Below, piece by piece: positions 1 through 64,000 of a DNA stretch of 64,000 bases (position 1 is the stretch's first letter; the number at the start of each line of letters is the position of its first letter). The notes under the pieces were generated by a model. The model had not been told where the DNA came from, made no database searches, and saw only the letters and a program-made list of their open reading frames with translations. This DNA comes from Tubulanus polymorphus (Eukaryota; Animalia; Nemertea). The position numbers and the translations under genes were made by a program. The stretch is taken from positions 31,458,250 to 31,522,249 of the forward strand of contig NC_134026.1 in NCBI RefSeq assembly GCF_964204645.1, given 5' to 3'.

Positions 1-125
1 CCTGAGTTCACAGTTAACTCTAACTCACAACTGTGGAACTGGATCCTGAGTTCACAGTTAACTCTAACTCATAACTGTGGAACTGGATCCTGAGTTCACA
101 GTTAACTCACAACTGTCGATCCTGG
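1..125. repeat. Tandem repeat, ~44-bp unit (cctgagttcacagttaactctaactcacaactgtggaactggat), truncated by the window start
   Basis: About 2.7 near-identical copies visible directly. Confidence 0.8.
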
Positions 126-756
126 AGACTGTGACAACTTTCACTGAGAGACTGGAAAAACTAAGATAGTAATAATGAGGTGATTTAACAGGAGAAAGTG
201 ATATTTTAAATTCATCAGATAAATGTACTAGAAAATACAGCAATGATTTCATTGGCCTGAAAACTGATCTCTGCCTTGAAATAACTGACTGTAGTTTATT
301 GGAACATGAATCACGCATCACATCAACCATTACTGAAACAAATCAATCAATCAATATTTGATTGATTTCATCGATTGATTAATTGATTATTAAGGAGATG
401 AGGATATAAACTGCCGATGAATATAATACAACTACTTCATTCAGAGTTTTTGAGATTGCGTCACATGTCGTAGTATCCACAGCAAAACGGCATCCAGAAC
501 GTAACAGATGCACCTCGCAGCTGCAGCATCAGATCTTTCTGCAGCTGCATCATTAGATACATTGCAGCTACATGTTGCGATCGATTGGTCCTCTGTACAG
601 TGTGTGTGTGTAGTGTGTATATATTATTATTGATGACTATTTTAATACACATAATTTATGTGTGCGTATGTCGGGAGTGTGTATTGTAACTGCTGTAGCT
701 AAATGTAACTGGATGCTGGATACTGATGCTGCTGCTGTCTCATTGACAGGTTAGAT

Positions 757-1525
757 ATGATGGATGCTATTAGTTATCAGCAGAGGAATTTCGCCTCTGT
801 TATTCACAGTATAAATAAAGAGTTGATTGAAAAAGGTAAAACATGTCGTAGTTTTTACTGTCGTGTGTTTGTTCTATTTTTAGTTACTGTTTTGCTATGT
901 GTCAATAAATCCCCCTCCCCCAACCCGAACATCTGATCCCCTTATATAGACCCGCAGTTCTAACCCCCCAATACTTGGTGGTATGATCACTGTGGCTCTG
1001 ACAGTAACCCGGCACCACTCAGTGGTCATACTGTGTTGTAATTGGGCTCTTGTCATTACGATAAAAATGCATGAAGAAATAGTTCACATTCCAGGCTAAT
1101 TGCAAGATGTTGTTATTTATGAATTTTCTTCTGTTTTATTGTTTACAATCCATGCTTGTATTCTGTATTTTACCCTTGTATTCTGTACCCTGTATTCTGT
1201 ATTCTGTACCCTGTATTCTGTACCCTGTATTCTGTATTCTATACCCTGTATTACATTAATGCTCATTAGATGAAACCATTAAACTATAAAACTGCAATAA
1301 ACTGTAATTACATTCAACAAGGGAGAGACAGAGAGAGCCCCACTCGCCAGTGCTCACTCCCTACATCTCTCATCATCGCAATTCTGATATTTTATTTGAT
1401 AATTTAGGTCATGTTGGAGGAGTAGGAGCTGGAGGAGGAGGTGGAGGAGGTTTAGATCATAATCAGATGGATTACTCAATAGATACATCACCTCAATCTC
1501 ATCATCAGCATCATCATCAGCAGCA

Positions 1526-1589
<64 letters not shown>

Positions 1590-4500
1590 TCACAACAATA
1601 TCATCATCATCAGATGTCATCAAATATACCAGTAATAGAACATAAACAACTGATGACTGAAATGAGTAAGTATAACCCCCGGGGGGGGGGGGGGGGGGTT
1701 GGTAAGGGATGTATATCACAGGAAGGGGAGGAGGGGTGGAGGGGTGCGTTGGTGTAGTTTGATGGTGGATCCAAGCTGTACAGCTGTTGATTTTCTAGTA
1801 TTTCTGACTCAATCAACAAATCAGCAAAGCTTTAAATCCTCACAATGCAACAAACCCTCGGCCCTCTCCTACTCACCTTGTCTGGGATAAGCCCCTTTTC
1901 AAGATCTCTCACCCCCCAATACTGAAGTCTCGTGTAGAAATCTTTGCAGGTATTGTTAACAACAATCTCTTTCTCATTGATTCAGGGGCTCAGAACTTTG
2001 ATGTGATCCGGTTCGCCACCTATAGGACAGCGTGTAAACTACGATTCATACAAAAGAAAACTAGTCGTGAGTATTTATTAATTATCAATAGCAGACGACA
2101 GTGGGGTCGACTGGGGTATGACAGCAGACGACAGTGGAGTCAACTGGGGTACGACAGCAGACGACAGTGGGGTCGACTGGGGTACGACGGCAGACGACAG
2201 TGAGGTCGACTGGGGTACGACGGCAGACGACAGTGGGGTCGACTGGGGTACGACAGCAGACGACAGTGGGGTCGACTGGGGTACGACAGCAGACGACAGC
2301 GGAGTCAACTGGGGTACGACAGCAGACGACAGTGAGGTCAACTGGGGTATGACAGCAGACGACAGAGAGGTCGACTGGGGTACGACAGCAGACGACAGAG
2401 AGGTGATCCTAGAGTATGGCATCACAGAGAGTCGCGAGGCGCTGACCTACATCCAGTCGATCAGCGGTCTGTAGAACTAATGATATATTTGATCTTTTAT
2501 TTCAGTGCATTTAGTGGATATTTGGAATATAATTGAAGCATTCCGAGACAATGGATTAAACACATTGGATCACAATATCGAACTGAGTTTAACGCGGGTC
2601 GAATCTTTACTGAATTCCATTTATTATCAGTTAAACAAACGATTACCAAACGTACAACAAGTCAATCCTCAAATTATTATATCACAATTACAAAACTGGC
2701 TTCTCTACGTCTACGACAGGTATGTATCTACATGGTCAAATCAGTTAAACCCGGTCAAATCAGTTAAACATCACAGTCATCGCATCATCCCTATTTCTGA
2801 GTTCTAATTTATATTTATGATTCAGCATTACTTAAAACTCTAAGTCATCATTTGGATAAGTCATCAACATAATGATAGGCACATCTATGACAATGACTTC
2901 AGCAATGAGTTCCCGTGTAGTAACTGTTTAATATGATAATTATTTCAGAGAAGGCCGTGGTAAATTACGTGTGCTATCGGTGAAAGTGGCCCTGGCAATC
3001 ATGTGTTCTGGTAAACTCATGGATAAACTAAGATGTAAGTATATCCAGTATAACATGTAGAAATGGTATACGTGTTGGTGTAGTGAGTGTCAGGGCTGAA
3101 TCGTGTTGGTGTAGTGAGTGTCAGGGCTGAATCTCTGTGGGTGTCATGTCTCATACACGTGCTGTTGCTGCTCTATTTCAAGACAGATGTTTTAAAAAGA
3201 CAAAAGATACTTTTTTAAAGAATTAACTTCTCTTATTGACACCTTCAACTGACATTTGAATTAATGAGAAACGCTTCTGTTTGGTTCCAACTACCTCGAG
3301 ATAGTCCAAGTTTATTCCATTAATAGTAACTAACATTAACTAAAGTAAATGAAAGATTAATTCATTCATCCTTGGAATCTTTGGTATGGAACTCCACCTA
3401 CAAATAAACAACCACATTATTTCATGTTCATTCATGTGGGCCTCGTTTTCATGAGTTATTATTTTCAAATCAGCGTACCTTGGTTGAATTGTTGGGGCAT
3501 CTGTTGGTGGTTCTGTTGGGGCATCTGGTACTGGTTTTGTGGCATCTGGTTTTGGTTTTGGGGCATCTGGAATTGGTGTTGGGGCATCTGGAATTGGTGT
3601 TGGGGCATCTGGTTTTGGTTTTGGGGCATCTGGAATTGGTGTTGGGGCATCTGGAATTGGTGTTGGGGCATCTGGTTTTGGTTTTGGGGCATCTGGAATT
3701 GGTTTTGTGGCATCTGGTTTTGGTGGTGGGGCATCTGGTTCTGGTTTTGGGGCATCTGGAATTGGTTTTGTGGCATCTGGTTTTGGTGGTGGGCCATCTG
3801 GTTTTGGTTTTGTGGCATCTGGAATTGGTGTTGGGGCATCTGGTTTTGGTTTTGGGGCATCTGGAATTGGTTTTGTGGCATCTGGTTTTGGTGGTGGGGC
3901 ATCTGGTTTTGGTGTTGGGGTATCTGGAATTGGTGTTGGGGCATCTGGTTTTGGTGTTGGGGTATCTGGAACTGGTTTTGTGGCATCTGGTTTTGGTTTT
4001 GAGGCATCTGGAATTGGTTTTGGGGCATCTGGAATTGGTGTTGGGGCATCTGGTTTTGGTGGTTGGGCATCTGGAATTGGTTTTGTGGCATCTGGTTTTG
4101 GCGTTGGGGCATTTGGTTTTGGTATTGTGGCATTTGGTTTTGGGGCATCTGGTTTTGGCGTTGGGGCATTTGGTTTTGGTATTGTGGCATTTGGTTTTGG
4201 GGCATCTGGTTTTGGCGTTGGGGCATTTGGTTTTGGTATTGTGGCATTTGGTTTTGTGGCATCTGGTTTTGGTTTTGTGGCATCTGGTTTTGGTTTTGTG
4301 GCATCTGGTATTGGTTTTGTGGGGGTTTGAATTGGTTTTGTGGTTGCTGGTATTGTTGTGGTTGTGGTTGTTGATATTGGTTTCGTGCTTGTGGTTGTTG
4401 GTATTGTTGTGGTTGTTGACCTGGTTGTTGTGCTGGTTGTTGAGCAGTGTTTTGTCCTTGTTTAGTAGCAGCTCCTGGAACATACATGTACACATTACAT

Positions 4501-7500
4501 ACATGTACACATTAGATACATGTACGGGTACACATGTACACATCAAATTATTCTATCTGGAATTCAATGATAATATTTCCTTTTTTTTTTTTCTGAATAC
4601 AACAATGAATTACCTCCATTTTGTTTTGCCTTTTTCTTTGCTTCGGCCTCCTTTCTTTTTCTATCAAGTTCCATCACAAATTCTTTTGTCCACGGTTTTG
4701 GTCCAGTGGTATAACTTTTCGGTAAAGATGGAGGTTTCATAAACGACGACATCAGATCATTGCTACCTCCTCCTCCTCCGGTTAAACTAGGAAGGGATAA
4801 ACCTCCACTACCTCCACCACCTCCAAACGATCCACCTCCTAAGTCAGGAATCTTTGGTAATTCACCAAAATCGAATCCAGGAGGTGTTTTTTGTCCTACA
4901 TCGAGACTAACTGCAAATAAACCAAGTTTATTACGATAGGTAGAACACAATATCCGTGTTGACGCGATGAGGAGAGAATCCCACAATGATAATAAAAAGT
5001 CCGAAAATGAAAACTTCGAGATAGTAGTTTATTCAACGTTTCGACTATATCCTAATAGTCATCTTCAGGAATAATGAGATACTACAGAAATTATGAGATA
5101 TATATACAATCCAGAGACAAAGAGACTAATTCAAGTAATCAGAGATGATACAAACTAAAGGAAAATTAACGTAGAAACAGTTACACGCTAAAATAGATTA
5201 AAGGGAAGCAAACTAAGGGGTGATTATAAACAACAATAGTGAGTATAAATATAAATGAAACTCAAAGTCAGTAATAAAAAGAAAGACAAACTAAGGGGCA
5301 CTTAAATTAAAACAAAGGTGAATACAAGTTAAGTCAGAGACGAAATTGATGAGAGAACAAATAACAAATAATCAAAGGGGAAATCAAGTGTTGAGTTTAA
5401 CCAGTTTACAGAGGAATTTTGATATAAGTTTATTATGGGGTGAAAAACCATTATTAAGGTTTACAACGTTGTTCGAATTTTCAATAATTAATGCAGATTC
5501 CAAAATATGTCTTCTAGTTTTATCGCTGCAAGGGTAAACTAATTCAGCATTAGCAAAATCAAAATTGTGTGAAGTCTGAAAAACATGACTAGCAACTCCG
5601 CTTTCAGGTTTAAAGTTTTTTACATCTAATTTATGCTCTTTTATGCGTTGATTAAGATTCCGACCTGTTTCTCCTATATATACTTTGTCGCAAACTTTAC
5701 AAGGTATTTTATAAATTCCACAGTTTAGGGATTCGGTTTTCGGTTTGTTGTTAATCAATATGTTACTAAGTTTATTATTGTATTTAAAGATGAGTTGTTT
5801 ATTTAGTGACCGAAGAGAAACTTTAGAATTCTCGAGGAAAGGTACATACGGTACAATGATAGGCTGTTTATCGGTAGCCAACGTAGGAGTTCTAAGGTTG
5901 TTATTTCTAAAATGCGTAGTACGAGCTTTAAGTAGAGCTTTTTTCAATAGGAAATCGGGGTAGGCAAGTTTTTTGAGAGATTGGTTAATATGGTGAATTT
6001 CATCGGGTAGAAATGAGGGGTCGCAAATTCTCAAAGCGCGAAGAAATAATCCTTGAGCTAAACCGAGTTTAATATCCGGAGAAGTAAAAGAGAAGTAATG
6101 GAGGTAAGATTCAGCGTTGGTAGGTTTCCTATAAACCGCGAATTTCAAAAAGGATCCACAGTTAAAAATCAAAACATCCAGAAAAGGTATTTTACTATTA
6201 GATTCCCATTCATACGTAAAAGCCAGAGACGGGTAAAGGGAGTTTAAATATATAAGAAAGTTATCAACATTGAAGTCAAAGGGAACCAAAGCCAGAACAT
6301 CGTCAACATATCTGAGCCAGATTTTAGGGTGAATATCAGTGTAAAGAGGCAATATTTCAGATTCAACATGTTCTAGGAATAAATTAGCTAGAATAGGACT
6401 TAGAGGATTTCCCATAGCGATACCGAATGTCTGTTCGTAAAAACAATTGTTGAATTCAAAAAAGGAGTCCGTCGTACAAATAGAGATAAGGTCGATGATA
6501 CAAACCAAGTTTATATCGGTAAAATACTGTGGCATTGAGCAGACGTGTCGGAGGTCTGATCATGAGGATACTTACACGGACTTTTACCCAGAACATCTGT
6601 AACATAAATAACATATACATTATAAAAAACATCACGCAGTGAAGAACGACTGTTAACATTAGAGAGAGAGACATAGAGTAGATCGGTTCTGATCAGTGCA
6701 CAGACGTTCTCTTGAGAATTAACGCTTGGAATTTTTAGTTGCAAGGAAAAAGGTGATGAGTTAAGAAGAGTTTTACATCCCAACTGCAATTAGTAACAGT
6801 TTAACCCTAGTGGGTCTTAAGAGACGGCCAGGGCCTTTTTATAGGTTGTTATGGCTAAGTTAGCAGAGCTTAGTCCATGTCTCGACAGCCAACACCTGAG
6901 GTGATTTCGAACTAGGGACCTCTCGGTTCCCAGTCCTCCACTCAACCAACTGAGCTAACTGCACAGGACATGAGAATCTGAGTTCATTGTGGAAGGTTTT
7001 ACTGTAGATGAGAAAAAGGATAAAATGAAAGATAATTACCTGAGGTGTAAAGAATACTGATAACTATAAAGACAAGTGTGGACTTCATGGTTTCAGTAAG
7101 GCTAATGAATTCTAACTGCGTTTTACATGTGGGTACAAGTGTTGATTAATAGATATTGCACCTACGCTCAATTCCTATCTGTAACTGTCTCGTGTCTTAT
7201 TGTAGCAGGTTTTTTCTGTCTGAATGTTCGGGAATGTTGACAGTCTAGACAATGATCCGGGTCTCACGTGTGAAATACCATTCGTCACACATTTCACACG
7301 TTTAACAACATTTTTTAATGAACTAAAAAGTATTTAAGATATATCGACTTCGTTCTTCTCCACGTCAGACGTAGCTATGACTATTTCTAGTTTTAATAAT
7401 TGAATTTCCGTAGCGCCCTTTTCACTGATACAATGTTCAACAACGCTACACATTAAATTGGTATTTTTACCCCTAACCTTCTAACTCTAACCATGTATCA

Positions 7501-10500
7501 GTCATCTCTCCCATTTATCACTTCCGGCAATGAGGTCACTGAGGATAAATGTGTTGCCCGGGGACACTAGGGTAGTATGAGGTTTGAACCCGCGACCTGG
7601 CTGCCCAGAGTCGACCACTCGCCCCCACACTGATCTAAACCGTAACAGCTGTATATGTTTTTTATATATTACAGATATCTTCACTCTGGTGTCTGATAAT
7701 AATGGAATTTTACTACGACACAAATTTGAAGAATTTCTCAAAGATTCTCTTTCTCTACCGTGTTCGGTTTATGAAGAACCTTCGTTTGGTTATAATGAAG
7801 CTTGTTCCAGATCTATATTTGATGGGGTATGTATCCTCTTTAACCATTGATGTAAGGTAAAAATAAAAAGTGTCTGAAATGTTTCCTCGAAGCAAGTAGT
7901 TTATTTAATATTTCCACTTTATCCTGAGTCATCTTCAGGAATACTGATTCAACACTTTACCTATATTCTAAAAGTCATCTTCAGGAATACTGAATGTTAC
8001 CCTATTGATGAAACACTCTGAGTCCGTGTTGTGAAGATAATAAAAAATCCCTACACAATAAAAACAAACCGAAGTCCTAAGTGTTTCCTCGAGCTAATAG
8101 TTCATTCAACACTTTACCTGAAGCTTTGTACTTCAACTTCAGTATTCCTAAAGATGAGGATATTGTCGAAACAATGAATAAACTACACTAGCTCAAGGAA
8201 TGCAGTATTCCTGAAGATGACTATTAGGATAAAGTCGAAACGTTGAATAAACTACACTAGCTCAAGGAATACAGTATTCCTGAAGATGACTATTAGGATA
8301 AAGTCGAAACGTTGAATAAACTACACTAACTCAAGGAATACAGTATTCCTGAAGATGACTATTAGGATAAAGTCGAAACGTTGAATAAACTACACTAGCT
8401 CAAGGAATACAGTATTCCTGAAGATGACTATTAGGATATAGTCGAAACGTTGAATAAACTACACTAGCTCAAGGAATACAGTATTCCTGAAGATGACTAT
8501 TAGGATAAAGTCGAAACGTTGAATAAACTACACTAACTCAAGGAATACAGTATTCCTGAAGATGACTATTAGGATAAAGTCGAAACGTTGAATAAACTAC
8601 ACTAGCTCAAGGAATACAGTATTCCTGAAGATGACTATTAGGATATAGTCGAAACGTTGAATAAACTACACTAGCTCAAGGAATACAGTATTCCTGAAGA
8701 TGACTATTAGGATATAGTCGAAACGTTGAATAAACTACACTAGCTCAAGGAATACAGTATTCCTGAAGATGACTATTAGGATAAAGTCGAAACGTTGAAT
8801 AAACTACACTAACTCAAGGAATACAGTATTCCTGAAGATGACTATTAGGATAAAGTCGAAACGTTGAATAAACTACACTAGCTCAAGGAATACAGTATTC
8901 CTGAAGATGACTATTAGGATATAGTCGAAACGTTGAATAAACTACACTAGCTCAAGGAATACAGTATTCCTGAAGATGACTATTAGGATATAGTCGAAAC
9001 GTTGAATAAACTACACTAGCTCAAGGAATACAGTATTCCTGAAGATGACTATTAGGATATAGTCGAAACGTTGAATAAACTACACTAGCTCAAGGAATAC
9101 AGTATTCCTGAAGATGACTATTAGGATAAAGTCGAAACGTTGAATAAACTACACTAGCTCAAGGAATACAGTATTCCTGAAGATGACTATTAGGATAAAG
9201 TCGAAACGTTGAATAAACTACACTAGCTCAAGGAATACAGTATTCCTGAAGATGACTATTAGGATAAAGTCGAAACGTTGAATAAACTACACTAGCTCAA
9301 GGAATACAGTATTCCTGAAGATGACTATTAGAATATAGTCGAAACGTTGAATAAACTACACTAGCTCAAGGAATACAGTATTCCTGAAGATGACTATTAG
9401 GATAAAGTCGAAACGTTGAATAAACTACACTAGCTCAAGGAATACAGTATTCTGAAGATGACTATTAGGATAAAGTCGAAACGTTGAATAAACTACACTA
9501 GCTCAAGGAATACAGTATTCCTGAAGATGACTATTAGAATATAGTCGAAACGTTGAATAAACTACACTAGCTCAAGGAATACAGTATTCCTGAAGATGAC
9601 ATTAGGATAAAGTCGAAACGTTGAATAAACTACACTAGCTCAAGGAATACAGTATTCCTGAAGATGACTATTAGGATAAAGTCGAAACGTTGAATAAACT
9701 ACACTAGCTCAAGGAATACAGTATTCCTGAAGATGACTATTAGGATAAAGTCGAAACATTGAATACATGTAGTATAGTGTGATGTGAAGCTATGACACTG
9801 ATATTGAAATGTAGAGTTCTAATTCTTTGTAGAGAGGAAAAATAAATGTGAATGATTTTCTGGATACAATGATGTCAGATCCCGGACCTCAGTGTTTACT
9901 ATGGTTGCCAATTCTACATAGAATGGCTGGAGTTGAAAATGGTAGGTTTAAAACATTGAAAAAAATTCTGTTATCAAAAAATGTTATCAAGGCTTGACTA
10001 TTGATTATATTTCAGTATTTCATCCCGTTCAATGCGAAGGCTGCCACCGAGAATCGTTTATGGGATTTCGATATAAATGTCAAAGATGTTATAATTATCA
10101 GTTGTGTCAGGATTGTTTCTGGAGAGGACGAACGTCTGGTAACCATAGCAACGATCATGAAATGAAGGAATATTCGTCGTATGTGAGTATATTCACCACC
10201 AGGTGGCGCTGCTGCTGTTGCGATGGTGATGATGGTTTTTATCGCTTTCATTAACCGGTTTTATTTCAGTACGATGAGTTGTCTGTTTTTTTCCATGCAT
10301 ATCTCTCAGGATTCAGTATGTACACTACTAACTGTCGATTGGAATCCTCGTCTTGTTTTACCCCTCCCTTTCCTTATTGACTTAGTTTAGTTCTAGCACT
10401 GGCGATGTCAGTTTAGTTCTAGCACTGGCGAGTGAGCGTCAGTATAGTTCTAGCACTGGCGAGTGAGCGTCAGTATAGTTCTAGCACTGGCGAGTGAACG

Positions 10501-13500
10501 TCGGTTTAGTTCTAGCACTGGCGAGTGAGTGTCAGTTTAGTTCTAGCACTGGCGAGTGAGCGTCAGTATAGTTCTAGCACTGGCGAGTGAGCGTCAGTAT
10601 AGTTCTAGCACTGGCGAGTGAACGTCAGCTCAGTTCTAGCACTGGCGAGTGAACGTCGGTTTAGTTCTAGCACTGGCGAGTGAGTGTCAGTTTAGTTCTA
10701 GCACTGGCGAGTGAGCGTCAGTTTAGTTCTAGCACTGGCGAGTGAGCGTCAGTTTAGTTCTAGCACTGGCGAGTGAGTGTCAGTTTAGTTCTAGCACTGG
10801 CGAGTGAGTGTCAGTTTAGTTCTAGCACTGGCGAGTGAGTGTCAGTTTAGTTCTAGCACTGGCGAGTGAGCGTCAGTGTAGTTCTAGCACTGGCGAGTGA
10901 GCGTCAGAGATGGACAGAAAATCGATTTTAAAATTATTTTTCTTTCTTTAGATTCAGATATTTTATTAGTTGCCGTTTTGATGATTTGATTTTCATTTTG
11001 AATTTATAGGAAAGAGGGGCGCTCATAAAGAATGCTGAACCCTAACTTCCCCCCCTCCTAAAACACACATCCCCCCCTCCTAAAACACACATCCCCCCTC
11101 CTAATACACACACCCCCCTCCTAAAACACACATCCCCCCCTCCTAAAACACACATCCTCCCTCCTAATACACACATCCCCCCTCCTAATACACACACCCC
11201 CCTCCTAAAACACACATCCCCCTCCTAATACACACATCCCCCCTCCTAATACACACACCCCCCTCCTAATACACACACCCCCCCCTCCTAATACACACAT
11301 CCCCCCTCCTAATACACACACCCCCCTCCTAATACACACACCCCCCCCTCCTAATACACACACCCCCCTCCTAATACACACATCCCGTACACGTAGGGTG
11401 AAATATGCTCCTTCCTCCCTCCATGGGCGCATGATCTACTTTATGAACGGCCCTCTTTATTTCTCACTAGTGTTTTTTTAAAGACAAACAAACGGACAGA
11501 TAGACAGTAAGACAGATAAAGAGCTAGTAGGTCAGAGAATTGAAAGTTCTGTTGATAATGAAGTATTTATCTGCTGTCAGTAAATTGTTCTCAACCCAGT
11601 TCCATAGTCCATAGCATTCAGTTTGACTAGAAAAAAAACTATTATTTCTTATCATTTAAAAGTCTAAGAATCAAACTCCAATTGTAACGGTGTATAGTGT
11701 ATTGTTGTGTATTGTTGTGTATTTCTGTTATTTGTTTCAGAAGTCTCCCACAAAACAGATCGGACATTCGATACGTAAATCATTTAAATGCGTTCCACAA
11801 AAACCAGTTTCTAATAAAATACCGCATTTTCCTGAAACTCCTGAGAAAAAGATCGACCTGACAAACATTGTGTGAGTATCTCGTATATATTTAACTGTTC
11901 CTCGAGCCCCTCGAGTCTCTCAACCCCTGTTAAACTGTTCCTCGAGTCTCTCAACCCCTGTTAAACTGTTCCTCGAGCCCTTAAACCCCTGTTAAACTGT
12001 TCCTCCAGCCCCTCAACCCCTGTTAAACTGTTCCTCCAACCCCTCAACCCCTGTTAAACATGAGGTTAACTCTGAGAACAGTATATCTGTATTTTGTCTC
12101 GCTCTATTAAACCCGCTTCAATAATATTAAACAACTTTTCATTTCTGAAGTCGAAATTGCTTTATAACCGATTGCTCTAACAACGCCACCTGGTGATGGT
12201 TCGACTTAATGCTTGCTTTTTCAGACCCGCTACACCGATATTAGTTCATAACGGTTTCCACGACAACGGGCCACAATACAGCCATTCGATGGATTTATCT
12301 TCGTTAGATAGTATGTCACAGACCCGCAGGTAACTAGGGGATACCCCCGTTATAACGAGCTCCTTTGTTGGGTTACGATTTTAAACGTTTAAATTGTTTA
12401 ATTTTAAGTCCGATGAAAAGTCATCGCAGTATTGTATCGGAGGCAACGAGAATAGACGATGAACACCGGCTGATCGCGAGATACGCAGCGAGATTAGCAG
12501 CAGATACTAATAATCCTGTACGTTAAACAAGTGTTTCATATTGATTTATTGAATTCCAAGATGGCGGCTGTTATATAGCTGAATATTTCTATATGTAGGT
12601 GATGCATTGCTCAGCTCGAAGTCCAACTGAATTAAACTTCACTTTAGATTCCGGTAAAGTTCATCGGCAACTGATTTCACAACTTGAGTCAAAAAATAGG
12701 TATGTCACACCTGTATACAGGCTGGGGTCGCAATACGGGCTGGACTGGGGTCTCAATACGGGCTGGACTGGGGTCTCAATACGGGCTGGCCTGGGGTCGC
12801 AATACGGGCTGGCCTGGGGCCTCTATACGGGCTGTATTGTATCTTCTGATGCCCTTCTAACAGAGTGCAGCCACTCAGCTCAATCCACAAATCAGCAAAG
12901 CGTAAAAAAGCCTAGAAAATGAAAAAAAAATATGATTTAGATTTTCCAGGGTAGGATCCCCCTCCCTACCCTCTGGTGGTTCTACCCCCTCCCTACTCTC
13001 TGGTGGTTCTACCCCCCTCCCCACCCTCTGCTGGTTCTACCCCCTCCCCACCCTCTGGTACCCTGTCAGAGTAATCTGGTTGAATATTTGAAACAGGGAA
13101 ATAATGAGAGAAATACAGAGACTGCGAGTGGAACAGGAAGCAAATACGAAACAAGGAGCAGAACTTCAACGTAATCCGACGTTACTGGCAGAACTGAAGG
13201 TTTTACGCTCGAGGAAAGATGAATTAGAAGGTCGTATGGGATCTTTACAGGAAGGTCGTAGAGAATTAATGTTTCAATTGGAAGGATTAATGAAACTATT
13301 GAAGGTTATTATCATTGTTCAAACTATTCAAATACTTATCTATAAAACACCTGAAATATTAAACATTAATCTGTGACATTGATGTTTCCTCTACAATGAT
13401 TCTATCCATTTACAAAAATTAACTCAAACATTGCATAGAAACATCAGATTAACTAATCTTTAATACAGTGGGTCTTTCATACGGCACTACAGGAATCAGC

Positions 13501-16500
13501 AATAGTTTACAGTCCATTCAAATACTTCATGTGAATACAGTGAAACTCACTGAGTTGTGACAATCATTACTTTCACTTAATTAACCCTTTCAGTGCTGAC
13601 TAATCAATACCCTATAGTGATGGAGATAATTTGAAAATTTTGAGAAATTCCGCCCTAGTGTGCTGAATAACGGGAATACCACTATAGTGTGTCTACACAG
13701 TGCGTTAGTTACTAGTATTTCACTATGTTTGACACGTGCTGCCATTTTTCAACAGAGATAATTACTATTTACATCAATACACCGCAGTGCGGTGTACTAG
13801 CAAAATCATCACTGATTCGTACACCGCACTGCGGTGTAGACGCACTGAAAGGGTTAATAGATTTGAGACTAGATCTGAACTAATGATATGATGACCTTTC
13901 TGAACTAATGATATGATATGATATGATATGATATGATATGATATAATATATTGTAGAATCACGGATCACCGCGATCTACGCCAGGAAGTAGCCCGAGATC
14001 ACGTTCTGGTCACTCTCCGTCTCGAGCTAGTAGCACCCCGAGTACGCCGGCTGATTCATTATCGGGATTCGGCTCGGATGTACGTCAAGCATTCCAGAAT
14101 CAACAACAGGGTAATACTACAAACAGTACACGGAGTTTACGTAATGATTTATTAGTCGCGGCAGACTCAGTGACGAACGCGATGTCATCGTTAGTAAAAG
14201 AGTTAAATTCAGAAGCGTCGAGTGAAAGTGGTGATGATGATGTCATCAGTAATCGCAAGAGTTTAGGTGAGTTACAAACCCACCCCCACACCCCCACACC
14301 CATCTAACAAACTGTGAACTCACTACCCCCACACCCCACACCCATCTAACAAACTGTGAACTCACCACCCCCACACCCCACACCCATCTAACAAACTCTG
14401 AACTCACTACCCCCACCCCCACACCCCACACCCATCTAACAAACTGTGAACTCACTACCCACACCCCCACACCCATCTAACAAACTATGAACTCACTACC
14501 CCCACACCCCCACACCCATCTAACAAACTGTGAACTCACTACCCCCACACCCCACACCCATCTAACAAACTGTGAACTCACTACCCCCGACCCCCACACC
14601 CATCTAACAAACTATGAACTCACTACCCCCACACCCCACACCCATCTAACAAACTGTGAACTCACTACCCCCACACCCCACACCCATCTAACAAACTCTG
14701 AACTCACTACCCCCACCCCCACCCCCCACACCCATCTAACAAACTCTGAACTCACTACCCCCACCCCCACACCCCACACCCATCTAACAAACTGTGAACT
14801 CACTACCCACACCCCCACACCCATCTAACAAACTATGAACTCACTACCCCCACACCCCACACCCATCTAACAAACTGTGAACTCACTACCCACACACCCC
14901 CCACCCCACACCCATCTAACAAACTGTGAACTCACTACCCCCACCCCCACACCCATCTAACAAACTGTGAACTCACTACCCCCGACCCCACACCCCACAC
15001 CCATCTAACAAACTGTGAACTCACTACCCCCACCCCCACACCCATCTAACAAACTGTGAACTCACTACCCCCACCCCCACACCCATCTAACAAACTGTGA
15101 ACTCACTACCCCCACACCCCACACCCATCTAACAAACTGTGAACTCACTACCCCCACACCCCACACCCATCTAACAAACTGTGAACTCACTACCCCCACA
15201 CCCCACCCAACTCTCCATCTAACAAACTGTGAACTCACTACCCCCACCCCCACCCAACTCTCCATCTAACAAACTGTGAACTCACTACCCCCCAACTCTC
15301 CATCTAACAATCTCTGAACTCCACTTCCCCAAACTGTGACAGAGTTTCCTTTCTGGGGTTTGCTCTAAGCTCTCAACCACAACAATTGATAGTTTGAGTG
15401 CTGACAGTTTCGTTCCCCGGCCTGTCGACCTTTCTGACCCATTGATGAATTCAATAAAACTGAGTCACTATTTTGCTAAATACTGTAACAAATTAATGTA
15501 ATTGATATGAATAGATTTTGAAGTAGAATGTGACAATGCGTTAGAGCAGACGACAGATTACTCCGGTTGGAAGGAAGAAATCAAACGTAGATTCGGTGAA
15601 GAAACTCAATTTATGCACGAACTTCATTCGAGAAGAGAAAGAGTTAAATCTGTAGATTATAACGACATCGGAAATGAAAAGTGAGTAGATCTTTTGAAGG
15701 TTTATTTCGTAGGGGGTGTCTTCCTCCTGAGTCTCCTCGTAGGGGGTGTCTTCCTCGTAGGGGAATGTCTTCCTCATGAGTCTCCTCGTAGGGAATGTCG
15801 TCCTTGCGAGTCTCCTCACAGGGGGTGTCTTCCTCATGAGTCTCCTCACAGGGGTGTCTTCCTCATGAGTCTTCTTGTATGGGAATGTCGTCCTTGTGAG
15901 TCTCCTCACAGGGGAATGTCGTGTCATCCTCTCCTCACAGCCTCACAGGGGACACATTTCAGGGTTGACTCATGATCTGTTCACAGCTCATTCACGTTAA
16001 ACTGTTTTTATTGTAGTTATATAAATATAACACGTGAAGAAATTGAACCGTATTTGAATATAAAACGACGCGAGGACGTGGACAGCGTCGACGCCGAGTC
16101 TTACGTCAGGACTGACGACGAGAGCTGTCATTTTAGAACGGATGATGAAGATGCTGAATTATATGATCAGGATCCAAAGGTAAAATATCCCCTCCCATAT
16201 TCAACCTGGAGTTCCCTCCCATATTCAACCTGGAGTTCCCTCCCATATTCAACCTGGAGTTCCCTCCCATATTCAACCTGGAGTTCCCTCCCACATTCAA
16301 CCTGGAGTTCCCTCCCATAATCAACCTGGAGTTCCCTCCCATATTCAACCTGGAGTTCCCTCCCATATTCAACCTGGAGTTCCCTCCCATATTCAACCTG
16401 GAGTTCCCTCCCACATTCAACCTGGAGTTCCCTCCCATAATCAACCTGGAGTTCCCTCCCATATTCAACCTGGAGTTCCCTCCCATATTCAACCTGGAGT

Positions 16501-17000
16501 TCCCTCCCATATTCAACCTGGAGTTCCTTCCCATATTCAACCTGGAGTTCCCTCCCATATTCAACCTGGAGTTCCCTCCCATATTCAACCTGGAGTTCCT
16601 TCCCATATTCAACCTGGAGTTCCCTCCCATATTCAACCTGGAGTTCCCTCCCATATTCAACCTGGAGTTCCCTCCCATATTCAATCTGGAGTGCCCTTCC
16701 CCATTCAACCTTGAGTTCCCTCCCATTCAACCTTGAGTTCCCTCCCATTTAACCTAGAGTGCCTTCCCTTACCTGCAGATTGTAGGCTGCAGGCTGGCAA
16801 TGTTTATATGATGATATTTATATGACGTATTTGTGTTGTTTCTATAGGAACTGATAATTCACGCTCGTTATAACCTCACAACAACCACAGACGACGAAAG
16901 TTGCTTAGAAACCGATCAAGAATCTTACATTCGAACGGATGACGAAGATGGCGGAAATACAGATTGGGAGGAGAATATGAAACGATGGGTTAATCGGTAG
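757..17000 (+). CDS. DTNB: Dystrobrevin (EF-hand region, ZZ zinc finger, syntrophin-binding site, coiled coils), ~17 coding exons
   Basis: Exons with GT-AG boundaries and consistent phases: 757-835 (tentative start exon), 1351-1665, 1986-2066 ([24 protein letters not shown]), 2506-2719 ([19 protein letters not shown]), 2949-3034, 7675-7826, 9833-9941 ([14 protein letters not shown]), 10016-10182 (ZZ: [30 protein letters not shown]), 11741-11871, 12225-12329, 12409-12517 ([15 protein letters not shown]), 12599-12699, 13097-13304, 13957-14266, 15515-15680, 16017-16179, 16848-17000 (TAG). An invertebrate gene would be co-orthologous to DTNA and DTNB. The 5' end is less certain. Confidence 0.95.
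1518..1589 (+). repeat. CAG/CAA trinucleotide run encoding ~24 Gln in the dystrobrevin N-terminal exon
   Basis: Uninterrupted cag/caa codons in frame with the exon ending at donor 1666 (ATGA|GTAAGT). Confidence 0.85.
2090..2405. repeat. Intronic minisatellite, 33-bp unit (acgacagcagacgacagtggggtcgactggggt), ~9.5 copies
   Basis: Direct tandem copies starting ~23 nt after donor 2067. Confidence 0.9.
3366..7088 (-). CDS. Nested antisense gene: predicted secreted 457-aa protein with signal peptide, Gly/Ser-rich linker, basic segment and long (QMPQNQF/N)-type heptad repeats
   Basis: Four exons, all joined in phase 1 by canonical introns: 7088-7040 ([17 protein letters not shown]|GTAATT), 4910-4614 ([20 protein letters not shown]...KKKAKQNG), 4474-3479 (Q/M/P repeats), 3397-3366 (GVPYQRFQG stop). 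Total 1374 nt = 458 codons with no internal stop. Confidence 0.75.
4985..6530 (-). mobile_element. 5'-truncated Penelope-like retroelement (PLE)
   Basis: ORF 6535-5384 has RT motifs ([41 protein letters not shown]) followed by a GIY-YIG endonuclease ([21 protein letters not shown]), the diagnostic PLE architecture. The N-terminal half is missing. The 3' UTR ends in a hammerhead motif. Confidence 0.95.
5023..5073 (-). ncRNA. Minimal type I hammerhead ribozyme at the PLE 3' end
   Basis: Minus strand reads tattc-CTGAAGA-t-gactat-taggat-atagtc-GAAAC-GTT-gaata: core CUGANGA/GAAA, stem II GACUAU/AUAGUC, palindromic ACGU stem III, GUU cleavage triplet, stem I UAUUC/GAAUA. Confidence 0.8.
5384..6535 (-). 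CDS. PLE reverse transcriptase C-terminal part plus GIY-YIG endonuclease (truncated, open frame)
   Basis: 383-aa uninterrupted ORF with YVDD and GIY...YIG motifs. Confidence 0.9.
   Translation of the reverse strand: MPQYFTDINLVCIIDLISICTTDSFFEFNNCFYEQTFGIAMGNPLSPILANLFLEHVESEILPLYTDIHPKIWLRYVDDVLALVPFDFNVDNFLIYLNSLYPSLAFTYEWESNSKIPFLDVLIFNCGSFLKFAVYRKPTNAESYLHYFSFTSPDIKLGLAQGLFLRALRICDPSFLPDEIHHINQSLKKLAYPDFLLKKALLKARTTHFRNNNLRTPTLATDKQPIIVPYVPFLENSKVSLRSLNKQLIFKYNNKLSNILINNKPKTESLNCGIYKIPCKVCDKVYIGETGRNLNQRIKEHKLDVKNFKPESGVASHVFQTSHNFDFANAELVYPCSDKTRRHILESALIIENSNNVVNLNNGFSPHNKLISKFLCKLVKLNT
6800..6963 (-). mobile_element. tRNA-derived SINE-like element
   Basis: Minus strand has an A box (TAGCTCAGTTGG) and B box (GTTCGAAATC) in a tRNA-like head with no proper acceptor stem, followed by an unrelated body. 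Confidence 0.6.
7508..7625 (-). mobile_element. Degenerate CORE-SINE-like fragment
   Basis: Minus strand B box GGTTCAAACC followed by gtgtccccgggcaacacatttatcctcagtg, which resembles the CORE segment (tgtgnccttgggcaagncactt). Confidence 0.45.
7860..8135 (-). mobile_element. Degenerate inverted copies of the PLE 3' terminus and hammerhead
   Basis: Plus strand shows agtcatcttcaggaatactga twice (~7927-7947, ~7974-7993) and aataaaaagt...cctcga...tagtttatt, matching the PLE end at 4990-5070. Confidence 0.65.
8141..9765 (+). ncRNA. Tandem array of minimal hammerhead ribozymes, 69-bp unit, 23 core copies plus one degenerate leading copy
   Basis: Unit cagtattcCTGAAGAtgactattaggata(a/t)agtcGAAACGTTgaataaactacactagctcaaggaata. 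Cores run from 8211 to 9727 at 69-bp spacing with two 1-nt deletions. The core is identical to the PLE-terminal hammerhead at 5023-5073. Confidence 0.85.
10383..10906. repeat. Intronic minisatellite, 31-bp unit (gtttagttctagcactggcgagtgagcgtca), ~17 copies
   Basis: Direct tandem copies. Confidence 0.9.
11050..11385. repeat. C-rich minisatellite (cctcctaatacacacaccccc), ~20-22-bp unit
   Basis: Direct tandem copies; G-rich on the minus strand. Confidence 0.85.
11891..12060. repeat. Intronic minisatellite, ~31-bp unit (ttaaactgttcctcgagcccctcaacccctg)
   Basis: About 5 copies just after donor 11872. Confidence 0.8.
12720..12835. repeat. Intronic minisatellite, 22-bp unit (ggctggactggggtctcaatacg-like)
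   Basis: About 5 copies starting 20 nt after donor 12700. Confidence 0.75.
13585..13853. mobile_element. piggyBac-type MITE
   Basis: TIR ccctttcagtgc...gcactgaaaggg flanked on both sides by TTAA (13581-84 and 13854-57); no coding capacity. Confidence 0.8.
14275..15330. repeat. Intronic minisatellite, ~42-48-bp unit (cccatctaacaaactgtgaactcactacccccacaccccaca)
   Basis: More than 20 copies beginning immediately after donor 14267. Confidence 0.9.
15706..15955. repeat. Intronic minisatellite, ~30-bp unit (gagtctcctcacaggggaatgtcttcctcat)
   Basis: Degenerate tandem copies after donor 15681. Confidence 0.8.
16190..16770. repeat. Intronic minisatellite, 24-bp unit (ccctcccatattcaacctggagtt), ~23 copies
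   Basis: Starts 10 nt after donor 16180. Confidence 0.9.
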
Positions 17001-17654
17001 CAGCAGTGCCACCTATTGACAAACTGCTACATTACATCGACAGCTCGGGATTGATAATGAACCGGATGAATGATATTGGCTAGGTCCTGCCAGTAGTCCG
17101 AGTGACTACGGCTAGGTCACGACAGTACTCTATAGGTCTTTCCTCTACTCAGATATTATATCATCTTCCCCCCGCTGCTATTTGTACAAATAAAGATCAG
17201 TGTCGATTGAACTTATGTTAATTATAGTTTTATTAAGAAAACGTACATCTGCCGTGAATCTCTTCGCACTCATAGTGCTGCCCCCTAGTGATGTCTTTCA
17301 GCATTATTATTGATTAGTACTGCAGCTCCACCTATAGTGTATAATGTAAACTCGTGGTTCATTCGATGTTGTATTTGATCAGTACTTATTTAATGCAAGC
17401 ACACACTGTCTGTATACATTGTAAACCCACCCGCCGACTGTTATAACACTACACTGTAATACAATGTAATCTGTATAGACTATAAAACATTACATCGTAA
17501 TTAATACATTGTGTATAAACAAACATTCATAAACTATAATGAATGTTTGCTATAAACTATGTAACATTGTAAACACTGCTTAATTGTGTGTATAATTAAT
17601 GTCGACAATAAACTACTATTAGTTTTAATATTTCATCCCTTTCTCAATTCTTTT

Positions 17655-17992
17655 TGTCAACTCATCCATTGCTGTTTCCTCCGTCAACTCATCCATTGCT
17701 GTTTCTTCCGTCAACTCATCCATTGCTGTTTCCTCCGTCAACTCATCCATTGCTGTTTCCTCCGTCAACTCATCCATTGCTGTTTCCTCCGTCAACTCAT
17801 CCATTGCTGTTTCCTCCGTCAACTCATCCATTGCTGTTTCCTCCGTCAACTCATCCATTGCTGTTTCCTCTGTCAACTCATCCATTACTGTTTCCACTGT
17901 CAACTCATCCATTGCTGTTTCCTCTGTCAACTCATCCATTGCTGTTTCCTTTGTCAACTCATCTATTGCTGTTTCCTTCGTCAACTCATCCA
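17655..17992. repeat. 27-bp minisatellite (gtcaactcatccattgctgtttcctcc) between the convergent dystrobrevin and FGGY 3' ends
   Basis: About 12.5 direct copies. Confidence 0.9.
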
Positions 17993-18152
17993 CAGAAATA
18001 ACAATAATAAGTCAATCACATATTTAAATATTGTGAATTTTATTCAAAGAGACAAATTTATAAATAATCATTTACAACATAAGAGACTATTGGATAGTAT
18101 TGTTGCTATGTTAACTGGCCACCAGTATTAAAGTTCCGTATTGTTGCCACGG

Positions 18153-21095
18153 TTACTGGTCGTCGCGCATTATATTTCTGTATTGTTGCTGATTTTCGAG
18201 CATCAAACGGAAAACTTTATATTTGTTGTCGTGGAAACTGCGAACTGATCGGTTCGGACGGACGACATGTCCGTCACCGCACATTGTATCCATAGCAACC
18301 TGCAACAATATCAACACACAATAATGAGAGGAAGAGGAGAGGAAGAGTAGAGGGAGGGAGAGGGAGAGGGAGAGAGAACAGTGATGAGTTTATTTACCTG
18401 CATAGTAGGATATTCATGAGCTGCAATAGATGCGAGTATCGCTGAGCCTAATAATACTGACTCCTTCTCATCGGGTAAAACAATCGGTAAACCTTCAATA
18501 TAGAAACATGACAATAATCAGAGTCAGAGGTTTAAACGAGGTTTTTATAGAGGGAGAGAATGAGAGATGACGAACCTGTTATATCTGAATGTATCTGAAT
18601 GTATAACTGATTCTTACTCAATCCACCACAAGCATAAATAACTCTGATATCGTAACCGCTGTCCGTGTATGTTTCTATAATATGCCTCGTGCCGTACTGA
18701 AAATAAACCGGTCGCTAATCACAATATCACTCAATATTACAATCAATCAGTAATCACTGCACTGTAACAGAGAACTGTGGAATAGAGTTTAGAATCCATT
18801 TCCACGGTTTGCGGTTCTAAGAGAACCCAGTGACAGCTGTGGAAAACCCGAGAGTCCAGACAGTTTTAATACCGGTACTTACAGCCAGAGCTTGGATTGC
18901 AGCCAAATACAATACGGCTAAATCATTTAAATCACATGATAAACTTAAACCAGATATCTGTAAAATAACGATACAATAATCTATAACAGGCAGTGAGAGT
19001 AGAGAGAGAGAGAGAGAGAGGGAGAGGGAGAGTATTTTACCATTCCGGTCAGAGTAGAATCACTAATCGGTGATCTGTTACCGTGGTAATCAGGCCACAT
19101 GTGAAAATTCCTCGTTAATAATGAAACATCGTTTAACGCTTGTTTCTTCGTTAAATCATCGAGTATCTCCTCTAGTTCGCTGTGTATGTGGCGCCCTCTA
19201 CAATTATAATAAACTGTTTAAACTATTTTACCAAACAATTTCAAGCAGAATTTGTAGAAAGAAGTAGAACGTACGTAGTTTTGGAACGGTCTATAAGTTT
19301 CTGATAGGCTGCATGAGTTTCTATCAAATGATCGATCTACACGAATAAATATCAATCGATTTGAATTGAATTTGTAAATTCCTATTAAATCGGATTGTTG
19401 CTATAGATACTGACCAGTTTACCACTGGCGCTCTGTCCAGCTTCATGATTCCACATTCCAGATATCATCGCGGAATAATTCGGGCCCCAAACTCCGTTTA
19501 TTGGAACTTCCTTATCGCTGACCTGGAACTCAAGTACTGAACTATGAGACCAACTCCAGGGAGGGGGAAGGAAGGAAGAGGGCGTGAAGAGGGATGAACC
19601 TCGGTTAATGTACTCACCACCATATGACAAGTAGATGTACCACTAATTAATACCATTCTATTGATCAATGGAACATTAACATCAGGTGAATTAAACACAG
19701 TACAACCAATACAACCTTTAAAACATAAACATGCATTATACTACAATAGTGAGGAGAGAGGGGAAAGGAGTGAGGAGGGATGGGAGGGGAGGAGGGGAGT
19801 GAGGAGGGATGGTAGGGGAGTGAGGAGGGAGGGAGGAGAGAGGGTGGGATATTGTACTCAATACAGACCTACTCCTCCAGCATGTGCGTCTATAATACCA
19901 GTAGCTACTGGTGTATGTTCTAATAATCCTAACTGATCGGCGGCCATTTTATTGAGTCCTGTATCACAGACAGCATCTCCAGGTAACAGAACAACACTAC
20001 CTACAACACAATCACAGTCAGTTCAGTCTGGGGGTAGGTATCAGTCTGGGGGTAGGTATCAGTCTGGGGGTAGGTATCAGTTTATCTAGCATTATCTACA
20101 GAAATATATTTACCTATTTTAGCAAAGTTATCGTCGATAAGTTCCTCTAAACCAATCTCGCGTAGGAATGATTCATCCCATGAATTAGTTTGGTATAACC
20201 ATTTAGGACCGACGCAACCAGCTGACCTTAAAATAATCCATTACACATTAAACAAAATGAATTTCAAAACAATGTCTAAAAATATATCGAGGAGCTCCTA
20301 CAAGATGCATACAAGATGCATACCTGGCTGTGGAACCTGTGGCTTTCCACGTCAAAAAATCAGGAAGTTCCATAAAATGTCCAGCTTTATTCCAACATTT
20401 CTCCGACAAATTCTACATTTCAAACATCAAACATATCTTAAACCAAAGAGTCAATTCAAACCTTTACTTAAAACTGATATAGGCGTTATTTATACCTGTT
20501 TTAGCCAAAGTACTTTTGTAAGAGACATTTCTAGCGATATCTTGTGCCCCACATATCTCAATATTGGATGTTTAGTAGAATTGATTTCTTGCATCTGTTT
20601 TTCAGCTCGGTGATCCAACCACATTATAACGTTCCGTTCGTCCGAACCTGAATAAAATGTGTCATAACTATTATAACCGTGCTGCCCCCTAGTGAGAGTG
20701 TAACTAACAACAAACGTACCGCTCGGGCTGACTGTCAAGGCGGCTCCGTTCGAGTCTAAAACAACTAAGGAACAAGTCGCATCGAAACCAATTCCTTTCA
20801 CTTTCGTCGCATCAACATCTTTAGTAACATTCTATAAATAAGGTCAGTAATTCAGTTAGGGGGGATGACAAAGATTGCCCCTCTTAGGCCCGTACTATGA
20901 CTCCGTTAAACTAACCTTCACACAAGTGCAAACACCGTTCCAAATATCAGTCGTTGATTGCTCGTAATAATTACAACACGGTTGCCAAATGTGTAATGGA
21001 TGCGTGTATGATTTTAACAGTTTCCCATCGTGTGAAACTAGAGCGCCTCTTACGCCACCAGTTCCAACATCTATTCCGATATAATAACTCATCAT
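18153..21095 (-). CDS. FGGY: FGGY carbohydrate kinase domain-containing protein (ribitol/D-ribulose kinase), 14 coding exons
   Basis: Exons 21095-20916 ([17 protein letters not shown]), 20831-20720 ([12 protein letters not shown]), 20647-20496 ([11 protein letters not shown]), 20412-20324, 20226-20114, 20000-19869 (IIDAHAGG), 19715-19618 (ISGTSTCHM), 19522-19415 ([10 protein letters not shown]...[10 protein letters not shown]), 19336-19275, 19197-19041 (PDYHGNRSP), 18957-18883, 18696-18576, 18492-18398, 18299-18153 (TAA). Confidence 0.93.
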
Positions 21096-21401
21096 CACTG
21101 ATCTACAACACAGCAAACTAACAAAAACTGATCAATCATGAGTCAGAATCAGATCTTGTTGTATCTTGATCGTATCGAGTCACTCACTATTCTATATCAA
21201 ACTGGGTCAGTTCCTGAAAATAGCAACAAACAAGGGCCAGACGGCAACAAGACCAAAGGGGGTAATCAGCTGGTAATGTGCATGGTGTCTAATATTATAT
21301 AACCATTATAATGGAGGACTCGGTGAGGTTGTGATGTATGTTTTATTGTAAAACTTTTCAAAGTCGCAATAAAGAAACAATTGAATTGATTATATTTTAA
21401 C

Positions 21402-21753
21402 CGTCAAGTGCTGCCCCCTATACAGGGTCGACTTATGTTGGTGTACGAAAATTCCGTTATCGTTGAGTATAGCGGCAGCACCTTACGTTACCGGGCCAGC
21501 GCGTTGACTGCCAGGGTCGACTCGTGTTAGTGAATGGAAATTCCGTTATCGATTACAATAGCGGCAGCACCTTACGTTCCCGGGCCAGCGCGTTGACTGC
21601 CAGGGTCGACTCGTGTTAGTGTATGGAAATTCCGTTATCGATTACAATAGCGGCAGCACCTTACGTTCCCGGGCCAGCGCGTTGACTGCCAGGGTCGACT
21701 CGTGTTAGTGTATGGAAATTCCGTTATCGATTACAATAGCGGCAGCACCTTAC
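21402..21753. repeat. 89-bp tandem repeat (~3.7 copies) derived from a small hairpin element upstream of FGGY
   Basis: agcggcagcac recurs at 21471, 21560, 21649 and 21738. The first unit is bounded by inverted gtgctgcc...tata / tatagcggcagcac. Confidence 0.8.
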
Positions 21754-22252
21754 GGTGTAGCGAGACAGTTTCAAATCGAATTACGCCAACGATTGTTATA
21801 TTTGTGATGTGCATTTAAAACTAATTGCCTTTAGTAGAGTTATCTTACTAGAAGATACATGTAGAAAAGATGTAATTACGCTATCAACCATTTCAATGGT
21901 GTTTGTATGAGGAAGAAAACCAGTTTACAAAAACACATGAACAAAAACATGAAGTATTTTAGTTGTAGCTTTTTTGTGTCCGTCGATGTCTTTAACTTCA
22001 TGTAATGTGGATAAAGTTTAGGGAAACGACACTTCATTGGCAAATAATTAGAATTGTTGAGATCATGTGCAACAATAAATATGATCTCTGATGGACAACG
22101 TCTACTAAAATGATGATGATGAGGATGTTCTCGGCCGTGCTACACACACGTGTGCGCCATAAGTCTAGCTGCGATATGTGCGTGCAGTGAAAAGCGCCTC
22201 GTGCGTGACCTAGTAAACGGTTTCCTGGGAACTGCAACCGATTCACAACTGC

Positions 22253-22425
22253 CAGGGCCAAATTCGGTTTTCGTATCTAGTCCACTAGTGGTCGGATCGA
22301 ACTAATAACCGAATGCGCTTGATTTTCGAACTATTTTCGGAATATAGTTCCGACTAATGGACATTCGGTTACGTCTAGTCCAACTACGTATAGTCGACTA
22401 ACTCAGAAAACCGAAGGTGGCCCTG
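22253..22425. mobile_element. MITE with 20-bp TIRs
   Basis: cagggccaaattcggttttc ... gaaaaccgaaggtggccctg (18/20 match); no clear TSD. Confidence 0.65.
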
Positions 22426-22495
22426 GGTTCGTGAAAATGATTCACGGGCCGGCCGTGAAAAGCAGTTAACTTTATAGCAGGGCAGTGAAACGGGG

Positions 22496-22702
22496 GTGTT
22501 ACTAAAAACCATGCGCTACTAAAACGAAGACCTATGCACTTTGGGGTATTAGAACTATGCATGACTAAAAAGAAGTCCGAAGATACTCGAAATCATCACT
22601 TGGGGCACTCTGTACCACCACTGGCGGAAACGTAAATTGCCTGGTGGGTTTTCTCGGGCGCATATAGTCTTCGTTTTTAGTAGTGCTTCGTTTTAGAAAC
22701 AC
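22496..22702. mobile_element. MITE-like inverted-repeat element
   Basis: gtgttactaaaa...ctactaaaacgaagac at the left and gtcttcgtttttagtagtgcttcgttttagaaacac at the right. Confidence 0.55.
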
Positions 22703-24173
22703 TTGTAACAACGAATGACAAATTTCAAAATCAATCATATTTATTCTCATACAACAATTACACAAAATGCCAGGTTTGTGCTCGAGGAATTATAACGTAA
22801 GCTCCTCAAACACGTGGACTTTCAAAAAAACAACTAGTCCAACCACCATAGGCGTATAAACTATAAACGAGAGTTTATACGCCCATGGTCCAACCATAGA
22901 CTAAAACAGAAACGTCTATGGCCCACAACCATGGACTCTTAAACCGTGAGTCCATGGCTCCCCGCACTAAAACCAGAGATAAACCTGGCCAAATACTCTG
23001 GAAAGCGTAGGATTAAGTAATCAATCCGTTTTACATTTTTACATCATTTTATTTTCACATATCATATTATTAACTTTTCGCTTATTTGCTCAAATTTTAA
23101 TAGTAATTTTATTTCTATTACTATGCATGAAATTGTACTAACTTAAAACAAAGTTACATGTAGGCCTACAGGTTAAGGTATTTCGAAGTCTTTATCTACA
23201 ATACATTTCCACTACAGCTGATTTATATAATTTGCATCATAAACTTTGATCCATAAAAAAACGAAAATTGGACTAGTCTAAGATTATGAATTTGACAATG
23301 AACCATTGATGAACACCACAGTATGAATGACGAAACATGTATATCATTTTATTCTTACACAACAATTATACCACGCTAAATGAGTTATTTATAAAACAGT
23401 TCTACATAAAACCTTCAAATTCACTCACTCTGGAAAGCGTAAGGTAAACTAATTAATCTTAGTTATTACAAGAAAACTAAAAACATTGCCAAAAATTTCC
23501 TCGTCTGAGAGATTTCTTTAATTATCAACTAGCTTATTTCACAAATGTTAGCACTGAATTCTCGAGTTAGCCTATCAAGAAACAACTCCTTCTATTCTAT
23601 GCTCCTGCTAATTAAATCAGTATTTTATGAACCACTGAAAAGCACCACAGTGGAATTGTTGCTATAAAAATTAACAACTAAAAAGTTTCAACATGAATGA
23701 TGAAAATGTACATCGTTTTATGCACACAACAATAAAATCTTAATCGAGGAATCATCATGCAAATTCCTAATTTCCAAACATGCATTATGTGTTACAATTG
23801 CAGTCTCCAAGATAAAGCATTAAAACTAGAGATGGAACATACAGATTCACTCTGGAAATCTTAGTATCAACTAATCATTACTTTCACTAGAAAACTAGAA
23901 TTTTGCCTACTTTGCCTTGACTTAAAGATGTCCAAGCACCTTGGCATTAAATACTAAGTATTCTGATGTTTTTTTTATGGCAGCTTCGAAAACATCAACA
24001 TAATTATACAATCCGTAACTAATCAATAACATCAATAACTTAAGTTTATAGCTGTTTATCATTCTTTCTAAAAAGTAAAATGTATGTACCAGATTTTAGA
24101 TAGTAAGTCTACCCCCGTACAACAATCAACGGTCACAGCAGTGATTGAGCGCGGCTAGTTGAAAGGACGGGTC

Positions 24174-24320
24174 GATCTTTCATCACAGTTTTTCAAAGCA
24201 TTCTATCATATCAGTTATTTTCTTTAAGTGTGTTCGATTTAGTTAAGGTTTATGGTTATTCGTTTTGTTCATTACAATAATTGAGTTGATAGAATGCTTT
24301 GAATAACAACAGAAAAGATC
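24174..24320. mobile_element. MITE-like inverted-repeat element
   Basis: Perfect 17-bp inverted repeat ttcaaagcattctatca / tgatagaatgctttgaa plus outer gatcttt / aaagatc. Confidence 0.5.
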
Positions 24321-25799
24321 TCGGGTTTTCGCTATACTTAGGGAAGGTTGTTCGATAAATGAAGAACCTTGTTGATAAATATTGGAAAAAATGCCTTTTC
24401 ATGTAAATAGAATATTAATTTGTTGTTTGTTTCTATTGTTGTTTATTATTTTCATCTATTTTTTAATATTATCTATTTATGTTTGTACTTGTATTTTCTA
24501 TTATTTACTACTTATTATTTATTGGTTTTTTTTTAATTTATTTTTTTATTAATTTATGTACTTGTAGTTTGTATCATGTATTATTTATACTCCTCTATTT
24601 ACAACTGCAGGCATTTTTTCACTGTAAAGTTTCTGGGCCCATTTTAGAAAAGCACTACCGATTCACTGCCACTCCTTGATAATCATTATACACCCGATTT
24701 GAAGCGATTATTCACGAGAGCCATCTCGTGATATAGATTTACCAATTACAATAAAAGAAGTTCAAACAGCTATAAACAATGTTAAAACGTTCAAAATTAG
24801 TCCTAGCTATAATTTTATGCCTTGTTATTCCTAGCTTTACCTCTCAAATGTAAAAAATGGTCTCTTTCAAATAAAGCTTTTGATTTCAAATATGTAGCTA
24901 TGATCATCAAACAGATTGATGGAGGCTCAAAGTTAAAACTTGATGTGAAAATCGACATATACGATTCAATTGTGAATTCAGTTACATGGGCCTTCGAAAA
25001 TAAGTATCCATCAAATTAATACATCTACAATTCAGCAAATACTTAATATTTGTACATCAACACTGGTCTAACGTTATGTTCTATGTTTCCTAACTATGTG
25101 ATATCTACACGGACAAATAGCTATAGTTGACTATGTTTAACTATGGTAAAGTTTAAAGATTAAACTCACAATATCATGTTGAAACTATATCTCAGTTTAG
25201 GAGTTAACTCAAGACCTGCGAGCCCAAACAAGGCGCTCGACGCGACCATTTACTCCTAGTGACTAACTTAACTTGACTTCTCTATCGACCAAGGATCGAA
25301 GACCAAAATCGTGAATTAATGGAGCTTGGCTTTTATTAGACACTCAAATTGCATTAAACATTATAAGATAATTTCCTTTAAAATACTATATATTAGACTG
25401 GTTTGAAAAAGGGTGATAAGTAAAAAAAACAATACTTTACGACAGAAATCCGCTGTTGTCTTTGCCCCTCCTGGATCTCAGTGTTTATACGATGCGCTAT
25501 TGTTTATGCTGCTCCTAATAAGATGCACTATTGTCTTTGCTGCTTTTAAAACAATGCTTATCCTGAATCGGTGTTTATGAGATAATCCATTAGCTTTTTC
25601 GCTCGAATCAGTGTTTATAAGATTCACTATAGTCTCTGCTGCTCCTGATGAAATATTTTATAGAAATCAACCACCGTTTGTAGAAGAATCCATCGTTGAG
25701 TGATTAATCCGTTGCTGGCTCCTCAACTTCTAATCTGGGCTTCTGCAGTTTTCATCAGCAAATGGGTCAATCAGTATTCATCTACTTGTAGATTTTCTG

Positions 25800-27070
25800 A
25801 TTAGTAGCTGAAATTTAGATGCAAAAAAAGATATCCTGTAATGACAAAATATTTCAATAAGAATTAATCGTAATAATTCCATGTATATCAAGTTACCTTT
25901 TATGATTGCTGGTTTTGTTATTGGCGATTATCTCGTTAGTTGGTTGGTTAATGAATTCGATTCTGTTGGCCTCATCTGTTCGCTGTTCCAGTTGGTCGAT
26001 TTTGGACGAGTAGTTGATCTCAAACTGGGTTTTTTCTCATAATTGAAATTTAGCTGCAATGATTAAAAGAAGATATCCTGTAATGACAAAATATTTCAAT
26101 AAGAATTCATCATAATAATTACATGTATATCAAGTTACCTTTTAAAATTGTTTGGTTCGTAATCGGTGTGGATCATCTAAGTTTGTTGGTAAATGAGTTG
26201 AATTCTAATTGGCCTCATCTGTGCGCTGTTCCAATTGGTTGATTTTAGATGAGTAGTTGATCTCAAGCTGGGTTTTTCTGATAGTTGAAATTTAGCTGCA
26301 ATGACTAAAAGAAGATATCCTGTAATGACAAAATATTTCAATAAGAATCAATCATAATAATTTCATGTATATCAAGTTACCTTTTATGATTGCTTGGTTC
26401 GTAATCGGCGTGGATCATCTCAGTTGATTGATAAATGAGTTGCATTCTAATTGGCCTCATCTGTGCGCTGTTCCAGTTGGTCGATTTTGGACGAGTAGTT
26501 GATCTCAAGCTGGGTTTTTTCTGATAGTTGAAATTTAGCTGTAATGATTAAAAGAAGATATCTTGTAATGACAAAATATTTCAATAAGAATTAATCGTAG
26601 TAATTTCATGTATATCAAGTTACCTTTTATGATTGCTTGGTTATCGGCGATTATCCTATTAGTTGGTTAGTTAGTTGGCCTCATCTGTGCACTGTTCCAG
26701 TTGGTCGATTTTGGACGAGTAGTTGATCTCAAGCTGGGTTTTTTCTTATAGTTGAAATTTAGCTGCAATGATTAAAAGAAGATATCCTGTAATGAAAAAA
26801 TATTTCATTTAGAATTTATCGAAATAATTCCATGTATATCAAGTTACCTTTTATGATTGCTTGGTTATCGGCGATGATCCTATTAGTTGGTTAGTTAGTT
26901 GGCCTCATCTGTGCACCGTTCCAGTTGGTCAATTTTGGACGATTAGTTGATCTCAAACTGGGTTTTTTCTTATAGTTGAAATTCAGCTGCAATAAAAGAT
27001 ATCCTGTAATGACAAAATATTTCATTTAGAATTTATCATAATATTCCCATAAAAATAAACTTACATGTTA
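25800..27070 (-). repeat. ~230-245-bp tandem repeat, each unit resembling an exon plus a GT-AG intron on the minus strand
   Basis: About 5.5 copies with aaaag|gtaacttg donors and cttttaatcattgcag|ctaaat acceptors; no consistent open frame. Confidence 0.7.
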
Positions 27071-27226
27071 AGATTGATTGGTTGAGTATCGGTGACAATC
27101 TTCTGAGTTGGTTGGATTTTTCTGCGAGCGATTGGTAGATTTTGTTTGGTTGAGTATCGGTGATGATCATCTGAGTTGGTTTGATTCTTCTGCCGGGAGC
27201 GAAACAGGCGTTTTTTTTCAAAATCG

Positions 27227-27575
27227 GAAATCAAAGTACAGATATAGTTGTGTGATCGTCTGTCGATTTTACATAATTTTTTTTCGATAATTTTACAATA
27301 TTTGGTGATTTTTTTCGCATAAGTAGTCCGAAAGTTTACAAGGTTGAAGATAATTTTGTCTAATTTTTTTTTCGAAATCAAAGTACAGATATAGTTGTGT
27401 GATCGTCTGTCGATTTTACATAATTTTTTTTCGATAATTTTACAATATTTGGTGATTTTTTTCGTATAAGTAGTCCGAAAGTTTACAAGGTTGAAGATAA
27501 TTTTGTCTAATTTTTTTTTCGAAATCAAAGTACAGATATAGTTGTGTGATCGTCTGTCGATTTTACATAATTTTC
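27227..27575. repeat. 147-bp direct tandem repeat, ~2.4 copies
   Basis: gaaatcaaagtacagatatagttgtg at 27227, 27374 and 27521. Confidence 0.85.
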
Positions 27576-27929
27576 TTTCTTTAAATCCAAGCAATTGCGA
27601 AATTTTGTTCCAGTTCATTCAAACAATCTTCCAACCAGTCAGAAAGTGACCGATTGGGGTTAACTCTTTTTCTGCCTATTTTAATACATCGAGATTTTGG
27701 ATATCTTTATTACAAGGTTGAAGATCATTTTGTACATTCTATGACTAGTCGATTAGTAGTTTAGCTGGAAAAAAGAGCAGAATCTTGTGAGCAGAAAATC
27801 CTTTCGAATATCACTGATCATAATTAACGTGTCAATTCACATATAAGATCAGCAATGTGGACCGATACGTAGATTTTGATAATAGTCAATTATTAAATGA
27901 TATTTATATGAAATTCAACTCATATAGTT

Positions 27930-30450
27930 ATTCATCTATATTCTAGATATCTAAGCAATGGTTGATTATCATAGTTTAACAGCAATTCGATTAAAGCATC
28001 TATAGTCATCTTCAGGAATACCAGAGTTACAACAAATTAAATAATGCATAATCAATCTTATCAAATTGTTTTTGTACTGTTTCCCTATATACATTTCGAT
28101 TGTCAGCTAAACCATGTTCGTACTATCAAACTAACTTCAGTTAATAAACTTTAAGAGATATGTTTTCTACCCATAGGTGGTGACATCTGTGCCCAGTGAA
28201 TGTTATTCTAATCCATTCCAGTAATTCTAAATATTGCTTCTTATATTTACTGTTTACAGCTGCATATTTACAGCTTCTTATACTTACAGTTTTCTTATCA
28301 ACCCCTACGGTTTAGATTTGAGCACTTTTACCTTATATGAAGATGCTGAATTAATCTTCATCTTAGATACCTAATCACTCAATTAATTTCCTAGCTATAA
28401 TTAAAATTGTCTCTGACAATGTTTTATACGGGGCTTGATATTTCTACACGACAAGAATTTCAGATCTGGTTTCGATTGATCACTATTTCAAAATGCTTAT
28501 TTTGCATCAGAGCTTTTGATATCTAGTTTGACGAATACAGTATTCCCCAAAACCTAACTGATTCAATAGATCCCACACACATGTCGTCCAGTCATGACGC
28601 AGGTGACATTGCACGATACAGTCGTCTCATCCAATGCACTATTCTTTAAATACTTTTCACTTATATTCATTACATTGAATTGATTTTAATTAATCTTCTA
28701 GATATCTAAGCGATCCGTTAATTAGTAATCATACTAGCTACATTTTAATAGTCAGTTGAACACGGAGCCTGAAAATCTACATGAGTAGAATTTCAGATGT
28801 GGTGAATTAATCACTATTATGAATTCATCAGAAATTAAGATAAAAGCACATTTAAGTGGTAAATTAGAAATTCCCTTAAAGCCGATTTGCTATGTAATCT
28901 TTATTTCCCTTTTATAGTAGTACACTGTGTATAAGGATCGAAAGACCTTGTTATGACTGGACCTCCCTGGTGCGGTGCAAGACATGATGCTAGAAAATAG
29001 TTTGAAGGAGAGGGGTTAGTAAAAGAGAGCTATTAGCAAGAGGAATAAGACCTAAGTTAAGGACATCCTGTCAGAATAAGGCTCTCAATCTGACATACAC
29101 AGTGAAATTGAAATATTCCCCCTTCCAAATTCAGGAATGTATTTGTGCACGTACAGATTTGTTTCATCTCCCTTCGATCGGAAGTAAATCTGCGTGAAAT
29201 GATTTTGGCAATATGTATCAAAACTAATACAGCTGTATGAAGACACAATACTTAGATACAGATAAATAAATGTGCTTTAAATTTCCATGGACCTGAATTA
29301 AAAACTATTTCAAATAACATATTGAATTTACCTTAATCGTAGATATCTTATAGTAATACATTAATGAGTTATTCACCTTTGATTTTAATTGTCAGTTAAA
29401 CAATATCTATTACGCGTAACTTGACACACAGTATGGCTTTTAGATGAATCAGTTAAGTTTTGGTAAATTTTGGCAATATTGAAGACCAAGACCAGTCGCC
29501 GTAAGCACGGCAGTTGGAGATGTAAATACTGATCAGTCGATGAGACTGATTCAGATGTGCTCATACATATATCAGCTATATTTAAATTTTCAGTTTAACA
29601 ACATTTATATTATGGACCTGTATTACATATAAATAGTATTTGATCTTACATGAAATACTAAATTCAACTTAATTGTGGATCTAAGCCATTGGTTGATGAG
29701 CAATTTGTCCTATCTATACATACATGATAATTTTCAGTTAAATAATAATCATAGCGCAAAACAAGGCACAAGTATGGCTCTGTGGAATGTTTTGAACCAA
29801 TTAAAGCTTTGTTTTATTCTAGATTTATCAAAGTGGTGAGACCTAATCAAGGTTTCTGAAAAACCCGCAGTCCATAGATTTCCCCATATATATATTACAC
29901 CAGATCTCGATAGAGCCCTAGACACTATTTTATTCATCTTTCCCCCAGAAATTCATTAATGTAATGGGTAAAGCAGCATATAATATATAAGTGCCTGAAT
30001 GTTTATAAATGTATCAATATACTATTTGTAAAAAAAATCTATTAACTGACGATAAATTTGATTGATATATATCTTTACAAGTAAAGCCAGCCTAAATGTA
30101 TACGGGGCCCTAAAATATCTACACCAGAAGAGTTTCTCGTCAAACATTATAAGATATTGAATGATTGCTAATATCTAAGCGATTGGTTAATTAGTAAATT
30201 GTCCTATCTATATCTTGATTGTCAGTTAAACAATAGTCATATGAGGCCTGAATTATCTACGGTACATTCAGAAATTTTCATAAGATATTGAATTTACCTT
30301 AATTGTACATACTTACAAAATCTTTTAATCAATAACTGACCAATCTACATTTTAATTATCAGACCAAAGAATAATCAAGGGACCTCACTCAATCATTTCG
30401 CCTTGTAAATATTCAAGCAATCATTGCCCTAGCTATATTTCAATTTACTT
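27930..30450. repeat. Old, degenerate satellite-like region
   Basis: Recurrent motifs atatctaagc(g/a)attggtt, ttgtcctatctata, ttgtcagttaaacaata and gcctgaa(a/t)tatctac. Confidence 0.5.
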
Positions 30451-30926
30451 TTAACAATATACCGGCCATAGAGCTTCAATAAACTAGTGCGGAGATGGTG
30501 AGCTCGACCAGCGTCTCTCTCCTCTCCAGTGTCTATGCATTCTACCCCAGATATGAAAAATCAACTTAGCTTTATGTATGTATGCATTCCTGTTGCCATG
30601 CAGGATGAGACTGCCAGGTTCGGTTGCAGCAGGACTTTCGGTGTTTGGTTCATTCAACGTGGAGTCTTTTGTGGGCACTTCTGGTGGGCAGATTTTAGAT
30701 GGGCCTTTCCGGATTAACCTGAAATGAGTAAAAGAACGATATTCTGTAGTTACACAATCCTTTCTGTATCATACATCGTAATTTACATGTGTATCAACTT
30801 AACTTTCAATATTGCTGAGTTCAGTCTTCTTTTTTCGCCATCTTCTGTAGTCGCCTTCAGCATCTTCTTCTTCATCTTGGGAGTCCTGAAATGAAAAAAA
30901 AGAGAAGAGCGATGAAAACCTGGTAC

Positions 30927-31703
30927 GGAACAAAACTAATGTTCGAAAGCTTTACAGCTCTCCGTCGCCGGTCACATGCCCAGAACACCAGACAATGAGC
31001 CAGCCAGGAATATACTGCCCTCTACACGCCCTCACACAGAACGCAAAAACCAGGATGATGACGCCTCACATTCCCCATCTAACCACAGGGTGTACTGGGC
31101 GACGTCAGTAACTGACACACCTGTAAAATTGCACGAAACACAAATAGCGCAGTACAACCAGCTTGACCGGGTTGAGATTCAGGATCTCAACTAGCACCCA
31201 AAAGCGTGACAAGAGACTTCATCCACTGACCGAGGTTATCACAAGGACACAATGAAACTAGCACTCACAAGCCGACGAGAGACTTCATCCACTGACCGAG
31301 GTTATCACAAGGACACAATGAAAACTAGCACTCAAACTAGAAATCAAAGAGCGTGACAGTAGAATCATCCCTCAGCCGACTCAGAATACCAGAAACAAAG
31401 AGCGTGACAGTAGAATCATCCCTCATCCGGGTGGTCGCAAGGACACAATGGATGCTAGTAGCGTGACAATCCAGTATAACCGCTCCATTTGTATCCCGCG
31501 CAATCCCACAGATATGCCCGTCATTGACATCACTCAGCACACTTTGTAGATAGGTGGGGGCAGTGAGGCCTCGTCATCCTGGTTTTCGTGTTCCGTATGA
31601 GGGCGTGTAGAGGGCAGCCATTTCCTGACCGACTCTTTGTCTGACATCCTCGACACGTGACCGGCGAAGGAGAGCCGACGCTTTCGGACATTAGTTTTGT
31701 TCC
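30927..31703. mobile_element. Inverted pair of LINE (RTE-like) 3' fragments, 30927-31081 (+) and 31547-31703 (-)
   Basis: The two ~155-bp segments align as reverse complements. The minus copy translates to NVRKRRLSFAGHVSRMSD, typical of the C-terminus of RTE-clade ORF2. Confidence 0.55.
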
Positions 31704-34185
31704 AGCAAACGTTGAAATTCGACAGAGAAATCGGCCCTGAAAAATAAAACGGGTTAATTGCTGAAAAATAGAACGGATTAATGAACACATAACAGTACAG
31801 GACAGCACGGAGACGAACAGTAACACATAAAACATAAAGACGTCGTTCCTCAGGAAGCAGGAACAGGAGCAGGAGCGGGAGCGCAGCGAAAATCGCCAGG
31901 AGGAGAATCCACGGTAGCATGTTCACAGTGTGAGTGTGCAGAGGTGAATGGTCTATGCTTGTGTACACCGTGGTCAGCCGGTGACGTATTCAATAGCGCG
32001 TGTCAGAATGATATCAACAACTCTGAAAAACCGCAATTGTGTCTCTCTATCGTTGAATGGGTTTACATTATGGAAGGTTCCACCGCCGGGTTGAATACGC
32101 GCCAGTAGTCAGCTGAACAATATAGTGGAGGAACTTTAATAAGGCCATGAAATAAATTACTTGATTCCCAACAGCTACTTCCGAATTTATCAGTTTATTA
32201 GCCGCCGCCTGTTTTTTTCTTAAATTCTAGAATAGTTTATAAATTATACCGACCGATAGCTCTTCAGTTAAAGATTCACACCAACACACACAGGTCTTCA
32301 TATCATAGAAACCGCGTAAACATTTACTAATGAAATTAATTTATTAGTCACAACTACGTAAGGACAGTTCATGTACCCCGAGATACTAACTCACATCATG
32401 CACGAGGAAAGCGGTCTATTTGAGTCATTGGGGGAAAACCCACTAATACCATGTATTCATGATCATACTGTTATCATAGAATCCCGTCAATAGACAGATT
32501 TTCATTTAAAAAACTCCTTGATTCAATTGGAGGGGAGAAATATTAGGCTTTTTAATTACTTGGAGCACCGATCCTCTGAAATTCTGCCAAAAACTTCATG
32601 CTTGCCACTCATAATTTGAAAAAAAAACAAATTGTTTTCTTTAATTTTGATACTGGATTAAACGTACATCATCAAGTAAATTCAGGAAAGCTCATATTAG
32701 AATTTCGTTTCTTGTTCCAATTTACACTTATCCCATTTTTGATTTTGGTCAAAGAGTATGGCGGTATCAAATCATGCGTACAGGGTCAGTCTGTCCATGA
32801 GGATACTAGTTGTGATAAGTCAGACAAGTCATGATTAGGCATTGATGCAATTCACTAAGTGAAAAACTGCCACCTGCCATTTTTTTCCGCATTAAGTGTT
32901 AAATTTTGCTTAAGCCTACAAAAATCATGTCATCATTGATGCCGGTCCTCTGATAGAAGAATACTCAAAAGAAATTTTGGAAATTTTTTGGAACTATTGA
33001 CAAACTTTTGTAAACAACCAATTCACCATCGGGTCAAACGCTTGAAAAATCCTTTTCAGAAATAATTTTTAAAAACTAGAATATTTCTGTTTACGGTAAT
33101 GAAAATATATTTATTTACATCTTTCTGATAATACTCAAAATCTGTCATTATTTCAACGACGACAACAAAACCTGCACCAACTTTTTCTTCATAATATCAG
33201 CGAAATATTGAAATAACTCGGAAAGAAAACAAGAGATCTTTAAATATATGAGTATATACTATCAATACATAAGTAACATAGAAATAAAAAGAATCTTTGG
33301 TCCCAGTTTCACAAACTGTAACTATAAAATAACTGAACAATAAAACAATTATTACACTCTTATTGGCAGTGATACAAGACTTAAACAACAATTTGAACAC
33401 AGTTCTGCATTAACTTTTATTCAAGGGTTAAACTTAACAACCTGAAACTGTGGAACTGGTCCAGATTCTTAAAGATCAGGGAATTCCCTCTAGTGGGGGA
33501 TGTTTCCTTGTGCCAATTGTCCCCATTAAGAACAACAAGACGCACAAGAAATCGTCAAATTCCCTGATTTTCCTCACTGGGAAAAATTAATCCGGAATTC
33601 TCTGATCTGTAAAAACAACAGAAGCCATAGGGATAAGTATTGAAGATCGGTGTTCACAGGTGTTCAACGTCGGTGTTTACAGGTGTTCAACGTCGGTGTT
33701 CAGGACCAGTGTTCAACGTCGGTGTTCATGACCAGTGTTCATGACCAGTGTTCTGGTTCAGGACCGGTGTTCATGACCAAAATAAAATGTTGGATGATCT
33801 AAAATATATAATTACAGAATAATTCCTTCAGAGATTCCTTCTTCATACCTGATTCTAAGAGATAATGTGATTTAAAATGATGGCAAGAATGAATACAGTT
33901 AACCCTGTGTCCTAGCGACAGTCAAGCACTGCAACAAAGCAGATCACTATAAGAGTAATTCAGATTCATGCATCAATTACCAGGACCCACGAAATCACCA
34001 CGGGCCCGGGCTCTAGCCGCGGGTTAATCACCTATACCCAATCACCATGGCTACCTAAGCACTTGGGCCCAATCACACGGGCCTAATAAGTTGCCCAATA
34101 ACCCCAACTCGAAGTACCTGGGCCCGATCGACAGCCCTATCACCCAGCATCAAACCTACCATAGCACTAATAAATAGCACAAGCA

Positions 34186-37148
34186 TTAAATATGATATAA
34201 TTGTCTTCCACCGATATCGAATGAAGCAGCGCTGTACGTACTCAATCCATGGTGCATCGAACCGTTTAACAGTGGATTTACAGCAGTCGATTTCTCCTCA
34301 CTAGGGGGCGCTATCGTCACGTTGTGTTCGGTAAAATATACAGAATTTGATCTGTGTAAATGATGAGAGTGAGGAGGAGAGAGTTTAGTGAGGTCGATCT
34401 CCGAACGTACGAGAGGTAAAATTTCTTTTCGTCTTTTCTCCCGATTTTGGTCGTATTTTGCCTTCAACGAAAAAAAAAAAACATGAAACGTGAAATATCG
34501 AGAAAAAAAGTGAATCGACGATAAAATTATCGCTTTTCGAACTGAATCTGATGGAATCGAGATTGCTACGCGATGATAAACTCTGATGAACCCGACGAGT
34601 GCTCAGACATGATGTAAAAAATCACGTTCTATTCTAGCCCAGGATAGGCATATCGTATTGATAGCTAGCTATGCGTGAAATTTGTCTTAGCGATTATACA
34701 ACAATGTGATTTGAGCAGGTCCACATAACGACCTGCTCACTCGCACTAATCACACTGAGTCTCGCGATTACATCAGATCCGAATCTGACAGAGGAATCGA
34801 TTCACTCATCAACGTTACCTTGTTATAAATGAGAACTCCTAATATAGCCAACAGCATTCCTAACAGATTAACGGTCGTTACGGGATTCTGTAACAATAGC
34901 AACGACGCGCTAATTACAACAATACGTTTAGTAGCGTTAGCAACCGCGTAACTTAACGACGTGACTAGAGCTAAAACCGTGAACGCTACGATATTCTGAG
35001 CGAAATTTAAAAATCCGTCCAATAATAATAAGAATACCGTCCACGACCAGGATAGGTTCGGAACCTGAAAATAGAACAGATATTCTACGTATAATGGCAT
35101 TCAATAAAACATGGCCGCCTCCATATATTACACTATGACATCATCAATACCCTCGCGACACAGCGAATAGATCGTTAAAACCTACTATAAACAAATTCAA
35201 TATTTATTCGTAAATAAAAGTCTAAAACTTAATAACACAAGGTTTAAGACTTTCCATAGACACCATCGTCAGGTTATTATGATTATGATGTCATAAGGGG
35301 ATCCACGAAGGCGGCCATGATTGAATTAACTCAGGAGTTATAACTACGCGTTACTTACGTAAGTACTATCATTCATTATATTCTGTACATCGATAAAAAT
35401 CCAAAACGGTAAAAACATAACAGCCGACAATTTGGCTAAAATAATCAATAACTGTAAGTGATGTAAACTCGTTTCATGAAGACACTGAAAATATATCAAC
35501 GTTCAAACATACAACGCTAATATTCAATACAATGAGCTAGGGGTCATTCATTTATTACGTACGCATTGGGGGAGGGGGAGGGGTCAGTGCAATTGCGTAC
35601 TGTAATGCTTAATATATATGAAAAAATGGCCGATTTTGCGTACAGAGGGGGAGGGGGGTTGAAAAATTCAAATTTTATGCACACGTAATAAATGATGAAT
35701 GATCCCATTCAACAATTTCACTATCAAATCAATACTTACTTTTTTTGAAAAAATATTTTGTAGCGAGAATCCTAAAGTAGCCCCTAAAGCGCTGAGAAGA
35801 CCGATTATATTGAATGATAGTTCAGTCATTGTGGCGATGACAACTCCGCTTATTATAGGAACTAATGAAAAATATACCTGAAATATAAAATCAATCAATT
35901 AATCAATAATGCCAGCTTCATTATCCTAGGGGGTCACCTGTATTCAAGGATAGTTTATTATCTATCCCTGCCCTCCCCCCCAATTACATCACTATCTATT
36001 GACGTTTGTCATGAAAAGGGAATTCACAATAAAATGAGTCATTTATTGATAAGGAATGTGCGTCAATCTGTCGTCGTTATTAAAAGTATCGATAATTCTC
36101 TCCTTAAACTTTGATATTGAATCACTGGGATAACAGCAGTCGTACCCCCAAATTATTCACTTTCTAGACTCTTAGTACTCAGACCGATCCAGTCAGAACC
36201 AGTGTCTAGACATTGTTCGACGAACAAGGGACAGTAACAACGTCTGGTATTCAGACCATAGTCACAATCCCCAGGTACCCAATGACTATCCATCAGTGAG
36301 AATCCTCACCCAGGATGTACCTAATCATCAACCATCAACTATTCAAGAATCCTAACCTAATATGTGGTTAGGCTAACTACCCCAGCCCCTAGAGCCCATT
36401 ACTCATATCTCTCTATATTGTATAACACTTTTTTTCTCTAAGTCTGAATTTGAATTAGGCTCAAGATTATTGATTTTAGAATTAGAAAGATGAAGTGAAA
36501 AGTTAATGAGTTGAACAGATGTGTGGAATAAAAGAATTCTTAGCAGCCGGCAGCGGGCGACTAGCAGCTGTGACTATAGCTGCCAGCCTGGAACTTACAA
36601 CATCATCATCCAATAATAATTACCTGAGACGTTTGTTTTTCCTTTAAAATCAGTCTCGATAATATCACAACAAAAAACGGCATAGTAGCTTTAACTGAAA
36701 TTCAAAATTAGATACATTTATCAACACAATAAATCAGTTTCAATGAAATGCTGATGAGGAGTAACAGATACTGACCTGTATGAGCGTAGGACACCGGTAC
36801 CTTCCATATACTAATGTGACTAGTTACTGATGAGAAGAATTTACCGAATGCTAAAGGAATGATCATCGTACAGTAATAATTCCACGTTAATCTCCGAGAT
36901 GAAGTTGAAATTCCTCTCAGTTTTAAAACCGGTGTCAAATAACACGATATAGAAATAAGTTGAACCATCGTGACAGTTGTGGGGTAGGGAAAATCGTTCA
37001 GCACGGTTTTACCCACCACATTGTTCGCAGCAGATAGAAAATACCAAACTAAACATAGAAATACAACACGAGTACATAGTCTAACAGCCTCTGGGTCGGG
37101 CATATTGAGTCCTGTATCAGTAATTACGTGTTGTTTCGAGTGGACCAT
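34186..37148 (-). CDS. SLC35E1: Solute carrier family 35 member E1 (triose-phosphate-transporter-like, nucleotide-sugar transporter family), 6 coding exons
   Basis: Exons 37148-36776 ([18 protein letters not shown]...[27 protein letters not shown]), 36694-36624 ([10 protein letters not shown]), 35877-35740 ([12 protein letters not shown]...[10 protein letters not shown]), 35484-35359, 35064-34819 (FAQNIVAF...[15 protein letters not shown]), 34461-34186. Confidence 0.92.
35540..35706. mobile_element. MITE in an SLC35E1 intron
   Basis: TIR ggggtcattcatttattacgt ... acgtaataaat(gat)gaatgatccc. Confidence 0.65.
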
Positions 37149-37149
37149 T

Positions 37150-37878
37150 TCACTTCGTTACTTCGAACCCGGAAATATCAAAACTAAATTCAAACCTGCG
37201 TTAAATAAATCACACTACTGCGAAATATCACCACAATCTACACCAGTCCCCGAAGAATGTTTTAATTAAAAACGGTCGTTTGTTTAAGTGTTAATCAGAT
37301 ATAGTAGATATCGGTCAATAAAGCCACGTCGCCTCTAATTCACTGCTGAATTACAACATGGCCGCGCCCATTAGCCGCCATTAAAACTCACCGCGAGCGT
37401 CACGGTTCAATGATTCGATGATGTAGTCATCATGTCCATCCTTTTCCTCGACTCGAGGTGACTGCAGATTCTCGGCTATTTCGATAATAATCCTTGTTTC
37501 ATCGCTTTAACGAACCCACGAAAATGATCAATTCAATTCGTAGTTTATTGAACTATAATCTTTCTGCTCTCTGCTCTGATCTGGGGTTTCTCCCAGTCTC
37601 TTCTCTTCCTGTATCTGATGTGGAGACCACGACACAGATAGATTCACTGATGAAGAGATCCTACTGCGCTGTAGTGTAGACGCACGTAGGGAGATGTCGG
37701 GTTTTGCAGCTGTTACTCTAAACGGTATCATCTGGTGCCGACACTTTGTCAATGCGTGTTTGACTTCAGCCATCCATAGAATCATCAGTTGTTATCGATG
37801 TCACTTATCAAGATGACTTATATTCTTAGTTTTATATTTCAGAATGATTATAAAATCAACCGTTGAAACGATTAATAG
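37150..37878. promoter_or_regulatory. Shared divergent promoter region of SLC35E1 and fukutin
   Basis: Start codons are 730 bp apart, head-to-head. There is a CpG-containing patch with opposed YY1-like motifs, aacatggccgc (37355) and gccgccatt (37374). Confidence 0.55.
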
Positions 37879-40534
37879 ATGGCGCTGTTGAAGAAGTTAC
37901 TATCGCGTAGAAGATGTTATAGATTATTGATTATTTTAATAAGTTTTGTATTCGTGTATCTGTGTATCCAGTTGATACTGTTTATACGTGTATCTGACAA
38001 ACAGGTAACGTTGTTCAATTCAACCCTCGCGTTCACCACATTTTATCTCTTTAAGTTCGATAAACACCTTTATTTTTTATAGCTCGCCGGTTTAAATGAT
38101 CGCGATCACTTCAAAGACCAAACACTGTACGAAAAGGTAGGAATTCACGCGTTGAATTATTAGATGAATTATCGCTATTTTCATTTATTAGAGTAAATAC
38201 GGTAATGATTATTTCATTCACAGATTAATTTGCGAATATTCATCGATATTTGTAACTATTTCAAAGTTAAAACGTCATTAATCGACCCGACTATACTTAA
38301 CAATATAGTTCACGGTAATCAATCTAGATGGCAGCACTGTCGATTTATATGTACCGGCGAAACGGTTACCACGGTTACAGTATTAGAAACACGATTAGAA
38401 CGAAAAGTAAGTTTTTATTTTTTTTTCTTCTGATCGTGTTAATTCCTCGTGTTAATTCAATAATGTTAATTCTCTTACAGATGATCACAAATTTAACGCT
38501 TCAAGGATTTAGTTCGATTAGGCCTACTGTTAAATCCTCCGATCCTCAACGTTTCAGTTTGAATCCGAACGCAGCGCCACCTGCTGAGATTATTACGCAC
38601 TATTTATTCACGCGTTATTCTCATACAATACACGTCGTTATTCTTTACTCTCGGAGTAATTTATTCCTGTGGTATAGCGCGGTAACCGACCAGGATTTAA
38701 GAAGAAGCTCGTTAACGACGCAACAATTGAAATTAGGAAAATACGCCGGGGCGATAAATAGGTAAGAGTCCCGCTAGATGGAGCCGCTTAAACTCGAATC
38801 TCGACGTTATCGAGCACTAGCGCCACCTAGTGGGCTTACTACGTACCGTTCATTATGATATCTGGCGTTTGTAAATTTAGATGAATTACGTTTGATATTT
38901 TACAGTTTTGATCGAGTGTCCGTAAGTTTAGATGGTTTACGTTTATTCGTTCCTCGCTATCCTCAATATTTATTGGATAATTTACGGAATTCTCGTTTTA
39001 TCGAATGTAACTACACGAGAGCTCGACAGTTTTATAAACGGTATCCGAGAGACGAGTCGCAACAAGCGAAACAATTCCGACGGGAAGCGAGTAAATTAAT
39101 TCACCGTGGTTACGAGTATTTGAATCAGATTGAGGTTGCGTTCTGGTTGAGTAGTGGAACATGTTTAGGTCTGTTGAATTTATCCACCGCTGTTTTCTCG
39201 TTTTCGAAGACTGATTATTTATTTATTAAAGTTATATTTTCTGTTACAGGTTGGTTTCGACAGTGCGATATTATCGCTCACAGTAAAGATGTCGATTTCG
39301 GAATTTGGATTAAAAATTATAAAGAATCGTTAATTTTACTGTTTGAAGGAAATTCACTTCCGTTGACTCATAAATTTGGCAAGGTAAATTAACACCGTCA
39401 TCTCCTCACTTTGTCCTCACCTCCCCTCACAGCTCCCTCATCTCGTCCTCCCCTCCCCTCACAGTTTCCTCATCTCGTCCTTGTCTCATAGCTCCCTCAC
39501 CTCACTTTCTGACTGTAGATATTCAGCAAGACCCAGTTTGGAACTCAGTTCCACAGTTCTGGATCAAGTTCCACACTTACTGGACTCAGTTCCACAGTTG
39601 TGGACTCAGTTCCACAGTTGTGGACCCAGTTCCACAGTTGTGGACCCAGTTCCACAGTTGTGGAGTCAGTTCCACAGTTGTGGAGTCAGTTCCACAATTG
39701 TGGACCCAGTTCCACAGTTGTGGACCCAGTTCCACAGTTGTGGACTCAGTTCCACAGTTGTGGACCCAGTTCCACAGTTGTGGACTCAGTTCCACAGTTG
39801 TGGAGTCAGTTCCACAGTTGTGGAGTCAGGTCCACAGTTGTGGAGTCAGTTCCACAGTTGTGAACCACAGGTTCGTGGTCACTCAGTTGTATTTCCTGTT
39901 TATTTCAGGTATCTGATAGTTTTGAGCTGTCGTTCCGTGAAAACGATGTTAAACTCGATATATTTTTCTTCTATGAAGAAGGTGGATACATGTGGAACGG
40001 TGGAACTCAAGCGAGAACCGGTAAAAAATTCAAGTACGTTTCATAACGCTAACAGTGGATACAGTGGAACTCACGCCTCCAGTCACAACTTACACCTATT
40101 GTAACGACTTAAACCTAGTGTAACGACTTATACCTATTGTAACGACTTGCACCTGGTGTATATTGAATTTGACATTCAAATCGGGATTTGAGAATAGTGA
40201 CGATGGCTTTATGTGTGTTTTGCTGTAGGCGTTGCCTTGATACGATATTTGTGTAAGAGCGAAATTTGAATTGCACCAATCAATTATTAATTAATCGGTT
40301 TTATTTTGAAGGTATATATTTCCTAATTTTACGATGTGTTGGACGTTGTTTTTGAATATGAAACTGCGGATTCCGTGCGAGACCGAGGCTTACATCGAAG
40401 CTAACTACGGTCGAGATTGGTTCATACCGGTTACACAATGGGATTGGAAGAACAGTCCTCCGAACGTCCGAGAGAATGGGGAATGGTCTCGTGAAGAGTG
40501 GAACGATGTCATTCAAATATACCCTGCACAATAA
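37879..40534 (+). CDS. FKTN: Fukutin (ribitol-5-phosphate transferase, LicD family), 8 coding exons
   Basis: Exons 37879-38004 (type II TM anchor), 38083-38136, 38224-38406, 38481-38761, 38906-39168 (SRFIECNY...[10 protein letters not shown]), 39250-39383 ([17 protein letters not shown], DxD motif), 39909-40033 ([11 protein letters not shown]...[14 protein letters not shown]), 40312-40534 (YIEANYG...[16 protein letters not shown]...VIQIY). Confidence 0.95.
39530..39863. repeat. Intronic 20-bp minisatellite (cagttccacagttgtggact)
   Basis: About 16 copies, each with an internal hairpin tccaca-gt-tgtgga. Confidence 0.9.
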
Positions 40535-40792
40535 TATCAAATACTCTGGTCTTATTTTATACAATATAGAAAAATTTATTATTTCCATTTAAAATCAGTA
40601 AATTTTGTTAGTAATTTATGTACAATGTATAAATGTATAATAAATGTATAATTTTCAATACGAATAAATTTTGTACAAAATTTCTGTTTTGTTTAAAATA
40701 AATAAATCTGAATACAGAAAGAAATTTAAAACAGTTTTATTTTCATTTTGATGGATTTTCCTGAGACAGAACTAGGAATGTCGGTAGGCAAA

Positions 40793-41060
40793 TCCTGGAT
40801 TCATCATCAAAACCTGGATTCATCATCAAAACCTGGATTCATCATAAAACCGGGATTCATCATAAAACCGGGATTCATCATAAAACCTGGATTCATCATA
40901 AAACCCTGGATTCATCATAAAAACCCGGATTCATCATAAAACCTGGATTCATCATAAAACCCTGGATTCATCATAAAACCTAGATTCATCATAAAACCGG
41001 GATTCATCATAAAACCGGAATTCATCATAAAACCTGGATTCATCATAAAACCTGGATTCT
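40793..41060. repeat. 18-19-bp minisatellite (aaacctggattcatcata) between the convergent fukutin and receptor 3' ends
   Basis: About 14 copies. Confidence 0.85.
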
Positions 41061-41254
41061 TTTAACACTGAATTCATTAAAAACCTGCAATATTTCGCAT
41101 TCATGGATTTTACAATAAAAAGTTACATCTGATATGCTGCATATGACACAATAGTTGATGAGATTCTACACTAGAATAAAAATCTAAAATGAGATTCGAT
41201 ATTAGAATAAAATGCAAATCACTAGCACAAAATAGTATGAAACGACTTGATACG

Positions 41255-41425
41255 GGCTACCGTATATCATCATAAACACCTCCATACAGGCTACCATATC
41301 ATAAACACCTCCATACAGGCTACCATATCATAAACACCTCCATACAGGCTACCGTATATGATAATAAACACCTCCATACAGGCTACCGTATATGATAATA
41401 AACACCTCCATACAGGCTACCATAC
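41255..41425. repeat. ~29-34-bp minisatellite (ataaacacctccatacaggctacc...) in the receptor A 3' UTR
   Basis: About 5 copies directly after the minus-strand stop at 41440. Confidence 0.8.
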
Positions 41426-41439
41426 GAGGTGTAGGAGGT

Positions 41440-44400
41440 TTAACAGTTAGAGATAGAGTCACCCATACGAGCTCTATAACCCTCTAATACCTCCTGTACG
41501 AGATCACAATGAGCGTCAGAGAACGAAGTTGAACTAACGTCTGTCATACTGGAATCAGTAGTAGTTAAACCATCATCAGTACTGGCGATAGTGTCATTAG
41601 TTATACAACTTAAAGGTCGACTATCGCTCAACTCTACAGTCTGTTCTTCAGCAAAATTATCAATAGTTAAAGGAATTGAGTTGATACATAGTCGCGGTAT
41701 TCTAGGAGGAGAAGGGTCGTTCGGTACAGATTTAGATGAATTATTGTTGTAATTATAGTTGATAGTTGTCGGTAAGAAAGGCGAGGTTGACGACGTAGAA
41801 TCTCCTAAACCTGACGTTGAATAGTTTCCTGCAGAACTCATCGACGCTTTATTCATCAACGGTTTTAATTCCACTTTTAAACCGTTCGGTTTGTGTTGAG
41901 ATTTCTCTGTTTCACTTACATCCTGAAATACATATCAATATCATTAGGGTTTGGGCTACATGATGGGGGGAGCAGGAGGGAAGAGGGAGCAGGAGGGAGG
42001 GGAGCAGGAGGGAGGAGGGGAACAGGAGGGAGGAGGGAGCAGGAGGGAGGAGGGGAACAGGAGGAGGGAGGAGGGGAGCAGGAGGGAAGAGGGAGCAGGA
42101 GGGAGGGGAGCAGGAGGGAGGAGGGGAACAGGAGGGAGGAGGGAGCAGGAGGGAGGAGGGGAACAGGAGGAGGGAGGAGGGGAGCAGGAGGGAGGATGAT
42201 CAGAAGGTGAGGGGAGGAGGGAGGATGGGAGCAGGAGGGAGGGGGGTTACTTACCAGATCATCACATGGTGAATTCTCGCTGATGAAATCATCATCAAAC
42301 TGCGGGACATCTGGTCGAACACCTGGCGTTGATTTCCACTTCCTAGAAACGCAACAATAAACATCAGTTTGAATCGGGTGATTCGGTCTATTAACCCGGA
42401 AACGCAGAATAGTATTACCTGATTATTCCTACGGTTACTATGAATATAATGAAAACCATAGCAACGGTTGCCACAGCGATAACGATCGGTATTATTACCG
42501 ATTTACCGGAATGAACAACTGTAAAATAGAAATGAACAAATTCAAAATTTAAATACGATTTCTAAAAATTGCGTAACGGAATTAACCAATCGTTTAACGT
42601 ACCGTAAGATTTAAACTCCGGTTTAATACTAATCCAGGGAGTAAATTTACTACTGGTTAAACCTACGACCTGCAGTCTGATATTGTATACGGTACTGTTG
42701 TTAACATCTGCTATCGTGAAGTTATTCGAGTTTAGTTTGAGAGTTTGATTCATTACTTCACTTCGATCGTTACCACGCCAGTAGATATTTAACTGTAGAG
42801 GGCGCTCAAACGCAGGATTACACGTTAATCTCGGCCACGTTAATAATAAACTAATATTCAACTGATTGTATTGTTGTATGATATGGAATTTAGGAGCGTG
42901 CTGGACACCTATAAATACAATATAGAATCCTATTAAACCAGAGGCTCAAACTATAGATAGATTCCACAGTTGCTCTTAACCGGTGGATAGATTCCACAAT
43001 GACAATTACAATTGCATTGTTACCACGTTATTTATCAACTCACCGTTGCCAGCTGTATAAATACATGTTGTCCAATCAGATAACCCGGAGCCGCTGAGTT
43101 TAGCATAGTTCTCCGCCGAGACCGCAAACTGACACTTTGAGATATCTCTAATGTTATAGATCGTGTACGAACGCTGTATTTCAGAATCCACAATTTTCCA
43201 ATCAATAAATCCCTGAAACATCGATCAATCCAGGAATATATTAACAGTTCATCATGGTCAGGGGCTGATCATCATGACCTACTTCGTCCATGAGACCTCC
43301 CACGTCCATGAGACCTCCCTTCTCTAGTCCATCAGACCTCCCTTCTCTAGTCCATCAGACCTTCCCTCCCTTGTCCATGAGACCTTCCCTCCCCTAGTCC
43401 ATGAGACCTCCCTCCCTTGTCCATGAGACCCTCCCTCCCCTAGTCCATGGATCAGTCAATCTATAAAACTTACCTTACAGTTTTCAAATACAACAAAACG
43501 TTTTGATATTTGATCCTCAGTTGCTGCAGCTGCAGGAGTCCAGTAAACAGTTACTGTAGTCGCACCTGTCCTCTCAGCTACTACGTTATACGGAGCCAAT
43601 GCACCTGCATGTGAATGAATCAGAATACAGAGATGTGAAACCAATTGACTGACTGACTGACTGATTGATTGACTGATTGACTGACTGATTGAATGACTGA
43701 TCGACTGACTGACTGATTGACTGACTGACTGATTGATTGACTGACCGTATTCATACTCCGCTAGTCTGAACTCAGATGTTGGTATAACAGGTCCGCTACC
43801 AGCACTGGTCGCCGCGGTGATATAAAACTCGTACGGTAACGTTAGGGTTAGATTCCGAACCCGACAGTATGATAGCATCACCTCACAACGAACGCAATTC
43901 AACGGATTCATGTTTACATCATCCGATGACATCACCCGGTAACAAGCCATAACCTTGACGACAATACCTCGCGCTTGACGTTTATTTAAATACTGATAGT
44001 AGAGAAGAATATGACGACAATCGGAGCCGCAGATCGTCTGCTGAAAACCGCTGTCTGTTGTACGAGGGTTTGAGATCGGTACTACAATACAGATATATAC
44101 ATCATAGCAACAATCATTCAGGATACGAATTACAGTAGACTCCTCCTGAATCGGTACTGTTTATCTCGATAAACCGTTAATTCGGTGGTTTTACGAGCAA
44201 TTATCCTCCTCTGTTCCTAACTGTACCGATTTAGGCGGAGTCTACTGTACTACTTACTACAATCATTTCTAATTGCTTATTTGAAGGAGTTTCAAACACG
44301 TTTTAAAGCAATTTTTATTTAGAAGGCGTTTTTAAGGAATCAAGGAATCGCAGGGATCCCGTTAATCCTCTCTCCCATCCCTAGAAGGCATTTTTAAGGA

Positions 44401-45151
44401 ATCTAGAAGTTGCAGGGATCCCGTTAATCCTCTCTCCCCTCCCTTTCATTTTTCAAATTGAAGATGCATAAGGAAAAAAAGGCCACGTCCCTCTCAAACT
44501 GATGACTCAACATTTATTAATAAAAAACATATATAGAGATGAAATACCTCCTTCAGTAGTTTGAGCTGTTATAGTTTCACTAGGTTTACTCCGTAATAAC
44601 GAACCATTAACTGATGTTACTATTGAAACGGTATAATTCCTGTACGGTTCGTACAGATTGTTTATCGTATGTTTATATCGACCGCATTTCGCTCCATTTA
44701 TCTATAAACAAATAATACATACATATATCTCATTATTTAACGAGAATATCGACCGAGAATTATCAAATTTCAAACAATTCTTACCCACTGACTGTGACGT
44801 TTAGAATCGACGTAAAACATGAACTTTAAAACGAATCTATAAATCGAACTCCTGATTCTCGGAATGTCGTACGACAAATTCTCGCATCTCGATAAACTCC
44901 ACGATAAACTAACGGTCGTGTTTGTAGATGAAATAACCGTTAAATTCTCAACTCCGGCAGGAACCACTGAAATAAAAACATTTCAAATACAATATGAGAT
45001 CAATTACTGATATCTACAGCGAAACTAACTAAATATTATACATTAATCCGGCTGATATATAGTAAATGATTATTACCTGATAATCTTTAAGCTGTTAATC
45101 TATTCAATACCTGATAATCTTTAAGCTGTTAATCTATTCTATCCATCTGCA

Positions 45152-45230
<79 letters not shown>

Positions 45231-47075
45231 TAGTTAGTAGATAATAATAAACAGCAGAAATTATTTGTTAATGTTAAAGGTGCAATTGATTTCATGAATT
45301 AGTCAGTAAAACACTCAAAACTCTTGAAGCAAAGTCGACCATTGTATTTCACAAACTCTTTCTCAGTATTTGACACCAACTCGGGGTAGAATTTTACCAG
45401 TCTCAACTTTACCGCAGTAAGAGACAGAGTCTACTGTATTTGTATTTGAAGTCTTGAAGTTTAACAGTATTTGAAGTGAGTTTTCTGTTTTACTGAGTTA
45501 AGTGGAGTCTATTCTAAATAAATATGAAGCAATTTGATATGATTTTGATGCGAAGAAGATGAGTTAATGCACATGAAACTAATCTCATCGTATATTTACC
45601 AACATCTTTAGGTTTCACTTTAATGGTTTTTTTGTAACGTCCCAATAAACTAAAGCCTTCAATCGATACAGTATTGATGATATCTGGATGATAATCCTTT
45701 CTGGTCCACAAACATTTTAAATCGTCCCTCCGTGAGCACCGCGGTGTAACGCTCCACGTCGTGTTTAAATCAGTTATTTTGTTAGATTCGATATTTTTCT
45801 GGTCGCCCCATTCGCATTCGAGCCACTCCCAGTTGGGTGATTGACATCTAATCTGTCCAATCAGATTCACGGGAGCATCTGGAAGAAACAGGAAACATGT
45901 GAGAGATAAGGTGGCAGGTTGCAGACTGGAGTAGTAGCAGGTTACAGGCTGGAGTAGTAGCAGGTTGCAGGCTGGAGGAGTAGCAGGTTGCAGGCTGGAG
46001 GAGTAGCAGGTTGCTGGCTGGAGGAGTAGCAGGTTACAGGCTGGAGGAGTAGCAGGTTGCAGGCTGGAGGAATAGCAGGTTGCAGGCTGGAGGAGTAGCA
46101 GGTTGCTGGCTGGAGGAGTAGCAGGTTACAGGCTGGAGGAGTAGCAGGTTACAGGCTGGAGGAGTAGCAGGTTGCAGGCTGGAGTAGTAGCAGGTTGCAG
46201 GCTGGAGGAGTAGCAGGTTGCAGGCTGGAGGAATAGCAGGTTGCAGGCTGGAGTAGTAGCAAGTTGCAGGCTGGAGTAGCAGGTTGCAGGCTGGAGGAGT
46301 AGCAGGTTGCAGGTGTAGCACAAACTTTATTTAAGCTGAAATTGAGTCCAGATACTTACATCCAACTCTAAGGTGAAGGTCACAGGCAGCGGTATTATTG
46401 ATGAAACACCCGTAGATTCCGGAGTCCGATATTCGTACGTTTGATTTACTGTATTTAATGGTACAATCAGAGGTTCGTTCAGTTAGTAGAATGCGACCGG
46501 TAGATTGATGAGTTAGATATATCTGAGATGTTGGTCCGATACATAGCCGTTTACTACATTCAATCTCAATATCGCTACCATTCGATACATATGTGTGATT
46601 CATAAATCTATTCATAGGTTTCACTGCAAAAAAGACAATCTCATTTTTTAGACTCTTCAGAGGAAAAGTATTGATAATCTCTTTTCTGAGATCGAGATTC
46701 TTCAGAGGAAAAGTATTGATTATCTCATTTTTTAGATTCTTCAGAGGAAAAGAATTGATAATCTCTTTTCTTAGATCGAGATTCTTCAGAGGAAAAGTAT
46801 TGATAATCTCTTTTCTTAGATCGAGATTCTTCGGAGGAAAAGTATTGATAATCTCATTTTTTAGTTTCTTCAGAGGAAAAGTATTGATAATCTCATTTAG
46901 GCCTATTAGATCGGGATTCTTCAGAGGAAAAGTATCGATAATTAATTCTCTTTGAAAACTTACCCAAATCTAATTGAACATTTCTGCAATTCTCGTAATC
47001 AGACGTAGCGAACTGAATCGTAGAATCAAATGATTCTAAAATAGTCACCAGCAAAATTAACAGATATCTCTTCAT
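41440..47075 (-). CDS. Type I cytokine receptor A, gp130/Domeless-like (signal peptide, Ig, cytokine-binding module, 3 FN3, TM, ~190-aa tail), 12 coding exons
   Basis: Exons 47075-46964 (MKRYLLILLVTILES), 46623-46360 (Ig, DSGIYGC), 45878-45600 (CQSPNWEWLECEW, 4 Cys), 44966-44785, 44701-44548, 44081-43746, 43604-43474, 43212-43044 (SGLSDWTTC), 42908-42603, 42518-42419 (TM VIIPIVIAVATVAMVFIIFIVTVGII), 42342-42255 (Box1-like RPDVP), 41922-41440. All phases are consistent. Confidence 0.8.
41965..42245. repeat. Purine-rich low-complexity repeat (ggagcaggagggagg)
   Basis: Fills the last intron of receptor A. Confidence 0.85.
44133..44247. mobile_element. Tc1/mariner-type MITE
   Basis: TA-flanked TIRs cagtagactcctcctgaatcggtac ... 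gtaccgatttaggcggagtctactg. Confidence 0.8.
45153..45227. repeat. (TA)n microsatellite
   Basis: About 37 TA units. Confidence 0.95.
45910..46318. repeat. Intronic 23-bp minisatellite (gcaggttgcaggctggaggagta)
   Basis: About 17 copies. Confidence 0.9.
46635..46945. repeat. Intronic 39-51-bp minisatellite (ttcttcagaggaaaagtattgataatctc...)
   Basis: 7 copies in the first coding intron of receptor A. Confidence 0.85.
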
Positions 47076-47699
47076 TATTAGCTTCACTTCATTCTACAAA
47101 CATCTCATCATCTCATCTCAGTCACACGGAGAGGAGTATCAATCAGTCAGAACTGTTCAAAATATAGAAAAAGAATTTTATATAGCTGGAACTGGAAGGA
47201 TTAACGTTACATGATGGCTACAAAAACAGGGCTCAAAAACTGTAGTAGTTGCTCATTGTTTAGGCACCTGCTAGAGTTTGATCAAACACTTTCCGCAGGT
47301 GCTGACGGTGCAGGGGTGGTCGGTAGGGTATAAGTCGGGACACTTCAACATTCTAGACAAGACCCCTAACTCGACAAGGGTGTACGGCTAGGACCAGAGC
47401 AGGTGGGAATTGATAATATTTTGATAATGGCAGTTAGAAAGGTAGGTATAGTGAATCCAAATTATCCAATATATAGGCCTAAAACGCTAGCACGATCAAT
47501 AAAATTGCATTTGAATTTTGAATCGGTGAGTGGAGTTCGACTCAGTCAGTGAGACTCGATTCACTCCGGTTTCTGTTCAATAAAAACTGTTTGAAATCAT
47601 TTTAAAAACTGTGAATTTGTTAAAATTAAACTCACACTCAATAAATATATCTTTAACACATCACATCCGCTTCATTAATACTAAAACTAAAGTAATAAA

Positions 47700-47950
47700 T
47701 AAATTTGAATTGATGCCGCCATCTTGTTTGGTGACGTCACTCAAGGTTAGGGTTAGCTGCTAACCCTAATGACCCGACAGATGTTGACGTCACTCTAGGG
47801 TTAGGGTTAGATGTTTAACCCTAGGGTTAGGGTTAGTTAGGTACTCTGACGGGTTCGAATCCCACATACCTCGCCAATCTCTAGTGACGTCAGTAATGGC
47901 GCGTGCGCACTGACACAGTTTGATTCAAGATGGCCGCTGAGTTGTAGGAG
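47700..47950. promoter_or_regulatory. Putative bidirectional promoter of the two cytokine receptors
   Basis: Outward-facing YY1-like motifs (gccgccatcttg ~47715; caagatggccgc ~47926), three TGACGTCA CRE palindromes (~47733, ~47785, ~47885), NRF1-like gcgcgtgcgca (~47899) and several TTAGGG motifs. Confidence 0.6.
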
Positions 47951-48849
47951 TTATTTTTTCAGATGGAATATTTCTATTTGACGCGTCTACTGCCGGATTA
48001 AACGACGATCAATACCGTCTACAATTAATCAGTTACGGTAGGAATATATTTACGATAATTATTAATATATATATTATAATCTGATGTGGATTATCGCGGA
48101 GACAGACGTGAAGAAAATGACAATAAGTAAAACAGTCAACAATCAACAATTAATAATCGAATTTCAGCCGTTAGAGAGGAGTAGCGTTTAGTGTGCCTAG
48201 CCCCAGCCGCTGTCTGTTGTTATTGAGTGAAACCTGACTATAATTAGTTGAGAGATAAGTGATTGAGGTTGAGAGTGAGGTGTATACCGCACTGTCACTC
48301 ACTGGTGATCTGGTCCTTTTGGGGCCTGTTGGCTGGTGGCTCCCCCTACTACTGACTCGACTGATTGACTGGCATTCATCTGATGATTCTTTCTGATTGC
48401 TTCCTTGTTTTCTACAAGATTTCGGAATCTTGTTTCGAGGAGTTACTAACCAACTATGCGCAATCGGCCGAGTAAATTATCATCAATCAGGAACTGCAAG
48501 TCTGTCATCTTGAGAAAGCCATATTACCTTGGTTACACTGTCTCTGTGTACCGTTACACCGGCCTGTCTACATCTCTTTCCATTAAAAAGTTGTTGTACA
48601 ATTTAATCAGAAACCTTTCATCGAAGTTTAGGGAGGGAGAAGAGGGGGAGGGGGAGGGGGAGGGGGAGGGGGTTTAGTTTGATTCATTAGAAATTTGAGA
48701 GCAATGTACTTGTTGACAATTTAAGGTTTCTTCACATGGTTTCAGGTATAATTTGCTCAGACCCCGGTAGAACTCGACAACGACATTGTTATTTACCAAA
48801 TTATGTTGATGAATTGCGGGCCATACATGTACTACATTGCGTATCACAT

Positions 48850-49126
48850 TATGCCGTATTGCGTACCATATTGTATATGGTATTGCATACCATATTATGT
48901 AGGGTATTGTGTACCATATTATGTATGGTATTGCGTACCATATTATGTACGGTATTGTGTACCATATTATGTATGGTATTGTGTACCATATTATGTATGG
49001 TATTGTGTACCATATTATGTACGGTATTGTGTACCATATTATGTACGGTATTGTGTACCATATTATGTACGGTATTGTGTACCATATTATGTACGGTATT
49101 GTGTACCATATTATGTACGGTATTGT
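48850..49126. repeat. 24-bp minisatellite (gtattgtgtaccatattatgtacg)
   Basis: About 11 copies. Confidence 0.9.
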
Positions 49127-49400
49127 CCTCCGATAGAAACCTCTGTGACGAGGCGAATAATGATGAGGTTTAAATATTGTTTTTTTATTATTGTTTCAGG
49201 ATTGTGAGTTTTACTCCTCACTATTTGAGGATTGATTTCAACTTCACATAAACAGATTTCTTCATTATTCAGATTTACCGAGGTAAGATCAAGCAGACAT
49301 TATTGTTGTCAATGGTTACCAGTTGTTACTGATAAATCATTTTTCATGTTTTATTTTTTGTATATGTCGATTTTAGAAATGTATTATAAATTGTGCAGGG

Positions 49401-49988
49401 TCTCTCTCCTCTCTCCTCTCTCCTCTCTCCTCTCTCCTCTCTCTCTCCTCTCTCCTCTCCTCTCTCCTCCTCTCTCCTCTCTCCTCTCTCCTCCTCTCTC
49501 CTCTCTCCTCCCCTCTCTCCTCTCTCCTCTCTCCTCTCTCCTCTCTCCTCTCTCCTCTCTCCTCTCCCCTCTCTCCCCTCTCTCCCTCCCTCCTCTCTCC
49601 TCTCTCCTCTCTCCTCTCTCCTCTCTCCTCTCTCCTCTCTCCTCTCCCCTCTCCCCTCTCTCCTCTCTCCTCTCTCCTCTCTCCCTCTCCTCTCCCCTCT
49701 CCCCTCTCCCCTCTCCCCTCTCCCCTCTCCCCTCTCCCCTCTCTCCTCTCCTCTCTCCTCTCTCCTCTCTCCTCTCTCCTCTCTCCTCTCTCCTCTCTCC
49801 TCTCTCCTCTCTCCTCTCTCCTCTCTCCTCTCTCCTCTCCCTCCCTCCTCTCTCCTCTCTCCTCTCTCTCTTCCTCTCTCACCCTCTCTCCTCTCTCCTC
49901 TCTCCTCTCTCCTCTCTCCTCTCTCCTCTCTCCTCTCTCCTCTCTCCTCTCTCCTCTCTCCTCTCTCCTCTCTCCTCTCTCCTCTCTC
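49401..49988. repeat. Pure pyrimidine (CT/CCT) tract, ~590 bp
   Basis: Essentially only C and T; H-DNA-prone. Confidence 0.95.
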
Positions 49989-50533
49989 GTTCTATTGATT
50001 CATCATTAACATGTCTATCATTACTCCCAACGCTACCTCACTTGCCAGTGCCTCTAATACCTCACATGCCAGAGACCTTGAAGCTCTTTAATAAAAAAAC
50101 CTTTGAAAACCATAAAAACCCAACGGCAGAAATAAATACGTACTAGTGTGCTGTTTATAAGGGTTATAGAGTTGTCTTATCAGTGATGTTCATATTCCAC
50201 TGTTAACTGGGTACTTACCCGGCGTCATGGGTAAGCATTACCATGGCAACACAAGCCAGGTACTCAAACCGATATAATAATGTGTATTATTACAATGAAC
50301 TGCAACAATCAAAATGAAATTATGGTAATTAAGATTTCAATGATTATTACTAATATGAGTCAGATACGGGTAGGAATAAGGAAGTAAAAGGAGAGAATTG
50401 TTTGTGGCCTGAATATCTAATAAGGAAGTAGTTCAGAGAACTGATTCTGGTTGACAATAGATTCAGCAATGTGTCTGTAAACAGTGATTTTAATGACTAT
50501 ATCTCATCTGATCTGATCTGAGCAATACCTGCA

Positions 50534-50576
<43 letters not shown>

Positions 50577-50990
50577 GTGAAATATATAGGTAAAACAAGT
50601 CTCAATCATTATCAGAACGAACTTGATAAACTTCTCTTATCTGTTTACTTTAAATTTCTTCAAGTAGTTTTTTAGTTATTGAACTCTGACTCTCTGATAG
50701 TAAGAGATCGTCAGAGAGGTAGGTCCCTGGTAGGTGAGGAAAAGTGGCTATTAGGTCAGTTCATATTCAGATTAACTGCGTATGTTATTGACCACTCATT
50801 TGTAACCTTGAACTGTGAACATAAATGGAGTAATGGTGGTACCTGTAGTGCCCCCTAGTGGCCCCTAGCTGCTATACTGGGGGTATAACTACCGACATGT
50901 GGAATGAGTTACTCGTAGATTAAGAGTTGAGATATATATTATTGTTTATATTATATTTTCAGAGATGTAGTTATTGTATATTTTCCCAAT

Positions 50991-53900
50991 ATGGTCCTGT
51001 ATATATGGATCCAGGTGGCGCTACTGATTTTCATACAGTCTAGACCTGTATATGCTATCAAACATGGAGATAGTGGTAAGTGTTAGCCCGATCTAAGCCC
51101 GATCGAAGCCCATTTTTGTTCTATAACCAAATTTAAACTCATTATTCGTTAAAGACTGTACAATATTTGATTGTGTTGTGTATATTTTCTATAGGTTTTG
51201 TGCTTGATGGGAAACGTACTGATAATGCTATTATATTAGTGGGACGGTTGTTCAGTGTCAATTGTACGCTGGATCCTAAAGTATTTCGAAACCCGAACAG
51301 AGTTATTTATTTAAAAGCAACGACCTCTGCGAGTATCCAGAAACAATTAGAGAGCGGTAACTTCACGAAAAGATTCGACCCATGGACGTTCGGTATCGTG
51401 AATTTAAAACTCACAATACCGTTGAAAAAACTACTGTTTCAGTGTTATTATGATGGTGGAAAACCAAAACCGGATTGGATTGAGAACTTTCATCTCACGA
51501 CATATCGTAAGTACCTTAGACACATACACTGGTATGTGACTCTTATCTGAGACATATACACTGGTATGTGACTCTTACCTGAGACACATACACTGGTATG
51601 TGACTCTTACCTCAGACACATACACTGGTATGTGACTCTTACCTCAGACACATACACTGGTATGTGACTCTTACCTGAGACACATACACTGGTATGTGAC
51701 TCTTACCTCAGACACATACACTGGTATGTGACTCTTACCTGAGACACATACACTGGTATGTGACTCTTACCTGAGACACATACACTGGTATGTGACTCTT
51801 ACCTCAGACACATACACTGGTATGTGACTCTTACCTGAGACACATACACTGGTATGTGACTCTTATCTGAGACACATACACTGGTATGTGACTCTTACCT
51901 GAGACACATACACTGGTATGTGACTCTTACCCGAGACACATACACTGGTATGTGACTCTTATCTGAGACACATACACTGGTATGTGACTCTTACCTGAGA
52001 CACATACACTGGTATGTGACTCTTACCTCAGACACATACACTGGTATGTGACTCTTACCTGAGACACATACACTGGTATGTGACTCTTATCTGAGTCACA
52101 TACACTGGTGTGTGACTCTTACCTGAGACACATACACTGGTATGTGACTCTTACCTGAGACACATACACTGGTATGTGACTCTTATCTGAGTCACATACA
52201 CTGGTATGTGACTCTTACCTGAGACACATACACTGGTATGTGACTCTTACCTGAGACACATACACTGGTATGTGACTCTTACCTGAGACACATACACTGG
52301 TATGTGACTCTTACCTGAGACACATACACTGGTATGTGACTCTTACCCGAGACACATACACTGGTATGTGACTCTTACCCGAGACACATACACTGGTATG
52401 TGACTCTTACCTGAGACACATACACTGGTATGTGACTCTTATCTGAGACACATACACTGGTATGTGACTCTTACCTGAGACACATACACTGGTATGTGAC
52501 TCTTACCTGAGACACTGGTATGTGACTCTTACCTGAGACACATACACTGGTATGTGACTCTTATCTGAGACACATACACTGGTATGTGACTCTTACCTCA
52601 GACACATACACTGGTATGTGACTCTTACCTCAGACACATACACTGGTATGTGACTCTTACCTCAGACACATACACTGGTATGTGACTCTTACCTCAGACA
52701 CATACACTGGTATGTGACTCTTACCTGAGACACGTACACTGGTATGCGAGACTGACTATTATTTATTTCTGATTACAGCTGAAGTTGTTCTGCCACGTTT
52801 GGAGGACCTCGAGATAACATCGAGTAACTGGGCCTCAATGAATGTCTCCTGGTGTAAAATCAATCAGAACAATACGTATCAGTTTAAGAATTTGGGGGTG
52901 CAGCAAGTGAATTGGTTTCCATTAGAGTATTACAGACGTTCCGCGTAAGTATAACATTCACGGTCTACCATAGAATACCTTCAGCTTGCCATTCACGGTC
53001 TACCATACATTTACTTGATGATTTTGAAATGCTTGAATGATGTAATTCTGTAATTTGTGGTGGCATCGATTTTGTAGTCGTTGTAATTTTGATAATCGGA
53101 TAATTTCTTACAAAATTTGTAGCTTATCATAATCATAGCTGATATCTTAATCCTCATGGCCCAGTTGCAAAGTCATGTCTAAAAGTTGCCTTAGAATTGG
53201 TTATTAAACCAAAATTAGCTTAGACTGGTCTTAAGTTGTTAGATCGGTTATAGAACCAAAATGAGTTAAGACTGGTCTTAAGTTGTTAGATTGGTTATAG
53301 AACCAAAATGAGCTTAGACTGGTCTTAAGTTGTAAGATTGGTTATAGAACCAAAATGAGCTTAGACTGGTCTTAAGTTGTAAGATTGGTTATAGAACCAA
53401 AATGAGCTTAAACTGGTCTTAAGTTGTAAGATTGGTTATAGAACCAAAATGAGCTTAGACTGGTCTTAAGTTGTAAGATTGGTTATAGAACCAAAATGAG
53501 CTTAGACTGGTTTTAAGTTGTTAGATTGGTTATAGAACCGAAATGAGCTTAGACTGGTCTTAAGTTGTTAGATTGGTTATAGAACCAAAATGAGCTTAAA
53601 CTGGTCTTAAGTTGTTAGATCGGCTATAAAACCAAAATGACTGGTCTTACGTTGTTAGATTGGTTATAGAACCAAAATGAGCTTAGACTGGTCTTAAGTT
53701 GTTAGATTGGTTATAGAACCAAAATGAGCTTAGACTGGTCTTAAGTTGTTAGATTGGTTATAGAACTAAGTTGGTCTTGGACCGGTGTTAAATCTTATGC
53801 AATGACTGTGCAACTGACCTCAGATTATTTAATCCTAATCCTTAGATTCAGAGATAATCCCTCGTTTCATCCATTCTCTTTGATTGATTGTTTTCACCCA

Positions 53901-54263
53901 AGTTTCACTGATTTTTGTATCGTGTTCAACTTTAAAAGTAATTTTTGTGCACGATATATTTTTTTCTGAAATCCCGCGTGGTTTTAAATGTTTTTCGTGT
54001 TCGCAATTTTTTATCCATCATCGTTATTTGTTGCGTTATAATATCAGGCTACCGGCGCCACCTATATGTGACAACAGCACCACCTATATTTGAATTTCCT
54101 AATTAATAATGAATAGAAGATAAACAGTGAGGTGAACGTTTCTATTGTTTTATTGTTATTCAGACATCGTCATTCAAACAACTATTCAATGATGTAATGT
54201 ATTACTATTTTAATTGCATGGTTTTTCATATAATGAAACAGTATAAGCTTCATTAATCAAGCT

Positions 54264-54296
<33 letters not shown>

Positions 54297-57200
54297 ATGA
54301 TGATGATGATGATGATGATATATAGAGTCCCCTCTTTCTCTCCCTTACACACCCCTCTCATCCATAAATTTGATCATATATCACTGATATAAATCAATTT
54401 GCTTTCTATGTTAATGGTTATTACTAATTTTTAAATTCACTGTTTTAAATTTGCTGTGATTTGCTTTCATCTGTCTGTAAACTGATAATTGTCTGATTGT
54501 GTGAACGCTTAATTAACTGATTGTCTGATTGTGTGAACATTTGATTGACTGATCGTGTGAACAGTTGATTAACTGATTGTCTGATTGTGTGAACGCTTGA
54601 TTTACTGATTGACTGATCGTGTGAACAGTTGATTAACTGATTGTCTGATTGTGTGAACGCTTGATTAACTGATTGTCTGGTGGTGTGAACACATAATTAA
54701 CTGATTGTCTGATCATGTGAACACTTAATTAACTGATTGTCAGGTGGTGTGAAGACTGATTGTCTGATATCTGAAGACTGATTGTCTGATGACTGATTTT
54801 CTGATATTTCTGAAGACTGATTGTTTGATGTCTGAAGACTGATTGTCTGATGTCTGGAGATTGTTAATTGTCTCTGAACCCCCTCATCAAATATCATCAA
54901 TTTTTTTTTACAAATTTCAATAAATTTGTGTGTCACTATGGTAACCTGATATTGTGACGCAACAATCGTCACTAAACAGTCTGTCATTGAAACGATCATT
55001 ATTTTCATAATCCCAAACTCTGATCCCTCAACAATGCGTAGTATGATTGCTATGGTAACCGAGTTATAATTTTCATTAGCTGCGGAGTGAAATGAATATG
55101 ATACACTGCATGAATAATAAAAACTGATTTGATTTGATTTGCTACATTACTCTCTGTGTCTCTCACGGTGCCGGGGTGGCATGAACACGTCATCTATAAC
55201 TCGCTCATTTTTATTTATCAAACATATATTTGGCTTTTTAAAATGCGTTACAAATTTCATAATCTTATAATCAATTTTGGTGCTGTAGCATTGAACCTAT
55301 AGTGCTTCAATCTGCAGCTGCTGCTGTTGCTAGCTCATGGTAGTAGCTGCTGTTTCTGCTGCTGGTAGCTGGAGATGGTAGCTGCTACTGCTGGTAGTTG
55401 GTGGCGGTAGCTGCTGCTTCCACTGCTGCTGGTAGCTAGAGGTGGTACTGTTGCAGCTACTGCTGCTGGTAGCTGGTGGTGGTAGCTGCTGCTGCTGGTA
55501 GCTGGTGGTGGTAGCTGCTGCTGCTGGTAGCTGGTGGTGGTAGCTGCTGCTGCTGGTAGCTGGTGGTGGTAGCCGCTGCTGCTGGTAGCTGGTGGTGGTA
55601 GCTGCTGCTGCTGGTAGCTGGTGGTGGTAGCTGCTGCTGCTGGTAGCTGGAGATGGTAGCTGCTACTGCTGGTAGTTGGTGGCGGTAGCTGCTGCTTCCA
55701 CTGCTGCTGGTAGCTAGAGGTGGTACTGTTGCAGCTGCTGCTGCTGCTGGTAGCTGGTGGTGGTAGCTGCTGCTGCTGGTAGCTGGTGGTGGTAGCTGCC
55801 AGTGGTAGCTGCTTGTTGGATATGGTTTCAGAGCTTGGGTTTTTATGTAACTTTCCTTTGGCAGACTGAAAATTCATAACCTTTCCTCTTCATATATTTT
55901 CCTATACTGAGAGAGAATGAGGAAACAACCTCTCCTCATTACTCTCCTCTACTGATAACAGTGAGAATGAGGAAACAACCTCTCCTCATTACTCTCCTCT
56001 ACTGATAACAGTGAGAATGAGGATACAACCTCTCCTCATTACTCTCCTCTACTGATAACAGTGAGAATGAGGAAACAAGGATAGGTTAAATGAATGATAA
56101 ATCCATCACAGTATCACCGTCTGACCGAGGTCGTTCACCTCCTGGTGTGTGTGTTATTACTCTTAACCATCCATATTTTTATCTAGGGGTGTGCCGATCA
56201 CTGACATATTGAGGTAGGCCCTGTAGCATAACACGAGCATGTTTCAGTTCCTCCACATTTCATTCTAATTTATGCGTCAACAATATCTATCGGTATAACC
56301 ACGGTTACGACCTGTTTTTGAATGAATTAGTCACGGATACAGGACAGATAAATTAGAATATGAAATGGAGGAATTTGATAGGTCTCTTTTTTATCATTGA
56401 ACAAAATTCAGCAAGAAGTTTCAATTTGAAACATATATCGCACTGATGCTGCTGCATGTAGGCTTCATATTTATATTATTATATTTTCTCATTTTGAAAT
56501 ATCTATAAATAGAAACAGTCTGTCCATATATATATATATATCATCAAATATTAAACAGTATTTATATCCAAAAAGGGAGTGGGGGGGGGGTTGTAGGGGG
56601 GTCTCCTGCGTAAAACAGTTTTTTTCAGGTGAGTGGATCCGTAGATCAGGGCTTTAATGTTTGTAGATATAGGGGCTGTGTTTGTAGATTGGGGGGTTGT
56701 TTGTAGATTGGAGGGGGGTTATATTTCAGGGGTATTATGTTTGTAGATTGGGGTGCTGTGTTTGTAGCTCTAGGTATGGTTTAGGATATTTCAGAGTTCA
56801 CTGGTTTCCATGAAGGGTACTATTGAGTTCGACAGGTTCTGTTCAGGGGTTAGATTAGGGTACTCGTGGACAGTACTAAATGCACAGATTTTTTGCTTCA
56901 GTTTTGGCTCAATTTGGTGAATCACATGAAAGATTTTGTCATAAATAAAATATTGAGATACTGTCTGATATATCCTGATACTATCTGATATATCTGGTAG
57001 ATACTGTGAGATATCGGATACATCGAGATTATCTGATATTGTCTGATATATCTTTCATGTGAAATATCAAATTTTAATGTTATCAATTTTTGATACGCTT
57101 CATGCTCTGTTGTCGTTATTTTTATCTAAAGGTTAAATTCAATCATTTGTTTATTTTCAATGGTTTCATCTTTACAGACATTTAGTAAAATCTACAACGT

Positions 57201-60200
57201 TTCAGTAAGTTGTTATACATTTTATACATTGGAATTAGTCACTCAACAAGATTTCATCAAACTTCATCATTTCATCGAGAATGACTTTTGTCTGATGATT
57301 GGTGGGGACTGCTGCAGAGTGACTGCAGGTGGGGATTACTGCAGAGTGACTGCAGATGGGGATTACTGCAGATGGGGACTGCTGTAGAGTGACTGCTGTA
57401 GAGTGACTGCTGTAGAGTGACTGCTGTAGAGTGACTGCTGTAGAGTGACTACTGTAGAGGGACTGCTGTAGAGTGACTGCTGTAGAGTGACTGCAGGTGG
57501 GGACTACTGTAGAGTGACTGCTGTAGAGTGACTGCTGTAGAGTGACTGCAGATAGGGACTACTGCAGAGTGACTGCAGATGGGGATTACTGCAGAGTGAC
57601 TGCAGATGGGGATTACTGCAGAGTGACTGCAGATGGGGATTACTGCAGATGGGGACTGCTGTAGAGTGACTGCTGTAGAGTGACTGCTGTAGAGTGACTG
57701 CTGTAGAGTGACTGCTGTAGAGTGACTGCTGTAGAGTGACTGCAGGTGGGGACTACAGCAGATGGGGATTACTGATCAGTGACTGCAGATAGGGACTACT
57801 GCAGAGTGACTGCAGATAGGGACTACTGCAGAGTGACTGCAGATAGGGACTACTGCAGAGTGACTGCAGATAGGGACTACTGCAGAGTGACTGCAGATGG
57901 GGACTACTGTAGAGTGACTGCAGATGGGGACTACTGTAGAGTGACTGCAGATAGGGACTACTGTAGAGTGACTGCAGATAGGGACTACTGCAGAGTGACT
58001 GCAGATAGGGATTACTGCAGAGTGACTGCAGATAGGGACTACTGCAGAGTGACTGCAGATAGGGACTACTGCAGAGTGACTGCAGATGGGGACTACTGCA
58101 GAGTGACTGCAGAAAGGGACTACTGCAGAGTGACTGCAGATAGGGACTACTGCAGAGTGACTGCAGATGGGGACTACTGTAGAGTGACTGCAGATGGGGA
58201 CTACTGTAGAGTGACTGCAGATAGGGACTACTGTAGAGTGACTGCAGATAGGGACTACTGCACAGTGACTGCAGATAGGGACTACTGCAGAGTGACTGCA
58301 GATAGGGACTACTGTAGAGTGACTGCAGATGGGGACTACTGTAGAGTGACTGCAGATGGGGACTACTGTAGAGTGACTGCAGATGGGGATTACTGCTCAG
58401 TGACTGCAGATAGGGACTACTGCACAGTGACTGCAGATAGGGACTACTGTAGAGTGACTGCAGATAGGGACTACTGCAGAGTGACTGCAGATAGGGACTA
58501 CTGTAGAGTGACTGCAGATGGGGACTACTGTAGAGTGACTGCAGATGGGGATTACTGCTCAGTGACTGCAGATAGGGACTACTGCAGAGTGACTGCAGAT
58601 AGGGATTACTGCAGAGTGACTGCAGATGGGGACTACTGTAGAGTGACTGCAGATGGGGACTACTGTAGAGTGACTGCAGATAGGGACTACTGCAGAGTGA
58701 CTGCAGATAGGGACTACTGCAGAGTGACTGCAGATGGGGACTACTGTAGAGTGACTGCAGATAGGGACTACTGCAGAGTGACTGCAGATAGGGACTACTG
58801 CAGAGTGACTGCAGATGGGGACTACTGTAGAGTGACTGCAGATAGGGACTACTGTAGAGTGACTGCAGATAGGGACTACTGCACAGTACAGGTTAGATAT
58901 ATATCACATATTCATCATCATATATCTTGTTTGACTATTCCAATTATATCAAAAAGCATTGTTAACAACAATTTACAGGTCGGGCTAACCAGTTACAGGT
59001 CGGGCTAACCAGTTACAGGTCGGGCTAACCAGTTACAGGTCGGGCTAACCAGTTACAGGTTGGGCTAACCAGTAACAGGTCGGGCTAACCTGTTACAGGT
59101 CGGGCTAACCAGTTACAGGTCGGGCTAACCTGTTACAGGTCGGGCTAACCAGTTACAGGTCGGGCTAACCTGTTACAGGTCGGGCTAACCAGTTACAGGT
59201 CCGGCTAACAAGGAATCAATAAAATTAACTATTGCTGATTGTTGATAACATGGATATAATGGTGTAACACGTGACACATTCAGATTTCTATTATACTTAA
59301 ACAACAAAAATAGCTGAAATTCAGTGATATTTGCATAAGCTGCTAAACCCTGCCTGCCCTACATACAAAAATAACCAATCAAATGACAACTATTGCGCTA
59401 AAACGCTGTTTATAGATGTAGATAAAATATGAATCAGTTTCTAGAGATTTTCCTCTGTATCTGAGGCAGTGGCCTCAGTAAATGAGGCTGATACTCTATA
59501 ACTGGGATGATATTTCTGTATCTGAGGCAGTGGCCTCAGTAAATGAGGCTGATACTCTATAACTGGGGTGATATTTCTATATCTGAGGCAGTGGCCTCGG
59601 TAAATGAGGCTGATACTCTATAACTGGGGTGATATTTCTATATCTGAGGCAGTGGCCTCGGTAAATGAGGCTGATACTCTATAACTGGGGTGATATTTCT
59701 GTATCTGAGGCAGTGGCCTCGGTAAATGAGGCTAATACTCTATAACTGGGGTGATATTTCTGTATCTGAGGCAGTGGCCTCGGTAAATGAGGCTGATACT
59801 CTATAACTGGGGTGATATTTCTGTATCTGAGGCAGTGACCTCGGTTAATGAGGCTGATACTCTATAACTGGGGTGATATTTCTATATCTGAGGCAGTGGC
59901 CTCAGTAAATGAGGCTGATACTCTATAACTGGGGTGATATTTCTGTATCTGAGGCAGTGACCTCAGTAAATGAGGCTGATACTCTATAACTGGGGTGATA
60001 TTTCTGTATCTGAGGCAGTGACCTCAGTAAATGATGAACAATAACCCAAAATACTAAATTAACCGTATGAAATAATAAATGGTGAAATGGTTCTTCTCCT
60101 ACACGTTACTCACCAGGGCGGCGTGCCTATGGGCGGGCTGGTGGGCTATCAGACAGGCAGGTAGGTGGATGGAGAAATGGGTGGGCTATCAGACAGGGGG

Positions 60201-63200
60201 CAGGTGTATGGATTGGTGGGTGGGCTGGTAGACGGTCGGCAGTAAGGCAGACAGATCAATGGGTGGGTCGGCAGTAAGCGGGCAGGGCGGATATTGTATA
60301 AAAGGTTTGTATGTGTGAAACTTTCAACTGCTGAATTTTGTTCAATGTTTAAAAGTTGATCTTCTCGAAGTTTTATCCGTATAAAAAAACCAATCTCAAG
60401 ATGACAATCTCTTGATATCTCAAGATGACAATCTCTTGATATCTCAAGATGACAATCTCTTGATATCTTGGGAAAACAATCTCAATAATATCTCAAGACA
60501 CCAATGATATCTCAAGATGGCAATCTCATTGTTCACCGTAACTGAGTTGATATATCAATTATCTTACGAAACTATAGTTGATCTTGTTGATAAATGATAA
60601 TCTGATCGGATATCTCGAATCACAATCTCAGATTATTATAGATGGTACGATGATAAAACTTTGATATCAAACTGCTACGAGTAGTTTCTATATTTAGTTT
60701 CAGACCAAAGGAAAAGTTGCAATAAAATGTTCGAATTTCACAAAACAGTGACAGAAAATTTATAATTCAATTTGAAGTAAAATCTAAAAGTTAAAAACTG
60801 TTTGTGAAAATCGAGCCAATCAGTATTTTATCATTAATGTTATGCACATTATTTTATATTTCATGATATTTTACGTTGTCCATCCTTCAACTGAATTTCA
60901 ATATAAAATCAGATGTGTTCTATTTTCTGCAGCCTGTAGTATATAACACTGTTATCTCTGGGTGTGGCAGTTGCTTCCTTTATAATTAACTTATTCAAAT
61001 TGCACCATAGTCTCATTTCATCATAGCTGTACTGCTGCAGCACCTGCTGCGGCAGTCGCTGCTGCTGATGCTGGTGGTAGCTGCTGCGGCTGGTGGCACT
61101 TGCAGCTGCTGATGCTAGCACCTGTTGTTGCTGCTGCTGATGCTGGTGGTAGCTGCTGCGGCTGGTGGCACTTGCTGCTGCTAGCACGTGCTTCTGCTGG
61201 CACCTGCAGATGCTGCACCTGCCGATGCTGCAGCTGCTGGCTCCTGCTGACACTGCACCTGCTGACGCTGCAGCTACTGGCACCTGCTGACGCTGCACCT
61301 ACCGACGCTGCAGCTGCCGGAACTTGCTGATTGATGCTGCACCTGCCGACGCTGCAGCTGCTGGAACCTGCTGACGCTGCACCTGCCGATGCTGCAGCTA
61401 CTGGCACCTGCTGACGCTGCACCTACCGACGCTGCAGCTGCCGGAACCTGCTGATTGATGCTGCACCTGCCGACGCTGCAGCTGCTGGAACCTGACGCTG
61501 CACCTGCCGATGCTGCAGCTGCTGGCACCTGCTGGATCTTGCTTTTATCTGTCAAAATATTATAAAATATGTCGAGATCTCATTGTGTTATTGATATATC
61601 GATTGATTGTGTTTATAGCGGAGAGGAGTTCAAAGTATGTCCAGGGAAGACTGGCAGTTGTTATTGTTATTTCGGTGTTTATGGAAGCACATTTCACAGA
61701 AATACTGAATACGTCATCAATATCACAGGCAACAATTTCGCTCCTGATTCGACCAATTCAACTATTTTAACGTTTGTTTCATCAGCTGAACTGGGTAAGT
61801 ACTGATAGTGATAAGAGTATAGTTAGAGACTAGAGTAAAGTAAAGACTACTAGGTCTGGTTTTTAGCCCACTCAGGACTTAATCCCTGCGGGCTATTGCG
61901 TTCACTTTTCGTCCGTCGTCCGACCACTTGTGACGGATAAATCTAGCCAGCCAATCAGAAAACCTAACCCTAGGTCACATGACCACTTTCGTTGTTTATT
62001 TACAGTTAAACCGAAGAAAGTGCAGGAATTAAAAACAACTGAAGTTGGAGCTGATTTTATGAATATATCATTCATTCATCCGAAGGAATTAGAACCAGCT
62101 TTAATTCGTTTAAAATACGAGATTATCGTTACATTCGTTCATCCTGAACTCTATCCAAATCTCAATCAGGTAAACATTCTATCAAATCTCGATCGGGTAA
62201 ACATTCTATCAAATCTCGATCGGGTAAACATTCCATCAAATCTCGATCGGGTAAACATTCCATCCAATCTCGATCGGGTAAACATTCTATCAAATCTCGA
62301 TCGGGTAAACGTTCTATCAAATCTCGATCGGGTAAACGTTCTATCAAATCTCGATCGGGTAAACATTCTATCAAATCTCGATCGGGTAAAAATTGTATCA
62401 AATCTCGATCGGGTGAACGTTCTATCAAATCTCGATCGGGTAAACATTCTATCAAATCAGTCTTCATTTCTATTTTCTAATTGAATGAACTGTGTACTGT
62501 AATAATGAGATGATTTTCTCACTGTATCTCATTCAGTCTCGGACTATAGTAATGGTACCTGATGAAGTGCGAGGTACAGATCGTATACCACCATTCTCAC
62601 TGCGTATTACTCGACTCCAACCAGCAGCTGAATATCTGATAGGGGTTCGCAGTCTACCGTATGAAAAGGGTAAACTGTGGAGTGAGACTTCTACATTAAT
62701 GGTTACAATGAATGAAAGCAGTAAGTATAACGAGGGGGGAGAGGATCAGTATCAGACCCATTATTGCACCGAGGGGGAGAGGATCAGTATCAGACCCATT
62801 ATCGCACGAGGGGGGAGAGGATCAGTATCAGACCCATTATCGCACCGAGGGGGAGAGGATCAGTATCAGACCCATTATTGCACCGAGGGGGAGAGGATCA
62901 GTATCAGACCCATTATCGCACGAGGGGGGAGAGGATCAGTATCAGACCCATTATCGCACCGAGGGGGAGAGGATCAGTATCAGACCCATTATTGCACCGA
63001 GGGGGAGAGGATCAGTATCAGACCCATTATCGCACCGAGGGGGGAGACAATCAGTATCAGACCTATTATCGCACCGAGGGGGGAGAGGATCAGTATCAGA
63101 CCTATTATCGCACCGAGGGGGGAGAGGATCAGTATCAGACCCATTATTGCACCGAGGGGGAGAGGATCAGTATCAGACCTATTATCGCACCGAGGGGGAG

Positions 63201-63981
63201 AGGATCAGTATCAGACCTATTATCGCACGGAGGTTGACGATACCCCCATCACTACATTACAATAATCAATTGGAAGCTCAACCAAGGGCGCGCTCAGAAT
63301 TAATTTTTTAAAAACTTGTAATTAATTTTTCTGAATGTTTATTTCAGTCCCATTGAGAGGACCAGTTACTACTGCCAGTAGTTATAGATCTTATAAATGT
63401 CAACAAGGCTCGTGTCGTAAAGTACGAATCTATTACAAAGTAAGTTTAAAATAATGTAACAATGGAAAACAGTTATTCATTGACGTCTGTGATCGGTAAC
63501 TATCAGTTAAACCAGGGTTGAAATTAAAACATCTAAACCTGGTTCTTGTTCTTACTGGGCACAATCATGACTTAAAGTGGTCCCTTATCTTTAGACTGGT
63601 CTCAAGTTGTTAGATCGGCTAAAGAACTAATGGTCTAAGACTGGTTTTAAATCTAAGCCATCACTGTAAAACTGAATCCAAGTCTTTGTGTTTCAGATAA
63701 ATAAATAAATTGTGATATTCTTTTACAGAAAATACCTCCTCAATTTGCTAATGGTGCAATAATAGAATTGAAGGCTGATTATGGATTCACCGATTCTGAT
63801 GAATTATCGTTTACCAGTTCACACTGCGGTATACAAGGAGAACACATGTTCTGTGAATTTGAATCGGTAGAATTGGACCAGAGTTATAACGTGATGATCA
63901 GTGCTGAGACTTCGGTCGGATACAATAAACCACCAAAGAAACGTGATTACTTCATTATTCCTAAATATAATGATCCTGCAG
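50991..63981 (+). CDS. Type I cytokine receptor B, Domeless/gp130-like, 5' part (continues beyond the window)
   Basis: Exons 50991-51075 (signal peptide MVLYIWIQVALLIFIQSRPVYA), 51195-51506 (Ig-like), 52779-52944 (SSNWASMNVSW), 61619-61794, 62006-62169, 62537-62720 (LQPAAEYLIGVRSLPYEKGKLWSETS, WSxWS-like), 63348-63439, 63729-63981. Phases are consistent and it aligns by eye to receptor A. Confidence 0.75.
51512..52750. repeat. Intronic 32-bp minisatellite (gagacacatacactggtatgtgactcttacct), ~38 copies
   Basis: Fills almost the whole intron 51507-52778; each unit has a cacatac/gtatgtg hairpin. Confidence 0.92.
53159..53819. mobile_element. MITE containing an internal 47-bp tandem array
   Basis: TIRs gcccagttgcaaagtcatg / caatgactgtgcaactgacc enclose ~12 copies of ttagattggttatagaaccaaaatgagcttagactggtcttaagttg. 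A short related copy lies at ~63555-63680. Confidence 0.65.
54480..54860. repeat. Degenerate minisatellite (ttaactgattgtctgattgtgtgaac)
   Basis: Imperfect tandem copies. Confidence 0.7.
55315..55815. repeat. Cryptic triplet repeat (gctgctgctggtagctggtggtggta)
   Basis: Intronic GCT/GGT/AGCT mosaic. Confidence 0.8.
55912..56080. repeat. 50-bp tandem repeat, ~3.3 copies
   Basis: gagaatgaggaaacaacctctcctcattactctcctctactgataacagt repeated. Confidence 0.85.
57300..58886. repeat. 27-bp minisatellite (gtgactgcagatagggactactgcaga) with 14-bp sub-arrays, ~1.6 kb
   Basis: Produces the spurious (VTADRDYCR)n ORF. Confidence 0.92.
58972..59210. repeat. 20-bp minisatellite (ttacaggtcgggctaaccag)
   Basis: About 12 copies. 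Confidence 0.9.
59455..60033. repeat. 61-bp minisatellite, ~9.5 copies
   Basis: ctgaggcagtggcctc... recurs at 61-bp spacing. Confidence 0.9.
61025..61535. repeat. CTG-rich cryptic repeat (gctgcacctgccgatgctgcagct)
   Basis: Intronic; yields Ala/Gln/Ser-rich pseudo-ORFs. Confidence 0.8.
62150..62460 (+). repeat. 27-bp minisatellite whose unit spans the exon/intron junction of receptor B
   Basis: aatctcaatcag|gtaaacattctatca is followed by ~10 copies of aatctcgatcgg|gtaaacattctatca. Confidence 0.9.
62731..63232. repeat. Intronic ~38-bp minisatellite (cgagggggagaggatcagtatcagacccattatcgcac)
   Basis: About 13 copies starting 10 nt after donor 62721. Confidence 0.9.
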
Positions 63982-64000
63982 GTTAGTATTAATCCCTAAT

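Follow-up and report, generated by a model that had tools for sequence, protein, structure and literature searches.

Minimal hammerhead ribozymes reside in the pseudo-LTRs of Penelope-like elements (PLEs), for which Cervera and de la Pena (2014; PMC4209133) describe a core in which a single unpaired nucleotide separates A9 from G10.1, a G10.1–C11.1 base pair, a palindrome at positions 15.2–16.2 without loop 3, and a 5-bp helix I. In the 64,000-nucleotide stretch of Tubulanus polymorphus DNA analysed here (the window), a dystrobrevin intron holds an array of motifs that agree with these ribozymes in all of the above features, and in their location in a PLE tail. A further point in common is that the paper describes motif pairs on opposite strands, 100–700 bp apart. 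Most of its motifs, however, are single or flank an element of ~3 kb, whereas here a piece of tail is repeated in ~23 head-to-tail copies, 69 bp apart. Like the array, animal non-LTR retrozymes, as characterized in PMC7229834 and in a preprint by Li, Clavereau and Pollet (2026; bioRxiv 10.64898/2026.07.22.740005), consist of tandem units that each carry a type-I hammerhead, trace back to the ends of PLE pseudo-LTRs, and in many cases lie in introns (43.9% in Xenopus tropicalis). For hammerhead tandem repeats, the preprint gives consensus lengths of 51–972 bp, a PLE pseudo-LTR origin and expansion by unequal crossover; the unit length found here is within this range, and the "unusually small" ribozyme satellite of the initial annotation no longer holds. 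The preprint's working definition of a non-LTR retrozyme asks for two or more successive units bearing a complete type-I hammerhead and a minimum free energy below -5 kcal/mol, and the array has 22 consecutive units of this kind. Expressed retrozymes (Cervera and de la Pena 2020; PMC7229834) are described as ~170–400 nt long, mostly canonical, and efficiently cleaving in invertebrates, whereas the present unit is 69 nt long with a minimal hammerhead, and any unit-length RNAs or mobility of the 69-bp unit itself would be hypothetical. In the double-hammerhead RNAs of newt satellite 2 and avocado sunblotch viroid (Forster et al. 1988, as cited in PMC4209133), two neighbouring copies pair with each other in place of a helix III that is unstable or missing, a principle that would also apply to the array; those RNAs, however, are said to have a short looped helix III and proven cleavage, whereas helix III in the array is a 4-nt palindrome only and cleavage is a prediction. 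Finally, the intronic hammerheads of amniotes (RECK, CTCL and DTNB; review PMC6155905) are also placed in sense orientation, one of them in a dystrobrevin gene by coincidence.

On the plus strand, the array extends from 8141 to 9765 in 23.3 copies of a 69-bp unit that are 98% identical (Tandem Repeats Finder: 8157–9765, period 69 and 23.3 copies, with 98% matches, 0% indels and a score of 3071). When AGTATTC is taken as the anchor, 24 units begin at positions between 8141 and 9720, and these comprise a first unit of 63 nt (8141–8203), 22 full units (8204–9719; 69 bp, except for two of 68 bp), and a partial last unit (9720–9765) that consists of the hammerhead only and ends with GAATA. Each full unit reads UAUUC-CUGAAGA-U-GACU..AGUC-GAA-ACGU-U, then GAAUA and a 25-nt linker, and the unit junction in the DNA is GGAATAC followed by AGTATTCC. 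Both edge units are decayed: the first (84–86% identity to inner units) has the core CUAAAGA, and thus lacks G5, with a shortened helix II, ACAAU for ACGUU and an intact linker, and the last has ACAU for ACGU. Of the full units, 8 are T variants, in which helix II has 6 bp, and in the 14 A variants it has 4 bp. Specific to the array are TAACT in the linker, A in helix II, and TAGAAT. Variants are arranged in blocks of several units, such that a linker-A unit, an A unit and then one, two or three T units occur three times between 8273 and 9100, and a TAGAAT unit followed by two A units occurs twice from 9308. The window has 11 tandem arrays of at least 500 bp, and array formation is therefore common in it.

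A complete minimal type-I hammerhead is present in 23 units: none of the core nucleotides is missing, helix II is preceded by an extra U, the site is GUU and helix I has 5 bp, while an ACGU palindrome stands where helix III and loop 3 would be. When the units are compared with the feature list in PMC4209133, the core (C3-U4-G5-A6-N7-G8-A9 ... G12-A13-A14, A15.1/U16.1, H17 not G) is found as CUGAAGA ... GAA-ACGU-U in 23 of 24 units, the single nucleotide between A9 and G10.1 is a U followed by GACU...AGUC with the G10.1–C11.1 pair, and the palindrome that would allow a dimer is ACGU in 22 of the 23 core-bearing units. The short helix I (4–5 bp in the list) is UAUUC/GAAUA, and helix II covaries. 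Every stem and core position is at consensus in 20 of the 23 motif-bearing units; of the other three, one lacks a C where helix I meets C3 (9446), one lacks a U in helix II (9583), and one is the last unit with its ACAU. The descriptor CTGANGA-N6-30-GAAA-N2-12-TH has 23 plus-strand matches inside the array and none on its minus strand, and 47 matches in the whole window versus 8.5 ± 4.4 in shuffles, none of 100 shuffles reaching 47. The 69-nt array of 23 minimal hammerheads proposed in the initial annotation is thus borne out by repeat finding, descriptor search and unit listing. A role for the minus strand of the array was rejected on the descriptor result, and a coding role for the unit because of stops in its frames. 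The linker hairpin GGAAUA-CAG-UAUUCC was likewise rejected as helix I, since position 17 would then be a G and C3 would be paired.

Relatives in metagenome contigs that share the 5' core (76 distinct sequences) have a 4- or 6-nt palindrome at the place of 15.2–16.2 in 56 cases, versus 13% in shuffles. Their first inner helix II pair varies (CG 21, TA 14, AT 13, GC 6), and extra helix II pairs average 1.5 versus 0.58 in shuffles; the corresponding values for helix I pairs are 2.25 versus 2.07, where the search pattern itself fixed three helix I bases. The check with Rfam hammerhead models (types I, II, III, HH9 and HH10) that had been proposed for the array gave no match at gathering score, nothing over 12 kb with E ≤ 10, and nothing when 301 nt of the array were searched, a result to be expected if these models require helix III. 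What weak Rfam matches there were in the array involved only a coronavirus 3'UTR model (E 9.3), and we regard them as chance.

A PLE copy is located 3 kb upstream in the preceding dystrobrevin intron, on the strand opposite to the array, two points that the initial annotation leaves unmentioned. Its tail hammerhead (5024–5076, minus strand) is identical to the T-variant units in 52 of 53 bases, and in the motif proper (5025–5073) throughout. It lies 3' of an ORF remnant of 383 amino acids (5384–6535, minus strand) that corresponds to the C-terminal part of a reverse transcriptase (RT) and a GIY-YIG endonuclease and was confirmed as PLE-type by a protein atlas search; a further ORF of 92 amino acids, in another frame, is found upstream of the remnant (6511–6789, minus strand). 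The motif therefore has the PLE tail or pseudo-LTR location of the published ribozymes, in agreement with the earlier proposal that the array is PLE-derived and shares its core with the upstream element. Four aligned PLE tail copies have in common GAATAAACT..ACTAGCTC.AGGAA.ACA after the hammerhead, and the entire 69-bp unit, linker included, is thus one contiguous piece of PLE tail, so that each unit carries the PLE-family minimal hammerhead. Where genome contigs have loose ends, these read on as TAGCTCAAGGAA... and ...ACATTTCTGAA, and the latter resembles ACAGTATTCCTGAA at the unit start, which provides a short similarity at the jump-back point. Between the PLE copy and the array is an older inverted arm (7868–7995, minus strand), composed of two decayed hammerhead units joined as GAAU-CAG-UAUUC and PLE tail sequence (83–84% identity to the PLE tail), as well as a third minus-strand fragment (8062–8134) with the 3' half of a hammerhead and tail sequence homologous to the array linker. 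The PLE source, the older inverted arm and the array are all inside 5 kb.

The sequencing runs were available as assembled contigs, from which RNA starts, ends, strand and circles are not readable. The hammerhead block is very high-copy, with 1,449–1,562 contigs matched and a summed depth of 1e5 to 7.5e5 versus 33–39 for the unique flanks in run X1, although such depth sums are not copy numbers and spread tenfold between DNA-like runs; run X6, presumed to be RNA, had no matching contig. Most copies leave the similarity at the ends of a 53–65-nt tail block, and for this reason are probably single tails rather than 69-bp arrays; the 69-nt go-back joint occurs in one X1 contig among those listed. 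In X1, the 119 contigs at the variable helix II position have a summed depth of 679,799, of which 568,000 falls to T, and a similar T bias is seen at 8232 and 8370. The 14 full units with A thus depart from the genome-wide family, and the A breaks the fifth helix II pair, which that family has kept.

The host gene, on the plus strand, encodes EF-hand_2, EF-hand_3 (in two exons) and ZZ domains. The upstream exon (7675–7826), with the N-terminal part of EF-hand_3, is covered exactly by a 915-nt contig of run X4, and the downstream exon (9833–9941), with the C-terminal part, precedes a 74-nt intron (9942–10015). The array makes up 81% of the 2,006-nt GT..AG intron in between (7827–9832), is in sense orientation to dystrobrevin, and leaves 67 nt between its end and the acceptor, in agreement with the initial placement of the array on the gene's own strand, ~70 nt before the acceptor. 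In run X5, a transcript-derived contig of 415 nt has 7826 joined to 9833 and 9941 to 10016; an intron with 23 sense-strand hammerhead motifs is thus still spliced exactly. Slow hammerhead cleavage within an intron is reported to leave splicing intact (PMC2995048). A 76-nt contig of the same run crosses a unit junction (8218–8293, 1 mismatch) at a depth of 55.7, compared with 4.9 for the spliced mRNA, and tandem-type sequence may thus be transcribed. Genomic DNA carried over from a repeat of very high copy number would look alike.

The proposal that tandem copies could supply the dimer partner in cis through ACGU is supported, as the tandem units provide dimer geometry. Folding of the array RNA, however, is predicted to be unfavourable for the ribozyme. 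The 44-nt motif has a minimum free energy of -5.2 (A variant) or -7.6 (T variant) kcal/mol, and the constrained double hammerhead reaches -8.3 and -16.1 kcal/mol versus minima of -17.8 and -22.7, i.e., 6.6–9.5 above the minimum. In a 3-unit transcript, the pairing probability of helix I is only 4e-7 to 6e-6, because the linker segment AGGAAUA is predicted to pair with UAUUCCU, i.e., the helix I 5' strand, and the centroid fold contains helix II hairpins only. Nearest-neighbour folding leaves out tertiary contacts and proteins, with the help of which the RNA might be active. The 22 full units contain five distinct mutational events, three of them in stems or at the helix I/C3 junction, with about half of the unit positions being structural; the mutations appear without bias away from stems, and the pattern looks neutral, with no sign of selection for a ribozyme. 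The 20 intact motifs among 23 and the eight full 6-bp helices II speak against weak cleavage, but in view of the 98% identity they mainly reflect the youth of the array. Because of the helix II pair broken in the majority variant, the neutral mutations, the captured helix I, the energy of the double hammerhead above the minimum, and the exact splicing, the indirect evidence leans against robust self-cleavage, and we predict that the array RNA self-cleaves weakly, slowly or not at all. Published relatives behave similarly: PLE minimal hammerheads are described as cleaving poorly in vitro, dimers or trimers included (PMC4209133), one of nine Xenopus hammerhead dimers was reported to be cleaved (10.64898/2026.07.22.740005), and PMC11167929 describes one PLE hammerhead that was cleaved only in the presence of PLE protein and at whose site RNA-seq showed no ends.

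Based on these observations, we consider it probable that the locus is a 1.6-kb minisatellite of one contiguous 69-bp PLE tail piece, likely born by jump-back and grown by unequal crossing-over, the RNA of which would self-cleave slowly or not at all. The jump-back would have occurred at the short similarity within one PLE tail copy, and the subsequent expansion likely took place as DNA, since variants recur in multi-unit blocks, the edge units are decayed, and arrays are common in the window. Once the intron is transcribed, neighbouring units may pair through their ACGU sequences, and the helix I strand of each may bind GAAUA of the other unit, to form a double hammerhead that would cut after GUU. 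This structure would have to compete with the stronger UAUUCCU–AGGAAUA linker pairing, such that any cleavage would be slow and likely in need of a chaperone such as a PLE protein, and slow cleavage in the intron would be tolerated by splicing.

An origin by reverse transcription, in which the PLE enzyme would have copied a short tail RNA by template jumping or in rolling-circle mode during one integration, with later unequal crossing-over of a now inert array, differs from the preferred minisatellite reading in its origin only. The array is head-to-head with an inverted PLE-tail arm, a placement given as typical of PLE RT integration in PMC8557442, where inverted copies truncated at the 5' end are a recognized mark of PLEs, and in several genome contigs the 5' ends of inverted hammerheads meet with almost nothing in between (7987–7995 to 8204/8343–8347 in X1 and X3; 7992 to 8205 in X5). 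The minus arm is, however, much older (83% vs 98%) and of a different tail subtype, and the two arms therefore need not share one event; moreover, the short similarity at the jump-back point suits DNA slippage equally well, and no target-site duplication is evident in the array flanks. On balance, such a birth appears unlikely. A working miniature retrozyme, in which intron or read-through transcripts of the array are cut as double hammerheads to 69-nt monomers that circularize and are copied back by the PLE RT to build the array, would be in keeping with the complete motifs, the ACGU palindrome in a tandem layout that suits the dimer model, the preprint's working criterion, the high copy number, and the junction contig in a transcript-containing run. 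With variants in blocks and decayed edge units, a majority variant that weakens helix II, a helix I strand predicted to be sequestered, a single go-back joint among the X1 contigs listed where most copies appear to be single tails, published minimal hammerheads that are weak, and contigs that cannot show RNA ends, we find this decidedly unlikely.

Very unlikely, in our estimation, is a protein-dependent ribozyme satellite, in which double hammerheads would chop the dystrobrevin intron into 69-nt RNAs whenever PLE protein is present, and these would serve as templates for the PLE RT and couple transposon activity to host-gene output. By analogy with amniotes, one may also envisage a domesticated ribozyme that regulates dystrobrevin pre-mRNA, given its sense orientation near the acceptor of a conserved gene and the intronic hammerhead in DTNB of birds and reptiles (PMC6155905). 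The amniote motifs are described there as single, canonical type-I and conserved across species, whereas the motif here is minimal and multi-copy, in a young array of a high-copy transposon tail with apparently neutral mutations, and the intron is spliced normally, which makes such a role extremely improbable.

Taken as a whole, the initial interpretation is partly supported. Tandem repeats of PLE-derived hammerheads are already published, and the array adds an instance to a described class, not a new mechanism. As a PLE-tail minisatellite, clean and young, it illustrates how the tail of a transposon that bears a ribozyme becomes a minisatellite in a conserved gene. If the units did cleave, they would yield the smallest unit-length ribozyme-made RNAs, linear or circular, in animals, and would offer a simple substrate for asking whether PLE proteins activate minimal hammerheads.

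The tandem repeat at 8141–9765 (plus strand) is built from 69-bp units, each carrying a minimal type I hammerhead motif. Tandem Repeats Finder places it at 8157–9765 (period 69, 23.3 copies, 98% matches, no indels), and an anchored search for unit starts locates 24 from 8141 to 9720: a decayed first unit of 63 nt (from 8141; core CUAAAGA, shortened helix II, ACAAU), 22 full units (8204–9719), and a final partial unit (9720–9765) that ends at GAATA (9765). A full unit reads UAUUC / CUGAAGA / U / GACU(AU)-loop-(AU)AGUC / GAA / ACGU / U, followed by GAAUA and a 25-nt linker. Every conserved core position is kept, position 17 is U, helix I has 5 bp, the G10.1–C11.1 pair is present, and a single unpaired U separates A9 from G10.1; helix III and its loop are absent, with the 4-nt palindrome ACGU in their place. 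A generic hammerhead descriptor gives 23 plus-strand matches in the array (47 in the whole window vs 8.5 ± 4.4 in shuffles), which bears out the 23 sense hammerheads with a 69-nt monomer reported in the initial annotation. Twenty of these have the consensus at all stem and core positions; of the other three, one has ACAU (9720) and two show a single-base loss, of C where helix I meets C3 (9446) and of U within helix II (9583). The check proposed there, Infernal with hammerhead covariance models, came back empty: the Rfam models do not match the array motif at any threshold tried, probably owing to the absent helix III.

The host gene on the plus strand is of the dystrobrevin/dystrophin type, with EF-hand_2 (2505–2807), EF-hand_3 split over two exons, and ZZ. 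A long CAG/polyglutamine-coding repeat (1350–1757, plus strand), possibly an exon of the gene too, precedes the EF-hand exons. The sequence places the exon before the array at 7675–7826, the GT donor directly after it (7827), and the acceptor AG at 9831–9832 (all plus strand). These boundaries are confirmed by a 415-nt contig from sequencing run X5, in which bases 1–54 correspond to 7773–7826, 54–162 to 9832–9940, and 163–330 to 10015–10182. The same spliced contig confirms a 74-nt GT..AG intron (9942–10015) that separates the EF-hand_3 and ZZ exons. Because of this contig, and because a 915-nt contig from X4 matches exactly 7675–7826, both runs, although listed as of unknown kind, contain transcript-derived sequence. 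The array occupies 1,625 of the 2,006 intron bases in sense to the gene and ends 67 nt from the acceptor, in agreement with the gap of about 70 nt noted previously.

The array had been linked to a Penelope-like element (PLE) upstream with the same hammerhead. That element is real, with a 383-aa ORF at 5384–6535 (reverse transcriptase remnant and GIY-YIG domain) and a hammerhead about 300 nt downstream that agrees at 52 of 53 bases with array units carrying T at the fifth helix II pair (T variant), but it lies on the minus strand within the preceding intron, which had been omitted. Older minus-strand copies are found in the array's own intron, as two decayed hammerhead units (7896–7995) and a hammerhead 3′ half with a tail fragment (8062–8134), and so create a head-to-head layout, as has been reported for PLE insertions (PMC8557442; PMC4209133). 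A minus-strand unit of about 160 nt (7950–8112) runs between two cleavage-site positions, with GAAT, tail, body, and decayed hammerhead; its body (7962–8065) reaches a summed depth of at least 1e4 in the DNA-like run X1, and the unit may represent a short hammerhead element that is non-coding and itself high-copy in the genome. An array-type hammerhead is also represented at 28002–28021 (minus strand) by a lone 5′ fragment (TATTCCTGAAGATGACTAT...), for which a 3′ half cannot be recognised.

Alignment of the array unit, the 3′ tail of the PLE, the decayed minus-strand copies, and the 8134–8062 fragment reveals the post-hammerhead sequence GAATAAACT..ACTAGCTC.AGGAA.ACA in all four, and the linker is therefore PLE tail and not foreign DNA. 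The X1 genome contigs (1,449–1,562 at ≥90%) agree, since most diverge near 9650/9653 at one end and near 9694–9716 at the other, with loose ends that run on as TAGCTCAAGGAA... or ...ACATTTCTGAA. Since the unit starts with ACAGTATTCCTGAA, similar to ...GGAATACATTTCTGAA in the family, the repeat-creating jump-back probably lies in this short similarity, 69 bp apart in one tail. Contigs show the hammerhead block at very high abundance in the genome: its summed depth is 1e5–7.5e5, against 33–39 for the unique flanks in X1, summed depths not being equivalent to copy numbers; a 69-nt go-back occurs in a single contig among the joints listed.

With respect to growth, two blocks recur. The first, seen three times within 8273–9100, has one TAACT-linker unit, one unit with A at the fifth helix II pair (A variant), and, to close, one, two, or three units of the T variant; the second, seen twice from 9308, has a TAGAAT unit ahead of two A units. 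Divergence is greatest in both edge units. Block-wise variants and diverged edges are what duplication of several units at once and unequal exchange between DNA copies produce; a 69-nt circle copied once by a rolling-circle mechanism would not give this pattern. Minisatellite formation is common in the window, as seen from its 11 arrays of at least 500 bp (Tandem Repeats Finder). The complete output has 132 rows, with large arrays at, e.g., 14282–15292, 25823–27115, 51512–52746, and 57305–58887.

The full units, 22 in number, record five distinct mutational events. Two are single-base losses, of C at helix I/C3 and of U in helix II; the other three are substitutions, with A replacing T in helix II (fifth pair) and G→A changes in both loop 2 and the linker. 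Structural positions, about half of the unit, are struck by three of the five, as expected under neutrality. The A variant is present in 14 of 22 full units, yet it is a minority in the genome-wide family: at 9679, T accounts for 568,000 of 679,799 depth in X1 (119 contigs), with comparable shares in X2 and X5 at this position and in X1, X3, X4, and X5 at 8232 and 8370. The A variant cuts helix II from 6 bp to 4 bp; a lone T-variant 44-mer folds into helices I and II (−7.6 kcal/mol), whereas the A-variant 44-mer favours a different fold (−5.2 kcal/mol).

In a two-unit transcript, a nested double hammerhead would be built from three contacts between units n and n+1: the 5′ strand of n with GAAUA of n+1, giving helix I; one ACGU palindrome with the other; and GAAUA of n with UAUUC of n+1. 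Folding constrained to this form gives −8.3 kcal/mol for A,A units and −16.1 kcal/mol for T,T units, compared with minima of −17.8 and −22.7. The minimum-energy fold retains helix II and an AACGUU:AACGUU helix, but pairs UAUUCCU with linker AGGAAUA, burying the helix I strand, C3, and U4. For three units, helix I pair probabilities are 4e-7 to 6e-6, and the centroid fold has helix II hairpins only (overall z-score −3.47). Folding models leave out tertiary contacts and proteins; the predictions argue for a trapped, slowly reacting array RNA, from which inactivity does not follow. At 8250–8280 and at all unit junctions, AGGAAUA, 17–23 nt past the cleavage site, and UAUUCCU, where the hammerhead begins, are complementary. 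In full-length processed PLE RNA these segments would lie near the 5′ and 3′ ends, and their pairing could join the ends; no description of such complementarity was found in the literature consulted.

An exact-pattern scan of metagenome contigs (5′ core, GAC..GTC, GAAAC) gave at least 102 loci, and nearly all of those listed are single-motif loci. Of the 76 distinct listed instances, the first inner helix II pair occurs in four Watson–Crick forms (CG 21, TA 14, AT 13, GC 6), the mean helix II extension is 1.5 pairs vs 0.58 in shuffles, and a palindrome of 4 or 6 nt begins at A15.1 in 56 (13% in shuffles), position 17 being other than G in 51 of these 56. The covarying helix II and the palindromes place the array motif in a widespread, structurally constrained family of minimal hammerheads, a membership that says nothing about activity of the array itself. 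Among the matches listed, ACGU-U-GAAUAAA is common to the window and two loci; loci with the same 5′ core mostly have an ACAUGU palindrome. The contigs are presumably animal DNA in the samples.

The motif shares all features by which Cervera and de la Peña define PLE minimal hammerheads, for which dimeric and trimeric constructs gave low cleavage only (PMC4209133). A biochemical study of an Anolis PLE reports that its hammerhead cleaved only when the PLE protein was present, and that RNA-seq ends were not found at the site (PMC11167929); the expressed circles reported in 2020 by Cervera and de la Peña are of ~170–400 nt (PMC7229834). Slow hammerhead cleavage inside an intron is described as compatible with splicing (PMC2995048, citing Dye et al. 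2006 and Bentley's group). Conserved intronic hammerheads are reported in DTNB of birds and reptiles (review PMC6155905); since the present array is young and transposon-derived, we consider it coincidental that the gene family is shared. Taken together, the indirect evidence makes release of 69-nt RNAs or cutting of the host pre-mRNA at a meaningful rate, as initially proposed, improbable. A 2026 preprint by Li, Clavereau and Pollet (10.64898/2026.07.22.740005), in which tandem repeats were scanned for canonical and minimal type I hammerheads, describes consensus lengths of 51–972 bp, 43.9% of copies intronic in Xenopus tropicalis, derivation from PLE pseudo-LTR ends with local spread by unequal crossover, and cleavage in one of nine dimers. 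The array in T. polymorphus is a PLE-tail hammerhead minisatellite or, equally, a very short non-LTR retrozyme-like array, and as such belongs to an already described class of elements.
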